Shown here: in pieces, positions 1 through 64,000 of the stretch
How the letters are laid out: the number at the start of each line of letters is the position of its first letter
Numbering within the stretch: position 1 is the stretch's first letter
The notes under the pieces: model-generated
The model's input: the letters and a program-made list of their open reading frames with translations, nothing else
What the model was told of the DNA's origin: nothing
The model's database searches: none
Assembly (NCBI GenBank): GCA_034530615.2
Contig: JAVRCV020000008.1
Coordinates: forward strand, 1-64,000
Source: Aulosira sp. ZfuVER01
GTDB lineage: Bacteria; Cyanobacteriota; Cyanobacteriia; Cyanobacteriales; Nostocaceae
Length of the DNA stretch: 64,000 bases
Direction: 5' to 3'
Program-made: the position numbers and the translations under genes

Positions 1-26
1 ACTCTGCAAGACTTAATTCCTGATTA

Positions 27-998
27 CTAGTTAAAAATCAGCGAACGCACAGATAAACCACTGGTATATTCTGGCTGTTCGACTCGATCCCATTGCCAAA
101 TATCACGAATAGTCTCAGCTAAGGAACGGAAACTTAATCCATCTGTTAGTGCTTTGGTGTTACTCAAACAAGGGAATGTATTCTGCATATCTGGCGGTAG
201 CCATAAGGGTAACTCTTGCCAATGAACAACGCCATGTGATTCTAAAATTTCGCCCGGAACCCATGTGAATGTGGCATTACTGTTAGTAACCTGCTGACAG
301 GTGGCTAAAAATTGGCCTAATTTGAGGGAGTAATCAGGCCCTACAGCGTTATACACTCCGCCTTTGTGAGTTGCTGCTAGTTGATAAATCCATTGGACTA
401 AATCTCGTGCATCAATGTATTGCACAGGTAACTCAGGACTTTCTGGAGCCAAAACCTCTCCACCTTCACTAATACGGCGTATCCAGTAGGTAAAGCGCCC
501 TGTATTGTCATAGGGGCCAACAATCAATCCAGGACGCACAATTAAACCTCGTTCGCCATAGACTTCACGCACTACGGACTCTGCCATAGCTTTTAGGGTG
601 CCATAGGCCTCTGGACTCATTTCCTGGGGAGGCTCTCGATTAATAGCGTAAAGCGGTAGCGTCTCATCACCATTGGCTTGAAATTCGGCATAGACGCTAA
701 TAGTAGAAATAAAAACGTAAGTATTTACTGAATCCTTTAATAGTTCTGCCGTATCCCGCACTAATTGAGGGAGGTTTAGGAAATAGCCAGCAGTATCGAT
801 CGCAATATCCCACTTTCTTCCCATCAAAGCAGAGAGATCGCGTTGAAGGCGATCGCCTACCAATTTTTCCATATGAGGATATAAGCTGCTATTGGTCTGT
901 CCACGATTAAACAGAGTTACCTGATAGCCCCGATCAAAAGCAATTTCCGCAAAATGCCGTCCAAGAAATTGAGTACCACCTAAAATTAATACTTTCAT
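27..998 (-). CDS. NAD-dependent epimerase/dehydratase (extended SDR, isoflavone-reductase-like)
   Basis: MKVLILGGTQFLG Rossmann start, YxxxK (YGTLK), RPGLIVGP; ATG at 998 chosen over the upstream non-ATG start. Confidence 0.85.
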   Translation of the reverse strand: MKVLILGGTQFLGRHFAEIAFDRGYQVTLFNRGQTNSSLYPHMEKLVGDRLQRDLSALMGRKWDIAIDTAGYFLNLPQLVRDTAELLKDSVNTYVFISTISVYAEFQANGDETLPLYAINREPPQEMSPEAYGTLKAMAESVVREVYGERGLIVRPGLIVGPYDNTGRFTYWIRRISEGGEVLAPESPELPVQYIDARDLVQWIYQLAATHKGGVYNAVGPDYSLKLGQFLATCQQVTNSNATFTWVPGEILESHGVVHWQELPLWLPPDMQNTFPCLSNTKALTDGLSFRSLAETIRDIWQWDRVEQPEYTSGLSVRSLIFN

Positions 999-1024
999 AA
1001 TCAAATTTTCTGAGTTTCACATCA

Positions 1025-1557
1025 TTATTTAGTCAGTTGATAATCTTCAAAAATCACTTCAAATCCATCTCCTTCTGGTGATGCGCACATGATGCCAACT
1101 TGAATGTCTTGTTCAAAAGGAAAATAAGTCATTCTAAATGGAATGTAGTGTGAATTTGCGTCTAAGTAAGCGATATGAATAGCCTCTTTACGGCGTTCAA
1201 CTCGTAACTGAAAAACATCAGAATTATTTGATAGGGGTGTGAATGACCAATCTGAATAGTTGTGAGTGACAACAGCGCTCAAATTTTGTACACCATCCAC
1301 ATACTCAATGCCAGTCTTGATCCAATGCTGCTCATCAGCACGAATCATAACTCCAGCCTGGTCGTATAAATCTTTGTACTTTCCGCGTATCTTGACTTCA
1401 ACTATAAAATCTGTGCTGACTCGGTCAAAGTAAAATGTCCGTTATCCCGAATAAAACCGTAGTGAGTAATACGCCAAAAGTCAGTTTTTGCTGCTGTATT
1501 CACAATGATTTGCTGATGAGAGTGCGCCCAGTTGGGAGGTTCATTAAGCCATTGCAT
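1025..1557 (-). pseudogene. DUF1349-family protein, split by a 1-nt frameshift
   Basis: ATG 1557 reads MQWLNEPP...TDFWRITHYGFIRDNGHF, then shifts frame at the A4 run 1432-1435; the other frame continues YFDRV...YKDLYDQAGVMIRADEQHWIKTGIEY. Confidence 0.8.
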
Positions 1558-1898
1558 AGGTTTTTCCAAATTATGAGGTTAATGTAGAATTTAGTATTTA
1601 CTTCGATATCTTTACAAGCAATGAGTTAGATTTTTGTTTCTGGGTAGAGAAGGCGATTTTGCACAATACTACCTATTATTTAAGAGTAAGGGAAACAGCT
1701 TTTATTTGAATTCACAGCATAGTTAATGGTTTTAGACTTGGGGCTGTTGAGTCTGAAGTGTTACTTGAGCGATCGCCTCATCAAACCTAATAAGACGGTA
1801 AAAATCTGACTTCCTCACAAGTTCCTCAACCTTTAGGTATATCTTCAAGATGGTGCCAGAACAATCAAGGCAGAGAAGCTGGCAAAGGTTGAACCAAA

Positions 1899-4800
1899 AT
1901 GACGAACAGAAGATTTGCAACCATCGATGGCAATGAAGCTGTAGCCCAAGTAGTCTATCGACTCAATGAAGTCATTGCTATTTATCCAATTACTCCTTCT
2001 TCGCCAATGGCTGAGTGGGCAGATACATGGTCTAGTGAAGGAAAACCTAATATTTGGGGGACTGTTCCCTCAGTTGTACAGATGCAGAGTGAAGGCGGTG
2101 TTGCTGGCGCTGTACATGGTGCTTTGCAAACAGGTTCGCTGACGACCACATTTACAGCATCTCAGGGATTATTGTTAATGATCCCGAATATGTACAAAAT
2201 TGCCGGAGAGTTAACACCAACAGTATTTCATATTGCCGCGCGATCGCTCGCTGCTCAAGCCCTCTCGATTTTTGGCGACCATAGCGATGTGATGTCAGCG
2301 CGGAGTACTGGTTTTGCGATGCTGTGTGCTGCATCAGTGCAAGAGAGCTACGATTTTGCTTTAATCTCCACACGGGCGACATTAGAATCACGAGTACCAT
2401 TCCTGCACTTTTTTGATGGTTTTCGGACTTCCCACGAAATTAACAAACTAGAACTGTTAACAGAGGATGACTTACGAAAATTCATTCCTGATGAATTAGT
2501 ACTGGCGCATCGTTCCCGCGCCCTGACTCCCGATAAACCCGTGTTACGCGGTACAGCGCAAAACCCTGATGTCTACTTCCAAGCCAGGGAAACTGTCAAT
2601 CCTTACTACCTAGCTTGTCCAGATATCACCCAAAAAGTGATGGACGAATTTGCGGCGATGACTGGGAGACAGTACCAACTATTTGAATATTACGGCGACC
2701 CAGCAGCAGAACGAATCATCGTACTCATGGGTTCTGGTTGTGAAGCTGTCCATGAAACCGTAGATTACTTAAATAGCCGTGGTGAAAAAGTCGGTGTTGT
2801 CAAAGTTAGATTGTATCGACCCTTTGATGTAGGGCGATTTGTAGCAGCTTTACCAGCAACTACCCGTAGCATCGCCGTCCTCGACCGCACCAAAGAACCA
2901 GGCGCATCCGGTGAACCTCTGTATTTAGATGTTGTCGCTGCAATTCACGAAGCATGGGCAGATGACACGGGGAAACAGGGACACGGGGACGCGGAGAAAT
3001 TAATCACCCCCTCTCCGCGTCTCCACCTCTCCGTGTCTTCTCTCCCCAAAATCATCGGTGGTCGTTACGGTTTATCTTCTAAAGAATTCACACCAGCAAT
3101 GATTAAAGCCGTCTTCGATAATTTGGCGGCGGCTGAACAAAAAAATCATTTCACGGTGGGAATCAACGATGATGTCACCCACACCAGCTTGAATTATGAC
3201 CCGGAATTTAATATTGAACCAGACAATATAGTTAGAGCCATTTTTTATGGTTTGGGTGCAGATGGTACAGTAGGTGCTAATAAAAACTCAATCAAAATTA
3301 TTGGGGAAGACACAAACAATTACGCCCAAGGTTATTTTGTCTACGACTCTAAAAAATCAGGTTCCGTTACAGTTTCCCATCTCCGCTTTGGCGACCAACC
3401 AATTCGCTCTACATATTTGATCGATAAAGCGAATTTTGTTGCTTGTCATCAATGGGATTTTATCGAAAAATTTCCAATTCTGAAAGACATTATTCCTGGC
3501 GGTATATTCTTAATTAATTCTCCTTACGATAATGAAGAAGTTTGGCAACATTTACCGCCATCAGTACAAGAGCAAATTATCCAAAAGCATCTGCAAGTTT
3601 ATGTAATTAACGCTTACAAAGTCGCCCGTGCCGCCGGGATGGCTGGACGCATCAACACGGTAATGCAAGTTTGTTTCTTTGCCTTATCAGGTGTATTGCC
3701 AAGAGAAGATGCGATCGCAGAAATTAAAAAGTCCATCCGCAAGACTTATGGTAAGAAAGGCGATGAAATTGTCCAGATGAATATCAAGGCTGTAGATACT
3801 ACCTTAGATAATTTGTATGCAGTAGAGATTGGAGAACTCAACCTCAGTCCAACAGCCGTCTTGGAAAGTTCTGATCGCCGGGAGCCGGCGCTCAGACTTT
3901 CCGCAAAATCCGAAAATCCCCAATCAATGGAAGCTGCACCCGCTTTTGTCCGCGATGTCCTGGGTAAAATGATTGCCCGTGCCGGGGATGAACTACCCGT
4001 GAGTGCTTTACCCTGTGACGGTACGTATCCTACTGGTACAGCGAAATGGGAAAAACGTAACATTGCCCAAGAAATACCAGTTTGGGACCCCGATGTCTGC
4101 GTACAGTGTGGTAAATGCGTGATGGTCTGTCCTCATAGCGTGATTCGTAGTAAAGTTTACGAACCGCAAGAGTTAGAAAACGCACCATCGGCTTTCAAGA
4201 GTACTAATGCGAAAGATCACGATTGGAAGGGTTTAAAATACACTATCCAAGTAGCAGCCGAAGATTGTACGGGTTGCGGTATTTGCGTCGATGTTTGCCC
4301 GGCGAAGGATAAAACAGAACTACGCCGCAAAGCTATCAACATGGCTCCACAATTGCCATTACGCGAACCAGAACGAAAAAATTGGGATTTCTTCTTAAAT
4401 ATCCCTAACCCAGATAGACGAGATTTGAAGCTAACTCATATTAACCAGCAGCAAATGCAAGAACCGTTATTTGAGTTTTCTGGAGCTTGTGCTGGCTGTG
4501 GTGAGACACCCTATATTAAGTTAGCCACACAGTTGTTTGGCGATCGCATGATTGTCGCCAACGCTACTGGTTGTTCTTCGATCTATGGCGGTAATTTACC
4601 TACTACTCCTTGGACGCAAAACGCTGAAGGACGCGGCCCTGCTTGGTCTAACTCGTTATTTGAAGATAACGCCGAATTTGGACTTGGTTTTCGCGTTTCT
4701 ATCGATAAACAGGCAGAATTTGCGGCTCAATTACTCCTACAACTCACACCAGAACTAGGCGAAGATTTAGTAAATAGTATTCTCAAGGCGGTACAAAAAG

Positions 4801-5597
4801 ACGAAGCTGATATTTGGGAACAACGCGAACGAGTAGAAATACTGAAACAAAGACTAGATGAAATCATCAATTCTTCCTCAGATTCCAATCTAAAATCCAA
4901 AATCCAAAATCTAAAATCGATTGCTGATTACCTCGTGAAGAAAAGCGTCTGGATTATCGGCGGTGATGGTTGGGGTTATGATATCGGCTTTGGGGGATTA
5001 GATCACGTCTTAGCTAGCGGACGCAACGTTAATGTTCTCATCCTCGATACGGAAGTTTACTCCAACACTGGCGGACAAAATTCTAAAGCCACTCCGAAAG
5101 CAGCGGTAGCTAAATTTGCCTCTGGAGGAAAAGCTGCTGGTAAAAAAGACCTAGGCTTAATGGCGATGACTTACGGCAATGTTTATGTCGCGAGTGTGGC
5201 GATGGGTGCAAGAGATGAACACTCTCTCAAAGCATTCCTCGAAGCCGAAGCTTATGAAGGGCCATCACTAATTATTGCCTATAGCCATTGCATCGCTCAC
5301 GGCATCAACATGAGTACAGCAATGCAAAATCAAAAAGCTGCTGTCGATTCCGGTCAATGGTTGTTATATCGGTTTAATCCAGAGCGAGTCAAGCAGGGAG
5401 AAAACCCACTACAGCTTGATTCCCGCTCGCCTAAATTACCAATAGAGCAATATATGTACTTGGAAAACCGCTTCAAGATGTTGACTAAGAGTAGTCCAGA
5501 AACAGCGAAGCAGCTACTTCAAGAAGCTCAAGAAGATGTAAATACTCGTTGGCAGATGTATCAGTATTTGGCTGCACGCCAACTACATAAAGGCTAG
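1899..5597 (+). CDS. nifJ: pyruvate:ferredoxin/flavodoxin oxidoreductase
   Basis: DGNEA, YPITPS, QSEGG, two CxxCxxCxxxCP clusters, GACAGCGE, GGDGW TPP motif; 1232 aa. Confidence 0.97.
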   Translation: MTNRRFATIDGNEAVAQVVYRLNEVIAIYPITPSSPMAEWADTWSSEGKPNIWGTVPSVVQMQSEGGVAGAVHGALQTGSLTTTFTASQGLLLMIPNMYKIAGELTPTVFHIAARSLAAQALSIFGDHSDVMSARSTGFAMLCAASVQESYDFALISTRATLESRVPFLHFFDGFRTSHEINKLELLTEDDLRKFIPDELVLAHRSRALTPDKPVLRGTAQNPDVYFQARETVNPYYLACPDITQKVMDEFAAMTGRQYQLFEYYGDPAAERIIVLMGSGCEAVHETVDYLNSRGEKVGVVKVRLYRPFDVGRFVAALPATTRSIAVLDRTKEPGASGEPLYLDVVAAIHEAWADDTGKQGHGDAEKLITPSPRLHLSVSSLPKIIGGRYGLSSKEFTPAMIKAVFDNLAAAEQKNHFTVGINDDVTHTSLNYDPEFNIEPDNIVRAIFYGLGADGTVGANKNSIKIIGEDTNNYAQGYFVYDSKKSGSVTVSHLRFGDQPIRSTYLIDKANFVACHQWDFIEKFPILKDIIPGGIFLINSPYDNEEVWQHLPPSVQEQIIQKHLQVYVINAYKVARAAGMAGRINTVMQVCFFALSGVLPREDAIAEIKKSIRKTYGKKGDEIVQMNIKAVDTTLDNLYAVEIGELNLSPTAVLESSDRREPALRLSAKSENPQSMEAAPAFVRDVLGKMIARAGDELPVSALPCDGTYPTGTAKWEKRNIAQEIPVWDPDVCVQCGKCVMVCPHSVIRSKVYEPQELENAPSAFKSTNAKDHDWKGLKYTIQVAAEDCTGCGICVDVCPAKDKTELRRKAINMAPQLPLREPERKNWDFFLNIPNPDRRDLKLTHINQQQMQEPLFEFSGACAGCGETPYIKLATQLFGDRMIVANATGCSSIYGGNLPTTPWTQNAEGRGPAWSNSLFEDNAEFGLGFRVSIDKQAEFAAQLLLQLTPELGEDLVNSILKAVQKDEADIWEQRERVEILKQRLDEIINSSSDSNLKSKIQNLKSIADYLVKKSVWIIGGDGWGYDIGFGGLDHVLASGRNVNVLILDTEVYSNTGGQNSKATPKAAVAKFASGGKAAGKKDLGLMAMTYGNVYVASVAMGARDEHSLKAFLEAEAYEGPSLIIAYSHCIAHGINMSTAMQNQKAAVDSGQWLLYRFNPERVKQGENPLQLDSRSPKLPIEQYMYLENRFKMLTKSSPETAKQLLQEAQEDVNTRWQMYQYLAARQLHKG
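2964..3037. repeat. in-frame inverted repeat (GACACGGG/GACGCGGA units) inside nifJ
   Basis: gacacgggg...gacgcggaga pairs with tctccgcgtc...ccgtgtc; encodes an apparent extra loop, DTGKQGHGDAEKLITPSPRLHLSVS. Confidence 0.75.
3859..3925. repeat. in-frame small dispersed repeat inside nifJ
   Basis: hairpin ggaaagttctga...tcagactttcc; 3890-3910 is the exact reverse complement of intergenic 13083-13103. Confidence 0.75.
4885..4918. repeat. in-frame heptamer STRR (AAAATCY) inside nifJ
   Basis: ccaatctaaaatccaaaatccaaaatctaaaatc. Confidence 0.8.
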
Positions 5598-5611
5598 TGC
5601 AGGAGGTTGTT

Positions 5612-6643
5612 ATGGATTTAACTACATCTTATCTGGGAATGATATTGCGATCGCCTTTGGTTGTCTCTGCATCTCCCCTATCTGAGGATATTGAAAACTT
5701 TCGGCGCATGGAAGACGCAGGTGCAGCTGCGGTGGTGATGCATTCGCTATTTGAAGAACAGTTGCGCTTAGAACGCTACGAACTTCACCATCACCTTACC
5801 CACGGCACTGAAAGCTTTTCTGAGGCTCTGACTTACTTCCCTGAGCCAATGAGCTTTCGGGTGGGACCAGAAACGTATCTGGAGCATATCTACAAAGCCA
5901 AACAGAAGGTAAGCATTCCAATTATTGCTAGTCTCAACGGTTCATCAGTTGGTGGCTGGACGAACTATGCTAAACAGATTCAGGAAGCAGGCGCAGATGC
6001 ACTGGAACTGAATATTTACTACGTCCCTACCGACATGGAACTGACTAGTGGAGAGATTGAGCAGACTTATTTTGATATCCTGTGTTCAGTCAAAGCAGCA
6101 GTAACTATTCCTGTAGCAGTCAAACTCAGCCCCTACTTTACTAACATGGCCAATATGGCAAAACGTTTAGATGAAGCGGGTGCGAATGCGTTAGTACTGT
6201 TTAACCGCTTTTACCAGCCGGATATTAATCTCAATCACTTGGAGGTTGAACCCAACGTACTTTTAAGTACGCCGCAGTCAATGCGATTACCTTTGCGCTG
6301 GATTGCAATCCTTTATGATCGCATTCATGCCGATTTAGCTGCAACTAGTGGCATTCATAAAGGCGAAGATGTGTTAAAGATGATCATGGCTGGTGCGAAT
6401 ATCACAATGTTTGCCAGTGTACTGCTACGACATGGTATCCATTACATTCAAGTCATCGAGCAGGAAATATGCCAATGGATGGAAAAACACGAGTATGAAT
6501 CAATCAAACAAATGCAAGGGAGTATGAGTCAGAAGCATTGTCCAGATCCCAGTGCTTTTGAACGCGCCCAATATATGCGATCGCTCTCCACCTACAAATC
6601 GGAATGGAAAGCTGCTCACGATACATCCTACTACTTTGGGTAA
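5612..6643 (+). CDS. dihydroorotate dehydrogenase-like flavoprotein (nifJ partner)
   Basis: AGGAGG RBS at 5601; MDLTTSYLG...LRSPLVVSASP, ALELNIY, AVKLSPYF, LFNRFYQPD; 14 nt after the nifJ stop. Confidence 0.88.
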   Translation: MDLTTSYLGMILRSPLVVSASPLSEDIENFRRMEDAGAAAVVMHSLFEEQLRLERYELHHHLTHGTESFSEALTYFPEPMSFRVGPETYLEHIYKAKQKVSIPIIASLNGSSVGGWTNYAKQIQEAGADALELNIYYVPTDMELTSGEIEQTYFDILCSVKAAVTIPVAVKLSPYFTNMANMAKRLDEAGANALVLFNRFYQPDINLNHLEVEPNVLLSTPQSMRLPLRWIAILYDRIHADLAATSGIHKGEDVLKMIMAGANITMFASVLLRHGIHYIQVIEQEICQWMEKHEYESIKQMQGSMSQKHCPDPSAFERAQYMRSLSTYKSEWKAAHDTSYYFG

Positions 6644-6664
6644 ACAAGCTCGTAATCTAGATAG

Positions 6665-6750
6665 CACGGTGAGTCCAGCATTGCGGGAGGGTTTCTACAG
6701 GCACTTGCCACCCTTTGGGCGTTTACAAGTCTGGGAACCCTTCCAGCAAT
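6665..6750. repeat. small dispersed GC-rich repeat (SDR-like)
   Basis: gtgagtccagcattgcgggagggtttc...gggaacccttcc; GC-rich hairpin in an AT-rich spacer, resembles elements at 13150-13411 and 37890. Confidence 0.5.
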
Positions 6751-6986
6751 TTTCCTGCTTACCTCAAAAGATAAATTTTTTTATCTGAACTGTATGCCTT
6801 CTCACTCTGCTACATACACCTCGAGTTTTATCTCCTTTCTTCCAGAAGCTCGTCGCTTAATTGATTAATAGGTTACAATATATAATCCTTAAGAAAGATT
6901 GACTTCTGAATTTATTTAAATATTTATATTGCATCTTCTAAAAAAACGTTATAAATTATTAAGTTATAGGGGAATAAATTTATTTT

Positions 6987-7000
6987 GTAGTCTCAAATAC
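6987..7000 (+). promoter_or_regulatory. possible NtcA box (GTA-N8-TAC)
   Basis: GTAgtctcaaaTAC about 400 nt upstream of invB; no clean -10 box at the canonical spacing. Confidence 0.3.
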
Positions 7001-7400
7001 TAGTCCTGCTTAATACAGATACTGTAACTAGTTAAATTTTAAGGAAACGTTAAACAGTGCTAGCAATATATTTTTAGTTGGGAAAGCAAACATTCCATAT
7101 ATGAAAGTGGATTGGTAATCAATCTAAAAATATATTTTGCATAGGTGCTTTAAAAGTAATATTATTGCTTAAGGTGAAAAAATAAATCTTTTTATTCACC
7201 AAAACGAGCGTTGCTTAAAAGCAAACTAACTGTCAATTAAGCTGCAAAAAATGGCAGTTATAGACATTTTTTTAGACTTCATTATTTATTCCCAAATTCT
7301 ATTTGCTATTCAAAAAATCATCTTTGTTATGATCGTAATAGCAGCATAAATCAAAACGCATCTACCACACATTTACAATCCTCATGGAGTTATTCTGGCG

Positions 7401-8849
7401 ATGCAGATAAACGAATTGGTAATAGCTGAAAATATAGAAGAAGAAGCCTGGCAAGCACTAGAAAAGTCGATTCTCTATTATCAAGGTCGTCCTGTTGGGA
7501 CTTTAGCCGCATACGATCCGTCTGTAGAGGCGCTGAATTATGACCAATGCTTTATTCGAGATTTTGTTTCGTCGGCGCTAATTTTTTTGCTCAAAGGTAA
7601 AACAGAAATAGTCCGCAATTTTCTCGAAGAAACCTTAAATTTACAGCCTAAAGAAAGGGCATTAGATGCATATAAACCGGGAAGAGGTTTAATTCCAGCT
7701 AGCTTCAAAGTTGTATCTCTCAATGGCGAGGAATATTTAGAAGCCGATTTTGGCGAACACGCGATCGCGCGAGTCACACCTGTGGATTCTTGTCTGTGGT
7801 GGATTATTTTGTTGCGTGCTTATGTAGTCGCTACTAAAGATTATTCCCTCGCCTATCAACCTGAATTTCAAAACGGTATCAGGTTGATTATGGAAATCTG
7901 CTTGGCTAATCGTTTTGATATGTACCCAACGCTGTTGGTTCCAGATGGCGCTTGTATGATTGACCGACGTTTGGGTATATACGGTCATCCTCTAGAAATT
8001 CAAGTTTTATTCTATACGGCTCTGCGTGCTGCTCGTGAGTTGCTAATTTGTCAAGGTAATTCAGATATTGTGGCAGCAATTGATAATCGCTTACCTCTTT
8101 TATGCGCTCATATTCGTCAACATTATTGGATAGATATTAATCGCCTAAATGCGATTTACCGCTTTAAGAGTGAAGAGTATGGCAAAGGAGCAGTTAATTT
8201 ATTCAATATATATGTAGATTCTCTTCCCTATTACGAATTAGACAAATGGTTGCCGACAAAAGGTGGTTATTTAGCTGGTAATGTTGGCCCTTCGCAACTA
8301 GATACACGCTTCTTTTCCCTTGGGAATTTAATGGCGATCATTTCCGATCTTGCAACTGAAGAACAGTCGCAAGCAATTATGACTCTGATTGAGGAACGCT
8401 GGGAAGATTTGGTGGGAGATATGCCAATGAAAATTTGTTTCCCAGCTTTAGAACACGAAGAGTATAGAATTGTCACCGGATGCGATCCGAAAAATATTCC
8501 CTGGTCTTATCATAATGCTGGCAGTTGGCCAGTTTTGATGTGGATGATGGCAGCGGCTGCTGTGAAAACGAAAAAAACAGGTTTAGTGAAAAAGGCGATT
8601 GAACTTGCCCAAACACGTTTGAGTGAAGATGAATGGCCAGAATATTACGATGGCAAAAAAGGACGATTAATTGGTAAGCAAGCTAGGAAATATCAAACTT
8701 GGTCAATTGCTGGGTTCTTATTAGCAAAAGAACTGATAGCTAACCCCAGTTATTTACGAATGGTCAGTTTTGATGAATTATCCCCAGAAGCAGTTTCTAG
8801 AGCCTGTGAGTTTGAAATTGGCAGTATAGATCCCTACACATCTAGATAG
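7401..8849 (+). CDS. invB: alkaline/neutral invertase (GH100)
   Basis: [32 protein letters not shown] (D188), [14 protein letters not shown] (E414); GGAG RBS. Confidence 0.92.
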
Positions 8850-8907
8850 TAGTAATGAATTTATTGCTACTAAAATAGTCTGATTGTTCGGGATAAACAA
8901 TATTCTC

Positions 8908-8943
8908 AAAGCTCCTTTGTATCTAAAGGGGCTTTTATTTTTT
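8908..8943 (+). terminator. rho-independent terminator after invB
   Basis: aaagctccttt-gtatct-aaaggggcttt stem followed by a T-run. Confidence 0.6.
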
Positions 8944-9182
8944 CTGAATTGCTCTCTACGATCAGTTGAAGTATATCTCATCAAAGAAGCGAACTAATTT
9001 AAAAAATTAGGCTATCCTGAAAGAATAGACAATGAAATATAGTGCTGGAGAGAGTGATAATAAAGCTCAGTAACTATATATCTTGGTCTCGATAACTCAA
9101 CAAAAAAAAGTATTACAGCAATTAAGAAAAATAACCGTATCATTTACTGCCGAAATCCAAGAAATATGGAGTATTTCTCGCA

Positions 9183-10598
9183 ATGGCAAGAGAGGAATTA
9201 GTATTATTTGATGAGATAGAGAAACAGGCATGGGAACTACTAGAAAAGTCTATTATTTACTATCAAAGTCGCCCTATAGGTACAATCGCTGCTGGCGAGA
9301 CATCACAAATAGCATTGAATTACGACCATTGCTTTGTCAGAGATTTCGTACCCTCAGCCTTACTTTTTTTAATTAAAGGTAGATATGATATCGTCCGTAA
9401 TTTTCTGGAAGAAACTTTAAAATTACAGCCAACTGAAAATCTCTTGAATGCTTATACGCCTAATCGAGGATTGATACCAGCAAGTTTCAAAGTTGTATCA
9501 ACAAATGGGCAAGAAACTTTAGAAGCAGATTTTGGTGAACATGCGATCGCGAGAGTTACACCAGTTGATTCTTGTTTATGGTGGATTATTATTTTATATT
9601 CCTATGTCAAAGCCACCAAAGATATAAATTTCGCCTTGCAACCTGAGTTTCAGCAGGGAATAATGTTAATAATGGAACTTTGCTTGGCGACTCGATTTGA
9701 TATGTACCCAACGCTATTGGTTCCAGATGGTGCTTGTATGATTCAACGGCGTTTGGGTATTTATGGGTATCCTTTAGAAATTCAAGCCCTATTCTATGGA
9801 GCATTGCGTGCTGCTCGCAAGTTACTAATTTGTGCAGGCGATGAAGAGATTGTTATAGGTATTGATAATCGCTTACCTCTATTACGAGATCATATTCGGA
9901 ATCATTATTGGATAGATATGAATCGCCTGAATGCAATTTATCGCTTTAAGGGTGAAGAATATGGCCATACAGCCGTCAATCAGTTCAATATATATGCAGA
10001 TTCGATTGCTTATGCTAAGTTGGCTCTTTGGTTACCAAAACTTGGTGGTTATTTAGCTGGTAATGTTGGTCCGTCGCAGCTAGATACTCGCTTCTTTTCT
10101 CTAGGAAATCTGATGGCGATTCTTACTTCTTTAGCTAGCGATCGCCAATCACAAGCAATTATGAATTTGATTGAAGAACAGTGGGAAGACTTAGTAGCAG
10201 AAATGCCAATGAAAATCTGTTTCCCTGCTATAGAAAAAGAAGAGTACAGAATTTTTACAGGATGCGATCCCAAAAATCTACCTTGGTCTTACCATAATGC
10301 TGGCAGTTGGCCTGTCTTATTGTGGTTGCTAAGTGCTGCTGCTCAAAAAACAGGTAGAACAAGTATTGCTCAACGCGCTATTGAAATTGCCCAAACCCGC
10401 CTTAGTGAAGATGAATGGCCGCAATATTACGATGGGACGAGGGGATTGTTAATTGGGAAAGAAGCTAGAAGATATCAAACTTGGACAATTACCGGATTTT
10501 TGTTGGCAAAAGAATTGATGTGTAACCCCGATCATTTAGAATTAATTAGTTTTGCAGAATTTGATTTAAATAATGCTTCTCAAGTTTGTGACTTGTAA
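9183..10598 (+). CDS. GH100 invertase paralog with both catalytic acids replaced by Gln (putative pseudoenzyme)
   Basis: colinear with invB, but MIQRR (Q188) and WPQYYD (Q414); intact ORF with GGAG RBS. Confidence 0.9.
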
Positions 10599-10787
10599 CT
10601 CTAATCTACTCCTAACTTATCCATACAAGCTAATAATTTGCTTCATCACGTGCATAACATTGTTTTAACCATAATTTATTTAAAACTAATCTCTTAGTTT
10701 AGTTATACAGATGATTGACTATTAAATTTAGTATAATTTCGATTCCCTAATCAGAGAAAATTAAAATCCAACAGTTTAAATATTTCC

Positions 10788-12152
10788 ATGATAAACCCCC
10801 GTCAAATAGCTTTTCTTGCCCTGCGAGATGTTCACAAAGGAGCTTATGCTGATGTTGCCCTCGATAAAGTACTGCAAAAGGTTAAATTACAGGATAGCGA
10901 TCGCCGTTTAGTCACAGAATTAGTTTATGGCAGTGTGAGAAGGCAACGCACTCTCGATGCTTTAATTGACCAATTGGGCAAAAAGAAATCCCATCAACAA
11001 CCAAAAGACCTCCGTACTATCCTGCATCTAGGTTTCTATCAACTTTGCTATCAAGAACGAATTCCCGCTTCTGCGGCTGTCAACACTACAGTCCAACTGG
11101 CCAAAGAAAACGGCTTTGCTGGACTGACAGGTTTTGTGAATGGTCTGTTGCGTCAGTATATTCGTCTTGCAGAAAATAACAAAGGAGATTATCCACATCT
11201 GCCCTTGCAACTTCCAGAAAACCCTGTAGAACGCTTGGGAATTTTACACAGTTTTCCTAACTGGATTATTCAAGTATGGTTAGAACAACTGAGCTTTGCT
11301 GAGACAGAACAGTTGTGTGAATGGATGAATCAATCACCAACAATTGATCTGCGAATCAACCCGCTTCGCACTTCTATAGATGTGGTTGAAAAGGCGTTGC
11401 AATCGGCTGATGTTTTGGTGAAGCGCCTACCTAATTTGCCACAAGCTTTAAGATTAATTAGTAACAGCGGCCCGATTCAAAATTTACCTGGCTTCAATGA
11501 AGGTTGGTGGGTTGTACAAGATGCTAGCGCTCAGTTGGTGAGTCATTTGCTCGATCCACAACCCGGAGAAGTAGCGATCGATGCTTGTGCTGCACCAGGG
11601 GGAAAAACAACTCACATCGCTGAATTGATGGGAGATCGGGGGAAAATTTGGGCTTGCGATCGCACTGCTTCCCGACTGCGTAAACTCCAAGAAAATGCAC
11701 GGCGGTTGAATTTGCAATCTATTCAAATTTGTACTGGCGACAGTCGGCAATTCTTACAATTTCAAAATACCGCAGATCGCGTATTATTAGACGCACCATG
11801 CTCTGGTTTGGGAACTTTGCACCGTCATGCTGATGCACGTTGGCGACAGACACCAGAAAGCGTCCAAGAACTTTCAAAGCTGCAAACAGAATTGCTAGCA
11901 CATACCTCAACTTTTGTTAAATCAGGTGGAATCCTAGTCTACGCCACTTGTACGCTACATCCAGCAGAAAATGAAGCGGTAATTTCTGCGTTTTTAGCTG
12001 AGTCTCCTAATTGGGAAATAGAGCCACCTGATGTTAATTCGCCTGTTTTTGCCTATTCCACCCCACAAGGTTGGTGCAAAGTATGGCCTCATCGCCAGAA
12101 TATGGATGGCTTTTTTATGGTTCGCTTAAGAAAAACTAATAATTCCGGGTGA
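10788..12152 (+). CDS. rsmB: 16S rRNA m5C967 methyltransferase
   Basis: NusB-like N-terminus, QDASAQ, DACAAPGGKT, DAPCSG, YATCT. Confidence 0.95.
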   Translation: MINPRQIAFLALRDVHKGAYADVALDKVLQKVKLQDSDRRLVTELVYGSVRRQRTLDALIDQLGKKKSHQQPKDLRTILHLGFYQLCYQERIPASAAVNTTVQLAKENGFAGLTGFVNGLLRQYIRLAENNKGDYPHLPLQLPENPVERLGILHSFPNWIIQVWLEQLSFAETEQLCEWMNQSPTIDLRINPLRTSIDVVEKALQSADVLVKRLPNLPQALRLISNSGPIQNLPGFNEGWWVVQDASAQLVSHLLDPQPGEVAIDACAAPGGKTTHIAELMGDRGKIWACDRTASRLRKLQENARRLNLQSIQICTGDSRQFLQFQNTADRVLLDAPCSGLGTLHRHADARWRQTPESVQELSKLQTELLAHTSTFVKSGGILVYATCTLHPAENEAVISAFLAESPNWEIEPPDVNSPVFAYSTPQGWCKVWPHRQNMDGFFMVRLRKTNNSG

Positions 12153-12209
12153 ATACTGGATTGGGATTGTACGATTTGATGGAGGTTTAAATCTCCCAGA
12201 GGATGCAGC

Positions 12210-12632
12210 ATGGTTACTGATTCCAATGTGAAAAACTTAGTGAAAATCCTGATCGGTGCGGCTTGGATTGATGGTGTCATCCAGCCAGAAGAACGGCAAT
12301 ACCTGCGGGAAATAGCTCAAGCCAAAGGTTTAGCTACCGATCCAGAGATTAAGCCGTGGTTGTACGAATTGGTTCCGGTACAGCCAAAAGAGTGTTATGG
12401 CTGGGTGCAAGAATATTTAGGCGATCGCCCCAGTATTGAAGATTGCGTTAGCCTGATTGAAGCGATCAGTGGTTTAATTTACAGCGACGGTGATGTGGCG
12501 ATCGAGGAAGCAAGACTCCTGACCAAATTACAGGAAATTAGCAAAGCAAGCGAATCAACCCAATCAGCCCATACTGCTTTACTCAAACAAATTCAAAAGC
12601 TTTATCGGCGTTGGGTTGAAGTTCAAAACTAA
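12210..12632 (+). CDS. TerB-family (tellurite resistance-like) protein
   Basis: AAWIDGVIQPEE and IYSDGDVAIEE duplicated motifs. Confidence 0.8.
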   Translation: MVTDSNVKNLVKILIGAAWIDGVIQPEERQYLREIAQAKGLATDPEIKPWLYELVPVQPKECYGWVQEYLGDRPSIEDCVSLIEAISGLIYSDGDVAIEEARLLTKLQEISKASESTQSAHTALLKQIQKLYRRWVEVQN

Positions 12633-12725
12633 CAGAGATTTATGATTTGGGAGTTAATCAGACGCGGTTTGTCGCGCCTGTTGATGATTTTAAAATTTGA
12701 TAATTTAATTCAGCTTCATCAGAGC

Positions 12726-12950
12726 TTATGACTTCGGTTCACCCACACCCGGAGTCTCTTCTTTTTGAACTTTGGGTACAAAGTCAGGACGTTCTTTGCT
12801 TTCCCAACCGGGTGGACGCTTAGAGTTGTACCAGGCGATTGAACCAATGGTGACAGCAGCAATAAAACCAAATACATAAACAAAGGTAAAAGCAAAAGGA
12901 AAATGCGGTGCATTTGCTGCTTGTGCTGCTGTCTGCATGAATAAAAGCAT
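12726..12950 (-). CDS. psb35: small single-TM protein, Psb35-like PSII assembly factor
   Basis: one TM helix, then IGSIAWYNSKRPPGWE..ERPDFVP; AGGAG RBS. Confidence 0.6.
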   Translation of the reverse strand: MLLFMQTAAQAANAPHFPFAFTFVYVFGFIAAVTIGSIAWYNSKRPPGWESKERPDFVPKVQKEETPGVGEPKS

Positions 12951-13062
12951 GAGTATATTCTCCTAATCTAGGTAACACTGCTTATCAGACTATAAAACGA
13001 GAGTATCACCTAACATCCCCCGCTAGTTTGAACCGTTGAAGATCATTTGCCCAGATAATAAA

Positions 13063-13411
13063 TTTTGGATTTTAGATTTTGAGATTTTGCGGAAAGTCTG
13101 AGCAATAAAGGCAGAGTGCAGAAAGCAGTATTCCTTCTGCCTTTCGGGTACTCTTCGAGAACTCCTTTGGAGAACGGCAGTCCCCCAGACGCTCCTTCTC
13201 CCAAGGGGAGACGCTACGCGAACGTCGCTACCGCTAGCGCTAACGACGGGAACCGCCCTACCCTTCGGGAACGTCTTCGACGAACGGGTTCGCCACTTTG
13301 CCTACCCTTACGGGAAGCCGCTGCGCGTCTACGTGACGGGAACCGCCAGCCGAAGGATGCCCGAAGGGCTGTAGACGGCAAGTGGACTCACCAAGACGGG
13401 GGCTGCCTCAC
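13063..13411. repeat. composite of nested STRR and SDR-like repeats
   Basis: ttttggat/ttttagat heptamers, ggcagag heptamers, GC-rich hairpins; gacgggaaccgcc duplicated at 13245 and 13335. Confidence 0.75.
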
Positions 13412-13429
13412 TTCCTGGCTTCTTCACCT

Positions 13430-15886
13430 TTATTGCGAGGAAGATGGCCTAAGTCTGTCTCGCCAACTCGGTGGGGTTGGCGATGAATTTCCTGAACTGG
13501 AAGCGCTATTACCTGAAGATGATGACGACCTCCGAGATCTGCGAGGCGTTGAAGGTTCAGAAGATTCTACCTGCCTACTGCGCCGTCTGGGACGAGATTC
13601 TGAGGAAGAGCCACTACTGCTGGATTCTTCGCTACGATACCGACGCCTGCGATATGAAGGCGTTTCATCATCTTGCTGTTGATAATAACGTCTACGGCGT
13701 CTGGGAGTTTCTTCTTGTTGTTGTTGCTCTGCTTGATAATATCTGCGCCGTCTAGATGGACGTTCCTCGCTGCTAGAGTTGTCCTCATCGTCATCATTCG
13801 AGGAAATCGCCTTATTGACAATTTTGCCTGGCTTCAGGGGCTGTGCCTTGATAGTGCCTTTACGACCGTCTAGTTTAGGTCGTGCAGGAAACTTTTCTAC
13901 AGACATATCTTTTACGGCTTTTGCCATAAATTCATGCCAGGTGTAAGCAGCACTACCGCTACTACCCCAAGTCGGGCGGTTGTCATCATTACCTAGCCAA
14001 ACTCCGGTCACGAGTTGGGGAATGTACCCAATAAACCATAAATCACGGGCTTCATCAGAGGTGCCAGTCTTCCCAGCTACAGGTCTATTATCTAATTGGG
14101 CAGCAGCACCAGTACCTTCTTCTACGACATTGCGTAGCATCCAGGTCATGATAGCGGCACTATCAGCATCGAGTACTCGCTTGGAGGCGAAGTCAGCCGA
14201 CCAAACTACCTTGCCTTGGCGGTTTAGGATACGGCGAATCCCATGAGCTTCTGTGTGTAAGCCTTGAGTGGCAAAGCTGCCGTAAGCGCTAGCCAATTCC
14301 AGCAGATTTACTTCGTTTGAGCCAAGAGCTAGGGAATAGGTAGGCTTGAGTTCCGATTTAATTCCCATATCATGGGCCAGTTTAATAGTTGGCGCGAATC
14401 CCACATCGATCAATACCTTCACCGCGATTATATTAATCGAACGGGTGAGGGCATCTCTCATGCTCATTGAGCCGTGGAATTTTTCACTGTAGTTTTTCGG
14501 TTCATAACCGTCTACTACAAAGGGTTGATCTTCGTAAGTATCGTAAGGGTTTTTGCCACTAGCGATCGCGGTAGCATAGACAAATCCTTTAAATGTCGAG
14601 CCTGGCTGACGCTGGGCTTGAGTCACCCGATTAAATTGGTTTTTGCCAAAGTCTTTACCCCCAACCATTGCCTGAATTTCACCATTACGGGGGTCAATAG
14701 CTACCATTGCCGCTTGTTTAAAGTTCTCCCAGCGGCCTTGATTTCGCAGTGTTTTCGCAACTGCTTCTTCTGCCAATTTCTGCCAAGTCAGGTTTAAAGT
14801 AGTTTCTACAACTAAACCCCCTCCTGCTAACACATCAGGGGAGACATACTTGGGTAATTCTTTTTGAATATAAGTAGTAAAGTAGGGAGATTCTACTTGT
14901 AGGCGCTTGGGGAGACTACTTTTAACGATGAGCGGTTCTTGGACTGCTGCTTGCCTTTCGGCTGCGGTAATGACGCCATCTTCCTGCATTCGCTGCAACA
15001 CCAAATTCCGCCTAGCTTTTGCAGCTTCAGGATTTTTGTCTGGGGCGTAGAGGCTGGGGGCTGGTGCTAATCCAGCGATAGTGGCCATTTCCGGTAAAGT
15101 CAGTTGATCCACGGATTTGCTGAAGTATACCCATGCCGCATCAGCTACACCATAAGCCCCAGAACCCAAATACACAAGATTTAAGTAACGCTCCAGAATC
15201 TGGTCTTTGGTCAATTCATGCTCCATCTTTTGTGCCAGACGGACTTCTTTGAGCTTACGCCAGATTGTTTTTTCCTGTTTAATAAACAAAATCCGCGCTA
15301 ATTGTTGGGTGATCGTGCTACCACCTTCCACAACATCTTGCGATCGCAAGTTACTCCAAACTGCTCTAACTATTCCTTGCGGATCGACCCCACTGTGTTG
15401 CCGAAATCTTCTATCTTCTGAGGCGATGAAAGCTTTTTTCAACCTATCTGGTATTTGCTCTAGGTTGAGCTGTTCTCTTGCCGCTTCTCCTTGCTGTTGC
15501 AAGATAGTACCGTCAGCAGCTTTAATTGTTAATGTTTGCTCGCGGACAACCGCATTCAACTCAGATTTATCTGGCAATGTGCGGTCTATTGTGCCAATGC
15601 CATAGTTAAAGGCGATAATTCCACCACCTACACTCAAGCCTGCCCAGAACCAAAGACGACGATAAAACGGTTTATCGCTGCTGGATAGTTTGGCAATTAT
15701 TCCAGATGAAACGTTTTGCATCTGGCTTATTACCTGCTTTCCCTTGCCCAGCTTTGTTGGTGGTAAGTTCTCATTAACAGACTCTTCATTTTCGAGATGA
15801 TTACCAGGCGACAATCGCGGTTTCTCCTTGTCAGATGCACTTAAATCACTTGATCCTTGCTTGAACCAGGAGGTTAGTTTCCCCAC
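13430..15886 (-). CDS. class A penicillin-binding protein (PBP1A family)
   Basis: EDRRF, GGSTITQQL, RKLKE transglycosylase motifs; STFK, SIN, KTGT transpeptidase motifs; low-complexity R/S/E tail. Confidence 0.95.
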   Translation of the reverse strand: MGKLTSWFKQGSSDLSASDKEKPRLSPGNHLENEESVNENLPPTKLGKGKQVISQMQNVSSGIIAKLSSSDKPFYRRLWFWAGLSVGGGIIAFNYGIGTIDRTLPDKSELNAVVREQTLTIKAADGTILQQQGEAAREQLNLEQIPDRLKKAFIASEDRRFRQHSGVDPQGIVRAVWSNLRSQDVVEGGSTITQQLARILFIKQEKTIWRKLKEVRLAQKMEHELTKDQILERYLNLVYLGSGAYGVADAAWVYFSKSVDQLTLPEMATIAGLAPAPSLYAPDKNPEAAKARRNLVLQRMQEDGVITAAERQAAVQEPLIVKSSLPKRLQVESPYFTTYIQKELPKYVSPDVLAGGGLVVETTLNLTWQKLAEEAVAKTLRNQGRWENFKQAAMVAIDPRNGEIQAMVGGKDFGKNQFNRVTQAQRQPGSTFKGFVYATAIASGKNPYDTYEDQPFVVDGYEPKNYSEKFHGSMSMRDALTRSINIIAVKVLIDVGFAPTIKLAHDMGIKSELKPTYSLALGSNEVNLLELASAYGSFATQGLHTEAHGIRRILNRQGKVVWSADFASKRVLDADSAAIMTWMLRNVVEEGTGAAAQLDNRPVAGKTGTSDEARDLWFIGYIPQLVTGVWLGNDDNRPTWGSSGSAAYTWHEFMAKAVKDMSVEKFPARPKLDGRKGTIKAQPLKPGKIVNKAISSNDDDEDNSSSEERPSRRRRYYQAEQQQQEETPRRRRRYYQQQDDETPSYRRRRYRSEESSSSGSSSESRPRRRSRQVESSEPSTPRRSRRSSSSSGNSASSSGNSSPTPPSWRDRLRPSSSQ

Positions 15887-16134
15887 GTTAGTTCCTCGCT
15901 CAAATGTAATTGTTACCTAACCACCAGCAGTTTCGGGGTTAGCATACCACCTTTGTGTTAGTATAATATCCCATAAATAAACAAGAGAATTAAGTAACAA
16001 ACAATGATTTTTTGGAATTCTTTAAGTTTGATCCCGTAAATATTAATACAAAATTTTATTAATTTTTCGCAACCAAAATACTGTGCTCGGCAACAAGAAA
16101 TATGCCGCAAGGTATAGGTAAGAGGATAAGTAGC

Positions 16135-16647
16135 ATGTTAACAAACGGGGCGAGCGCCAAAGGCGTTATTGCAGCGATCGCTCTTGGTAGTAATATGGGA
16201 AATTCGCAGGAAATTTTAGAAGCTGCGATCGTAACTTTAGCGAAAACGCCAGGTATTGTTCTCGAAGCCCAATCTCATTTATATAAAACTAAAGCTGTCG
16301 GCCCGCCACAACCAGATTACTTAAACGGCTGCGTCATAGTGAAAATCTCCATGCTACCGCAGCTGTTATTAGAAAATTTATTAGCAATCGAACAAAAATT
16401 TGGGCGTGTTCGTCAAGAACGTTGGGGACCCCGCACCCTAGATTTAGATTTGCTGTTATATGATGACTTAATTATAGATACCCCAACCCTGCAAATTCCC
16501 CATCCCCGAATGAGGGAAAGGGCTTTTGTCTTGGTTCCCTTGGCAGAAATTGCCCCAAATTGGGTAGAACCGATTTCTGGATGTGTTATTAAAGATTTGG
16601 TTAAAGACGTAGACTGTTCTGATGTAAATTTATTGATGGGCAGTTAA
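16135..16647 (+). CDS. folK: 2-amino-4-hydroxy-6-hydroxymethyldihydropteridine diphosphokinase
   Basis: IALGSN, QPDYLN, RWGPRTLDLD, IPHPRM.ERAFVL; start uncertain (16102 or 16135). Confidence 0.95.
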   Translation: MLTNGASAKGVIAAIALGSNMGNSQEILEAAIVTLAKTPGIVLEAQSHLYKTKAVGPPQPDYLNGCVIVKISMLPQLLLENLLAIEQKFGRVRQERWGPRTLDLDLLLYDDLIIDTPTLQIPHPRMRERAFVLVPLAEIAPNWVEPISGCVIKDLVKDVDCSDVNLLMGS

Positions 16648-16715
16648 AATTACCACCCATAAACGCAGAAAGCTTCTGTGCTTGCCTGTGTATCAAAGAG
16701 AAAACAAATTTTACT

Positions 16716-17264
16716 ATGCCATTAGGTAGAGAATTACCACAGCTGCTGAAACAACGCTTGTTCTATAAAGGGCGCAAGTTTAACTTTGAAGTTAATCGCT
16801 TGCGATTACCCAACAAAGCGGAGGGAGAATGGGAATGTGTTCGTCACCCCGGTGGCGCTCTAGCTGTGCCTGTAACGGCAGAGGGTAAGCTGATACTGCT
16901 GCGCCAGTACCGTTTCGCAATTCAAGGCAGAATTATCGAATTTCCGGCGGGTACAGTAGAACCCGGTGAAGATCCCTTAGAAACAGTGCAGCGGGAAATT
17001 CAAGAAGAAACTGGTTATCGTGCCCAAAAGTGGGATAAATTAGGAGAGTTTTTTCTAGCTCCTGGTTATTCTGATGAAATTCTCTATGCTTTTCTGGCGC
17101 GAGATTTAGAAAAGTTAGAGACACCGCCAGCCAAAGAAGAGGATGAAGATATCGAAATCCTCTACTACACTCCACAAGAACTGGAGAAAGCTTTTCTAGA
17201 CGGTGAACCAGTAGATGCGAAAACAATTTCTAGCTTTTTATTGGCTCGTCCTTTTTTAGTTTAA
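16716..17264 (+). CDS. NUDIX hydrolase, ADP-ribose pyrophosphatase-like
   Basis: QYR, EFPAG, Nudix box GTVEPGEDPLETVQREIQEETG, APGYSDE. Confidence 0.9.
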   Translation: MPLGRELPQLLKQRLFYKGRKFNFEVNRLRLPNKAEGEWECVRHPGGALAVPVTAEGKLILLRQYRFAIQGRIIEFPAGTVEPGEDPLETVQREIQEETGYRAQKWDKLGEFFLAPGYSDEILYAFLARDLEKLETPPAKEEDEDIEILYYTPQELEKAFLDGEPVDAKTISSFLLARPFLV

Positions 17265-17271
17265 AACCCAG

Positions 17272-18120
17272 ATGCTCATAGAATTAGCGATTGGCGATGC
17301 TTACGGTGCCGGCTTTGAATACGCTAACGAAATGAGCGTCTATAACGATTTGAGTCGATACGTCACACATCCCCGTCATCGACTCAATCCAGGTAGCTAT
17401 ACAGACGACACACAAATGAGCATTGCTATTGCTGAAGTGATTGTGTCGCAAGCACCTTGGACACCGCAAGTCTTAGCCGATAGTTTCGTTAACTGCTTTA
17501 AACGCGATCGCAGAGAAGGTTATGCTGGTGGCTTCTACGATTTTCTCGTAAATATTCAAGATGGGGAAGAGTTTTTAGCCAAAATTCGCCCAGACAGTGA
17601 CAAAAGCGGTGCTGCAATGCGTGCAGGGCCAGTTGGCATTTATTCTACACCCGAAAAGGTGATAGAAGCCTCAAGCATTCAAGCAGCTATTACCCATAAC
17701 ACACCCGATGGAATTAACGCCGCCGTTGCAGCTGCGTTGATGACGCATTATTTTATTTATCGACTAGGGCCAAAGCGTAAATTAGGACAGTTTCTTGAAG
17801 GCTATGTGCTGTCTGGAGAATGGTCTAAGCCTTGGGAAGGTAAAGTAAAGTCTAAAGGATGGATGAGCGTTAGAGCAGCAATTACAGCGCTAATGCGAAA
17901 TGACAGCATGAGCGAACTGTTGCAAGACTGTATAGCTTTTACTGGAGATGTAGATACAGTAGCGACAATTGCTTTAGCTGCTGGTTCATGCAGTGAGGAA
18001 ATTGAACAGGACATCCCCATGCATCTGGTTACAGGTTTAGAGAATGGTGTCTACGGTAGAGATTATCTCATCGAATTAGATAAGCAGTTGATGAGTTTGG
18101 TAGGCAAAAACATTAGCTAA
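17272..18120 (+). CDS. ADP-ribosylglycohydrolase family protein
   Basis: AIGDAYG, YTDDTQM, GAAMR, ITH, GDVDT. Confidence 0.9.
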   Translation: MLIELAIGDAYGAGFEYANEMSVYNDLSRYVTHPRHRLNPGSYTDDTQMSIAIAEVIVSQAPWTPQVLADSFVNCFKRDRREGYAGGFYDFLVNIQDGEEFLAKIRPDSDKSGAAMRAGPVGIYSTPEKVIEASSIQAAITHNTPDGINAAVAAALMTHYFIYRLGPKRKLGQFLEGYVLSGEWSKPWEGKVKSKGWMSVRAAITALMRNDSMSELLQDCIAFTGDVDTVATIALAAGSCSEEIEQDIPMHLVTGLENGVYGRDYLIELDKQLMSLVGKNIS

Positions 18121-18205
18121 AAAATTAGTTCTCAAAGCAACTACTTATAATTGGTTGAAAGATTTTATAGTCGCTATAATCAAAATTGTGAATATTTAAA
18201 AGTCT

Positions 18206-18478
18206 ATGATAAGCTTTCCTTCAACTAATGGCTTTTTAATTGCGGGAATAGTTTTCCTTGTGATTGCTGTTTTGGGACAAACTAAACTTGGGTTTATAGA
18301 GATTAATCCAGGTTGTTTTGGAAGAACTTTAGCTTTATTAATAGGTTTAATAAGTTTAGCGTTTGCTCTTTCTGTAGGAACTACTTCTGTGGAAACTCTA
18401 GATTTATTAAGAACTTATTTAACAAATCTAATTCAACAGAGTATGGGATTTGTTAATGAATTCTTATCTGGCTCATAA
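18206..18478 (+). CDS. hypothetical small membrane protein
   Basis: 90-aa ORF with two hydrophobic segments. Confidence 0.6.
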   Translation: MISFPSTNGFLIAGIVFLVIAVLGQTKLGFIEINPGCFGRTLALLIGLISLAFALSVGTTSVETLDLLRTYLTNLIQQSMGFVNEFLSGS

Positions 18479-18595
18479 GGCAGAAAAATTTTTATTATGG
18501 TTATACGTGAATAGACCTCTTTCTTGTATAACCTCATTTTTTTCTATCCAACTACAAATAAACATCATAAAAGAGGATTTATCAATTAAACTTCA

Positions 18596-19132
18596 TTAGT
18601 AATAGGCTCCCAGAAGGCTATAACTTAAACTGGCTAATACTACCAAAGTGACAACAATATAAATAAATTCTCTTCGCCAGATAAAAGCTAACAAAGAAAT
18701 TATCACACGCAAAACAGGGATAGCGATTAATAATAGCAACCCAAGTTGAATAATGCCACGTCGGCTACCTGATAAAACTGCATAAATTACACCTGATGGG
18801 GAACGGAATTCTGAGGGTTCTCCTTGAAAAAACTGATAGTTAACAGGCTCAGAACCGTGCCGCATTAAGTATAATATTCCTCCTATTAATACCACATTAC
18901 TAGCAAGTAAAACTCCATATTTTAGGAGGTTGCTCAATAAAGTTTCTAGTTCTTGTTCGCTTAATGTTTTTGTTAATTTTTTTTCATCCTCAATCTCACA
19001 ACAATTAGGCAATGGTTCTGGGAGTTGTTCGATATCAGAATCTAAGTCTTGTTGTGGTAAAGCTATTGCTGCTAATTCAGTATCAGGCTGTGTTGATGAG
19101 AGTGACTGAAAACCCGAATTGAATTGGTACAT
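18596..19132 (-). CDS. DUF1634 membrane protein
   Basis: IIQLGLLLLIAIPVLRV motif; directly follows TauE, the usual pairing. Confidence 0.85.
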   Translation of the reverse strand: MYQFNSGFQSLSSTQPDTELAAIALPQQDLDSDIEQLPEPLPNCCEIEDEKKLTKTLSEQELETLLSNLLKYGVLLASNVVLIGGILYLMRHGSEPVNYQFFQGEPSEFRSPSGVIYAVLSGSRRGIIQLGLLLLIAIPVLRVIISLLAFIWRREFIYIVVTLVVLASLSYSLLGAYY

Positions 19133-19133
19133 T

Positions 19134-19970
19134 TTACAGTCCTCCTAGTACACTGTTGTAAACCATCTTCAAAGCCATTACTACCAACACAAGACTAAAA
19201 ATGATTCTCAAAGTTTGCGTTTTAGTTCCTAAAAGAACTCTAGCACCCAAAAAAGCACCAGGTAGTACTCCCAACATTACTGGCATTGACAGTCCCGGAT
19301 CGATGTAACCCCTTGCTAGGTAAACTCCTGCTGATGCGGCGGCGGTAACACCAATCATAAAATTGCTAGTGGTGGTAGAAACTTTGAAGGGTAAACGCAT
19401 AGCTTGATCCATCGCTAATACTTTAAATCCCCCCGAACCAATACCAAGCAAACCCGAAAGTACGCCTGCTACTACCATGATGCTAAATCCTGCTGGAACA
19501 GCATGAACTTGGTAAGGCATTAGTCCATCAGCAGTGGGATAAGTACCATTGAGTTTGAGATAGTTTGCTATAGGGTCGGCTGGTTCATTTTCAATATGTT
19601 CTACTCTGGGTCTTTGAGAAAGGTATGCTGAATAAATCAGGACGATCGCTAGCACGATAGTTAATGCTTTAACAGAGACAAAAGTTGCTAGTAAAGCGCC
19701 AATTATGGCTCCTATCGTTGTAGCTACTTCTAAAAACATTCCCAGTCGTAAATTTGTGTAGCCTTTTTTAATATAGGTAGATGCAGCACCCAAGGAAGTT
19801 GCAATTACAGATACTAGTGAGGCCCCAACCGCATAGCGAATATCAACACCAAATACTGAAGTTAATAAGGGTACAATTACAACTCCACCTCCTAAACCAG
19901 TTAATGCACCTAAAAAGCCAGCTGTAAATGAACCCATCCAAACTAGTAAAGAAAATTCCAGAATATTCAA
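19134..19970 (-). CDS. TauE/SafE sulfite exporter family
   Basis: GALTGLGGG and SGLLGIGSG repeats, TTTSNFMIGVT; TTG start. Confidence 0.92.
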   Translation of the reverse strand: MNILEFSLLVWMGSFTAGFLGALTGLGGGVVIVPLLTSVFGVDIRYAVGASLVSVIATSLGAASTYIKKGYTNLRLGMFLEVATTIGAIIGALLATFVSVKALTIVLAIVLIYSAYLSQRPRVEHIENEPADPIANYLKLNGTYPTADGLMPYQVHAVPAGFSIMVVAGVLSGLLGIGSGGFKVLAMDQAMRLPFKVSTTTSNFMIGVTAAASAGVYLARGYIDPGLSMPVMLGVLPGAFLGARVLLGTKTQTLRIIFSLVLVVMALKMVYNSVLGGL

Positions 19971-20125
19971 ATTTCATACCTCTGTTTTAGATATATATCG
20001 TATGATGAGATTTTTAATATAGATGATAAATAAATAATTAATTATCCTCTGGCTAGCGGATGAAAGCTAAATATGATGCTTAGATAACATTTCCTTTTTT
20101 TGATACTTCCAGTACCAGCCGATAA

Positions 20126-20300
20126 TTGATGCAGTGGTGAGTAAATAAGTTAGCGATCGCCACCACCGTCTTTGCCATAATTATGATGGCGATCGCACTC
20201 AAAATTGGTAAAGCAGTCCAAAACGAGCCGAACTTCGTCAGGAGTACCGCGAACCCATCTAATTGTGGTCGTGATTGAGAGTGGATTGATAACAGAATCG
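20126..20300 (-). pseudogene. fragment of a PAP2-family phosphatase gene
   Basis: ILLSIHSQSRPQLDGFAVLLTKFGSFWTALPILSAIA, then a frameshift to LWQRRWWRSLTYLLTTA; resembles the TM region of cyanobacterial PAP2 proteins; no start and no catalytic part. Confidence 0.55.
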
Positions 20301-21548
20301 ATGAATAATAATTGGTTTCAAACAGCACGGTTGGGGATGTTTATTCATTGGGGCCATAGTTCTCAACAAGGTTTAGAGTTATCCTGGCCTATGGTTGGAG
20401 GTGTATTTAGTCTGCCTTTTTGTCAGAATATTTTGATTGAAGAGTATTACCGTTCAGCTTCTAGTTTTAATCCCCAGCAGTACAATCCTCAAGCATGGGC
20501 AGATTTAGCCAAAAGTTTAGGAGTTCAGTACGTTATTCTCACAACTAAACATCATGATGGTTTTGCTTTATTCCATACTCAGCAATCTGATTTTTCAATT
20601 GCAAACACACCTTATCAACGGGATATTGTAGATGAGTTTGTCACAGCTATGCGCGCTCAAGGATTGCGTATTGGCCTTTATTTTTCTTTGAGTGACTGGC
20701 ATCATCCCGACTATCCTGCTTTTACCGAAGCTGATAAACCTTACCGCTTTGACAAACTACCTCAACCCACACAGCAACAGTGGGAACGGTATCGCCAGTT
20801 TATGTTCAATCAGGTAAGAGAATTATTGACTAACTATGGTCAAATTGACATCATCTGGTTTGATGGTAGTTGGGAGAGGACTCCAGAGCAATGGCAAGCT
20901 GAAGAATTGGCAAACACGATTCGGGAGTTACAACCTAATATTCTCATTAGCGATCGCTTACCAAATTGTGGTGACTTTGAAACTCCTGAGCAGTTTATTC
21001 CGCATCAACCGCCTGTTCATCCTTGGGAAACTTGTTTGACTATTAATGAAAGCTGGGGATATAACTCAAGCGATCGCAATTTTAAATCCTCTCGTCAGCT
21101 AATTCATACGCTGTGTGAAGTTGCAGGTAAAAGCGGTAACTTACTGCTTAATATCAGCCCAATGGGCAATGGACAAATTCCATCTGAACAGGTTGAACGT
21201 TTAGAGGACATAGCCAGTTGGATGTCTCGCCACTCTGAAAGTATTCTGGGTACAACGCCAGGATTAGAACCGTGGCAATTTTATGGCCCTTCAACTCGAA
21301 AAGGTAATCGGATTTATCTGCACCTGTTGATGAAGCCTTATGAAACTATCACTGTCAGAGGTTTACCAATTAAACAAGTGCAGTCGGTATCGTTGCTAGC
21401 AGATGGTACGCCACTAGCTTACACAAGTCGTTGTGCAATTATGGATTCTCTATTGAATCCCGATCCCTTAGGTGAGTTAACAATTTCTGTCCTCCAATCA
21501 GCTATAGATCCCTACGCCACAGTCATTTGTATCGATATTCAACCATGA
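20301..21548 (+). CDS. alpha-L-fucosidase (GH29)
   Basis: WFQTARLGMFIHWG, TTKHHDGF, IWFDG nucleophile, WETC.T.N.SWGY, NLLLN; ATG at 20301. Confidence 0.92.
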   Translation: MNNNWFQTARLGMFIHWGHSSQQGLELSWPMVGGVFSLPFCQNILIEEYYRSASSFNPQQYNPQAWADLAKSLGVQYVILTTKHHDGFALFHTQQSDFSIANTPYQRDIVDEFVTAMRAQGLRIGLYFSLSDWHHPDYPAFTEADKPYRFDKLPQPTQQQWERYRQFMFNQVRELLTNYGQIDIIWFDGSWERTPEQWQAEELANTIRELQPNILISDRLPNCGDFETPEQFIPHQPPVHPWETCLTINESWGYNSSDRNFKSSRQLIHTLCEVAGKSGNLLLNISPMGNGQIPSEQVERLEDIASWMSRHSESILGTTPGLEPWQFYGPSTRKGNRIYLHLLMKPYETITVRGLPIKQVQSVSLLADGTPLAYTSRCAIMDSLLNPDPLGELTISVLQSAIDPYATVICIDIQP

Positions 21549-22208
21549 TTATCTCACCCAAGGCAGTAAGTTGAATGTACCTCTTTCATACATTATCAAC
21601 AGACCCAAGCCAATTAAGACAAAAGGCACAAGATAATGACCGTAGCGACTTAAAACAGCAGCAATGGCAGGGTGAAGACTTAAATAATAAGCGATCGCAC
21701 ACCAAATCCCTACCATGACAAAAAATACTATTAAAATTACCCCCAAGCTGCCAAGGTTATGACCAGCAAATAAGGGGATATATATACTAATGTTGTCGCC
21801 ACCATTAGCAATGGTTACTGCTGCTACTTTATAAGTTTGAGGATGCAGAATAGTCCAAATAAAAGAGAGTATAAAGTTATTGGGTGATGTCTGTGCAAAA
21901 TTAGGAGATACTGTCTGGACTTCTGTAGTTTCTTGTTGTCGAGATAGTAATTGCTTCAGACCAATTGCGATTGGTAGTATTCCCAGTAATCCAATCCATT
22001 CTCGTGGTACTACTAAGCCACCAAAAAATCCTGGTAAGCTAGCCAAAATAATTCCTAAAAACCCAAGGTACTGACCAATGATGATGTGTCGCCGTCGAAA
22101 GTTAGTATCTACTTGGGTAAAAAATAACAGTAAAATCAGGATGTCATCAATATTTGTAGCGGCAAAGGCGATTATTGCTTCAGTGAAAGCTGCCCCAAGC
22201 TGAGTCAT
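21549..22208 (-). CDS. CadD-family cadmium resistance transporter
   Basis: FAATNIDD, GQYLGF, TIANGGDNISIYIP. Confidence 0.9.
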   Translation of the reverse strand: MTQLGAAFTEAIIAFAATNIDDILILLLFFTQVDTNFRRRHIIIGQYLGFLGIILASLPGFFGGLVVPREWIGLLGILPIAIGLKQLLSRQQETTEVQTVSPNFAQTSPNNFILSFIWTILHPQTYKVAAVTIANGGDNISIYIPLFAGHNLGSLGVILIVFFVMVGIWCAIAYYLSLHPAIAAVLSRYGHYLVPFVLIGLGLLIMYERGTFNLLPWVR

Positions 22209-22335
22209 GGTGGATGGTAAGAAGTTACAATTTACCACCATACCAAATTAACAATCTCCCTCATCCTGATTTTCTTCCTGCTGTTCTACATTTCTCTCTG
22301 TGTTAGATATTGTGGGACAAAGCAGGACTATAGGA

Positions 22336-23094
22336 ATGTTGCTAAAAGTTTCTCTGGAATCTCCGCTATTTATACTATTCATAACAATTGGTTTTTTAGT
22401 CGTAACTTTAACAGCTTGGCTATCACCACAACCATTAGTCTTAAAATCTTTTGGGCTGGATGATATGTTCCAGTTACTTACGTTACCGTTTTTTATTTCG
22501 CTTTTATTGGAGCGTTCTTTAGAAGTTTTTATAACTACTTGGCGAGGCCCAACCACAGAACAGTTAGAAGTTAGTATTCAACAACAAAATGCTCTAATTG
22601 CTGAACAAAGAAAATTTATAGCAGAGCGACAACAAAGCCAAATTCCTGTTGTAGAAGCAAATCCTATCAAAGTTAATCCTTCAGGAGGAACTACTTTAGA
22701 ACAGCAACTTATCCAAGATTTTAGCCAAGATCCTATAGATTCATTTCAGCAATTACAACCTTATATTGATGATTTAAATAATAGAATCAAAGATGTCTAT
22801 GAAAAAGAACGCAAGCGATTAGCTTATAAGGCTGACACTAGAATAATTGCTTTATGGACATCTCTTTTATGCGGTCTATTAATTAGTGCGATTGGTATTC
22901 GCTCCATTGAACCTCTAATTATCCTTGACTCAAACAATTCCATTCAAATAGTTATTTTTCGCTGTTTAGATGCATTATTAACAGGTGGTTTAATTGCTGG
23001 AGGCAGTGAAGGAATACATAAGTTCACTCAAGTATTTACTGACTTTTTAGAAGCAACTTCTCGGCAAACTAAAGATAGGGTATTATCTAAATGA
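22336..23094 (+). CDS. hypothetical membrane protein with central coiled coil
   Basis: long ORF with TM segments at both ends, LLERSLE and GGLIAGGSEGIH motifs. Confidence 0.7.
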   Translation: MLLKVSLESPLFILFITIGFLVVTLTAWLSPQPLVLKSFGLDDMFQLLTLPFFISLLLERSLEVFITTWRGPTTEQLEVSIQQQNALIAEQRKFIAERQQSQIPVVEANPIKVNPSGGTTLEQQLIQDFSQDPIDSFQQLQPYIDDLNNRIKDVYEKERKRLAYKADTRIIALWTSLLCGLLISAIGIRSIEPLIILDSNNSIQIVIFRCLDALLTGGLIAGGSEGIHKFTQVFTDFLEATSRQTKDRVLSK

Positions 23095-23197
23095 AAAATT
23101 TGACAATTGAAAAAACGCATAATTATAGATGGAGCTTAAAGTCTGAAGCCTGAGAGAATTAAAGTTGGAGAGTGCGATCGCATACTTTCTCAACTAA

Positions 23198-23463
23198 TAC
23201 CAATTTCATGTGAAGTTGCACATATCTAGATCCCCCTAAATCCCCCTTTTTAAGGGGGACTTTGATAGATTTCTTCCGCTTCCCCCCTTAATAAGGGGGG
23301 CTAGGGGGGATCGGGTGCATCCCAGTTTTTATTTTGCGGCTAGAGAATAAAAACTTAATCTCCGCAGAATGGATGGTTTGACAATTAGTACTTTAGCACC
23401 ACTCAAAAAAGTGGGATGCTCCCGGGGGGATCGAATTCTATGCAGCTTCATAAAGAATTGGTA
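23198..23463. mobile_element. MITE with imperfect TIRs and TAA target duplication, carrying a palindromic core and a nested MITE
   Basis: TACCAATTTCATGTGAAGTTGCA ... TGCAGCTTCATAAAGAATTGGTA, flanked by TAA on both sides. Confidence 0.75.
23313..23423. mobile_element. 111-bp MITE with 18-bp TIRs and 9-bp TSD
   Basis: GGGTGCATCCCAGTTTTT / AAAAAGTGGGATGCTCCC; GGGGGGATC duplicated at 23304-23312 and 23424-23432. Confidence 0.85.
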
Positions 23464-23502
23464 TAAGTTGCAATCGCCTTGATGAATCAGCCTGAGATAC
23501 CT

Positions 23503-24942
23503 TTATCTCAACACCTCTTTTTGTTGTTGATAACGCTGTTTAAACTGCTGTTGCTGAATTTTATGCTCGACAATTGGGTCAGGATAACCAACAGCGCGAC
23601 GTTCCAGAGGTGTGATTTTTCCGGTTACTAAATATTCGGTATCTATTGACCGTAATTCTGGCAACCATTGGCGGATGTATTCGGCATCTGGATCGAATTT
23701 TTGTGATTGGCTGGCTGGGTTAAAAATTCGCACTGGTTTGGGGTCCATACCACTAGAAGCACTCCATTGCCAACCGCCATTATTGGCAGATAAATCACCA
23801 TCAATCAATCTCTGCATAAAATATTTTTCTCCCCGTTGCGGACTAATTAATAAGTCTTTTGTGAGGAAACTGGCGACAATCATTCGGCAACGGTTATGCA
23901 TCCAGCCGCTTTCATTCATTTGACGCATGGCTGCATCCACAATGGGATAGCCTGTTCTGCCTTCGCACCATGCTTGAAAATGTTCTTCGTTATTTTCCCA
24001 AGGAAAGGTTTTGAAAGCATCGCGGTAAGCACCGTCAGCTAATTCTGGGAAGTGATACATGGCGTGTTGATAGAATTCCCGCCAAGCTAATTCCTGTTGC
24101 CATGTGCGGATACTGGCTTCAGTTTCTTCGCTGCGGCTATTTTCTAGCGCTTCTAAAGTAGCTTGCCAAACGCTGCGAATGCCAAGCACGCCAAATTTTA
24201 AAGCTGCACTCAGTTGGGATGTACCATCAACTGCGGGAAAGTTGCGTTGTTCTTGGTATTCATTAATGGCAGTGGCGCTAAATCCTTCTAGCCGTTCTTG
24301 CGCTGCGGCTTCTCCTGGGGGAAGAATTAAGTCTCCATCCCAAATAAATCCTAAATCTTTGGCTGTTGGTAATGCGATCGCTCCTGTTTGCTTGGCAATT
24401 TCTTGTTCGGCTGGTGTTAAACTCTCGACATTTTGCAGAGTTTCTACTGGTTTAGCTTTGGTTTTGCTACTCCAATTTCTCCAGAAGGGGGTGTAAACAG
24501 TGTAAGGGCCATTGCCACCTGTGCGAATTTCTGCTGGTGCGTGCAGGATTTGATCCCAATTCTGATCGAGAAATGCAATGCCTTTTTCTTGGAGAGCATT
24601 AATTATAGTGCGATCGCGTTCTTGGGAATAAGGTTCTACATCCCAGTTCCAAAATACAGCTTTGGCATTTAAAGCCGCTGCTAATGCGGGAATTGCTTGT
24701 ACGGGATTATCGTGAAGAATCAACAATTGGCTACCAGCTTGAGCATATCGCTGTTGTAGTGCTTGCAAACAGCCAATCATATAAGTTACTCTCACTGGAG
24801 CAACATCATCTCGTTCCAGAATATTCGGATCGAGGCAAAATACTCCCACCACTTTAGGACTTTGTTTACGTGCCGCAGCCAGTCCTGTATTATCAGCGAT
24901 ACGTAAATCGCGGCGATGCCAAAATAAAATTAAGTCAGACAT
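23503..24942 (-). CDS. phrA: deoxyribodipyrimidine (CPD) photolyase
   Basis: [51 protein letters not shown]. Confidence 0.93.
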
Positions 24943-25137
24943 TCCATACTCATAATAGTTCGCCCGTACTAGTGTAGAGTCTTATGTACTCATAAGCATC
25001 ACTCTAACGATAAATTTCTTTGCGAAATCGATTTGTTAGCAAAAAAAGACAAACAACTCCGGTTTGCCTATCGGCATTATGGCTAATTAATTAAAAATTA
25101 AGTATACTTCTCTTAATGGTTAATTACTGCTTCTGTT

Positions 25138-25692
25138 ATGGCTACTCTATTGCTTGACGACGGTACGATTGAGAGTGATTTAGGCGAGATAGTCCGTGAA
25201 TTGGCTCCTCTTGGCATCCACCTGAAACACTACGATCCGGGAACATCGCTGCTGTTCCCTCAGTTAGTCGAGCAAGAAGTTATCACCGAGTCTGAGAAGC
25301 GCTACATTTTAGAACTCCACAATGGTGTTTTTGAATTTCTCCAGCAAGAAACAGGCTATCTCTGGTGTGACTTGCTGAATGTGCATCCTGGTTCCCCTCA
25401 TCTACAAACTGCGATCGCCACTTACAGCCGTTATCATACTCATACTGCTGCCGAACCCATCTATGTTTTGGCAGGAGAGATGATTTTTGGCTTTGTAAAA
25501 CCCGATGGTAGTCAGATACAGCTTTTAGTTCAGGCTCAAGATTATCTCGTGATTCCGGCGGGAGTTGAACATTGGTGTAGTCCTAATGCATCTTTGAATT
25601 TCAAAGCAGTACGCTATTTCATCACCGCAGAAGGTTGGTTGCCTAACTACACAGGAACTCAGTTAATTGATTCTTTAAACAAGCAGCGCTAA
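25138..25692 (+). CDS. acireductone dioxygenase-like cupin
   Basis: HTH...E and IPAGVEHW metal ligands, AVRYF...GW. Confidence 0.75.
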   Translation: MATLLLDDGTIESDLGEIVRELAPLGIHLKHYDPGTSLLFPQLVEQEVITESEKRYILELHNGVFEFLQQETGYLWCDLLNVHPGSPHLQTAIATYSRYHTHTAAEPIYVLAGEMIFGFVKPDGSQIQLLVQAQDYLVIPAGVEHWCSPNASLNFKAVRYFITAEGWLPNYTGTQLIDSLNKQR

Positions 25693-25716
25693 TAGTTATT
25701 AAAAATCAAAGCAGGG

Positions 25717-25785
25717 ACTAACGCACCGCACGTACCATTCAAGATGTTCGGTGCGTTAGGACTATAGTCCATAACACACCCTACG
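25717..25785. repeat. GTAG-type REP-like palindromes
   Basis: taacgcaccg...cggtgcgtta and ggtgcgttaggactatagtccataacacaccctac; near-identical copy at 43264-43299. Confidence 0.7.
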
Positions 25786-25819
25786 GTTAACTACTGTTAA
25801 CAATATATTGTGCCCGAAC

Positions 25820-26140
25820 TTAACGATTGGTAAATAGTAATAGAAAACAACTACCATTCAATAAAGCAGTAATCACTGCACCAATAATTACACCTTTCAT
25901 CATTGCCAAACGCTGTTGTTTTCTTAGCCAAATACAAAGAGGAATTACATATAACATTTGCCAGATGAAAAATCCCCAACCACCAATAATCCAAATACCT
26001 AAATAATTATAATTACTGTAACCAAAGATTAGTCCATAAATCCAGCCTAGCAAAAAGATTATTCCTATTGCTAGGAAATGCAACCCAAATAAAAGAAATA
26101 TCCCTAAAAAAATATTTAAAGTTTCATTTCTTTGAGACAT
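25820..26140 (-). CDS. small 3-TM membrane protein with C-terminal ..ALLNGSC
   Basis: 106 aa, AGGA RBS, 36 nt downstream of the radical SAM gene. Confidence 0.75.
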   Translation of the reverse strand: MSQRNETLNIFLGIFLLFGLHFLAIGIIFLLGWIYGLIFGYSNYNYLGIWIIGGWGFFIWQMLYVIPLCIWLRKQQRLAMMKGVIIGAVITALLNGSCFLLLFTNR

Positions 26141-26176
26141 TAATTTATTCCTGTAGATGACGCCGATAAATTATAT

Positions 26177-27595
26177 TCACGAGGGATGGTTATTTACTAG
26201 GTGATATCCAGCGCTGCCTTCGCGGTAAAACATATTGAAAGTATCAAATGGGATAATCCTACCATCTGGATGGACAATATGAATACAAGAGCGCTTCACT
26301 GAACGGACATCAAAGTTAAAAGGGTCGAGAAATTGTACAATCATCACCCGAAATATATTAGAGTAGTTAATTCCTTCGGGTACAGCTATCATTGGCAAAC
26401 AACACAAAAGCTGCTTGAGTGATAAAGCCGCAGAAGTTGGTGAATGACTTGTAGAAAATAATTGAAAAATTTGCTGCTTTAGTTCTTCATTTTGTTCATA
26501 AAGCACGCTGTTAGGCATAATTTTCACAAAAATATCTGGATTAATTAACCCAGTTAGAGGTATTACTTTGCCATTTAGTTTCAATGCATAAGCCATTGCT
26601 AAAGAATCAGGATGACAGGGAACTGGGAGAATATCTTCAGGTTTAAAATAAGGACTTTGTTCTAAAATTGAGCGTCGAACTTCTGTTAAGGTATATCTGT
26701 CTCGCTTGGGGTCAAATCCTGCTAATCTTCCGGCTGCTTGTATCGGTTGAAAAGTTACACCTCGGATACATTTTTGCTGTAAAGCATACTCGAGGATTTT
26801 GCCAATTTCGCGGTCATTTAACCCTTTTTTGAGGGTGACAACTAATGTAGTAGAAATATTATATTCGTTGAGATGGGCAATTGCTTGCTCGCGCACAGTC
26901 CGTAAATCTGCACCGCGTAACTCTTTTAAAGCGTCGGCTTCAAAGCTGTCAAATTGCAAATATACTTCAATTCCTGGCATATATTGGCTCAAGCGATCGC
27001 AAAAAGATTTATCCTTAGCGATCGTTACGCCATTAGTATTGATCATTAAATGCTTGATTGGCTTGCTTTTGACAATATCCAATATTTGAAAAAACTCAGG
27101 ATGAATGGTTGGTTCGCCACCGCTTAATTGCACTATCTGCGGTTCCCCTTCATTTGCTACTACCGCATCAATCATGCTTTCAATTTGTGCTAAACTGCGA
27201 TGCAGTCGTGGTTGATGGGATAACTGCGAAACTTCTTCCACGCCTGAATCCGCATAACATATTGGACAGGAAAGATTGCATTTGTCTGTGACTTCGATTA
27301 ATGTTAAACAGCTATGCTGTTCGTGATCGGGACAAAGTCCACAATCATAAGGACAACCATATTTAATTGGCGTATTAAACTTGAGGGGCATATCCCCTGG
27401 TTTAATGAATTCTAGAGACTTTTTATAAAATTCAATATCATCAGCTATTAAAACTTCTTCTCTCCCGTGAGTGGGACAGTGTTTAACTAAGTAAACACAA
27501 TCATCTTGAAAAATGATTTTGGCTTCTACTTTAACTAGACATTTTGAGCAAACACTATTAGTTAAAGCGTAAAATAAATAATTGCGGGTAGGCAT
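26177..27595 (-). CDS. radical SAM enzyme, Tes/MJ0619 (tetraether lipid synthase)-like
   Basis: CSKC...CPTHG, GCPYDCGLCPDH, CNLSCPIC, SGGEPT, NTNG, YLQFD, C-terminal SCIH..DGRIIPF; start set at MPTRNY because the upstream extension is STRR-derived. Confidence 0.85.
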   Translation of the reverse strand: MPTRNYLFYALTNSVCSKCLVKVEAKIIFQDDCVYLVKHCPTHGREEVLIADDIEFYKKSLEFIKPGDMPLKFNTPIKYGCPYDCGLCPDHEQHSCLTLIEVTDKCNLSCPICYADSGVEEVSQLSHQPRLHRSLAQIESMIDAVVANEGEPQIVQLSGGEPTIHPEFFQILDIVKSKPIKHLMINTNGVTIAKDKSFCDRLSQYMPGIEVYLQFDSFEADALKELRGADLRTVREQAIAHLNEYNISTTLVVTLKKGLNDREIGKILEYALQQKCIRGVTFQPIQAAGRLAGFDPKRDRYTLTEVRRSILEQSPYFKPEDILPVPCHPDSLAMAYALKLNGKVIPLTGLINPDIFVKIMPNSVLYEQNEELKQQIFQLFSTSHSPTSAALSLKQLLCCLPMIAVPEGINYSNIFRVMIVQFLDPFNFDVRSVKRSCIHIVHPDGRIIPFDTFNMFYREGSAGYHLVNNHPS

Positions 27596-27609
27596 GGTGA
27601 TGTTAAATA

Positions 27610-27642
27610 AGGCAGAGGGCAGAGGGCAGGAGGCAGAAGGGG
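27610..27642. repeat. heptamer STRR (GGCAGAG)
   Basis: aggcagagggcagagggcaggaggcagaaggg. Confidence 0.8.
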
Positions 27643-27735
27643 ATGGAAAGAAGTTTACAAGTTTTTTTAAGGTAGGCAATGCCAACTTATGGTTATTGAA
27701 AATACTGCAAAACGTCCGTCAAATTTAATTTAAAA

Positions 27736-28479
27736 TTAGTTGTTGAGTTGAAACATTTGGGGAATGCTGCGGCGGTAATACAAAATAGTTAATAGGCAAG
27801 CAACTTGAATCGCACTCAGCCCCAAGAATGGATGAAAATCGGGTTTAATGAAATCTACCAGAAAACGAAAACCAAGATAAGAAACTAAATAAAATTTAAA
27901 TAACTCGCCATTTTGATATTGGTAGCGACTACGAAATTGTAGAAACAGAGTTAGTAATACTAAAAATAAGATTTCATATAATTGAGTCGGATGGCGGGAA
28001 ATGCCATCGCCAAAATCTACACCCCAAGGTAAATTTGTAGCGATGCCGTAAGTGCGATCGCTCAACCCTGTAAGAAAGCAACCAATCCTTCCAATGGCTG
28101 TTCCCCAAATTAACGGGTAAACAAATACATCACCAGTAGATTGGTGAATATTAAGCAGTTTTTTGGTGGTTTCTACACCAATTAATCCACCCAAAAGCGC
28201 GCCTACAACTGTTTTTCCTTGCAGTAATAGTAATAATAATTGCTGTTGATTTTGCCAAAGTAAATCAATGTGTTGCAGCCAAACTAGCATTTTGGCACCA
28301 ATTAAAGCACCTACCATACCACCAACTATGACAGAACTACGTTGGCTAGGTGCAATAGAATCTTTGCGAAGATGGCGTAATAGTAAACGAAAGGCAGTGG
28401 CGTAAGCCAAAGACTCAAATAAAAGATGAGGGTGGATTTGGAAAGCACCCCAGCCAATGTAAACGGGGAAATTCAACAT
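27736..28479 (-). CDS. prolipoprotein diacylglyceryl transferase (Lgt)-family paralog
   Basis: GRIGCFLTG, LPWG, RHPTQLYE, RFLVDFIK; lacks the canonical N-terminal RWYG. Confidence 0.85.
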   Translation of the reverse strand: MLNFPVYIGWGAFQIHPHLLFESLAYATAFRLLLRHLRKDSIAPSQRSSVIVGGMVGALIGAKMLVWLQHIDLLWQNQQQLLLLLLQGKTVVGALLGGLIGVETTKKLLNIHQSTGDVFVYPLIWGTAIGRIGCFLTGLSDRTYGIATNLPWGVDFGDGISRHPTQLYEILFLVLLTLFLQFRSRYQYQNGELFKFYLVSYLGFRFLVDFIKPDFHPFLGLSAIQVACLLTILYYRRSIPQMFQLNN

Positions 28480-28491
28480 AATTCGTAATTA

Positions 28492-29289
28492 TCACTCAAT
28501 TTCCTCACAGCGAATCAATAATGTTTCCATTGCTTCTGCTAAAGAAATTAAGTCTATCCAAGAGGAACCACTGACTAGATTTTGCGCGTGAGCTAATCGG
28601 TTGCGTAGTTGTTCGGCAGATTTGAGAAAACGCTCTCCAAATCTTTTTGATTTTAGTCCAAGTTGTTCAAGAAGTTCTGGTTGATTTAAGACTAACTCTC
28701 GTTTATCGCAGAATTGGAGATAATCTAATAAATCTGTGGCTTCGTTTCTTTCTTGGCTTTCGCGCCATAGTCGTTGAGCAACTTGTAAACGTTCTGGTTT
28801 GAGGAATTTTTGCCAGGAATCTTGAGGATAGTAAAGCCGCACCAGTCGCAAGAGATTCATTTCTAGCAATGTAACTAAACCAAACAGCAACATTCGTGCA
28901 GGTGCTTTTTGCAAATCGCCACAGGTAATAATTCCAGTTACTTGATTGCAATCTAGGACAAATAATCGGGGAGTTTGTTGCAGAATGGGTAGCAATTTCA
29001 TCAGTGGAGTAGAAATGGCGATGAGTTCTTTGGGATGAAACACTCGCTGATAATCGCTGCACTTACCGGATGTGGCTTTGATTAAGCTAGCGCGTTCTAC
29101 ATAACCAGCAATCGTATCTCCCGACTCCACACCAACTACATCAAAATCCCGTGCTTGCATCCAATGCAGCACCTCTGTTACTTCTGCTTCCGCCGACACT
29201 GCTTTGAGGGGTTCTGCGACATATTCAATTGTGATGTTGTTCTCAAACAAACTCCGCAAATCTTGAGAACGTGATTTAAGGTGTTTCAT
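28492..29289 (-). CDS. CBS-like domain protein with C-terminal HEPN-like RxxxxH motif
   Basis: CBS-type segments (FDVVGV..IAGYV; LFVLD..VTGIITCGDL) and LRNRLAH. Confidence 0.65.
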   Translation of the reverse strand: MKHLKSRSQDLRSLFENNITIEYVAEPLKAVSAEAEVTEVLHWMQARDFDVVGVESGDTIAGYVERASLIKATSGKCSDYQRVFHPKELIAISTPLMKLLPILQQTPRLFVLDCNQVTGIITCGDLQKAPARMLLFGLVTLLEMNLLRLVRLYYPQDSWQKFLKPERLQVAQRLWRESQERNEATDLLDYLQFCDKRELVLNQPELLEQLGLKSKRFGERFLKSAEQLRNRLAHAQNLVSGSSWIDLISLAEAMETLLIRCEEIE

Positions 29290-29303
29290 TCTTCTAAATA
29301 TAC

Positions 29304-29340
29304 TTCAAGCGCCCAGACTCGTTGAGCCTGAGCGCTTGAA
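29304..29340 (-). terminator. hairpin downstream of the Cys/Met-rich gene
   Basis: ttcaagcgc...gcgcttgaa perfect 9-bp arms. Confidence 0.45.
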
Positions 29341-29377
29341 TATTAGGTTGCAGAGAAACTTCTGCTGGTTATGGAAA

Positions 29378-29755
29378 TTAAGCAGGCATCATGTGCATTG
29401 AGCGGCAGGCTTCTGCACACTTGCGGCAAGCTGCGGCACATTCCATCATTTTAGAATCGCCACTCATTCCTTCACAAGCCATTGCACAGCGATCGCACAT
29501 TTCTGCACAAAGCATACAAGTGCGTCCCATGAACTCGGAACCACTCATCATCATGTTCATGCACATCATGCACATTTCAGAGCAGTCACGCATCATGCCC
29601 ATCATGCTCATCATGCTCATGTCCATCTGCTTGCCTTTAGACATAGACATACAGTGGGTCATGGCTTCCATGCACATTTTATGACATTCCATGCAAGCGT
29701 CCATGCAAGTTTGCATTTCGGTTGTCATGGATTCGTTCATCATCATCATCATCAT
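29378..29755 (-). CDS. four-helix-bundle copper storage protein (Csp3/DUF326-like), extremely Met-rich
   Basis: repeated CxxxCxxC pattern, 17 Cys and 40 Met; AGGAGG RBS. Confidence 0.85.
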   Translation of the reverse strand: MMMMMMNESMTTEMQTCMDACMECHKMCMEAMTHCMSMSKGKQMDMSMMSMMGMMRDCSEMCMMCMNMMMSGSEFMGRTCMLCAEMCDRCAMACEGMSGDSKMMECAAACRKCAEACRSMHMMPA

Positions 29756-30298
29756 AGGAAAACCTCCTAACTAGCTGATGCTTTGTGAGTCGTCCTTGGT
29801 AGGACTTAACTATCACGTTAGACTTAGATTTTTTTACAGTCAATAGGGTTTTTACGAGGAATTTATAACTTTAGTATCCCGATATGTTTACCGATATTTT
29901 TGTATTAATTCCACATAACTTAGTGATATTTATCATGAGAGTTTACTGGGAATTGTTGTAAATAGAGCGATAAAATCTCCCGTAAACAAGCGGTGTTTTC
30001 TTTAATAAGCCAACTTGTAACTCTGGGATCGATAAATAGGCTTAACTCTAAAGTTAGATTTATGTCAGTTTTTTTTAACAAAAGGCGATAAAAAGATTTG
30101 TAAATCTATTCCTTAGCTAAGGGGTTGCCGACGCTCTTACGTTGCTACTGCTGCGCTAACACCAAGAAAATCACTTTTCCAAAAACCTCTGATAATACAT
30201 TGTGCGATCGCATATCGGTAGTGTTTTGTCTCATAAATTTTGAGGGTTAGTACAGAGAATTTTAGGTAAATGAGATACAAGCATAAACCTCGAAAATA

Positions 30299-30327
30299 TG
30301 TAGAGACCTTATTGTATGGTCTCTACA
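30299..30327. repeat. REP-like palindrome
   Basis: tgtagagacc-ttattgtat-ggtctctaca. Confidence 0.6.
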
Positions 30328-30398
30328 CGTATGACACAGATTAAAATTAATCACACAGGGGCAATTATTCAATCAGAAATGATAAAAACTCAGAGAAT

Positions 30399-30662
30399 TT
30401 ATGGTTTGGTCTTCTCTTTAAAAAAGCTGTCTTTGCCTGTTGTCTCTTTTATTATTTGAGAATTACCTTTTTCCTTCTTCTCCTGCAAATCGCGAACTTT
30501 AATCAACACAGAAATATACTGTTGAGTTATCCAAATTAACGCTTCTAAGCTAGAGTTACTTTGGTCAATGCGGACTTTAGCTTGTAAACCAATTAAGAAG
30601 ATTTGCATTGCCAGCAACAAAGCAATGGTTTTGTTAATAATATTTTGACGCTTGCCTTTCAT
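30399..30662 (-). CDS. small hypothetical protein divergent from the NB-ARC gene
   Basis: MKGKRQ start after a G-rich RBS-like run; one hydrophobic segment and a basic tail. Confidence 0.5.
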   Translation of the reverse strand: MKGKRQNIINKTIALLLAMQIFLIGLQAKVRIDQSNSSLEALIWITQQYISVLIKVRDLQEKKEKGNSQIIKETTGKDSFFKEKTKP

Positions 30663-30701
30663 TTGTTTTTCCCCCAAAGATTTGATAGCTACAGCTTCTC
30701 T

Positions 30702-30805
30702 TTGGGGTGGCATCCAGAAGCAAACACCCCAATCTTGCTGAAAATGGCTTAGAATCTGGATTTAATAGCTTTGGGGTGGTAGTCCTAAATTGGGGTAGCC
30801 CTAAA
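30702..30805. promoter_or_regulatory. repeated TTGGGGTR motifs in the divergent spacer (putative operator)
   Basis: copies at 30702, 30725 (inverted), 30771 and 30790; GGTAGYCCTAAA duplicated. Confidence 0.45.
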
Positions 30806-30830
30806 CTTCTCGATCAATTTTTTGGATGCA

Positions 30831-33800
30831 ATGCCGCGAACTACATACGGTGCTGAACCTAAAAAGCGAGTCAAGCGTCTGTTAGAGACGTTGCTTTGTT
30901 TCGCGGCTGGAGAATTTGAGGATTATTTTGATATTCAATTTACCTGGCAAGAAGACGGTGAAAAGCCTAAGCTGAAAGTCGAGACAACTCTGGTGACTTT
31001 GGAGTTGCTTACACAAAAGGACAAACATCCTGGTAAGTTAACTAAACCGCAAATTCGCGAAGCGCTGAATTTACTCAAGGATTTTTTGAACATTCTCGAA
31101 GATAACCGTATTCAAACCCAAGGTTCTGAAGATTGGCGTTTTACGCTGACGCTATGGGCAAAGGATACGGAAATTAACCTAAAACAGGTTGATGAGGAAT
31201 GGGAAAATCAGAGACAAAAGAAATCTAAAAAACCACAGCCTAGCGTCAACAAAGTTGAGGAAGTTGACGCTACGAAAGCCGCTACTCGACCGCAAATCAC
31301 TATTTTTCAAGCTCCACCTTTACCTGTACACTTTGTAGAACGCCCAGAATACAGCGAAGATTTAAAGACTCGTCTGCTCAACGGTTCATCATCTGATAAC
31401 CGCACCTTGGTAATTACAGCGATTCACGGCTTAGGTTCGGTGGGCAAGTCTACCATAGCAGCAGCTTTAGCCCATGATGCAGAAGTACAAACTCGGTTTT
31501 GTGATGGCATTCTTTGGGCAACATTAGGTCAACAGCCTGATGTGCTTTCTTTACTTAGTGGCTGGGTGCAAGCGCTAGGAGACTATAGCTTTAAACCTAC
31601 CAGTGTCGAAGCCACTTCTACCCAATTGCGGACTCTGCTTTATGACAAAGCTGTACTGCTAGTGGTAGATGATGCATGGAATACCAAAGATGCACAAGCG
31701 TTTAATGTCGGTGGTGCGCGTTGTCAAGTTTTGGTAACTACCCGTGACGCTTCTATTGCCGATGCATTGGCAGCTAGCACCTACAGCCTGGATATAATGA
31801 CAGATGCCCAGGCAATGGAACTGCTGACGAAGAAATTAGGACGGGAGATTACAGGTACAGAACGTCAGTCAGCAGCAAAATTAGCCAAAGGTGTTGGTTA
31901 TCTACCCCTAGCATTAGAACTCGCCGCCGCCCAAGTTGCAACTGGTACAGCTTGGACAGTTCTTTTACAAGATATTCAACGAGAAATTGCCCGGTTAAAA
32001 ACATTTGACAGACCAGGCGCGAGAGATACCACTGATGAAGCTAGTTTAAAACGCCTCAGCTTAACGGCATCGTTGAATTTGAGTGTACAGCGATTGCCAG
32101 ATGAGGAAAGAGAATATTTTACTTGGCTGGGGGTGTTACCGGAAGATGCAACTATTAGCCCTAAAATGACCGCAACACTTTGGGATATGGCAGATGAGCG
32201 TGATGCTGCTGATGCATTGGAATATTTGCGAAGTAAAGCATTACTATTAACTGGTGTGACGCTAGCTGATCGGACGCTGACCTATCGCTTGCATGACTTA
32301 TTCCACGATTTAGCATGTAATTTGTTAACTGAGCCAAAAACACCTAAGCGTCGCGGTGATTTACCTGGACTAGGTATTTCCCTTGCCAATGCTCACGCTG
32401 CATTGTTGGAGAAATATCGGCAGAAAACCCAAAATAATTTATGGCACATCTTGCCTGATGATGGTTACATTCATCAGCATTTAGTATGGCATTTGGAGAA
32501 GGCGGGACGGTTTGAAGAGATTCATTCTTTGTTGCGGGAAGAGTCGGCAACTGGGGATAATGGCTGGTATGAAGTGCGGGAAAAGTTGGGGCAAACTGGG
32601 GGTTACATCACAGATATTTCTCGTGCTTGGGAATTAGCACAAGTAAATTGGACTGAATCAACTCTGCCGCAAGTGGTGGGTTTGCAGTGTCGCTATGCTT
32701 TGATTATGGCTTCTCTTAATAGTGTGGCAGCTAATATACCAGTGGAATTGCTAATGGCGTTGGTCAAAGAAAAGGTGTGGACTGCTGCACAAGGGCTAAC
32801 TTACGCACTGCAAAACCCGAATCAATATGAGAAAGCGACAGCCCTTGTAGAGCTGGTCAACTATTTGCCGCCAAATTTAAAAAAACTAGCACTTTCAGAA
32901 GCACTCATTGCCGCTAGAGCGATTGAGTCTGACAGAGATCGCGCCTTTACTTTAATAGCATTAGCCGAGCAACTACCAGAAGCATTGCCAGAAGCACTCA
33001 TCGCCGCTAGGGCAATTTGGGATGAGTGTTCTCGCGCCTATGCTTTGATAGCATTAACTGAGAAACTACCAGGGGTATTACTAGAAGCACTCAATGCCAC
33101 TAAGGCGATTCAGGATCAGTATGCTCGCCCCTATGTCCTCAGGGCATTAGCTGAGAAACTACCATCAGATTTGTTGCCAGAAGTACTCACTACTGCTAGG
33201 TCAATTCAGGATGAGTATTTTCGCGCCTCTGCCCTCAGCGCATTAGCCAAGAAACTACCAGAGGTATTGCCAGAAGCACTCACGGCCGCTAGGGCAATTC
33301 AGGATGAGTATTTTCGCGCCTCTGCCCTCAGCGCATTAGCCAAGAAACTACCAGAGGTATTGCCAGAAGCACTCACGGCCGCTAGGGCAATTCAGGATGA
33401 GTCTTCTCGCGCCTCTGCCCTCAGCGCATTAGCCAAGAAACTACCACCAAATTTGTTGCCAGAAGCACTTACTGCCGCTAGGGCAATTCAGAATGAGTCC
33501 TCTCGTGCCTCTGCCCTGAGCACATTAGCCGAGAAGCTACCAGAGATATTACCCGAAGCACTCACTGCCGCTAAGGCAATTCAGAATGAGTATTCTCGTG
33601 CCTCTGCCCTGAGCACATTAGCCGAGAAGCTACCACCAGATTTGTTGCCAGAAGCACTCACTGCCGCTAGGGCAATTCAGAATGAGTATTCTCGTGCCTC
33701 TGCCCTGAGCACATTAGCCGAGAAGCTACCACCAGATTTGTTGCCAGAAGCACTCACTGCCGCTAGGGCAATTCAGAATGAGTCCTCTCGCGCCTCTGCC

Positions 33801-34748
33801 CTCAGCGCATTAGCCGAGAAGCTACCAGAGTTGTTGCCAGAAGCACTTACTGCCGCCAGGGCAATTCAGGATGAGTCCTCTCGCGCCTCTGCCCTGAGAG
33901 TATTAGCTAATAAACTACTACCAGAGTTGTTGCCAGAAGCACTCACCGCGATTCAGGATGAGTATTCTCGTACCTCTGCCCTGAGCGCATTAGCCGAGAA
34001 GCTACCAGAGGTATTACCAGAAGCACTCACTGCTGCTAGGGCGATTCAGCCTCAGAGAGATCGCGCCTCTGCCCTGAGCGCATTAGCCGAAAAGCTACCA
34101 GAGGTATTACCAGAAGCACTCACTGCCGCTAGGGCAATTCAGGATGAGTCCTCTCGCGCCTCTGCCCTGAGCGCATTAACCGAAAAACTACCACCAGAGT
34201 TGTTGCCAGAAGCACTCACTGCTGCTAGGGCGATTCAGTCTCAGAGAGATCGCGCCTCTGCCCTGAGCGCATTAGCCGAGAAGTTACCAGAGGTATTGCC
34301 AGAAGCACTCACTGCCGCTAGGGCAATTCAGGATGAGTCCTCTCGCGCCTCTGCCCTGAGCGCATTAACCGAAAAACTACCACCAGAGTTGTTGCCAGAA
34401 GCACTCACTGCTGCTAGGGCGATTCAGTCTCAGAAAGATCGCGCCTCTGCCCTCAGTGCATTAGCCAATAAACTACCAGAAGTATTGCCAGAAGCACTCA
34501 CCGCGATTCAGGATGAGTATTCTCGTGTCTGTGCCCTCAAAGCATTAGCTATAGGTCTGTCAAAAATGCCATCTGTTACACTTTTCCCACTTTGGCGAGA
34601 TACACTTTATCAGCTATCCCTTCGCACTCGCCCTAATTTGCTGGCAGATATCAAGGCATTGTTTCCAGTTATCTTTGCATTAGGTGGTGAAGCAGCAACG
34701 GCAGAAGTTGCTCGTGCGATCGCAGATGTGGCGCGATGGTGGCGGTAA
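30831..34748 (+). CDS. NLR-like STAND NTPase: N-terminal domain, NB-ARC, APAF-1-type helical domain, tandem helical repeats
   Basis: FVER, Walker A GLGSVGKS, Walker B LLVVDDAW, VTTR, GYLPLAL, LHDL (MHD-like), YIHQHLVWHL; C-terminal 31/32-aa repeats. Confidence 0.92.
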   Translation: MPRTTYGAEPKKRVKRLLETLLCFAAGEFEDYFDIQFTWQEDGEKPKLKVETTLVTLELLTQKDKHPGKLTKPQIREALNLLKDFLNILEDNRIQTQGSEDWRFTLTLWAKDTEINLKQVDEEWENQRQKKSKKPQPSVNKVEEVDATKAATRPQITIFQAPPLPVHFVERPEYSEDLKTRLLNGSSSDNRTLVITAIHGLGSVGKSTIAAALAHDAEVQTRFCDGILWATLGQQPDVLSLLSGWVQALGDYSFKPTSVEATSTQLRTLLYDKAVLLVVDDAWNTKDAQAFNVGGARCQVLVTTRDASIADALAASTYSLDIMTDAQAMELLTKKLGREITGTERQSAAKLAKGVGYLPLALELAAAQVATGTAWTVLLQDIQREIARLKTFDRPGARDTTDEASLKRLSLTASLNLSVQRLPDEEREYFTWLGVLPEDATISPKMTATLWDMADERDAADALEYLRSKALLLTGVTLADRTLTYRLHDLFHDLACNLLTEPKTPKRRGDLPGLGISLANAHAALLEKYRQKTQNNLWHILPDDGYIHQHLVWHLEKAGRFEEIHSLLREESATGDNGWYEVREKLGQTGGYITDISRAWELAQVNWTESTLPQVVGLQCRYALIMASLNSVAANIPVELLMALVKEKVWTAAQGLTYALQNPNQYEKATALVELVNYLPPNLKKLALSEALIAARAIESDRDRAFTLIALAEQLPEALPEALIAARAIWDECSRAYALIALTEKLPGVLLEALNATKAIQDQYARPYVLRALAEKLPSDLLPEVLTTARSIQDEYFRASALSALAKKLPEVLPEALTAARAIQDEYFRASALSALAKKLPEVLPEALTAARAIQDESSRASALSALAKKLPPNLLPEALTAARAIQNESSRASALSTLAEKLPEILPEALTAAKAIQNEYSRASALSTLAEKLPPDLLPEALTAARAIQNEYSRASALSTLAEKLPPDLLPEALTAARAIQNESSRASALSALAEKLPELLPEALTAARAIQDESSRASALRVLANKLLPELLPEALTAIQDEYSRTSALSALAEKLPEVLPEALTAARAIQPQRDRASALSALAEKLPEVLPEALTAARAIQDESSRASALSALTEKLPPELLPEALTAARAIQSQRDRASALSALAEKLPEVLPEALTAARAIQDESSRASALSALTEKLPPELLPEALTAARAIQSQKDRASALSALANKLPEVLPEALTAIQDEYSRVCALKALAIGLSKMPSVTLFPLWRDTLYQLSLRTRPNLLADIKALFPVIFALGGEAATAEVARAIADVARWWR
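32897..34550 (+). repeat. 18 tandem 93/96-bp coding repeats
   Basis: unit EALTAARAIQxxxxRASALSALAEKLP(P)EVLP, nearly identical at DNA level; two units lack 9 bp. Confidence 0.95.
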
Positions 34749-34830
34749 ATAGACTCAGGAAATGCAGTATTTATAGTTTTACCAAAGTGCGATCGCACTC
34801 TATCTCTTCTAAACTGCGATCGCAAAATCA

Positions 34831-34956
34831 GCTTTCGTTACCAAAATTACCTCATCTATAGAGAACCCGATCGCATTCATAACCAACGAGATCGGGTTCT
34901 CTATCAACGAGTACTCATTCATACAGAACCTCATCTCATTCGTAACCAACGAGTTA
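34831..34956. repeat. six degenerate 21-bp tandem units
   Basis: e.g. gcattcataaccaacgagatc, tcattcgtaaccaacgagtta, tcattcatacagaacctcatc at exact 21-nt spacing. Confidence 0.7.
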
Positions 34957-35171
34957 ATTTTCTGGGTACAAAGGTTGCAGCAGATGATGAGAAATTGCAC
35001 TGCTACAAGCTGGCAAATTCCAATAACATATACTATAGAATACGCATAATTACAGAGTTTTATCCCTAAATACTCTTAAAAAAAAGTCCAATATTTTGTG
35101 ATTTTCCCTGAACCGGAATATAGCTTTTTTAAGACAAGATAACAGTATAAAAGTTATTCAGGAGTAGAACT

Positions 35172-35591
35172 ATGACCCTACCAAAACGTTCATCTCGTAT
35201 TCTCGAAAAAGCTCAAAAAAGAGTTTCTGGAATGCAAGCTATCGATCCGAATCTTGATTTTGGCAATTATAACAACTTGTAAAATATACTACAACAAATT
35301 GAGTAATTACGTAGTAAGCTGAACACCCACAACACTGCTCTGGCTGTAATTGATGCTTCCAGAACTGATATTGAACAGCTAGAAAAAAGCTTGAGCGTTT
35401 TGTGTGAAAATATGCTGATGTCAGTTGGCGGGAGATACGGCAAAGACAGCGCTGAATATGTTCAAGCTGGTGGTGTGCGTAAGAGCGATGGCTTCGCCAA
35501 CGCCAAGGGCGAACGCATCCGCAAAGGCGCGATCGCTAGGATAAAATCAACCACAGAGAAAGTAACAGTTGAGCCGACAGAAACAGCTTGA
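35172..35591 (+). pseudogene. conserved-type cyanobacterial hypothetical gene with two in-frame stops
   Basis: GGAG RBS, MTLPKRSSRILEKAQKR...IDPNLDFG; TAA at 35280 and 35304; the same frame resumes to YGKDSAEYVQAGGVRKS. Confidence 0.8.
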
Positions 35592-35631
35592 TGGTTGGGC
35601 ATTGGGCATTGGTAGTTTCTTCGCCATACCC

Positions 35632-35663
35632 AAAAACTCCATACCCTTGTGGGTGGAGTTTTT
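35632..35663. terminator. bidirectional rho-independent terminator
   Basis: aaaaactccat...gtggagttttt between convergent genes. Confidence 0.65.
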
Positions 35664-35785
35664 CATTTGAATTGCAAATGCAAGGATAAAGAAAAGAACC
35701 TGAAGAGGTTTGATGATGGAGTGCGGTGTCAGGTTTTAGTAACTACGCAAGAAGGCGCGATCGCTCACATATTTTCCATGAGGAG

Positions 35786-36379
35786 CTAAAAACAAAAACG
35801 AAAGTTATCAAGAGTGAATTGACCATCAAAAGCGCTGAAGGTCACATAATAAATATCATTTGCCGCTACAGATAATAGAGTATTAGGGGGTATGGGGGAG
35901 TCAGAATTGGCCAGGTTTGATCCTGGTAGTACAGTTTGAGCTACTAGTTTGCGATCGCGATCGTAAGCTGTCAGCACTAGCCGCTGTGAACTTGTCACTA
36001 AGGCACTAACCCAATTAACTGGTCGCAAAAAACTCACCTCTAACAATCCACTCTCAGGCGAACCCATCAATACTGTTAACCCTGAGTTGGTAGGAAATGC
36101 CGGATTTGATGGTTGAATTGCCAGAGAATTTTGAAAAATCACACCCCAAGATTCATACTGACGCTCCACAACTTCAAAACACTTCAAATCATCAAAGTTC
36201 AAAGCAATACAACTAGGTGTATTTTCTTGGCTAGTATCAGATGCATCCTTGGCATCATTTACCTGACCCTGCCACTCTGAAGCTATTGCTTGGTGATGAA
36301 TATTACAGTTGTCAAGCCCAAATCCAGTGCCTTCAAACCTTGGTATTTTATCTGATTTAAGAATAACCTCCTTGACCAT
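35786..36379 (-). CDS. hypothetical protein (beta-rich)
   Basis: 197-aa ORF, LNFDDL..F..V..QY..WGV.F.N..AIQPSNPAFP. Confidence 0.7.
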   Translation of the reverse strand: MVKEVILKSDKIPRFEGTGFGLDNCNIHHQAIASEWQGQVNDAKDASDTSQENTPSCIALNFDDLKCFEVVERQYESWGVIFQNSLAIQPSNPAFPTNSGLTVLMGSPESGLLEVSFLRPVNWVSALVTSSQRLVLTAYDRDRKLVAQTVLPGSNLANSDSPIPPNTLLSVAANDIYYVTFSAFDGQFTLDNFRFCF

Positions 36380-36927
36380 GACACCTTACCTTAAAATTTC
36401 CTATAGAAGAATAATCAATTTAATATTTTCATCAAAATTATTTTTGCCGTTTACAGCTAGAGAATTCATGGCTGTTTTTCTCTAGCGTCTTGCCGATAAC
36501 TTAATTCTCAAAATTATCCGTAATCTTTCTGATAGATTACCATAGAAAACCATGCCAAAATTAATAACCCAGTTCTCGTTGCTACCAACTCAAATCCTCA
36601 CAGCGCAGTAAATCCAAGCAACGCATCCCAGTATGTGTAACAAAAAGATCACGATATCTTCACAGATAGTCAGGTAATTTTACATCTACTTAATCTGGCA
36701 TTGGCCAGAAGTCTAACAATGATGGATTCCCGGATAATAGTGGGGAGTTTAAAGCCTACAAGTAATACCAAACTGCGGGAAGGGGATCGGATAGATAACA
36801 GCAGATGTATTTTCATTTCTCCTGTCAATTTCTCGATGCTATTTCCGAACGCAATTTAGTATAAGTACTCAGTAGTGACTTAAAGATCACCTATGCCAAG
36901 CAACCACAACAGTGAATTAAAAAATAC

Positions 36928-37827
36928 ATGATGTTTCAGCCACTAGGATTTGAGCAACGCTCGATAATTACCTCGCTGGGGAGAATAGTGTACTATACGA
37001 ACACTGGTTCACTTTGGCAGCACGATGTAGCCACACAAGGCGAACGAGAAACTTTAGTGTTTCTCCACGGCTTTGGTGGTGGTTCTTCTGCTTATGAGTG
37101 GTCTAAAGTTTATCCCGCCTTCGCCAGCGACTATCGGATTATTGCACCAGACTTATTAGGTTGGGGTAAATCTGAGCATTTAGGACGGAATTATCAGATT
37201 GAAGATTATTTAACCACGATTCAAGAGTTTTTGCAGCAGACTTGTATCGAGCCTGTAACAGCGATCGCTTCTTCCCTCACCGCAGCGATTGTCATTCGAG
37301 TGGCGATCGCTCATCCCAATTTATTCAAATCTCTAATTCTTACCACTCCCGCCGGATTGTCGGATTTTGGTGAAGACTATTCTCGCAGCTTTTTTGCTCA
37401 GTTAGCCAGCGTTCCCATTGTGGATCGTTTGTTGTACAGCACGGGAGTAGCTACCAGTAACGGGATTCGCACTTTTTTAGAGCAGCGACAATTTGCCCAA
37501 CCTAGCCGAGTTTACCAAGAAATTGTCGATGCTTACCTAGAATCCGCACAACAACCTAATGCTGAGTACACCGCCCTGTCTTTTGTTCGGGGTGATTTGT
37601 GCTTTGATTTATCGTTGTATATTCAGCAATTGACCGTTCCCACCGCGATTATTTGGGGAGAAAAGTCGCAATTTACCGGGCCAGAAATTGGTCGTCGTCT
37701 CGCGAATCTCAATCCCCAAGCGATTCGAGTTTTTCAACATTTAGAAGATGTGGGATTAACACCACAATTAGAATTACCAGCAGTGACGATTGGCTTAATT
37801 CGACAGTTTTTACCTTTGCTGGATTAA
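36928..37827 (+). CDS. alpha/beta fold hydrolase
   Basis: FLHGFGG, APDLLGWGKS, IIWGE; atypical nucleophile elbow (ASSLT). Confidence 0.85.
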   Translation: MMFQPLGFEQRSIITSLGRIVYYTNTGSLWQHDVATQGERETLVFLHGFGGGSSAYEWSKVYPAFASDYRIIAPDLLGWGKSEHLGRNYQIEDYLTTIQEFLQQTCIEPVTAIASSLTAAIVIRVAIAHPNLFKSLILTTPAGLSDFGEDYSRSFFAQLASVPIVDRLLYSTGVATSNGIRTFLEQRQFAQPSRVYQEIVDAYLESAQQPNAEYTALSFVRGDLCFDLSLYIQQLTVPTAIIWGEKSQFTGPEIGRRLANLNPQAIRVFQHLEDVGLTPQLELPAVTIGLIRQFLPLLD

Positions 37828-37924
37828 TTATTGGCATTGTTTGCGATCGCTAAAATGCTCGTCATTGGGTATTGGTGACTCTTAGCCATGACGGCAGTTC
37901 CTACAAGCCGGAAAACCCGTCTAA

Positions 37925-38085
37925 GAGGTTGTTTTAAAAGTATTTGGCTGTGACTTTAGACACTTATTGATCCCCTCTACCCCCTTAAAAAAGGGGGAAA
38001 TAGAATTAAAGTCCCCCTTAAAAAGGGGGATTTAGGGGGATCTAAAATTATTTGCTACATCATTGATGACTTTTCAAATATCCTC
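37925..38085. mobile_element. 161-bp MITE with 17-bp TIRs and TAA target duplication
   Basis: GAGGTTGTTTTAAAAGT ... ACTTTTCAAATATCCTC, TAA on both sides; internal gatcccc...ggggatc palindrome shared with 23230-23312. Confidence 0.85.
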
Positions 38086-38150
38086 TAAGGCACTGCCTCC
38101 CCAATGCTCAATGCCCAATGCCCAATGCCCAAAAAATCCAGAATTTTTCT

Positions 38151-39281
38151 ATGCTGCCAGTTATTGAAACGATTTTCTTACGTCAAATGGCTTCAGGCGA
38201 TCGCCTATCTCTACAAGTTTACAAATTTATCGGCGCTCATCCTGGTAAAAAAGTCTACATTCAGTCTAATTTACACGGTGCAGAAATTGCTGGTAATGCA
38301 GTTATTCATCAACTTATTGAGTTTTTGCTAACACTAAATGATACAGATTTAGCGGGAGAAATTTGGTTGGTTCCTGTTTGTAATCCAATGGGAGCAAATG
38401 AGCGTTCTCACCATTTTTCTGCTGGGAGATACTGTGTTTACGAAGCCAAGGACTGGAATCGGATTTTTTGGGATTACGAGAAAGAAGCTGATGATTTAGT
38501 AGCTTTTACTAAATCACAACTTCACATTGATAGAGAGGTCGTCCGACTAAATTATCTAACTACAATCAAACAAAAATTTGCAAAAATTTTAGAAAAAATT
38601 AATTCCCCTTATGGTCTACCATATACTGAACAATTTAGCTACCAACTACAATCTCTCAGTTTAGATGCAGACTATTTGATTGACTTACACAGTTCTACAA
38701 ATCAAGCAATCAACTATCTTTATTACTTCCGAAATCGCGAAGATAGTGCCAAATACTTCCTGTTCGCTCGCGGAATTTTACTAGATCCTTATGATGGTGA
38801 TGCTTTTGATGAGTCATTTATCAAGCCTTGGTTAGCATTAGAAGCTTGTTTTCAAAAGCTGGGTAGAAACATGCGATTTGATATCGAAGCCTGGACACTC
38901 GAACTTGGTTCAGGAATGCAGATGAACCCTGATTCAGTTAGCAAAGGTATTTTAGGTATAAAAAATTATTTAGCACAAAAAGGTGTATTGCAAATCCCTG
39001 ACTTTCCTCGAGATCAAACCACAGAGCATAAAATGACCTTTTCGGCTACAAGTAAAGTCATCAAATATTATGCGATCGCAGGTGGTATGATTCAATGCCG
39101 GGTCGAATTAGGTAGTAAAGTCAAAGCTAAAGACAAACTGTATCAAATTCTCAGTTTCAACAAAGAAAGCCAATTACCTCAGGTGATTGATATCTTTGCC
39201 GAACATGATGGATTAGTTTATGAGATTTCGACAAATCAAGCTGTAAATCAAGGCGAATTTGTACTCAGAATTATTCAGTAG
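38151..39281 (+). CDS. succinylglutamate desuccinylase/aspartoacylase (M14-like) family
   Basis: LHGAEIAG, CNPMG, DWNR, IDLHS, TLELG; the upstream ATG at 38118 lies in STRR repeats. Confidence 0.88.
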   Translation: MLPVIETIFLRQMASGDRLSLQVYKFIGAHPGKKVYIQSNLHGAEIAGNAVIHQLIEFLLTLNDTDLAGEIWLVPVCNPMGANERSHHFSAGRYCVYEAKDWNRIFWDYEKEADDLVAFTKSQLHIDREVVRLNYLTTIKQKFAKILEKINSPYGLPYTEQFSYQLQSLSLDADYLIDLHSSTNQAINYLYYFRNREDSAKYFLFARGILLDPYDGDAFDESFIKPWLALEACFQKLGRNMRFDIEAWTLELGSGMQMNPDSVSKGILGIKNYLAQKGVLQIPDFPRDQTTEHKMTFSATSKVIKYYAIAGGMIQCRVELGSKVKAKDKLYQILSFNKESQLPQVIDIFAEHDGLVYEISTNQAVNQGEFVLRIIQ

Positions 39282-39538
39282 TTCCTGCTGACTTCTAGAT
39301 TCTTGGTATTCATGGCACAATGAAATATAATTGCAGCACAGTGTTCTCAAGAGAGCAATACCCTATAGATAGATAAAGTAAGGGAGTTTGTATACTCCTA
39401 TCTCTTTTTTTGATATGGGAACACAATATATTTAGTAGTAGATTAAACTTAAGCAGAGGCACTCCCTAAAAAATGCCAGGGTGATCTTATGTTTATTACT
39501 TGTCTAAGAAAAAAAACAACTTATCCCAACTATAAAAT

Positions 39539-40513
39539 ATGACGGTGGAGCTAAAGGTGACTAGTATTGATAATCACATCTTCTCTTTTTCAGGAGAAGT
39601 ATCGATTCCCCAAGCTCCTCCTGAATTTAAGTCGGGTTTCATCGGCATTATCGGTCGCCCTAATGTCGGTAAATCTACTTTGATGAATCAATTAGTAGGG
39701 CAAAAAGTTGCCATTACTTCTCCAGTAGCCCAAACTACACGTAATCGTTTAAGAGGTATTTTAACTACACCCGAAGCGCAGCTAATTTTTGTAGACACAC
39801 CAGGGATTCATAAGCCCCATCATCAATTGGGTGAGGTACTGGTGCAAAATGCCAAAATTGCTATTGAATCAGTGGATGTAGTGCTATTTGTAGTAGATGG
39901 GGCGGTAGCTTGTGGTGCAGGCGATCGCTTTATTGCTGAGTTGCTGAGTCGTAGTCAAACGCCGGTGATCTTGGGTGTGAATAAAATCGATCAACAACCC
40001 CCAGATTCCCAGGTGATAGATGATAGCTACACACAGTTAGCTAAATCTTACCAGTGGCAAACAGTGAAATTTTCCGCCAAGACTGGTGCAGGACTGCCAG
40101 AACTGCAAAACTTATTAATTGAAGATTTAGAGCACGGGCCGTTCTACTATCCTCCTGACTTGGTAACTGACCAACCAGAACGCTTTATTATGGGTGAATT
40201 GATTCGCGAACAGATTTTACTTCTAACACGCGAAGAAGTCCCACATTCAGTTGCGATCGCGATTGATCTGGTGGAGGAAACCCCAAGTATTACCCGCGTA
40301 CTAGCCACAATCAACGTTGAGCGAGATTCCCAAAAAGGAATTCTCATTGGCAAAGGCGGCTCGATGCTGAAGTCTATTGGTAGCGCAGCTCGCGAACAAA
40401 TTCAAAAGTTGATTTCAGGCAAAGTATACCTAGAATTATTCGTCAAAGTCCAGCCAAAATGGCGTCAGTCTCGCGTTAGTTTAGCAGAATTAGGATATCG
40501 CGTGGAAGAATAG
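39539..40513 (+). CDS. era: GTPase Era
   Basis: GRPNVGKS, QTTR, DTPG, NKID, KH domain SQKGILIGKGG. Confidence 0.97.
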   Translation: MTVELKVTSIDNHIFSFSGEVSIPQAPPEFKSGFIGIIGRPNVGKSTLMNQLVGQKVAITSPVAQTTRNRLRGILTTPEAQLIFVDTPGIHKPHHQLGEVLVQNAKIAIESVDVVLFVVDGAVACGAGDRFIAELLSRSQTPVILGVNKIDQQPPDSQVIDDSYTQLAKSYQWQTVKFSAKTGAGLPELQNLLIEDLEHGPFYYPPDLVTDQPERFIMGELIREQILLLTREEVPHSVAIAIDLVEETPSITRVLATINVERDSQKGILIGKGGSMLKSIGSAAREQIQKLISGKVYLELFVKVQPKWRQSRVSLAELGYRVEE

Positions 40514-40520
40514 AAAAGTT

Positions 40521-40602
40521 GGTCATTAGCCCTTGGTCATTAGTCATTTGTCATTAGTCAAAAAACAAAGGACAAAAGACAAAAAACAACTGACTAATGA
40601 CC
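40521..40602. repeat. inverted heptamer STRR cluster
   Basis: gtcatta/gtcattt runs, then caaagga/taatgac runs. Confidence 0.75.
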
Positions 40603-40638
40603 CCTAAGCGATAACAGATAACTACTAACCACTTGAGA

Positions 40639-41316
40639 ATGTCTTTAGATAATAGCTCCTTCTTAAATCTGCCAACAGATGCACCGCCGTTGCGGGTGTT
40701 AATTGTTGAAGACGATCCGATGATGCAACTGGGACTGGAACAATCATTAATGGTTCATCCCCAGTTGGAAATTGTTGGACAAGCAGAAGATGGCTATTTA
40801 GGCGTGCAAGCAGCACTCCAACTCAAACCTGACTTGGTAGTGATGGATATCGGGCTACCACGACTTGATGGAATTGCAGCAACACAGCAAATCAAAGCAG
40901 CATTGCCAGAAACTCATGTAGTGATGCTGACTTCCCACCAAACAGAGACAGAAATTATTGCGGCTTTGTCTAGCGGTGCAGATGCTTATTGTATCAAAGG
41001 TGCTAGTGTAGAGCGACTGTTAAGTGCGATCGCCGCCGCAGTTGATGGCGCAACTTATCTCGACCCCCAAATTGCGCGGCGAGTGATTGAAAATCTCCGC
41101 ACCCCAACACCCAAAGGAAACACCGCTAATCTGTCTCAACGTGAGTTAGAAGTATTGAAACTGATGGTAGACGGTTTGAGCAACCCAGAGATTGCCGAAA
41201 AACTCTATCTCAGTCCCAATACTGTGAAAACTCACGTCCGGGGGATTATGAATAAACTATCAGTAGACGATCGCGTACAAGCCGCAGTCGTCGCCCTCCG
41301 TTCGGGATTGGTTTAG
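40639..41316 (+). CDS. NarL/LuxR-family response regulator
   Basis: IVEDD, MDIGLP..DG, LSQRELEVL..G.SNPEIA..L.LS..TVKTH. Confidence 0.95.
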   Translation: MSLDNSSFLNLPTDAPPLRVLIVEDDPMMQLGLEQSLMVHPQLEIVGQAEDGYLGVQAALQLKPDLVVMDIGLPRLDGIAATQQIKAALPETHVVMLTSHQTETEIIAALSSGADAYCIKGASVERLLSAIAAAVDGATYLDPQIARRVIENLRTPTPKGNTANLSQRELEVLKLMVDGLSNPEIAEKLYLSPNTVKTHVRGIMNKLSVDDRVQAAVVALRSGLV

Positions 41317-41525
41317 AAGACATTGGGGCGTGAAAGATAATATTGATCTCGAATGCGCCGCAAATCTTCTTCTACTTGTAAAGCTGTTCGGAGTTTCGCC
41401 TGATTCTCTGATTCCAATTGGATTTGAGATTGTTTTTGGTTGAGTGCAACATCAGATTTTGTGTCAGATTTGGGCTGAATCGCGAACCAGGTTTTCAGGC
41501 GATCGTATAATTTTAAGGACAACAT
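41313..41525 (-). CDS. small hypothetical protein
   Basis: 70-aa ORF preceded by GGAG RBS; 4-nt convergent overlap. Confidence 0.55.
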   Translation of the reverse strand: MLSLKLYDRLKTWFAIQPKSDTKSDVALNQKQSQIQLESENQAKLRTALQVEEDLRRIRDQYYLSRPNVF

Positions 41526-41619
41526 ATAGTTATTCTCCCTGGAATTCAGCTGCTTTCCCAGGTTACAGGTAGCAGTAGGGAGTAGACTTCACCCAGGCGT
41601 CTCACCTAATTGGGTGAAC

Positions 41620-41800
41620 TAAGAGACTTTCAAATAAAAAAATATCCCATCGCTATGAATGCAGGGGAGCAGCGCCTCGGCTCCGCTCGGCAACCAGGAG
41701 CAGGGGAGAGGAACAGTCATATTGAATTAATGAAGTTCCAAGACTCGTCAACCATTAGCGAAAGTAACGCACTATCTTTATTGTTAATGGTGCGTTACTT
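41620..41800. repeat. MITE-end-like sequence, SDR and REP-like palindrome
   Basis: aagagactttcaaataaaaaaatatccc, gcaggggag duplicated around cctcggctccgctcggcaacc, gtaacgcac...gtgcgttac. Confidence 0.45.
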
Positions 41801-41812
41801 AATTACGAATTA

Positions 41813-42394
41813 TTAATGTTGATTAACTCGCTCAAGTAGCCACAGTGAAGAGACAGTACCGACAAAATGAGCTGCAATTCCATTGATATTTGCTACCGCC
41901 ACAAACACATCAAGCGCGCGAATAATTTTATAAGGGTCAGTGATTGCTACTCCTGGAGGTTGGGAGATAGATTTTGCTACTAATACTCCTACCGTTGAAC
42001 CAGCACCTAGGAGCGTTAAAAGTATACCTATCAAAGCTGCGATTATTCCTAGTCGAATTACCTTAACTGTATCTGCCTTACTAGGATGAAGCGCTGGATT
42101 TACATTTCTTAAGCGCTTACCTATGCGGGTATAACGAAAATCCCAATATATAGTAAATAATAAAACGAGAATTCCAAATGCAGCCCAAAACATCCCAACC
42201 CCAATACCTGCATTTGGTTGATCGGCAAAACCTCGACCACTAGCAGCAAACAACAAAGCCAAGCCAGAAACCACAGCCAATCCCAACTGTACCCAAAAGG
42301 TAATCCAGCCTGTGATGTAAATGGTATTAGCGATTCCTTGAATTTCTGGTGCGAGCGAACGCATTTCTGATTCAGTCTGCATATTACTTTCCAT
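41813..42394 (-). CDS. DUF3611 family membrane protein
   Basis: GWITFWVQL, IRALDVFV..AN...IAAHF.G..SLWL; GGAG RBS before 42394. Confidence 0.85.
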   Translation of the reverse strand: MESNMQTESEMRSLAPEIQGIANTIYITGWITFWVQLGLAVVSGLALLFAASGRGFADQPNAGIGVGMFWAAFGILVLLFTIYWDFRYTRIGKRLRNVNPALHPSKADTVKVIRLGIIAALIGILLTLLGAGSTVGVLVAKSISQPPGVAITDPYKIIRALDVFVAVANINGIAAHFVGTVSSLWLLERVNQH

Positions 42395-42643
42395 CTGATT
42401 AGCTCCCCCCCAATCGTCAAGAATATCTCTACAGCTTTCCCCATACCCCCATCCCCAGGCAGAATTACTACCACATCCTGGGAAATACAATCGCAACTAT
42501 ATAGTAGTGCTGGCGGAAATTCCTCCGGCTGATGACGAGTAATCAAACTCAAGGATGATGAGAGAACAGAGCTAAATTGCCAATATTAGACTTGAATGTG
42601 TGAAATTTTTATATTTGCTAGCGATCGCAAAGGATAAGGCGGC

Positions 42644-43117
42644 ATGATTAGATCTTGGATGGTAATTGGGGGTTTAGCTTTCGTAGTAGCCTTAGCGGCC
42701 AATTTTATTACACCAAGCGATCGCAAGTGGTTCGAGCGATTGCAACGCCCCAGATGGCTAACTTTTGAAGCAGCAATTCCCATCATCTGGACTGTAATTT
42801 TTATTTGCGGCGCTTGGTCAGCTTATATTGTTTGGGAAAGAAACCCAGGAACCAACGCCACTTGGTTACTGATGGGTTTGTATCTACTCCTAGAAATTGT
42901 GACTATTGCCTACACCCCTGTGATGTTTCGACTCCGTAGCCTGAAAGTCGGTACAATTCTAGGCGGCACAGGTTTTATTATTGGTTTATTATTGGCACTT
43001 GCAGTCTTAACTACTTCTGGTTGGGCAGCTCTATTACTAGTTCCTTACTTACTGTGGAGTCCCATCGGTACTTATACTACTTGGCAAATGCTTCACCTTA
43101 ATCCGCAAGCTGCCTGA
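42644..43117 (+). CDS. TspO/MBR family protein
   Basis: WF.RL.RP.W, IPIIW, LLVPYLLW. Confidence 0.9.
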   Translation: MIRSWMVIGGLAFVVALAANFITPSDRKWFERLQRPRWLTFEAAIPIIWTVIFICGAWSAYIVWERNPGTNATWLLMGLYLLLEIVTIAYTPVMFRLRSLKVGTILGGTGFIIGLLLALAVLTTSGWAALLLVPYLLWSPIGTYTTWQMLHLNPQAA

Positions 43118-43159
43118 TATCAATTTTGGATTTTGGATTAAACCAATCAGAATTTAGTA

Positions 43160-43264
43160 GTGGCGTGGCAAGCCTAAAATGTTGCAATAAAAAAGGTTCG
43201 TAGTTGCGCTTTAGCGCCCTATCAATTAGAAATTTAATGCACAACTTTAGCATTGCCAGGCCAG
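43160..43264. mobile_element. about 105-bp MITE with TA duplication, inserted in a GTAG REP
   Basis: GTGGCGTGGCAAGCCTAAA ... TTTAGCATTGCCAGGCCAG, TA on both sides. Confidence 0.7.
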
Positions 43265-43369
43265 TAGGGTGCGTTAGGACTGATGTCCATAACGCACCGA
43301 AAATTTTTGATAGTACCATTCCCACAGGAATAACACACTTACTGGCGAATAGTGTTCTACAAGTTGTAA

Positions 43370-44275
43370 TTATTCATTTTTATGGTTAATTTTAAAGAGA
43401 AACTGTCGCCTTTTTTCCTGCTGACGTACTCTTTTTTCTTCAGTAAGGCTATCAAAACAGTAGGGGCAAGCAATACCTTCCTCATACTGAGGTGAAGCCT
43501 TATCTGCCGCAGAAACTGGGCGACCACAACCTTGACACATATCATAGCTGCCTTCTTCCAAGCCGTGACGGACAGCAACTCGTTCATCAAAAACAAAACA
43601 TTCTCCTTCCCACAAGCTTTCTTGGGCAGGAACTTCTTCTAAATATTTGAGAATACCGCCCTTCAAGTGATAAACTTCCGCAAAGCCTTGCGACAGCATA
43701 AAGGATGAAGCTTTCTCACAACGAATACCGCCAGTACAAAACAGCGCTATCTTTTTGTGTTTATTGGGGTCAAGCTGCTGCTGGACATAATCGGGAAACT
43801 CTCGAAATGTATTAGTTTGAGGATTTTCTGCCCTTTTAAAAGTACCGATATTCACCTCGTAATCGTTGCGGGTGTCAATCACTGTCACCTCCGGATCAGA
43901 AATTAACTCATTCCATTCTTGAGGACTGACATAAGTACCAACCTGTTCATTCGGGTCAACTTCCGGTAATCCCAAAGTGACAATTTCTGACTTCAACCGC
44001 ACCTTCATGCGTTCAAATGGCGGGGTGTCAGTATAAGATTCCTTATGTTCTAAGTCTGCCAACCGAGGATCGGAACGCAGAAATTCCAGAACTGAGTCAA
44101 CAGCCTGACGAGAACCCGCAATTGTCCCATTAATACCTTCTTGTGCCAACAGGATTGTGCCCTTCATCCCTTGCTGTTGGCAGTAAGATAACAAAGAGTC
44201 TCGTTTCTCGGCAAAATCTGGCAAACTGACGAATTTATAAAGTGTTGCAACAACTAGGCTATTTTCTTGCTTCAT
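43370..44275 (-). CDS. trhO: tRNA U34 hydroxylase (rhodanese UPF0176)
   Basis: [46 protein letters not shown]. Confidence 0.92.
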
Positions 44276-44279
44276 TCCT

Positions 44280-44308
44280 TTGGCAACGGAACCATCTTAA
44301 GTTACAAT
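44280..44308 (+). promoter_or_regulatory. sigma70-type promoter for tRNA-Ala
   Basis: TTGGCA-17nt-TACAAT. Confidence 0.5.
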
Positions 44309-44346
44309 GACGAAAGTAGATTAATCACCTACTTCTTTAATTTTAT

Positions 44347-44419
44347 GGGGGTTTAGCTCAGTTGGTAGAGCGCCTGCTTTGCAAGCAGGATGTCAGCGGT
44401 TCGAGTCCGCTAACCTCCA
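44347..44419 (+). tRNA. tRNA-Ala (UGC)
   Basis: GGGGGTT/AACCTCC acceptor, TAGCTCAGTTGGTAGAGC D-arm, CCTGC-TTTGCAA-GCAGG anticodon arm, GGTTCGAGTCC T-arm; CCA not encoded. Confidence 0.97.
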
Positions 44420-44635
44420 TTAATTCACACAATGCAAACTTCAGATTAGAAGATTCTCTCATCAAAGAGAGTACAGCGACCGTGACCGCATAAACTATTT
44501 TGTCCGTATGCCCTATGGCTGCACATCCTTTAATAAAAATAGGGCATTTGGGTTTTTACAAGTTCTGATGTGAGAATGCTATAAAATAATTTTAAAATTC
44601 CAGCGGCTCACTCCAGTTTTGAGGTCAAACATTAT

Positions 44636-45331
44636 TTGCAAGCAAAAAATATTAAAAAACAATTAAAATTGCTGATCGAGGAAGCATCTGCAATAGATCC
44701 TAGTTTGGCGAAAAGGTTAAATGAGATTAATCGCTGGGTTAAAGATGTTAAGCCTGGTTCCTTAACTGCTAAAAAATTTGTACTCTTTTTTCTGCAACAA
44801 ATAATTAAAGATGCTCTAATTTGGCTGGATATTCAAGCCCTAGCCTCGGAAGAGGAGCAACAACAGTATTATGAGCGCATGACACCAACGGAATATTTTT
44901 GGTATAAATATTTATTTCCCAAATGGCTCAATCAACTAGATCCAAAGTTTTCTATATGGAAACAAAGATTAATGGCTGGGGATTTTACTCAAGCTGATAC
45001 TCATGTTCTGCAAATGGTTGCTAGTGATATCGTCCATCGTGAAGGTACTTTTTGGCAATGTTATATTGCAGACTTCTCAATGGCGACTGATATAATTGTC
45101 AGTAGTAGGCAAAACGATCCACTGTGCATACAGATCACTAGCCTCGCTGATGAATTTTGCCAAGAAAAGTCTGATAATTGGGAAAATACTTTACGACGCT
45201 GGGGGATAGATAGAGGTTTATTCTTAAGTTACAATCCCCACATTACGGATTTTGTCAATCAAGTAGTGAATATATCACTGTATAACAGCGATCATTTGAA
45301 AACGGGCGTTTATTTAAAATTTAGTTTATAG
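44636..45331 (+). CDS. hypothetical protein, possible PD-(D/E)xK-like fold
   Basis: 231-aa ORF with TTG start; ADFSMATDIIV...LCIQIT. Confidence 0.65.
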   Translation: MQAKNIKKQLKLLIEEASAIDPSLAKRLNEINRWVKDVKPGSLTAKKFVLFFLQQIIKDALIWLDIQALASEEEQQQYYERMTPTEYFWYKYLFPKWLNQLDPKFSIWKQRLMAGDFTQADTHVLQMVASDIVHREGTFWQCYIADFSMATDIIVSSRQNDPLCIQITSLADEFCQEKSDNWENTLRRWGIDRGLFLSYNPHITDFVNQVVNISLYNSDHLKTGVYLKFSL

Positions 45332-45375
45332 TTTTAGGTCATTTTCCTTCACTGTCTTAACCAAATTACATTATT

Positions 45376-45840
45376 ATGGGGAAACAAAGGCCAGTTGAAC
45401 CTCCAGAAAGATTGGAAAAATTTTTAGAACATTTAGAAGCAGCTAGAGAATTACAAAGAAATTGGATGACTTATGGACTTGACTGTGTAGACATCTATTT
45501 TGAGGATGTGGATGAAGACTGGTGGGAAAAGTGGGTAGAAGAAGACCACCAGAGTTTTGTAAATTCAGTAATAGAGTTCCTCAAAAGTGACGACTGGGTT
45601 GCGGTAAGAGTACGCAAGCAGCTAGCAAACAAACCCATCCTAGAAATTGCCGAAAAGCTAGAAAAATACCTGAGTTTCCCAGAAGCAGAGCGAATATTTG
45701 CTATAAAAAACTTTTTAGCAGGTAGGTTTACAGTTACAGAAAATAACCGCAATATCAGTAATGAAATTGATGAAATTGAAATTTGCGATTTAGTAGCAGA
45801 ACTTTTAGAGAAATTAGTAGAGATTCAAGACAGAACCTAA
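45376..45840 (+). CDS. acidic hypothetical protein
   Basis: 154-aa ORF, 44 nt after the previous gene. Confidence 0.65.
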   Translation: MGKQRPVEPPERLEKFLEHLEAARELQRNWMTYGLDCVDIYFEDVDEDWWEKWVEEDHQSFVNSVIEFLKSDDWVAVRVRKQLANKPILEIAEKLEKYLSFPEAERIFAIKNFLAGRFTVTENNRNISNEIDEIEICDLVAELLEKLVEIQDRT

Positions 45841-46416
45841 GAGAAATTTACTCGCATTTCTCACAAGCAGTAGGGGCGGGTTGACAGATTACGACCAATC
45901 ATTCGCGAATATCTCACTCAACCTGCCTTTAAGACCTCTAGGCAAACGAAAAGCTTCGGCTTGAGAATAGGAGTGAGAAATCCGGGTTTAAGTATTTTTA
46001 TTCAGTACCTTATTTTTTATTCCCGGCTGAAAAGCATGGGGGTCTTCAGCATGTCTTATATAAGACAAAAAATAGTAGGGCTAACGCATCTCAACTCTAG
46101 AGGTTGTATAAAATAAGGCTTTTAAAATTTCTAAGCAAAGATACTTAGAGCCTCAAATCCTTGATGGAAACAAGTTTTACAACTAAATTTGTTAGCCCCA
46201 CTGTAAACTGACGTACTCACTATAACTTTATGCCTTCTATTAACCCTGTTTTACTATGGGAAAAAATCATAAAAAATCAGGTATTTAGGCTAGCAGAGAA
46301 AATTTAGTTAAGTTGAGAAATTTTAATGTCCTCAGGAAAAGCCCAGATACTACCTTTTAATTCTTGAGCAAAATCTGCTGATGGTCGGGGTCAATTCAAA
46401 ATCTATTGGCTGTGAG

Positions 46417-47460
46417 TTACTCAAACTCAGTTTCACAAAAAGCTGTTAACAAATCTATACAGTTAGCGATCGCTCCTAAATGAGCAATTTCATAACCATG
46501 CGTGTTTTGTGTCGGAAACGCCAAACAAGCAGCACGACCCACATGACCAAATTTCATCGCAATCGAAGCATCGCTACCAAACTGACTCAAGATTGTTAGC
46601 TGCACTGGTATATCCCTTTGTTTAGCACAATGGCGCAGTTGCTCATTTAGCGTTTCATCATAAATACCATAAGCATCTTGAGAAAGGAGTGCAGGGCTTT
46701 TACCATCCTCAATGGGATATTCGCTAGATAGGGGACAAATTTCCAAAGCAATCAAAGCATCTAATACCTGATTTTGGGTGAAAAATAGTGCCCCAATTGC
46801 GCCAACTTCTTCTTTTGCTGACGCCACCAAATAAACATCGACTGCTGGCTGTTTCACTTGTTGAGCCAGAGCCAAGAGAATCGCTATAGAGGCTTTGTTA
46901 TCTAAAGTGTAACTGGCGATATGATCCTTTAACCTGACTGGGCGTTTGCGATGCTTGCCAATTACCATTCTCGTTCCAGGTCGAATACCAGCAGTTTCGA
47001 GTTCGTCCGCGGTCAGTTTTGTTTCAATCCAGGCATTTTCCCACTTCACAGCAGTATCTTCCTGTTGGACTTTTTGCGGTGATTCATGGGAGACGTGACG
47101 AGAACCAAAGCTGAGAATACCGCTAATAGTTTCGCGATCGCCCAATAAATCTACAACACCTTCACCGTAAACCCACGGGTAAGAACCACCTAGCTTACGG
47201 ACTTCAACACGACCGTTATCGCCAATAGTTTTGACAATTGCACCAATTTCGTCTTTATGAGCAGTAATCGCAATTGCTTTGCCAGGATTTTTACCAGGAA
47301 GTTTGGCAATTACATTATCCGCGTGATCGCACCACACTTCCAAGCCCAGATTGCTAAATTCCTGGAGCAAAAATTCGTTAATTTCAGTTTCTACACCACT
47401 AGGAGAATGGTGCATGACCAATTCTTCAATTATTTTAAATAACTGCTCGTAATCCCACAT
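46417..47460 (-). CDS. M42 family metallopeptidase
   Basis: SPSG.E, AHKDEIG, LDNKAS, EEVG, GSDA, NTHGYE. Confidence 0.92.
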   Translation of the reverse strand: MWDYEQLFKIIEELVMHHSPSGVETEINEFLLQEFSNLGLEVWCDHADNVIAKLPGKNPGKAIAITAHKDEIGAIVKTIGDNGRVEVRKLGGSYPWVYGEGVVDLLGDRETISGILSFGSRHVSHESPQKVQQEDTAVKWENAWIETKLTADELETAGIRPGTRMVIGKHRKRPVRLKDHIASYTLDNKASIAILLALAQQVKQPAVDVYLVASAKEEVGAIGALFFTQNQVLDALIALEICPLSSEYPIEDGKSPALLSQDAYGIYDETLNEQLRHCAKQRDIPVQLTILSQFGSDASIAMKFGHVGRAACLAFPTQNTHGYEIAHLGAIANCIDLLTAFCETEFE

Positions 47461-47529
47461 AGATATATGATTTTAAGTTAACAATTAAGTATCAAGATTT
47501 TTACTGAAAATCCCATATTCAGGGGTAAT

Positions 47530-48306
47530 ATGCAAGCTATATCCACAGCCAAGCCAAACTTTTTTCAGCAACCCACCTTTGCTTCGTTGAAAGAAGAACG
47601 CCTGCACCGCAAGCAACGCCTAGCAGCAGCATTTCGTCTATTCGCGCGATTTGGATTTGATGAAGGTATTGCAGGTCATATTACTGTACGTGACCCAGAA
47701 CACCCTGAACAGTTTTGGGTAAACCCCTTAGGAAAACACTTCGGTTTAATTCGAGTCAGTGACCTGATTTTAGTAAATCAGAAAGGAGAGGTAATCGCAG
47801 GCGATCGCCCAGTAAATACAGCAGCCTTTGCCATTCATTCCCAAATTCATGCAGCACGTCCCGATGTCGTAGCAGCAGCTCATGCTCATTCTATCTACGG
47901 CAAAAGCTGGTCTAGCCTCGGTCGCCTCCTCGACCCCCTGACTCAAGATGCTTGTGCTTTCTATCAAGACCATAGCCTCTTTGATGACTATACAGGCGTG
48001 GTTTTAGAACTAGCAGAAGGTAAGCGCATTGCTCAAACATTAGCCAATAATAAAGCCATCATTCTCAAGAATCATGGCTTGCTCACCGTCGGTCATTCAG
48101 TTGATGAAGCTGCTTGGTGGTTTATTACTATGGAGCGTTCTTGTCAAGCCCAATTACTTGCTGAGGCCGCAGGTAAACCTAGCTTAATTAAACCAGAATC
48201 TGCTAGTGTGGCACATCAGCAAGTAGGAGGACATGATTTAGGTTGGTTTAGCTTTCAACCTTTGTACGAGTTGATTGTCCAGCAGGAACCTGATTTGCTG
48301 TCGTAA
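47530..48306 (+). CDS. class II aldolase/adducin family protein
   Basis: AGHITVRDP, IHSQIH..RPD, AHAHS, NHGLLTVG. Confidence 0.92.
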   Translation: MQAISTAKPNFFQQPTFASLKEERLHRKQRLAAAFRLFARFGFDEGIAGHITVRDPEHPEQFWVNPLGKHFGLIRVSDLILVNQKGEVIAGDRPVNTAAFAIHSQIHAARPDVVAAAHAHSIYGKSWSSLGRLLDPLTQDACAFYQDHSLFDDYTGVVLELAEGKRIAQTLANNKAIILKNHGLLTVGHSVDEAAWWFITMERSCQAQLLAEAAGKPSLIKPESASVAHQQVGGHDLGWFSFQPLYELIVQQEPDLLS

Positions 48307-49312
48307 CCAGTAACTTTTTGCGTTTACGCTTTAGTACTGCTGCTGCACCCCAAGCGCCAATTGCCAACGTCCCCAATGCTGTTGAAGGTTCGGGGACTGA
48401 CTTCGCCTCTATCGCTGCCAGTGCTCTGTCTGCTATCAGCTTTTGCGCAGCGGTCGTGGGATGGACTTCATCCCAAAACAAATACTGGTTTGGATTAGAA
48501 CAGAATTCGTAAGTTGTTTGACTCGTTTGTACTCGGCAAGAGTTAGCGACATTTGTAAAACCGAAGGTGCCAGGAGATTTACTCACCTGATCAAATAGAG
48601 AATAAGTATCAACAGAAATGATGTTGAGATTCGGGTTGTTACTCAAACCATCCAAGGTTTGCTTTAAGGTAGTGTTATATTGATCAACCGCATCGTGTAC
48701 AGATTGCGGTGCAGTTCCCTGAAATAAAGGTACTTTACTCAAATCTGGCAAATTAAAGACGAGAATATTTTTTGCGCCAACTGCTACAAGAGTATTCAAA
48801 GCCTGCGATATTCTATCGGCTGGGGGTGTAGAGTCATTCGGATTCGGAGGAAAAATAAAATCGTTCGCACCTCCCCACACAGTATAAAGTGCATTGGGAT
48901 CAGCCTTCGGATTGTTTGCTGCGAAACCCTGGACTTGTTCCAGCACTCCTGGTAAATGTTGGCCTGGTGGATCTGGCACGACAGCATTACCAAAACCAGC
49001 ACGAGCACCACCAAAGGCGAAGTTAACGCCTCCGTTAGGAAATTTAGGATCGGTCACTAATGTTGGCTGGGTAATCTTTAGCTGATCTGCGAGATAATCT
49101 ACCCAGATCTGACCATTAGAAAAACGCCCCGGAAAAACCGACGAATAAAGTGAGCTTTGAGGGTATGCCCCTCCCGTAGCATTAAATATGTTACCTGTAT
49201 CGGAAAGACTATCGCCAAATACATACATTGCACCAAATTGTGCAGCATTTGCCTTCAGTGGCAACATGAAAGAGAAGAGAACAAATCCTGCCGCTACGAA
49301 TTGTTTTTTCAT
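48248..49312 (-). CDS. SGNH/GDSL hydrolase with PEP-CTERM anchor
   Basis: signal peptide, FGDSLSD, GRFSNG, GANDF, FWDEVHPT, VPEP-TM-KRKRKK. Confidence 0.93.
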   Translation of the reverse strand: MKKQFVAAGFVLFSFMLPLKANAAQFGAMYVFGDSLSDTGNIFNATGGAYPQSSLYSSVFPGRFSNGQIWVDYLADQLKITQPTLVTDPKFPNGGVNFAFGGARAGFGNAVVPDPPGQHLPGVLEQVQGFAANNPKADPNALYTVWGGANDFIFPPNPNDSTPPADRISQALNTLVAVGAKNILVFNLPDLSKVPLFQGTAPQSVHDAVDQYNTTLKQTLDGLSNNPNLNIISVDTYSLFDQVSKSPGTFGFTNVANSCRVQTSQTTYEFCSNPNQYLFWDEVHPTTAAQKLIADRALAAIEAKSVPEPSTALGTLAIGAWGAAAVLKRKRKKLLVTTANQVPAGQSTRTKVES

Positions 49313-49701
49313 GATTATTTTACCTGGTATTACTTGGTGCTTATTAACCTAAAAAGCTGTAAGTGAATAAATAAACTTACTGATTTTCTTTTTGGCTGCT
49401 GCAAAAAACATATTTTTTTAATTATCAAAATTATTTGCGTGTTTCTAACGAGGTAACAGCAAAATATTCATCAATAAAATATTAAGCTTAAATGATGGTT
49501 TATGCCTAAATTTACTGAATTTTTATATATAAGCTACAGTTTTTTTACAAAGAAATTACAGAGGTTAACTCTCAAAAATTAGTAAGTTGAAATACTTACC
49601 TACTTGTAACTATAGATCAATACGGTTGAGATAGCTGCATCCTACAAGCGATCGCTACCTTTAACTAAAATGTAGTGAAATATGGGCTAACCACCCCATA
49701 A

Positions 49702-51117
49702 TTAGGTTTGTGGACGCTTTAACTTTAAAGCATCAACAGCCGATATTCCTTCACTCTGAGTTCCGAAATACCACAAAGCCGCCGCCGCCTCAGCACGAGT
49801 AACAGGTTTTTTGGGTTGAAACAGTGTGGTATACCCGAATACTCTCCGGATATTAGATTGTTCGGCATTTTGATAATCAGCTAACACTGCTCTTAAAGCT
49901 TTCGGGTCAATTTTCCCCACATCCTGAAAACCCCAGGTTTGTTTGACTGCATCTAAGTTAGCAGCGGGTAAAGCTTGGCGAGTATCCAATGGTAACTTCC
50001 ACAGTATTAACTGCTCCCGCGTTAGAGGCGCATCTGGACGAAATAAAACTGCTGTGGTGTCGCCAGACAAGGAACTGGGAATTAATCCTGCTTCCGCTAA
50101 TCCTTGAATTTCGGGAAAATCAGGATCTTTTGAAGACACGTCACTAAAAGTAGGTTGAGCAGTTTCCGCAGCTAAACGAATTTGCTTCGCTGGATTGTTA
50201 ACATTCATCGCATTGTTAGCAGCCACTAGCCAACGAGCGTATTCCCGACGAGTTATGGTTTTGCTGGGTACGAATTGGTTAGTTGTCGTATTCGAGTTGC
50301 TCTTAGTTACTGGAGATTCTATAGATAAAACACCTAAATTTGCCAAGTCTTGGATGTGTTGTCGCAGTTCTTGAGGCGCTTTGTTCAAATCGCTAAATTG
50401 CTGTGAAGCTAATGTAGTTGTAGTAGTAGATTGACTATTAGATGTGTTTGTTGGCTGTGTTGCTACGTTTCCAGCTAGTACAGGCCCAATAAATTCAGGA
50501 TCGCCTGGTTGCGGAACTTCGTTAGGCGTTTGGGCGTTAGTAGTTTCGCTAGGATTGGTAGTTTGCGTAGGTTGTGCTGTGGCAGTGGTAGCAGGTAAGT
50601 ACTCAATCAGTAATTCAGTGGCTGTTTGTGGTTGATTGGGTGCTGGGTTAGTGACTGATTTAGCTTGAATAGAAACCTTCACCAGCAGATCGTTGCGCTG
50701 CGCCTCAAAAACTCCTCCCACATCATCTGTTGGTTTTTGCAAAATCTGCCAATTATTCGTTTGGAATTGGTCGCGGTAGAAATTTGCAATAAAATTGCTA
50801 GGGTCAGAACTTAGCCAACGAGTAGAGACTTTATTTTCTGCACCAGTAGTTGGTGTAACTTCCTCTAATTTGGCATTGGGATATAACGGAATATCTTGAG
50901 GAAAATCAGCTGGCAATTTAACTGTAGATTCGTTTTGCTGTGCTTGTAGTTGGTTACTCTTAGCTTCTCCAAACACAACTGGGTTAGTTTGCAACTGAGG
51001 ATCGGCCGCTACAGATTGCTCAAGGTTTTTGGCGACGGGACTATTAGCGCAGGCTGTTAACGAAGAAAGTAAAACAGCCAAACTTAGAAATACAGCTGGA
51101 TTTTTACAGGGCAGCAC
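49702..51117 (-). CDS. S-layer homology (SLH) domain lipoprotein
   Basis: lipobox LTAC; SLH motifs FSDV, ITRRE, LTREQ, VTRAEAA. Confidence 0.88.
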   Translation of the reverse strand: MLPCKNPAVFLSLAVLLSSLTACANSPVAKNLEQSVAADPQLQTNPVVFGEAKSNQLQAQQNESTVKLPADFPQDIPLYPNAKLEEVTPTTGAENKVSTRWLSSDPSNFIANFYRDQFQTNNWQILQKPTDDVGGVFEAQRNDLLVKVSIQAKSVTNPAPNQPQTATELLIEYLPATTATAQPTQTTNPSETTNAQTPNEVPQPGDPEFIGPVLAGNVATQPTNTSNSQSTTTTTLASQQFSDLNKAPQELRQHIQDLANLGVLSIESPVTKSNSNTTTNQFVPSKTITRREYARWLVAANNAMNVNNPAKQIRLAAETAQPTFSDVSSKDPDFPEIQGLAEAGLIPSSLSGDTTAVLFRPDAPLTREQLILWKLPLDTRQALPAANLDAVKQTWGFQDVGKIDPKALRAVLADYQNAEQSNIRRVFGYTTLFQPKKPVTRAEAAAALWYFGTQSEGISAVDALKLKRPQT

Positions 51118-51199
51118 AGGAAATTATCAAATCTGGTGACAATTCCTACCCTAGCGCAGACTGTCAACTGAAGCTAAAGTCTCAAGTAAGAAGTTTTAA

Positions 51200-52087
51200 T
51201 CACAAATTTAAGGTCAATTGTCTAACAACCGCAAAACTGAGTAGCCTAAGAGGAGAGCTAGAACCTTGGAACACTTTGACTCGTAGAAAGCGTCCAGTTA
51301 GCAAACGGACAATTCCCTTAACACGCGCCCAGAGCCTGACGGACAGTAACCTCAAATTACAACCATTATTACCAGCAGCATACAAGGGCATAAAAGCCAG
51401 CTTACCGTAGAGAATATCAGCACGGTGAGTTTTACTTAATTTATTTTGGTAATGCTCAGGATTAGGTAAACCTCCATGTTCACCATAGTTCCGCCAAGGA
51501 ATGTAGTTTTTCAGCTTTTTGTGGCGGAGAAAAGAATCAATACTAGAGTCCCAAGTTGAATAGTTCGTTACTCCAACTTTTTCTCGAATTTCCTCTGCCA
51601 GTTCTAGTAAGTAATTGGCACTTTGGGGAGTCACAATATAGGCAACGGCTGAAGTGGAAAACCCTTCAGCATAACCATCAGATGAAACATAGTATAGTTG
51701 CGGCGCACAAGTGTATAGCCAGCTAATACCGACATCATTTTGGTGAGGATTGAAGGGTAAAGGTAGCTGACCAAAACCTACTACTGGTACAAAATCTGCT
51801 TCAATAATCATCGTTGGTTGAGCTACTTGCATTGCTCGTTCCCAAGCTGTGCGATGGTTCATGAGGCAAAGATAACTCCGCGAAAAATTTTGATATTCTG
51901 GTTTGGCTTCCTGTCTCAGAACTTCAACATTGAACCCTTGACTAGTTAATAATTCTTCAATTTCCTGAGTTGATTCTTGATAAGCAATGATAAAAACTTT
52001 GCTAATGTGCTTAACAAGTTGATTTTGGCTAAATTCTTGCTTTGTAAAAGTCTCAATTTCCTTGATTTTATCATCATGAGTTTGCAT
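51200..52087 (-). CDS. glycosyltransferase (GT25/LPS-biosynthesis-like)
   Basis: CLMNH..AW, IIEADF, AYIVTP..A. Confidence 0.7.
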   Translation of the reverse strand: MQTHDDKIKEIETFTKQEFSQNQLVKHISKVFIIAYQESTQEIEELLTSQGFNVEVLRQEAKPEYQNFSRSYLCLMNHRTAWERAMQVAQPTMIIEADFVPVVGFGQLPLPFNPHQNDVGISWLYTCAPQLYYVSSDGYAEGFSTSAVAYIVTPQSANYLLELAEEIREKVGVTNYSTWDSSIDSFLRHKKLKNYIPWRNYGEHGGLPNPEHYQNKLSKTHRADILYGKLAFMPLYAAGNNGCNLRLLSVRLWARVKGIVRLLTGRFLRVKVFQGSSSPLRLLSFAVVRQLTLNL

Positions 52088-52125
52088 ATATTTTATTAAT
52101 AAATAGTTTTGAAATTGTTTTTTTG

Positions 52126-53112
52126 CTACTGTTTATAAAAAAATGCTGTATAAAAAGGACTCATGAAAATTCCTATTAATAATTCCATTTCACAGGCTAC
52201 TACAATATCATTTTGAAATAGCTTACGATATTTAATCCAGTAAAAAATTAGCTTGCGTAAATCATTAGCACTATAAAGTGGCAGAACAAACGGTCTTAAC
52301 CAAGCAGGGAAGTCTAGCATTCTAATGTGGTGACGACTTAAACCAATACCTCGCATTAATTTAATTAAATAATCTTTCTCCAGACGCTCTTTATAAATGC
52401 GATGAGATATTTTCATTTCTGGTGTGTACCAAATTTCCCAGCCAGCGTTTCTAATATGTACTAAGGCTTCTAAATCTTCGGAAGTAACGAAGGAATTATT
52501 TAAACGTCCGGTAAAAAAAAGTTGTTTAGGAACATTTTCAGTCCAAGCTTGTTTACGAACAACTAATCCAGCGCCTGGAGGTAACATTTTTCTAACATAA
52601 TAGTTCTGTTCATAGGTGTTATAGCAAAAAGATTTATTACCATCTACGATAGCTAAAAAACGACTTATTCTATCAAAGTTATTAGGGGGAGTAACTTCAT
52701 AGTCTGCTTTGATTTGTCCACCATAAGCCCCAGCTTGAGGATGATTTTTACCAAAAATATAGGCAGATGTAACCCAATTAGGAGTAGGTAAATTATCATC
52801 GTCTAGAAAGCCAACAAATGTGCCTTGAGCTTCTTGAATAGCACGCTCTCGAGCAAAGCTTAATCCTTGCTTCTGTTCCAAAAAATATTTAATCGGATAT
52901 GCTGTAGGCCAATCTGCTTGATATTCTTGAACTACTTTTGCTGTATTATCTTTACTATTGTTGTCAATAACAATAATTTCCCAATTTATCGGCTCTTCAT
53001 TAATTGCTAATTGTGTAATATATGCACAGCATTCTTTTAACTTATCTAAAACATCTGGTAAACGTTTTTCTCCATTAAAGGTACATATAGCTACAGTAAA
53101 ATCAATCATCAT
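52126..53112 (-). CDS. GT2 glycosyltransferase, HpsE-like
   Basis: TVAICTFNG, IDNNSKD, GLSFAR, FLDDD, GAGL, SEDLE. Confidence 0.88.
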   Translation of the reverse strand: MMIDFTVAICTFNGEKRLPDVLDKLKECCAYITQLAINEEPINWEIIVIDNNSKDNTAKVVQEYQADWPTAYPIKYFLEQKQGLSFARERAIQEAQGTFVGFLDDDNLPTPNWVTSAYIFGKNHPQAGAYGGQIKADYEVTPPNNFDRISRFLAIVDGNKSFCYNTYEQNYYVRKMLPPGAGLVVRKQAWTENVPKQLFFTGRLNNSFVTSEDLEALVHIRNAGWEIWYTPEMKISHRIYKERLEKDYLIKLMRGIGLSRHHIRMLDFPAWLRPFVLPLYSANDLRKLIFYWIKYRKLFQNDIVVACEMELLIGIFMSPFYTAFFYKQ

Positions 53113-53235
53113 TTGAATGACCAAAAATTAGAAAAAATTATATCTTTTCCTCAAATGGTAGTAACTGATGATATAAATGTCACCAGCAGAAACACTGAAT
53201 GGGTATTGGCGATCGCGCAGATGTCAAAGTAACGA

Positions 53236-54750
53236 TCAAGAATTTCCAGCGGTTGCTAGGTCTTTAATTTGTGGTTCAGGAAATTGATGTAAAACTCGCC
53301 AAAGAATCGTATAGCTACCATCAGAACGGCGACGCACTGGCCGAAAAGCAATTAGGAGATCGCTACTACGTAATTGTTGGATTTGTCCTAGTAATTGGCG
53401 TTCTTCTGGCGAAAGCGGTCTACCGCTCAAAATCATATCTGGCAGTTGAAATTGGAGCGATCGCACTAAATACGTATGGTTTAATTCAGCTTTAGCATTA
53501 GCCAAAATAACCTGATTTAAATTCCAGTTCTGGTCTTTGCCCGTCAGGAACCGTCGCCGTTCTACTTGTAATTCATTTAATTTTTTGGGAGGCTGGTAGT
53601 TGAGAAAAAATTCTCGTGTTGGTTGCGCCACAGCTTTGAGTTTCTGCTCTAACTTGTTGATAGGCACATCGCCCAAATCTACCATGAAGCTGTAATCTAC
53701 ACCTTGATACCCCAGCCCAAAGCGATCGCCAATCAGCTGAAGTGCTAGACTGGGAGTAAATCCGCCTTGATTATCACCCAATGAGGGGAAAGGATAGCGT
53801 TCACTGACACTAGGTGCCAAGCGATTCTGAAGCGTATTCAGCGGACGCTGGTAAGCCAGATCGGGTAACACGCGGAAAATGCCAGTATCAGGCAATTTCA
53901 GAAAGGTAGCGTAGGTTTGCGGTTCTTGGGGATCGATGTCGTAAGAAAAGCGGTCAAGTACAGTAGAAGTTTCCTGAGGATTTGTAAATTGATTCTTTAA
54001 GGGGAATTCTACCTGGGCTGCGGTCAAGAATTTCTTAGCAGTTGCAAGTGTATTCAGTGCTTCATTTGGTGCTGCGATCGCGGGTTGTATGGGTGATACA
54101 TAGTCAGCTATGCCTGTTTTCGCAGTCCTACCAATAATTGGTGGCAATGGTGAAACTGCATTCGGTTCCTGTGTTGCAAAGGGTGTTGCTAGCTTGTCGA
54201 GTTGAGGACGCTGGATTGGTGCAATCGCCAGCGCCGGATCTGATTGTCGCTCACCCGTCACCAGCGGTAAACTTCGGACTAAGGCTAGCTCTCCCCGCCG
54301 AGATAACAAACGATCCAGTATTGGAGAAAGTTTTAATAATTCTTGGTTAGAAGTATACAAAGAGCAGTAAATTTTTAGTTGTGACCCAGTTAATTGCTCG
54401 GCTAAAGGGAAATTCTGAGTAGAATCCACTCTTGAGGTACATAAAGTTTTGGGACTTTTGCTTTGACGGTTCAAAAAAGCGTCTACAGACTTGGTGTGGA
54501 CAGTTAATTGCCCTTGCACCGCTCGCATCTGATTAGCATCAGGTGTAACGATCGCTTGCTCAATGCGGGCCATCAGATTGATCTGTTGCTGTACCAGATG
54601 ACTGGCTGTAGTATAAAAGCTTTCATTGGTTGGTTCCGCCGCCAGATTTTGATTTGGGGAGGATGTGAACTTAGAATCCACGTTTTGCATCTTCAGCGGC
54701 ACAGAAACCAAACTAAAAGGGAGCAAGAGACTGAAAAAGATGTATCTCAT
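53236..54750 (-). CDS. hypothetical exported protein
   Basis: 504-aa ORF with an N-terminal hydrophobic signal-like segment. Confidence 0.75.
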
Positions 54751-54894
54751 ATCAAAAACACAGGACTGTTAGGTGTAGAAAAATCTAAAATAGATATTAA
54801 ATTTAAAAGAAAGAACGACCACCGACCAGCGTCAGTCCATCTTAACTTTCTGTCAAGCGCGACCGGGTTGTTACCAGTGCTGAAACACGATTAC

Positions 54895-56082
54895 ATGCCA
54901 GTTTCCCAAGATCAGCCGATCTATTCTGAGGCTCCGCTCCAACTATTGCTGTTTGTCGATGGACGTCCCAAGTCCCGGCAACAAGTACAGCGAATACGTG
55001 CTTATTTGAAAGAATTGCAGACTGGGTATCATTTTGAACTGCAAATTATTGATGTTGGGCAACAACCCTATATGGCGGAACACTTTAAATTAGTGGCGAC
55101 GCCAGCTTTGATCAAAATCCACCCAGAACCAAGGCAAATCATTGCGGGAAGTAATATCGTCGGTCAACTAAAAAACTGGTGGCCCCGTTGGCAAGCCTCT
55201 GTAGATGCCTATTTGAAGCTACAAGAAGACTTACAAGAACGTCTAGACGAAAATGGTCGAGTAGTAGCACCCAAATCAACAATTGGTTCAGTTGCTGTTT
55301 CTGCCGAACTCATACGCCTCTCCGATGAGATTTTTCGCTTAAAGCAGGAACAAGAGAAACTCCAAGAGCAGTTGCAATTTAAAGATAGAGTAATCGCTGT
55401 GCTGGCCCATGACCTCCGTAATCCTTTAACAGCTGCTGCGATCGCTATAGAAACTCTCCAATCTAACTACAATATAGAGACAGGTCAATTCCAGCGCCTC
55501 AAACCAGCAATGACGGCGCATTTGTTAAAACAAGCCCGTAACCAAACCAAGACAATTGACCGTATGATTACGGATCTTTTGCAGGTAGGGAGAGGCAATG
55601 ATACTGAGCTACCAATCGTACCGCAAAAAATGGAAATCGGCAAATTCTGTCTAAATGTAGTGGAAGAATTGCGCGATCGCTATACTGCTAAATCTCAACA
55701 GGTAGAAACAGATGTCCCTCAAGACTTACCCTATGTGTATGCCGATCCAGAACGCATTCACCAAGTACTGGTGAATCTGTTAGACAATGCGATTAAATAT
55801 ACACCCACTGGTGGCAAGATTAGTGTGATAGGGTTGCACCGGACTACCCAAAAAGTTCAGATCAGCATTGGCGATACTGGCCCGGGAATTCCTTACGAAG
55901 ACCGCGATCGCATCTTTGAAAATCACTTCCGCCTGCAACGGGATGAAGGTACAGAAGGTTACGGTATCGGTCTGTGTGTTTGCCAACGAATTATTCGGGC
56001 GCACTATGGTCACATCTGGGTTGACTCTGTTCCCAATGGTGGAGCGTGGTTCCACTTTACATTGCCAGTTTATCCTTCTTAG
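54895..56082 (+). CDS. sasA: circadian output histidine kinase with KaiB-like sensor domain
   Basis: LLLFVD..., [14 protein letters not shown]aiB-like domain; [10 protein letters not shown]-box, N, G1 and G2 boxes; the upstream part of the 524-aa ORF is antisense overlap. Confidence 0.92.
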
Positions 56083-56159
56083 TCGCCGCATTGTTTGGCT
56101 GGCAACCGATGATGTAAATTCTGATTTTGCTTTTCAAGTTTAATCCCAAAGCCAAAAAA

Positions 56160-57182
56160 TTATTTGAGGATAATGCGATCGCGCCCCTCCGCCTTTGCTT
56201 GGTAAAGTGCCTTATCTGCTGCCACAATTAAATCTGAAGGTGACGATTCCCAAGTAGGAACGACAGTCGCCACACCCATACTCAGGGTGACATATTGGCT
56301 AACTTCTGAGCCATGATGAGCAATTTTTAAATTTCTGACTCCAGCTTGCATTGCCGCCGCAACGTGAACTGCACCAAATGCATGAGTATTGGGCATAATA
56401 ACCGCAAATTCTTCTCCGCCATAACGTGCTACTAAATCTTGATTTTTCTGTGCCGTATGGCTGAGGACAGCACCTACTTTTTGTAAGCAGATATCTCCAG
56501 CAGGATGACCATATTTATCATTATAAAATTTAAAAAAGTCGATATCACACAAAATTAGTGACAGAGGTAATTCCTCTTGTGCTAAATTAATCCACTGAGT
56601 ATTCAAGTAATCATCAAAGCGGCGACGATTAGCTAACCCTGTTAAACCATCAACATTGGCGATATGCTGTAAAGCTTGGTTTGCCGCCTCTAACTGTTTA
56701 TATACTTGTGCTTGTTGTAACAAACGTCGCAAACGCTGACGCAAAACTGCCCAGTGAATGGGTTTGGTGATGTAATCCATTGCTCCTGCATCAAAGGCAC
56801 GGTTGACGGACTCTTCATCATCCAAACACGTAATCATCAAGATAGGAGTCCGCTCCCATAGTTTAGAGATGACAGTATTGCCTACAGCTGAGTCAGTATC
56901 AAAACTTGCAAGTGCTGACATCAAATTATTTCGGGCAATCTTGAGTAGTTGCTTACAGCATGTAAAGCCATCCATCACAGGCATGACCGCATCTAGCAAC
57001 ACTATATCCGGCTTAATAGTATCGTAAGCATCTAAACATTGCTGACCATCATTGACCTCGACCACTCGATAGCCTTCTTGTTCCATAGCTTTACGCAACA
57101 GCAGTCGCATGGTTTTGTCATCATCAGCCACTAAAATCAGTGGTGGTTGCTTGGAAATAGAAAATGAACTTATGCCTGACAT
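56160..57182 (-). CDS. REC-GGDEF response regulator / diguanylate cyclase (PleD-like)
   Basis: VADDD, LDAVMP.MDG, DGLTGLANRR, DIDFFK.YND.YGH..GD, RYGGEEF. Confidence 0.93.
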   Translation of the reverse strand: MSGISSFSISKQPPLILVADDDKTMRLLLRKAMEQEGYRVVEVNDGQQCLDAYDTIKPDIVLLDAVMPVMDGFTCCKQLLKIARNNLMSALASFDTDSAVGNTVISKLWERTPILMITCLDDEESVNRAFDAGAMDYITKPIHWAVLRQRLRRLLQQAQVYKQLEAANQALQHIANVDGLTGLANRRRFDDYLNTQWINLAQEELPLSLILCDIDFFKFYNDKYGHPAGDICLQKVGAVLSHTAQKNQDLVARYGGEEFAVIMPNTHAFGAVHVAAAMQAGVRNLKIAHHGSEVSQYVTLSMGVATVVPTWESSPSDLIVAADKALYQAKAEGRDRIILK

Positions 57183-57290
57183 GAGTTGCGTTCCACAGAA
57201 AATGAGAGTATCGGTAAGGGCGAATCTGGAAAAATTTGCCCCCTTAACCAAATCGCCTGTGAGCGAAAATTTTTTGCTGTAGTCACAATC

Positions 57291-57677
57291 CTACTGAACA
57301 ACCGATTTGGTAGAAGATACGTAGGCAACGCATGTGTTGTATATACAATGATTGCCCAGTTTTAACTGGATTTCTCGAAGCCGACAAATGTCCACTGGTT
57401 GATATACCAATTTTGTCTCCAGTGGTGCAAAGACTGGATTGAATAATTTGCCTAAGCGGGAAGTTTGGAAACTAGCCTGAAAAAAGGTTGTCCTCCCCAG
57501 CGTTAGGGATAAATGCGCCCTAATCAATGCCAATACTCGCCGCCAAAGGCTATCCAGCAATTGAAAAATAGAATACTTAATGATTCTCAGCCAAGTAAAC
57601 GGTAGATGACTAGTTTGCATAGACAATTGATTTGAAACACAAAGGCAATTTTTACCTTCCTGTCCAGCTAAGGACAT
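57291..57677 (-). CDS. possible hypothetical protein
   Basis: 128-aa ATG ORF in an otherwise empty region; no recognisable motif. Confidence 0.3.
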   Translation of the reverse strand: MSLAGQEGKNCLCVSNQLSMQTSHLPFTWLRIIKYSIFQLLDSLWRRVLALIRAHLSLTLGRTTFFQASFQTSRLGKLFNPVFAPLETKLVYQPVDICRLREIQLKLGNHCIYNTCVAYVSSTKSVVQ

Positions 57678-58413
57678 GGTAAGAAATTGATGATTTACGC
57701 TTTATGTGAATTAAGTCTTGAAACCCTTGTAATTTCGTTGATAGTCCCAAAACCATAATTTTGGGCTAACGGAGAAACCCTGAGGGGGTCAAAGACCTTT
57801 CTCATTCACATCTGGCGTATTATTTATATTTCCCTACTGCTAAAGCCGAATTGTCATTTCCGGGAAAACTTCAAATATTAACCTTGCTTTTTTAGTTATA
57901 CAGTGATTTTTAGCACTAAGGATAGGTGATGTAATAAACAAAATGTGCTAAGAAATTTTTAACTATAAATTCTGCTAGCTTTCAATTTCAACTCTGCATT
58001 TGTGCGATCGCAAGATTGTTTAAAGTAACGGTAAATCGTATACTTTGTTTTTTAATAACATTTACCATGAATAATTTCCGTAAAAACCCTGATACGGGAC
58101 CCGATCTACTTATGTATCTCGATTCAGAAAATTTCAACTAAACTGCACTTTTTGCAAAGTTTTACTCCAACTTTCCGCAAAATTTCCAAAGCTTAGTAAT
58201 AAGATATTATTGATTTTCGATGGCAGCTTGAGGTATTGGTAAAAGATGAAATAGAAATTTCAGTCTTTATCTGAGGCTTTGGCGATTTATACTCTTGGTG
58301 AATATACGCCCACGGGCGTCTAAAGCCTTAAAGAAATGAGTGACTGCATCCTTAGCCTTACTTATAGTAAAACTTATAAACTAAACTATCTTGTAATCTA
58401 GTAGGTAAAAACC

Positions 58414-59181
58414 GTGGCACAGGCTTTGTCTTCGTGGCAGCAACTAATTAACCAGCTTTCTAACTGGTCGCTTCCAGATTTTAAGACAGGAGCCTCAAAG
58501 CAGCGAAATTTCCAGCGCTTTTCTGGGCCAGGAGGCGTTCTGAGTTTCCTGACAATTATCGTTGCTATGCTGTTGTGGAACTGGAAACTTCTGTTGGCAC
58601 TGCTGATCGGCATTGGGGTCATGTTATCAGTCTACTCAATGCAGAAATGGGACTGGCAACAACGCTGGTCAAAGATGCAGAGGTTGTTCAATGGCCCCAA
58701 CCGTCAGCTCGTATTGGCAGTAAGTACTGGTGGGATTGCTACTTTTACCACTTACATCGCAGCTACAATCTGGTTTGACTCTAACAGTCCTTGGATTGCT
58801 TCTGGTGTAATTGTCCAAGGTTTGGGTATGGTATTAAGTTTAATTTTGTTGGTCTGCCAAATTGTAAATTTTTATGGAGTTCGCGAAGAAGACTACTGCG
58901 ATCGCTTATTAAACAAATTAACTGAACCAGATCCCTTAAAGCGTTTGCTTGCTGTGCGACAACTAACTAAATTGATTGGTCGTAAACGGGTTGACGCTTC
59001 AGTGCAGCAAAATGTGGTTGAATGCTTGCAACTGTTACTCAGCCAAGAAGAGGAAGCAGTAATTCGGGAAGCAGCTTTTGAGAGTTTAGAAACTTTAGAT
59101 AGTTCGCAAACTTTACCATCTAACACAGCAGGTATTTTTATTCCTGTATCTGCAAAACTCAAAAGTAAAATTCCTTCTTAA
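58414..59181 (+). CDS. membrane protein with C-terminal HEAT/armadillo-like repeat
   Basis: about 4 TM segments, then DPLKRLLAVRQL...IREAAFESL; GTG start. Confidence 0.75.
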   Translation: MAQALSSWQQLINQLSNWSLPDFKTGASKQRNFQRFSGPGGVLSFLTIIVAMLLWNWKLLLALLIGIGVMLSVYSMQKWDWQQRWSKMQRLFNGPNRQLVLAVSTGGIATFTTYIAATIWFDSNSPWIASGVIVQGLGMVLSLILLVCQIVNFYGVREEDYCDRLLNKLTEPDPLKRLLAVRQLTKLIGRKRVDASVQQNVVECLQLLLSQEEEAVIREAAFESLETLDSSQTLPSNTAGIFIPVSAKLKSKIPS

Positions 59182-59185
59182 GGAT

Positions 59186-60442
59186 TTATTTTAAGCGGTA
59201 AAGTATTTCACCTGCTTTCGGCACAAGTAAAATGCCTTCATCTTCCCGGTTAGCCCATTCTACTGGTTGAATGGTAGCCGGGTTACGATAATTTAAGTTA
59301 TGAGCAGCGCAGCGTTCTGGAGAAATACCAGTTGCGAGAGTTACCCGAATCCGTGCTTGTTCCCCTTTTATGGGGTCAAAAGTGCCCATACCTTTCAAGT
59401 GAGTACTATGAGCCAGCACTCCTGCAGGATAATCTGAGAATTTATCCCACTGTTTGAGAAAGTAATCCCGCACATGATAACCAATGTGGGCTAGGATTTC
59501 GCCGTATGTATAGCTAAACTCGGTAATGTGAGGAGCATAGATAATTACCTCACCGCCATCAGCTACTATTGGCTCTAGCTTGTACATTCCTTTAGCCGCT
59601 GTCCAAATATCGTCATACATTTCGGGCATGACTGAAAGCACTTGTTTAAAAGGCCGATCTACATATTTAATATGCACTTTGGCAGATAATTCCGCAGCGT
59701 TTTGCCAAGCTGCTTCTGGTTTATCTATATAAAGTCCCGCTAACTGATTTGTTCCTGGTGCGACTACCATAGCTAGGCAAAGCTTTGGGGTAGGAATCAG
59801 ACTAGTAGCGCGGTTAATTAAGCGGCGAACTGGCGTGATTCCTTGCGTACCAATAATTTCGTAACAGGTAATTAAAGCTCCTAACCAGTGTGATAAATTA
59901 ATTACTTCCTGACCGCTAATACCGGGGAAAAAATATTTATTTCCACCAGAAAACCCGACAACTTCGTGGGGAAAAACTGGGCCGCAAATAATTATCAGAT
60001 CGTATTCAGTTACCAATTTGTTAACACGCACATTAACTTCTTGATGCAGCATTCCACCGCTGATTTCTGCTATCTCATCTGCTGAAATCATGCCACAAGA
60101 AATAAATGTATCTGGTAGATGCCAAAGGTGGTTAAAAATTTGCACATTTTTAAATGTAGTCTCTCGCTCCTCCTGCGTTACCCCAACTAAGCGATTGATT
60201 TGTGATTCACTCATAGGATTATGTGTACCCAGAGCGATTAAAAAATCAAGTGCCATCACCCTCTTACCCAACTCTTGATGGAGTAATCGAAACATTTGGG
60301 GTATGGGAGCAGTGCGGGTTCCATCGGGAATTAATACGAGGATACGCTGTCCATTGAATTGCGGATCTGCCAAAGCTTGATGAACTAGTTCGGAAACTTG
60401 CTCATCGGAAAGCGTTCCATGATTTACGGCTAGTGAATACAT
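59186..60442 (-). CDS. LarA (lactate racemase)-superfamily 2-hydroxyacid racemase/epimerase
   Basis: IPDGTR, IALGTH, NH, PHEVVGFSGGNK..FPG, DGGEVII. Confidence 0.85.
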   Translation of the reverse strand: MYSLAVNHGTLSDEQVSELVHQALADPQFNGQRILVLIPDGTRTAPIPQMFRLLHQELGKRVMALDFLIALGTHNPMSESQINRLVGVTQEERETTFKNVQIFNHLWHLPDTFISCGMISADEIAEISGGMLHQEVNVRVNKLVTEYDLIIICGPVFPHEVVGFSGGNKYFFPGISGQEVINLSHWLGALITCYEIIGTQGITPVRRLINRATSLIPTPKLCLAMVVAPGTNQLAGLYIDKPEAAWQNAAELSAKVHIKYVDRPFKQVLSVMPEMYDDIWTAAKGMYKLEPIVADGGEVIIYAPHITEFSYTYGEILAHIGYHVRDYFLKQWDKFSDYPAGVLAHSTHLKGMGTFDPIKGEQARIRVTLATGISPERCAAHNLNYRNPATIQPVEWANREDEGILLVPKAGEILYRLK

Positions 60443-60444
60443 TC

Positions 60445-61299
60445 TCAAACTCCGCTGTAGATACTAAAGCCACCGTCTACAGGTACAACCACCCCATTGA
60501 CGAAACTCGAACCAGAACTACATAACCAAATCAAAGTGCTGAGTAATTCCTCTGGTTCGCCAAAACGCCCAGCTGGGGTATGGTCAATAATTTTTTGCCC
60601 GCGATCACTTAAACTACCATCTGGATTTAACAGTAAATCTCGATTTTGCTCACCAATAAAAAAACCTGGTGCGATCGCATTCACTCGCAACCCTGCTCCA
60701 TACTTTTGGGCGAGTTCTACAGCTAGCCAACGTGTAAAATTATCGATCGCCGCTTTTGCTGCTGAATAACCCACCACCCGACTAATCGCACGAATAGCAG
60801 ACATCGAAGAAATATTGACAATGCAACCACGAGGCTGATTTCTGTCTACCATTGTTTGGCCAAAAACCTGACTAGGTAGTAGAGTACCCACCAAATTTAG
60901 ATCGACCACTTGCGCAAAAGCCGCGTGTGGCATATCAAAAAAAGTAGCATCAGGAGTAATTGTCGCCGCCGGAATATTCCCCCCAGCAGCGTTGATCAAG
61001 ATATCTATCTGTCCCCAATGCTTTAATACACTATCTCTGGCTACTTCTAACTGAGAGCGATCGCCCACATCTGCCAGCACAGCCATACTTTCCCCACCTT
61101 TGGCAGTAATATCAGCTACCACCCCCTTCGCACGTACTTCATTGCGACCGAGAACCACTACTCGCGCTCCTGTCAATGCTAAACCCCTAGCCATTGCCCC
61201 ACCAAGCACACCAGAACCACCTGTAACTACTGCTACCTGCTCTTCTAGACTAAAAAGCTTATGCAAAATCAAATCTGCTTTATTCAATAACTCTGGCAT
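60445..61299 (-). CDS. uxuB: SDR, D-mannonate oxidoreductase (fructuronate reductase)-like
   Basis: TGGSGVLG, NAAGGN, NISSMSA, YSAAK, NFTRWLA, APGFF..EQNR.LL; adjacent to uxaC. Confidence 0.75.
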   Translation of the reverse strand: MPELLNKADLILHKLFSLEEQVAVVTGGSGVLGGAMARGLALTGARVVVLGRNEVRAKGVVADITAKGGESMAVLADVGDRSQLEVARDSVLKHWGQIDILINAAGGNIPAATITPDATFFDMPHAAFAQVVDLNLVGTLLPSQVFGQTMVDRNQPRGCIVNISSMSAIRAISRVVGYSAAKAAIDNFTRWLAVELAQKYGAGLRVNAIAPGFFIGEQNRDLLLNPDGSLSDRGQKIIDHTPAGRFGEPEELLSTLIWLCSSGSSFVNGVVVPVDGGFSIYSGV

Positions 61300-61322
61300 T
61301 GATAACTCCTCTGCTAAAAAAA

Positions 61323-61365
61323 ACTCTGCGTACCTTTGCGTTTACCTTTGCGCCCCTTTGCGTTA
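61323..61365. repeat. CTTTGCG-type short tandem repeat
   Basis: ctctgcgtacctttgcgtttacctttgcgcccctttgcgtt. Confidence 0.65.
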
Positions 61366-61378
61366 AAAAAGAAACTAA

Positions 61379-62800
61379 CTATTCCAACTTGTAAGCACTC
61401 TTAGCCAAGTCATAAACCAAAGCCTGCGCCATTTCGTAACCTTCCTCCTCCTCAACTAACCCACGCACTACCAATCCAGCTAACCAATTACAAGCAACAC
61501 GCCGCCAAACATTATGACGGGCAGGAATGGAAACAAAAGCCCGTGTATCATCATTAAACCCAGCAGTATTGTAAAGACCAGCAGTTTCCATCACCCGATC
61601 GAAGTAACGCTCCATACCATTCACACTGTCGTGAAACCACCAAGGCGGCCCAAGCAGTACAGCGGGATAATGACCAGCTAGTGGCGCTAATTCCCGGCTG
61701 TATGTGCTTTCATCCATGCCAAATAGAATTAAATGGAAGTCTTTATGATTACCGTAAGCTGATAACAACGGACGTAGATTTTGAGTCCACTCTAGTTGCA
61801 ATGGGATATCAGCACCTTTATCAGACTCAAACCGTTCAAAGATTGCTGGATTATGGTTGCGTGTGACACCACAATGCATTTGCATGACTAAGCCATCTTC
61901 CACACTCATCCGAGCCATTTCCATGAACATATGACCCGTAAATTGCTGCGCATCAAATGAATTTAGCTTGCCAGCTAATGCTCTAGCAAAAATAGCTTCG
62001 GCTTCTTGATCAGACAGTTGCGTGGTATAAGGTGTAGCTGCACTGTGGTCAGTAGCAGTCGCACCCATTTTTTTGAAGTAAGCCCGACGTTCTTCTAAAA
62101 CCTGGATAAAAGTAGCGTAATTGCTGATTTCCCTCCCGACAGTGCTTTCCAACTTGGCAAGATTTTCGCGCCAACCGGGAGTATCTAAATTAACTACTGC
62201 ATCTGGACGAAAGGTAGGTCTAATTTGAGTCCAACCCTCTTGATGTAAAGATTGATGGTGTTCAAGGCGATCGCTAGCTGCATCGGTGGTACAAAGTACT
62301 TCAATATGAAAGCGTTTAAATAAAGCCCGTGGTGAGAACTCAGGCAAAGCTAACTGTCTTTCCAGATAATCATAAATATGTCCAGCATTGCGAGAATTTA
62401 AAGGCTCATCCACCCCAAAGACGTTGGTTAGTTCTTCTTTCAACCACAAGCCGGAGGGAGTTCCCCGGAATAGGTAAAAATGGTCTGCAAAAAGTTGCCA
62501 GATTTTACGATGATCTGTTTCCACTGGCGAACCATCAGTGGTAGGTATGCCAAGAGCTTCTAGAGATATGCCCCGACTATAAAGCATACGGAAAACGTAG
62601 TGGTCGGGGATAATTAATAATTCCGTTGGCGAACCAAAACGGGCGGCTGGATCGGATAGCAAAGCTGGGTCAACATGACCGTGGGGACAGACAATTGGTG
62701 AAGAGGAGATACTGTCAAAAAATTTACGAGCTAGTTGTCGTTGAATTGGGTCTGGAGCAAAACAGCGATCGCGTGATAAACTCCATGTTTTAGTGAACAT
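61379..62800 (-). CDS. uxaC: glucuronate (uronate) isomerase
   Basis: PHGHVDP, PDHYVFRML, LCTTD, PTFRPD, TDH, MQMH.G..RN, GPPWWFHD, FNDDTRAF.SIPARH. Confidence 0.93.
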   Translation of the reverse strand: MFTKTWSLSRDRCFAPDPIQRQLARKFFDSISSSPIVCPHGHVDPALLSDPAARFGSPTELLIIPDHYVFRMLYSRGISLEALGIPTTDGSPVETDHRKIWQLFADHFYLFRGTPSGLWLKEELTNVFGVDEPLNSRNAGHIYDYLERQLALPEFSPRALFKRFHIEVLCTTDAASDRLEHHQSLHQEGWTQIRPTFRPDAVVNLDTPGWRENLAKLESTVGREISNYATFIQVLEERRAYFKKMGATATDHSAATPYTTQLSDQEAEAIFARALAGKLNSFDAQQFTGHMFMEMARMSVEDGLVMQMHCGVTRNHNPAIFERFESDKGADIPLQLEWTQNLRPLLSAYGNHKDFHLILFGMDESTYSRELAPLAGHYPAVLLGPPWWFHDSVNGMERYFDRVMETAGLYNTAGFNDDTRAFVSIPARHNVWRRVACNWLAGLVVRGLVEEEEGYEMAQALVYDLAKSAYKLE

Positions 62801-62828
62801 ATTTTTGTCTAGTTAAAGTTAGTTGATT

Positions 62829-63040
62829 GAAGGCAGAGGGCAAGGAGCAGGAGGCAGAATGGAAGAAAGATAAGAGGGTTAGTTTTATGTTTTATGCCTG
62901 AGGGTTTCAAGTTTATGAATTTATTGGTTTATTCCTTTCTCCTGTTTATAAATACTTAGAAACTCACCAATTCAGATAACTATTTAAAGAATCATAAATG
63001 AGTTCAAACCTTCTGCCTCTGCCCTCTGCCTCCTGCCTTC
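62829..63040. repeat. inverted GGCAGAG heptamer arms flanking an AT-rich spacer
   Basis: aaggcagagggcaaggagcaggaggcagaa ... ttctgcctctgccctctgcctcctgcctt. Confidence 0.65.
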
Positions 63041-64000
63041 TCATTCACTTGGCTGTAATTCTTGACCTGTTATCAATCTTGCTCCCCGTTTGCGGGTGAC
63101 ATAATTCCATGCCCACTGGAGCATTACGATTAATTTATTGTCAAATTCGATTAAGAAGTAGATATGAATAAATAGCCAAAATAGCCATGCAATGAAATCT
63201 GTAAGTTTGATAAAGCCTAAATCTACAACGGCGGAATTATGACCAATCATCGCTAAACTGCCGCGGTCGATGTAAGAAAATTGTGGCAAGGTTTTATTGT
63301 GTAGTCGCTGTTTAATTAATGCCGCTACATATTCCCCTTCCTGCTTGGCTACAGGTGCAACTCCAGGTAGAGGTTTACCAGTTTGATGAGAGAAATTGGC
63401 TAAGTCTCCAATTACAAAAATATTCGGATAGCCTTTAATACTTAAGTCAGGTTCAACGATGACTCGCCCGACGCGATCGCATTCTACACCTGTGCGTTCT
63501 GCTAATACTTTCCCAATTGGCGAAGCTTGAACGCCTGCTGCCCACAATATTGTTTTTGAGGCAATCTTTTTCTCTTCATCTTCTTGTTTGATGGTAACAA
63601 TATCATTTTCAATATTTGTTACCAAGGTTTTTGTTTGCACCTCCACACCAAATCGTCGCAGAGATGCTTCTGCTGTTTGTGATAATTCTGGTGCATAAGG
63701 TGGCAAAATGCGATCCATACCTTCTAAAAGTAGAATTTTTGTTTCTGAAGTATCGATGTTACGAAAATCTTGTTTGAGGGTTTCGTATGCTAAATCTGCG
63801 AGTGCGCCAGCTAACTCTACACCTGTGGGGCCACCACCAACAATCACAAAAGTTAACCAAGCACGGCGTTTTTCTAAATCTGTTTCTTTTTCTGCTGCTT
63901 CAAATGCCATAAAAATTCGGCGGCGCATTTCGATAGCATCTTCTACAGTTTTCAAACCAGGGGCAAATTCTTCCCATTTATCTTTACCAAAATAGGAATG
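63041..64000 (-). CDS. type II NADH dehydrogenase (5' end outside the window)
   Basis: APGLKTVEDA, VGGGPTGVELAG, WAAGV, IGD, PGVAPVA.Q, G..A.IG, AW..WL.IH. Confidence 0.93.
   Translation of the reverse strand, partial: HSYFGKDKWEEFAPGLKTVEDAIEMRRRIFMAFEAAEKETDLEKRRAWLTFVIVGGGPTGVELAGALADLAYETLKQDFRNIDTSETKILLLEGMDRILPPYAPELSQTAEASLRRFGVEVQTKTLVTNIENDIVTIKQEDEEKKIASKTILWAAGVQASPIGKVLAERTGVECDRVGRVIVEPDLSIKGYPNIFVIGDLANFSHQTGKPLPGVAPVAKQEGEYVAALIKQRLHNKTLPQFSYIDRGSLAMIGHNSAVVDLGFIKLTDFIAWLFWLFIHIYFLIEFDNKLIVMLQWAWNYVTRKRGARLITGQELQPSE

Follow-up and report, generated by a model that had tools for sequence, protein, structure and literature searches.

What is an invertase-like gene kept for, when its codons for both catalytic acids have been changed to Gln? 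This question is raised by two colinear GH100 genes lying in tandem within the window, the 64,000-nt stretch of Aulosira sp. ZfuVER01 DNA that was analysed. Asp188 is presumably the acid and Glu414 the base of these enzymes, and the conserved motif residues are taken, here as in an earlier note on this DNA, to line the substrate pocket. The two acids have been proposed as the catalytic pair of InvA (PMC6995568), and Glu415 of InvB is described as being helped by Arg430 (PMC10661998). The idea that the InvA/InvB sucrose-complex crystals were Glu-to-Gln mutants was rejected, as the deposited sequences carry Glu. The genes and the codons concerned are as follows.

7401..8849, + strand: copy 1, the invB orthologue, an active-type GH100 invertase of 482 aa (open frame, 5z73 match, PF12899)
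7962-7964, + strand: D188 codon of copy 1, GAC (sequence)
8640-8642, + strand: E414 codon of copy 1, GAA (sequence)
9183..10598, + strand: copy 2, probable pseudo-invertase of 471 aa with the GH100 fold, a member of an Asp188-less tandem paralogue clade (alignment, tree, model)
9744..9746, + strand: codon 188 of copy 2, CAA, Gln replacing the catalytic Asp (Tyr, His, Phe or Gln clade-wide)
10422..10424, + strand: codon 414 of copy 2, CAA, Gln replacing the catalytic Glu (confined to a small subgroup)
10788..12152, + strand: rsmB (16S rRNA methyltransferase), the usual gene 3′ of the pair, a synteny marker outside the system

All four codons that the earlier note had read (GAC at 7962, GAA at 8640, and CAA at 9744 and 10422) were verified in the sequence, and its description of copy 2 as an intact colinear gene that keeps the substrate-pocket motifs also held: both frames are open, the two proteins are identical at 340 of 471 positions and align without internal gaps, and [23 protein letters not shown] and YQTW are common to both. 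Residues 186–190 read MIDRR in copy 1 and MIQRR in copy 2, and residues 412–417 read WPEYYD and WPQYYD, respectively. PF12899 (Glyco_hydro_100) matched over 435 of 435 positions with 729 bits for copy 1 and 698 bits for copy 2 (697.6; cut-off, 23.6), the best PDB match of copy 1 was 5z73 (Alr0819/InvB; E 4e-280), and the Arg equivalent to InvB Arg430 is present in copy 2 as R429. The genome has exactly three GH100 matches, the third of which is more distant, lies on G000:C23 and carries both acids. A single-sequence model of copy 2 reached a pLDDT of only 39, and hence a 66-row alignment was used. The resulting model (pLDDT 83.1, pTM 0.89; low-confidence in the segment around residue 188) has the (alpha/alpha)6-barrel fold of InvA/InvB and matches InvB 5z73 with a Z of 52.4 (rmsd 1.7 Å, 431 residues, 73% identity), the next non-GH100 structure match having a Z of 28.5. 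Copy 2 shares the Pfam family, the fold and the pocket motifs with InvB (Alr0819; 5Z73/5Z74) and InvA (5GOO-5GOR) of Anabaena PCC 7120, and differs from them in lacking Asp188 and, in this strain, also Glu414. It is a GH100 protein by sequence and fold, yet its catalytic residues are not those required of an active invertase.

Copies of this kind are found well beyond the strain. A pattern scan of 360 genomes of the family Nostocaceae, anchored on the clade marker G-[YF]-G-Y-P and leaving codon 188 free, gave 55 matches, with Tyr (29), His (16), Gln (5), Phe (2) or Asp (3) at site 188. The 52 Asp-less ones place copy 2 clade members in 52 of the 360 genomes and in 16 genera, while of the three Asp matches, one is a single-copy invB and the other two are sister duplicates. 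The marker pattern, an exact one that may miss members, was not found in 305 of the 360 genomes, the whole largest genus included. Another scan, which took one genome per species and required a non-G codon at 188 (Asp being excluded by design), gave 39 loci. All but one of them are labelled as heterocyst-forming genera (Nodularia, Anabaena, Anabaenopsis, Nostoc, Tolypothrix, Calothrix, Mojavia, Halotia and others), Nostocales or uncultured cyanobacterium, and the sole locus labelled Chroococcales nests among the heterocyst-forming ones in the protein tree; bloom-forming Nodularia and Anabaena cylindrica PCC 7122 belong to the clade. The frame of copy 2 is intact in 39 of 39 loci and is exactly 471 aa long in 36, and an intact invB lies directly 5′ of it in 38, the remaining locus being at a contig end. 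The search and synteny comparison suggested in the earlier note thus yielded a clade spread over 16 genera with a constant position behind invB. No extra domain or partner gene besides invB accompanies copy 2 in the loci examined.

Closer to the strain, in a search of 41 genomes, a second copy with 83–100% identity was found in 13 of the 15 genomes of this genus and in one genome of another genus, with Gln (5), His (8) or Tyr (1) at residue 188. Residue 414 is Gln in only four of these copies (G000, G006, G008 and G013), G003 having Gln/Glu. Among the best 120 of 3138 matches in a protein search, Asp188 was missing in 35 of the best 36 and Glu414 was present in all 120, the other 85 being Asp/Glu. 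Other Asp188-less GH100 lineages were sought as well: none appeared among the 39 matches of the all-species scan, whose pattern is blind to G-starting codons and divergent flanks, and none that was convincing among the 150 distant representatives listed, of which 92 of the 98 spanning the site have Asp188 and the other 6 resemble fragments or poor alignments.

The alignment of 43 clade members and 42 paired invB genes clarifies which residues were kept. Asp188 is missing in all 43 clade members (a set partly chosen for lacking it) and present in all 42 invB genes. Glu414 is retained in 39 of the 43, and the Gln188/Gln414 combination (Q/Q) occurs in 4. R53, D54, I122, D129, R189, R190, W368, H371, N372, W376, W412, Y416 and W434 are invariant in the 43 members and R429 is present in 42, while N46 and Y47 are relaxed, being kept in 37 and 24 members, respectively. 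Clade-typical changes near the pocket are Q49H and H196Y.

In a tree of 104 proteins (quick mode, no bootstrap), the 51 Asp-less rows form one clade with an SH-aLRT of 100. Its sister consists of Asp/Glu-keeping copies from Gloeotrichia, Cyanomargarita and one further source, which lie directly behind invB in both loci checked. The Gloeotrichia (P0036) and Cyanomargarita (P0043) duplicates thus occupy the same place as copy 2 and share markers such as GYP and GTRGLL/GSRGLL with the clade; keeping Asp188 and Glu414, they mark the pre-loss state. The copy 2 clade carries a distinct GTRGLL surface patch. Since tandem sister copies with Asp188 exist, the tandem duplication of invB came first and a single loss of Asp188 afterwards. 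Site 188 then shifted, one base change at a time, between codons for Tyr, His, Phe and Gln: it shows 7 parsimony changes against a mean of 2.8 per site (too few for testing selection against a return to Asp), while M186, R189 and R190 show none, and R53, D54 and H371 likewise have zero changes on the tree. E414Q arose last, once or twice, within the strain's subgroup; Q/Q monophyly has weak support in the protein tree (90) and is split in the DNA tree. The substitution of GAC by CAA, counted in the earlier note as two changes, is indeed two by count, but relatives hold the one-step intermediates CAC and CAT (His). Q/Q is therefore a late local state reached via His, the end of a series and not its defining event, and the proposal that exactly both acids were lost to Gln under selection is not supported, because the clade-wide change is the loss of Asp188 only.

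The simplest alternative is that copy 2 is a functionless duplicate in decay. Its distribution is patchy, and loss in close relatives can be demonstrated: in G011, a 42-codon remnant with stops lies between invB and rsmB. The gene is, from these two facts, dispensable. The dN/dS of the paralogue is also about 1.6 times that of the paired invB (0.086 and 0.055, respectively; codon models, 42 genomes, 460 and 478 codons). Nevertheless, genuine decay leaves a stop-ridden remnant, as in G011, while all 39 frames of the scan are intact; pairwise dN/dS against this copy 2 is 0.08–0.15 in 41 of 41 comparisons, and for the four Q/Q sequences it is 0.084, a dN/dS of 1 being rejected (lnL −2744.1 vs −2868.3). 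The pseudogene reading fails on these grounds, and decay is hardly credible as an explanation. The earlier view that copy 2 is kept rather than decaying is borne out by this strong purifying selection, and the opposite picture that had been set beside it, a Q/Q variant unique to the strain with dN/dS near 1 and no expression, does not agree with the genomes in its first two parts.

A kept protein may still be an enzyme. It could hydrolyse slowly, carry out transfer or act on a different alpha-glucoside, either with His188 or Tyr188 as a weak acid or with a different residue or an external nucleophile stepping in. The retention of Glu414 and R429 in nearly all members speaks for such an activity, as do the predominance of His and Tyr at site 188 (45 of the 52 cases) and the further clade-fixed changes near the pocket (Q49H, H196Y). 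Against it, Phe and Gln at 188 are incapable of proton donation, the Q/Q members are under the same selection with neither acid, and the repeated changes at site 188 are unlike those of a catalytic residue. The pattern is also the reverse of that in related phosphorylases, in which the base was lost and the acid kept. A remaining activity thus seems unlikely to us. Because site 188 toggles among Tyr, His, Phe and Gln and the acid-less members are equally constrained, hydrolysis is likely to have been lost, and copy 2 on its own very probably has no sucrase activity. Glu414 would have been free to change because catalysis had already gone with Asp188, which may explain its later replacement by Gln in the strain's subgroup.

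Whether the pocket still receives a sugar is a separate matter. Binding is not certain, considering the drift of N46 and Y47 and the bulky residue at 188 that may block sucrose. These same features would suit a ligand-independent scaffold or chaperone that stabilises or localises InvB or another protein, its pocket being conserved as part of the fold; the relaxation of N46/Y47 in several lineages and the higher within-clade conservation of the modelled interface (0.92 vs 0.87 for the remainder) are in line with it. However, the polar pocket residues R53, D54, H371 and R189 are unchanged on the tree, which is beyond the need of a scaffold, and we regard this explanation as quite improbable.

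Partnership with InvB was approached by modelling. The modelled InvB–copy 2 complex reached a score of 0.87, the best of 3 controls scoring 0.00, although likeness to solved family oligomers may explain the score (solved GH100 oligomers exist, 5gor having 6 chains). The runs agreed in at least 93% of the contacts with a partner pLDDT of at least 87. Of 157 solved complexes, 116 pass the mark used; of 215 mismatched pairs, 2 do. The model suggests that the interface is still compatible and may merely echo the solved homo-oligomers. The modelled interface (76 of 463 positions) is pseudo-symmetric and includes loops 117–126, 189–190 and 356–364, which adjoin the pocket motifs. There, the invB and copy 2 clade consensus sequences are identical at 65 of 76 positions, as against 291 of 387 elsewhere (p 0.054), interface conservation being confounded with pocket and core conservation and also expected for a homo-oligomer. 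On the other hand, 7 of the 23 clade-fixed differences fall within the modelled interface and could indicate insulation from InvB instead of partnership. Together with the GTRGLL patch, they could allow copy 2 to bind another partner, as a stand-alone sugar binder or sensor that forms its own oligomers, holds sucrose or glucose but does not turn it over, and serves that partner as a signal or a buffer. Invariant pocket residues beside a released catalytic Asp would suit such a protein. Against it, only invB travels with copy 2, and the interface positions mostly match those of InvB. The regulation of the two genes bears on the choice between this binder and a subunit of InvB, and the following elements precede copy 2.

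8883..8901, no strand assigned: conserved imperfect palindrome of 19 bp (core TGT-N9-ACA), on the 5′ side of both the terminator, 7 nt away, and the copy 2 start, 300 nt away
8908..8945, + strand: intrinsic-terminator-like hairpin (8908-8935, 12 pairs) with a T-rich tail (scan, arm conservation)
9168..9171, + strand: GGAG ribosome-binding-site-like motif before copy 2, found likewise before copy 1 and in most aligned upstream regions

The terminator noticed earlier between the genes is present as a hairpin. A terminator scan gave 4 sites against 3.6 ± 2.0 in shuffles, so that hairpins of this type are no rarer than chance; because the scan count is close to the shuffled expectation, the support for the terminator is its conservation, the GGG..TTT hairpin arm recurring in 30 of the 39 intergenic regions. 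The region 8850-8960 has a fold z of −2.9. The palindrome reaches at least 15 of 19 consensus matches in 27 of the 39 intergenic regions (a count biased upward, as the consensus was built from the same loci), and in 26 of these regions the hairpin arm follows closely, while 4 of 1000 random 350-nt windows reach 15 matches. P0036 and P0043 lack it (11/19 in both). It is the best matrix match in this genome, with a score of 23.7 against 19.1 for the next, the site itself being in the training set; a wider regulon was rejected, since no other site in the genome comes near this score. G001 and G011, genomes of the same genus, gave no match to the paralogue; both have an intact hairpin but altered TGT and ACA arms, the matrix scores being 9.5 and −6.1, respectively, as compared with 18.3–29.6. 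The arm changes in the two genomes are probably one event, and they hint that the palindrome may serve copy 2. Such a conserved upstream element of its own would accord with the stand-alone binder described above. Canonical NtcA control was considered and rejected: one GTA-N8-TAC lies 414 nt 5′ of invB here, and one occurs within 500 nt in only 2 of 38 other loci; the motif is also found in 4 of the 39 intergenic regions. Rfam gave no match within 6600-11000.

Expression data are available for Nodularia spumigena CCY9414, which encodes a Tyr/Glu clade member (P0284). In the supplement rows of PMC9846622, the order is terB, rsmB, a hypothetical gene, NSP44640 and NSP44650, and conserved gene order assigns NSP44640 as the putative paralogue. 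The data comprise 12 non-stranded samples of N2-fixing cultures from one study of one strain with the Tyr/Glu form (PMC9846622). The NSP44640 transcript was found in all 12 samples, at 0.26–0.43 of invB and 1.6–4.1 times rsmB, and it tracks invB (r 0.85) and not rsmB (r 0.00) (PMC9846622). As to expression, the remaining part of the picture mentioned above, mRNA is thus seen for the Nodularia orthologue as assigned by gene order. Neither NSP44640 nor invB is flagged there for a significant change, and the shared operon number in the table is a software prediction only (PMC9846622). The step-down to about one-third fits partial read-through, a co-regulated promoter being also possible. The separate regulation that the earlier note had drawn from the terminator is therefore doubtful, since the co-variation of the transcripts fits partial read-through as well. 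The same co-variation stands against the stand-alone binder, which we consider rather unlikely on balance. As for other sources, the salt-response differential tables of PMC5853447, in which the locus tags differ between tables, contain no invertase row, and neither gene appears in the three supplements examined of the transcription start site map PMC3610870. A proteomics preprint on A. cylindrica describes invertase as under detection in heterocysts and akinetes. Public-run evidence was set aside: it consists of one metatranscriptome (0.09 word share) with a relative's contig over 9105-10520, for which DNA carry-over is possible and the depth cannot rank genes.

A dead InvB subunit is the best reading of copy 2, based on the constant tandem linkage, the sub-stoichiometric co-varying transcript, the kept interface, and the absence of any other partner gene. 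A tandem invB duplicate would have lost Asp188 once, in the ancestor of many Nostocaceae, and would since have been retained for a non-hydrolytic task. Folding like InvB, with the sugar pocket and the subunit interface largely kept, and made at a fraction of the InvB level, copy 2 would enter InvB oligomers as a subunit that binds sugar but has no catalysis, and the mixed oligomer would tune sucrose breakdown, damping or stabilising being likelier than boosting. Here we infer that copy 2 binds sugar and assembles with InvB, and also in which direction it acts; we hold the whole, a pseudo-invertase that does not hydrolyse, assembles with InvB and tunes that enzyme, to be an evenly balanced proposition.

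Related cases are known outside the family. ISA2 is non-catalytic, and the large subunit of plant ADP-glucose pyrophosphorylase and PDX1.2 are further analogies. The ISA1/ISA2 isoamylase heteromers (GH13) exemplify a glycosidase paralogue that assembles with an active relative (PMC12516185). ISA2 differs from copy 2 in being eukaryotic, of another family and not a tandem gene, and the analogy is one of working only. Tobacco Nin88 (GH32), a plant 'defective invertase' that cannot split sucrose, has been proposed as a regulator by competitive binding (PMC11821009). It is unrelated to copy 2 in family and fold, has a cell-wall location and the change at Asp239/Trp47, and shows no GH100 homology. 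No description of a non-catalytic GH100 protein was found in the open-licence papers and bioRxiv preprints covered, subscription journals lying outside this coverage, and in the table of one review CCY9414 is entered, uncommented, as having two invertases (PMC4390843). The conserved Asp188-less pseudo-enzyme clade is real and apparently undescribed. Databases label its members 'neutral invertase' or 'beta-fructofuranosidase', and because they name them invertases, the number of invertases counted in these genomes is probably an overestimate.

InvB, described as heterocyst-active and required for diazotrophic growth, controls the sucrose that fuels N2 fixation in heterocysts, and its post-transcriptional tuning is little understood. 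A dead twin long kept in 16 genera would be a ready candidate for an InvB regulator. A bolder possibility, to be entertained with reserve, is that copy 2 is the first GH100 pseudo-enzyme, a sugar-sensing subunit dosed into InvB oligomers via regulated read-through or the palindrome as an operator, which would set how much sucrose heterocyst-forming cyanobacteria burn for N2 fixation and how much they keep as an osmolyte; it would be a direct prokaryotic sucrose/glucose sensor derived from the family to which plants owe their cytosolic invertases. The system is tractable, with small genes, soluble homologues that have already yielded crystals, and an existing complementation assay based on an invB mutant (PMC10299089). 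Finally, from D/E through Y, H or F with E and Q/E to Q/Q, the clade provides a stepwise natural series for an enzyme becoming a pseudo-enzyme.

Between invB and its paralogue, a conserved palindrome is located directly 5′ of the terminator, and two features were found upstream of invB:

Window 8883–8901: palindrome with a TGT-N9-ACA core
Window 6987–7000: GTA-N8-TAC, the canonical NtcA-type sequence, 414 nt 5′ of invB
Window 1899–6643: pyruvate:ferredoxin/flavodoxin oxidoreductase gene, then a dihydroorotate-dehydrogenase-like gene, directly 5′ of invB

The palindrome, whose core resembles a non-canonical NtcA-type spacing, may act as a DNA operator or, at the RNA level, as an element that gates read-through. 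When this genome was scanned with a matrix built from the intergenic sites, no second strong site was found. The fourth-ranked match (G000:C48:84106; score 18.0) is probably due to chance; a 900-aa minus-strand ORF, whose N-terminal start resembles cyanophycin synthetase, begins 63 nt downstream of it. On the upstream side, GTA-N8-TAC within 500 nt before invB is not conserved in most relatives. The oxidoreductase and dihydroorotate-dehydrogenase-like pair was not found in approximately 2.5 kb upstream in 39 related loci, and therefore its link to invB looks local.

Among the relatives, loss, possible decay and duplication were found:

L047:5746–5871 (same-genus genome G011): paralogue C-terminus remnant of 42 codons, full of stops, between invB and rsmB
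G016:C5:1246991–1248322 (same-family genome, 93% complete): invB-like gene split over several frames with stops
L090:6231–7646: tandem invB duplicate
L091:5618–7030: tandem invB duplicate

The first is a recent deletion of the paralogue, and the second reflects either decay or assembly error. The paralogue of another genome (G003) carries Gln188 alongside Glu414, and its further changes within motifs elsewhere invariant (Y415C, Y370H and A121T) perhaps represent additional relaxation. The invB–paralogue–rsmB block is also present in a MAG labelled Chroococcales, which was placed among Halotia and Atlanticothrix in the tree and is probably a Nostocales bin under a wrong label. Finally, both tandem duplicates retain Asp188 and Glu414; these putative active third invertases possibly represent the state before Asp188 loss.

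Follow-up and report, generated by a model that had tools for sequence, protein, structure and literature searches.

The question raised by this locus is what a divergent homolog of prolipoprotein diacylglyceryl transferase (Lgt) does beside a radical SAM enzyme that resembles tetraether synthase (Tes) and a small membrane protein. A preliminary description of the window, by which we mean the whole stretch of 64,000 nucleotides that was analysed, had proposed that the small protein is lipidated and that the acyl chains are then cross-linked. Our analysis points to a cassette that probably makes a lipid-modified membrane protein. No published description of the cassette was found in our literature search. 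The features discussed below, with the Lgt-like protein called LgtL, are as follows.

25820..26140, minus strand: small membrane protein, 106 aa, about three helices; an ORF with homologs 3' of radical SAM genes
25847..25849, minus strand: Cys98 codon of the small protein (ALLNGSC), from the translation
26177..27595, minus strand: Tes/GDGT-MAS-like radical SAM enzyme, 472 aa (PF23545 and PF04055)
27257..27280, minus strand: CNLSCPIC of the radical SAM enzyme, the CX3CX2C [4Fe-4S] motif (C106, C110, C113), from the translation
27736..28479, minus strand: LgtL, 247 aa, a 7-helix membrane protein and prolipoprotein diacylglyceryl transferase paralog (PF01790)
28075..28092, minus strand: GRIGCF of LgtL (residues 130-135), the Lgt signature, from the translation
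28492..29289, minus strand: CBS-like gene, 265 aa, upstream of LgtL (weak PF00571 match)

The cassette, its surroundings and its spread

All three ORFs lie on the minus strand, in agreement with the co-directional arrangement first described. The radical SAM frame is open back to a TTG (27685..26177, 502 aa); the start was set at the ATG at 27595 because the alignments of homologs begin there, which gives 472 aa. The CBS-like gene ends 12 bp before LgtL, is possibly co-transcribed with it and has a terminator-like hairpin upstream (29340-29304). It was considered as a fourth component and rejected, since it adjoins the cassette only in close relatives (loci L010 and L042); its match to PF00571 is under the cut-off (E 6.7e-4), as is its score against an anti-phage CBS model (28.9 bits, cut-off 260). 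A promoter scan of the locus was uninformative, with 6 promoter-like sites versus 11.6 in shuffled sequences.

The pair or the trio recurs well outside this organism, and the initial framing of the cassette as a cyanobacterial peculiarity proved to be too narrow. Of 80 LgtL loci, which come from at least nine labelled phyla, 70 have a radical SAM gene downstream in the same orientation; the hosts belong to Cyanobacteriota, Acidobacteriota, Planctomycetota, Bacillota, Bacteroidota, Pseudomonadota and Verrucomicrobiota and also include some archaeal MAGs. In the other 10, no such gene is found close to LgtL. Furthermore, LgtL is fused to a radical SAM domain in 44 of its 48 long homologs, and both genes are present in 23 of 301 genomes of the window's phylum. 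One apparent fusion, a 701-aa ORF of Oleiagrimonas (L100), was discarded, the radical SAM frame there running upstream over LgtL in another frame. Because the arrangement recurs across phyla and also occurs as fusions, it is far beyond what chance would give.

The small gene keeps company above all with the radical SAM gene. Its homologs lie directly downstream of that gene in many loci; in one locus (L072) the small gene sits between LgtL and the radical SAM gene, and in three others (L029, L031 and L033) it is found beside the radical SAM gene though LgtL is elsewhere in the genome. The small gene thus shows a closer association with the radical SAM gene than with LgtL, which fits a partner of the radical SAM enzyme at least as well as a substrate of LgtL.

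These distributions bear on the possibility that the pathway acts on lipids only. LgtL would then extract or present a glycerolipid, or move diacylglyceryl to a non-protein acceptor, the radical SAM enzyme would couple or modify the tails, and the small protein would be an accessory subunit or scaffold with a structural cysteine. We regard this as unlikely, though as an explanation to be taken seriously, given that the gene pair is more widely conserved than a recognisable small protein (found by tblastn mainly in cyanobacteria plus two Bacillota, and by profile in 38 of 109 loci) and that in many acidobacterial loci the small protein is replaced by a protein of 270-350 aa with about seven helices and without an obvious Cys tail. 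Set against this is the nature of the hosts, many of which, including cyanobacteria, Bacillaceae and Halobacteria, have no known membrane-spanning lipids. Halobacteria with Tes homologs lack GDGTs (PMC8941075). In support of a lipid-only role, bacterial Tes homologs are already treated as candidate membrane-spanning lipid synthases (PMC8941075).

LgtL and the cysteine of the small protein

LgtL has its Pfam family and its fold in common with E. coli Lgt (5AZB/5AZC, PF01790). It scores 101.7 bits against PF01790 (cut-off 24.9; residues 5-233 covered), and E. coli Lgt 5azb is the only Foldseek match of its AF2 model (pLDDT 79.9, pTM 0.80) at E<=0.001 (E 1.6e-6, prob 1.00, TMq 0.57). LgtL is under the cut-off of all six NCBIfam Lgt equivalog models, including NF000778 (82.3 versus 334) and TIGR00544 (52.9 versus 118.9). 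It differs from Lgt in being shorter, at 247 aa, with a reduced periplasmic region, in its genetic tie to the radical SAM enzyme and in coexisting with a canonical Lgt, a copy on another contig of the same genome that scores 287 bits against PF01790. In line with the suspicion that LgtL is not the housekeeping Lgt, it is not the only lgt of its genome. In addition, members of the LgtL family are found in archaeal MAGs, although the literature describes archaea as lacking Lgt.

The differences extend to the active site. The retention of GRxGC and HPTQLYE and the lack of RWYG, both reported from the first inspection, are readily seen: LgtL has GRIGCF and, at 162, RHPTQLYE, and HPH replaces the WYG of canonical Lgt. 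A 13-residue Lgt motif (Y26, H103, G104, G142, R143, G145, N146, E151, G154, Y235, R239, E243 and R246) is given in the available passages of bioRxiv 10.1101/2025.03.27.645668, where Y26, H103 and N146 are reported to be essential in E. coli Lgt. LgtL does not match this motif; in an alignment with canonical Lgts it keeps G142, R143 (its own R131), G145, Y235, R239 and HPxQLYE, whereas Y26H, H103V, N146C, E243D and R246K are changed and the E151/G154 stretch has become GLSDRTYG. The residue that replaces Asn146 is Cys134 of GRIGCF, a position at which canonical Lgts have GR(L/W)GNF. Y26H, H103V, N146C and the E151-region changes are found in all 12 aligned LgtL paralogs, and G130, R131, G133, C134 and F135 are invariant among them (12/12), all of which suggests that LgtL is a distinct clade of the Lgt family. 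Because Y26, H103 and N146 are missing, LgtL may not transfer diacylglyceryl at all.

An altered second Lgt could also be an ordinary redundant enzyme of low activity that lies by accident beside an unrelated radical SAM gene and the gene for a hypothetical membrane protein. There is precedent for such a view in Mycobacterium smegmatis, whose second Lgt homolog, MSMEG_5408, is reported as non-essential and treated as presumably weak or redundant in the passages found. By the residues reported for it, MSMEG_5408 is like LgtL in Y26H and N146C, two changes that are a signature of LgtL. A radical SAM link is absent from those passages, which came from searches on other terms, and a literature search on MSMEG_5406, 5407, 5409 and 5410 gave nothing relevant, only unrelated zinc work. 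We consider an accidental neighbourhood highly improbable and, in effect, refuted: the genes adjoin on one strand in 70 of 80 loci from different phyla, are fused in frame in 44 homologs and co-occur in 23 genomes of the window's phylum, which excludes chance.

The small protein matched no Pfam or NCBIfam family, and a profile search gathered 1602 cluster representatives at E<=1e-3. In a protein atlas we found only cyanobacterial clusters of hypothetical proteins, one of them auto-named 'Lipoprotein family protein', which we treat as a lead and not as evidence. The ALLNGSC motif pointed out earlier near the C-terminus ends in Cys98, 8 residues short of the end, on a last helix that is preceded by a basic loop (RKQQR..K). 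Conservation of this cysteine held up on inspection: it is present in 26 of 26 aligned homologs, and the aligned column is filled in 140 of the best 150 of the 1602 representatives, with about 8 of these lacking Cys, one row truncated and one Cys shifted by a residue. The resemblance to a lipobox stood only in part. The geometry is signal-peptide-like, with a basic loop and about 15 hydrophobic residues before the Cys (in the family the last Lys/Arg precedes the Cys by a median of 15 residues, and a median of 9 follow it), but a strict lipobox, [LVI][ASTVI][GAS]C, occurs in just 2 of 55 family ORFs, and the residue at -1 is G/A/S in 30 of the 55 (this protein reads N-G-S-C). Judged by these sequences the small protein is not a canonical lipoprotein precursor, and only its geometry resembles a signal peptide.

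The conservation of Cys98 also bears on the lipid-only pathway. Gly83 is present in all of the best 150 representatives and so surpasses the Cys (140/150), as helix packing would predict. On the other side, a membrane-helix Cys in 93% of the best 150 representatives across phyla demands a reason, and the small gene often occurs in two tandem copies, a duplication typical of substrates, while its product varies at the N-terminus, with EF-hand extensions in marine archaeal MAGs for example; by both traits the small protein looks more like a substrate than a subunit. By the positive-inside rule Cys98 would be positioned toward the outer leaflet.

Complex prediction lends weak support to binding between LgtL and the small protein: the pair scored 0.54, and the best of 3 controls scored 0.00. 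A pass at this level is more likely to be false than true unless there was already good reason to expect the pairing. Partner pLDDT was at least 76 and contact agreement at least 86%. In calibration 116 of 157 solved complexes passed, as did 2 of 215 mismatched pairs, and scores <=0.60 were those of 18 of the 157 solved complexes and of both mismatches.

The radical SAM enzyme and its relation to Tes and TrsS

The radical SAM enzyme matches PF23545 and PF04055 and has the Tes/MJ0619 architecture that had been ascribed to it, with every motif named at the time being present. It aligns with PDB 7TOL (GDGT-MAS) at E 6.3e-59, and its AF2 model (pLDDT 77.8, pTM 0.83, with low confidence over residues 364-408) matches 7TOM/7TOL over the whole length (TMq 0.77, E 4.7e-33). 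In common with Methanocaldococcus jannaschii MJ0619 (GDGT-MAS/Tes, 7TOL/7TOM, NF045702) it has a four-domain layout, a rubredoxin-like CX2C...CX2H, an N-terminal CX3CX2C plus His, the radical SAM CX3CX2C and YLQFD. Counted from Met1, CSKC is at 16, CPTHG at 40, GCPYDCGLC at 80, CNLSCPIC, which aligns with CNLNCPIC of 7TOL, at 106 and YLQFD at 212. Three N-terminal metal sites can be assigned from the ligand pattern of GDGT-MAS (available passages of PMC9433317), the ligands being (i) C16, C19, C40 and H43; (ii) C81, C85, C88, H91 and H94; and (iii) C106, C110 and C113. No cysteine of these sites varies among the 79 family members compared.

The HMM comparison with Tes established a family match without reaching the level of an equivalog. 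All 23 diverse members of the radical SAM family match NF045702 (best E 3.6e-90), and the enzyme itself scores 269.8 bits, under the cut-off of 450, with positions 2-313 of 486 aligned. The best-scoring NCBIfam model is that of TrsS, a radical SAM (seleno)protein (NF045646), which is attributed to Haft and Tolstoy 2025 in the available passages of PMC13188914; the enzyme scores 306.7 bits (cut-off 490) with positions 3-438 of 441 aligned, and the best E among the 23 family members is 1.3e-100. Because the TrsS model aligns end to end, the enzyme resembles TrsS more than Tes in its C-terminal domain. The enzyme differs from TrsS in being under its cut-off and in having no selenocysteine; a selenoprotein reading was rejected because the frame runs open without an internal stop. 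We also set aside the methanopterin methyltransferase annotation that is given to some homologs, as this activity was uncorroborated for MJ0619 by Lloyd et al. (available passages of PMC9433317).

It is at the C-terminus that the enzyme departs from GDGT-MAS. Its cysteines there lie in PVPCHPD (324), LLCCLP (396) and RSCIH (435), and C327, C398, C399 and C437 make up an invariant set (PVPC, CC and SCIH) that is the family's own. The C-terminal [4Fe-4S] site of GDGT-MAS, with its labile Met439 and the cysteines close to it, is not reproduced: where MJ0619 has SCM(439)HF, RCCIH and PFCT, the enzyme has MIVQF, RSCIH and PFDT, so that in the phmmer alignment I-V stands opposite C438-M439, and Asp opposite the Cys of PFCT. 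Because the ligands of the C-terminal cluster differ, the chemistry may differ from that of GDGT-MAS.

This set of cysteines in place of the GDGT-MAS ligands is one reason to consider that the small protein is modified by the radical SAM enzyme itself, in the manner of a RiPP maturase. The enzyme might, for instance, join a lipid tail or a further residue to Cys98, or to the helix near the N-terminus around conserved Gly13, before the C-terminal helix inserts; LgtL would supply or hold the lipid or peptide without carrying out diacylglyceryl transfer of the classical kind. The small gene always immediately adjoins the radical SAM gene, also when LgtL is unlinked, and the residues required for Lgt activity are gone from LgtL. 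Moreover, a carbon-sulfur intermediate forms on a cluster in GDGT-MAS (available passages of PMC9433317), which puts C-S chemistry within reach of the family. We nonetheless hold direct modification to be rather improbable, since Cys98, as inferred from sequence, faces the outer leaflet, away from a cytoplasmic enzyme, and since the full-length structural match is to an enzyme that acts on lipid tails, with RiPP maturases far behind (TMq 0.37). The same passages of PMC9433317 state that GDGT-MAS binds phospholipids, E. coli ester lipids included, and requires no protein substrate, the latter being a further point for the lipid-only pathway.

The LgtL-linked radical SAM clade is a paralog separate from Tes. 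In the three archaeal MAGs searched, the LgtL-linked radical SAM gene is the only Tes-family gene, and one Bryobacteraceae genome has two copies, of which the LgtL-linked one scores 224 bits and the other, which is more Tes-like, 311 bits. The family is distinguished from GDGT-MAS in always being partnered with LgtL and in having many hosts without known tetraether or macrocyclic lipids. The root of the tree is unreliable, its outgroup being the longest ORFs of three loci (L118, L119 and L035) on branches of 3 to 10 substitutions per site. Mss of Thermotoga and Bacillota, compared here by description only, is likewise a radical SAM enzyme; in the available passages of PMC13159169 and bioRxiv 10.64898/2026.02.09.704826 it couples the tails of bacterial ester/ether lipids and is reported to have a Tes-like catalytic architecture, and the passages searched in these two sources contain no mention of Lgt or diacylglyceryl.

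Proposed function and its meaning

We favor, tentatively and at somewhat short of even chances, a putative scheme in which LgtL lipidates the Cys of the small protein and radical chemistry on the lipid tails follows; what the enzymes act on, in which order, and what they make are the parts that we infer. The three genes would form a single membrane-associated module that places an unusual lipid modification on the small protein. LgtL would bind a glycerophospholipid in the membrane through two retained, phosphate-binding arginines, R131 and R205 (R143 and R239 in E. coli Lgt), and its lateral cleft would take in the last helix of the small protein, which is built like a lipoprotein signal peptide. 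The diacylglyceryl group would then be moved onto the Cys98 thiol near the outer leaflet. The C-terminus of LgtL is presumably cytoplasmic, because the radical SAM domain is fused there in homologs, and the cytoplasmic radical SAM enzyme, part of a single polypeptide with LgtL in many species, would be held at this end. By homology to GDGT-MAS it may, with the help of 5'-deoxyadenosyl radicals and its auxiliary clusters, make a C-C or C-S bond at lipid-tail carbons that are not activated, so that the protein-bound lipid would be cross-linked internally or to a lipid of the opposite leaflet. The product would be a small integral membrane protein with a covalent cross-linked lipid.

How far does this support lipidation followed by acyl cross-linking, as first proposed? 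The checks on the trio, the Cys and the lgt copy did not refute the idea, and the conservation of the genes and of the Cys, the second lgt, the fusions and the complex score speak for it. The lack of a lipobox, the loss of Y26, H103 and N146, the small number of the best representatives without Cys and the tighter tie of the small gene to the radical SAM gene speak against it. A more specific version, in which LgtL thioether-links a glycerolipid to the near-C-terminal Cys and a C-C bond made by the radical SAM enzyme gives a macrocyclic or membrane-spanning lipid anchor, a new modification common to Bacteria and some Archaea, strikes us as doubtful.

If the cassette does lipidate and cross-link a membrane protein, it would add a new kind of protein lipidation, and the tetraether-synthase superfamily would gain a new reaction, one present even in oxygenic cyanobacteria. 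A role would then also be found for the "inactive-looking" second Lgt that M. smegmatis and other organisms have, and Tes homologs in organisms without tetraethers would be accounted for. Tes homologs serve to infer which bacteria make the brGDGTs used as palaeoclimate biomarkers, and members of the LgtL-linked clade should be left out of such inferences about membrane-spanning lipids. If the protein-anchor reading is true, a large share of the bacterial Tes homologs read as candidate brGDGT synthases, together with the Tes homologs of Halobacteria, would not be membrane-lipid synthases.

The cassette and its surroundings in the window

The preliminary description had claimed three co-directional genes, and an ORF listing bears this out, with all three on the minus strand among the following features.

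Features of the cassette and its flanks
28479..27736, minus strand: LgtL, the Lgt paralog, a 247-aa ORF
27685..26177, minus strand: radical SAM gene, a 502-aa ORF from a TTG, or 472 aa from the ATG at 27595
26140..25820, minus strand: small membrane protein gene, a 106-aa ORF
25138-25692, plus strand: cupin gene, convergent to the cassette and closing the unit
29289..28492, minus strand: weakly CBS-like gene, stopping 12 bp ahead of LgtL
29340-29304: terminator-like hairpin with a 17-bp stem, upstream of the CBS-like gene and downstream of the next entry
29378-29755, minus strand: gene for a 125-aa protein with the N-terminus MMMMMMNES and an extremely high content of Met and Cys
30822-34748, plus strand: 1308-aa ORF, seen in the ORF translation

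The intergenic gaps in the cassette are 140 bp and 36 bp. A promoter scan gave 6 candidate sites, against 11.6 in shuffled sequence. Because alignments with homologs of the radical SAM protein begin only around residue 28-34 of the 502-aa ORF, its true start is most likely the ATG at 27595, and residue numbers for this enzyme are counted from that Met1. With regard to the other features, the Met/Cys-rich protein weakly resembles two families, DUF326 (20.9 bits, cut-off 20.4) and the Csp1-type four-helix-bundle copper storage family (19.9 bits, cut-off 100). The 1308-aa ORF has an N-terminal region with a P-loop-like GLGSVGKST, followed by about 20 tandem units of ~29 residues (LPEALTAARAIQDESSRASALSALAEKLP-like) that make up its C-terminal two thirds.

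The Lgt paralog and its radical SAM partner

LgtL matches PF01790 in Pfam (101.7 bits) and lies far under all of the NCBIfam Lgt equivalog cut-offs. Since a canonical Lgt (287 bits) is encoded on another contig of the same genome, LgtL is a second copy, in keeping with the earlier judgement that it is probably not the housekeeping Lgt. We aligned 12 paralogs with three canonical Lgts, using E. coli numbering and the motif published in bioRxiv 10.1101/2025.03.27.645668. The reported lack of the canonical RWYG is real: Y26 is replaced by H, so that the motif reads HPH. Also altered are H103 (to V), N146 (to C), E243 (to D) and R246 (to K), and the E151-G154 stretch reads GLSDRTYG, while G142, R143 and G145 (as GRIGCF), H196-P-x-Q-L-Y-E, Y235 and R239 are retained; C134, D141 and 46 further positions are invariant across the 12 paralogs. 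The sole Foldseek match of the LgtL AF2 model (pLDDT 79.9, pTM 0.80) at E<=0.001 was E. coli Lgt 5azb (E 1.6e-6, TMq 0.57). That preprint describes "more distantly related" Lgts with CD or CC at the N146/E151 positions, which are the signature changes of LgtL. The second Lgt homolog of M. smegmatis, MSMEG_5408, is termed non-essential in a second preprint; with its published Y26H and N146C it may belong with LgtL.

The radical SAM enzyme carries two Pfam domains, an HMPTM-type zinc ribbon (PF23545) and Radical_SAM. Its best NCBIfam models are TrsS, aligned end to end at 306.7 bits (cut-off 490), and Tes, aligned over only the N-terminal two thirds at 269.8 bits (cut-off 450). Each of the 23 diverse family members searched is matched by both models, the best E-values being 1.3e-100 (TrsS) and 3.6e-90 (Tes). 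From the window protein, for which an E of 1.6e-91 corresponds to 307 bits, we infer that no member comes near the cut-offs. With these scores and a differing C-terminal site, identity as a Tes or TrsS equivalog is ruled out.

The only solved relative that is close is the archaeal tetraether synthase GDGT-MAS (7TOL, E 6.3e-59). For the AF2 model of the enzyme (pLDDT 77.8, pTM 0.83), 7TOM/7TOL is a full-length match (TMq 0.77, E 4.7e-33), and the next hit is a RiPP maturase (TMq 0.37). According to Lloyd et al. (2022, PMC9433317), GDGT-MAS has a rubredoxin-like site (C9X2C12X20C33X2H36), an [Fe4S4]N cluster bound by C73, C77, C80 and a His, a CX3CX2C radical SAM cluster and an [Fe4S4]C cluster with a labile Met439. 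Counterparts of the first three sites are invariant in 79 family sequences, which upholds the Tes/MJ0619 architecture recognized earlier. At the C-terminal site, in contrast, the alignment places Ile-Val where MJ0619 has C438-M439, RSCIH for RCCIH and PFDT for PFCT, and the family has cysteines of its own, C327 (PVPC) and C398-C399 (CCLP) being invariant and C437 (SCIH) present in 78 of 79. The enzyme is therefore a member of the Tes superfamily in which the C-terminal, substrate-side domain has been rebuilt.

The small protein and linkage of the three genes

No family in Pfam or NCBIfam, the two collections searched, matches the small protein. It is built of about three hydrophobic helices, with a basic loop (RKQQRLAMMK) ahead of the last, GVIIGAVITALLNGSC98FLLLF, and then TNR. 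Conservation of the cysteine is borne out at two depths. G13 and C98 are the only positions that never vary (26/26) in an alignment of homologs drawn from Cyanobacteriota, Bacillota, Acidobacteriota and Pseudomonadota. A profile search of 1.84 billion cluster representatives returned 1602 at E<=1e-3, 602 of them at E<=1e-10. In the best 150, G83 is kept in all and G13 in 141, and the aligned column holds Cys in 140; the others comprise one with the Cys shifted by one residue, one truncated and about eight truly without it.

We also compiled 55 family ORFs, 48 by iterative profile (including at least one probable false positive, L092) and seven chosen by eye. The Cys was scored as the first within the last 25 residues, a wrong pick in five two-cysteine rows of the 55. 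On this basis the last Lys/Arg lies a median of 15 residues before the Cys and the tail beyond it has a median of nine, a C-terminal geometry that resembles a lipoprotein signal peptide. G, A or S stands at -1 in 30 ORFs. Only 2/55 match the strict lipobox [LVI][ASTVI][GAS]C; the motif is not a lipobox, and it stands at the C-terminus. Two marine archaeal MAGs encode Cys-tailed proteins with an N-terminal calcium-binding EF-hand (L077 8305-8808 and 8821-9735; L102 8287-8805), with EF-hand_5 scores of 26.7 and 31.7 bits (cut-off 25.9).

A single complex prediction paired LgtL with the small protein, each from its own alignment, alongside three controls. The pair scored 0.54 (best control 0.00), with partner pLDDT >=76 and contact agreement between runs >=86%; in calibration, 116 of 157 solved complexes attained the mark, as did 2 of 215 mismatched pairs, and scores <=0.60 took in only 18 of those 116-of-157 solved complexes' full set of 157 plus both mismatches. 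The prediction, which gave no interface for the pair, weakly supports binding of the small protein by LgtL.

The trio was followed through gene neighbourhoods, where it recurs. Species-representative genomes searched with the LgtL alignment gave at least 600 stretches, at least 597 of them confirmed, and the best 80 were analysed; by record title these span Cyanobacteriota, Acidobacteriota, Planctomycetota, Bacillota, Bacteroidota, Pseudomonadota, Verrucomicrobiota and Candidatus Eisenbacteria, as well as archaeal MAGs labelled Thalassarchaeaceae, Poseidoniaceae, Thermoplasmatota and Halobacteriales. LgtL is followed on its own strand by a radical SAM match (50-92% identity) in 70 of these best 80, a few of the matches being cut by contig ends or in two pieces and L043 being a 52-residue remnant only. 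In the other 10 (L039, L041, L045, L050, L051, L055, L064, L068, L081, L113) it is not beside LgtL and the neighbours are unrelated; for two of them (Nostoc sp. TH1S01 and LEGE 06077) a homolog is recorded elsewhere (P0036, P0019). The two genes form a single open frame in Neobacillus (L108, 728 aa) and a Verrucomicrobiota locus (L097, 753 aa), and in the protein collection 44 of 48 LgtL homologs >433 aa combine PF01790, PF23545 and PF04055. A different fusion, the 439-aa P0271 (69% identical to LgtL), is an LgtL homolog with part of a leucine carboxyl methyltransferase domain (PF04072, 31.8 bits) attached. This one example, which an error in gene calling could also explain, gives a hint that a lipidated C-terminal cysteine might be processed in a CaaX-like way.

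Of 109 loci, 38 have by profile a small Cys-tailed membrane ORF after the radical SAM gene. Small ORFs that the profile missed were seen by eye after that gene in marine archaeal MAGs (L077, L102, L114) and, in two copies, in Mucilaginibacter (L089); L072 has its small ORF in the middle, with LgtL on one side and the radical SAM gene on the other. Several acidobacterial loci have instead a 270-350-aa protein of ~7 helices, with no Pfam family match and no obvious terminal cysteine, which may be an alternative third component.

The ~7-helix protein between LgtL and the radical SAM gene (Acidobacteriota)
L086: 6796-7608
L078: 6979-7923
L112: 7613-8671

Within the window's phylum, 301 sampled genomes yielded the radical SAM gene in 26 (E<=1e-40), LgtL in 24 (E<=1e-35) and both in 23. 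Genomes G004 and G118 (66% complete) have the radical SAM gene without LgtL, and G133 has a distant paralog only. In G242, of the same family as the window's genome, LgtL (C3:3577151-3577888) contains an internal TAA stop, and the search at E<=1e-40 brought up no radical SAM partner in that genome; this copy has the look of an orphan in decay. Across 29 radical SAM loci with 1.5-kb flanks, several cut by contig ends, a paralog-type LgtL adjoins the gene in 19 and a canonical-type Lgt in two. These two, from genus g91 genomes (L029 3402-4274; L031 11-922), keep FHGG, GRLGNF and GELWG and adjoin both the radical SAM gene and Cys-tailed small genes; LgtL was found elsewhere in one of the two genomes, G028.

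Relation to true Tes and what the cassette may do

The LgtL-linked gene is the sole Tes-family match in three archaeal MAGs (225-230 bits), and a Bryobacteraceae genome has it at 224 bits together with a paralog closer to Tes at 311 bits. In Zeng et al. (2022, PMC8941075), 456 bacterial Tes homologs are given as brGDGT candidates, and homologs in 20 Halobacteria genomes without GDGTs are marked "function unclear"; some of both sets may belong to the LgtL-linked clade. A quick maximum-likelihood tree of 56 rows, with an unreliable root, took in the window and named loci L038-L117 with ORFs >=430 aa, leaving out loci L010-L037 and shorter ORFs. Phylum labels cluster in it (12 changes versus a minimum of 10). 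The window's clade (100% support) has 15 rows, 12 from Cyanobacteriota, one from an "Actinomycetota" MAG contig and two unlabelled. The cassette on that contig (L054) is about 85% identical, and the contig is probably mis-binned, recent gene transfer being the alternative. Marine archaeal rows are sister to Rhodanobacteraceae rows (support 97), and the row of a Halobacteriales MAG (L071) nests among Acidobacteriota, which implies transfer or mis-binning.

We found no published description of the cassette in our literature search; the work defining TrsS (Haft and Tolstoy 2025), outside that search, may bear on it. The strongest points against lipidation of the small protein by LgtL are that: (i) three Lgt-essential residues are lost in LgtL; (ii) the cysteine motif is not a lipobox; (iii) some small proteins have no cysteine and (iv) the small gene is tied more tightly to the radical SAM gene than to LgtL. 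A less likely scenario is that LgtL and the radical SAM enzyme remodel a membrane glycerolipid and the small protein is an accessory. Slightly less likely still is one in which the radical SAM enzyme acts on the small protein itself. Given adjacency, fusions and co-occurrence, it is very likely that the three genes form one functional module. Our working model for this module, a plausible but tentative one, is lipidation: LgtL would attach lipid to Cys98 of the small protein, and the Tes-like enzyme would then act on the lipid tails by radical chemistry of the C-C (or C-S) kind.
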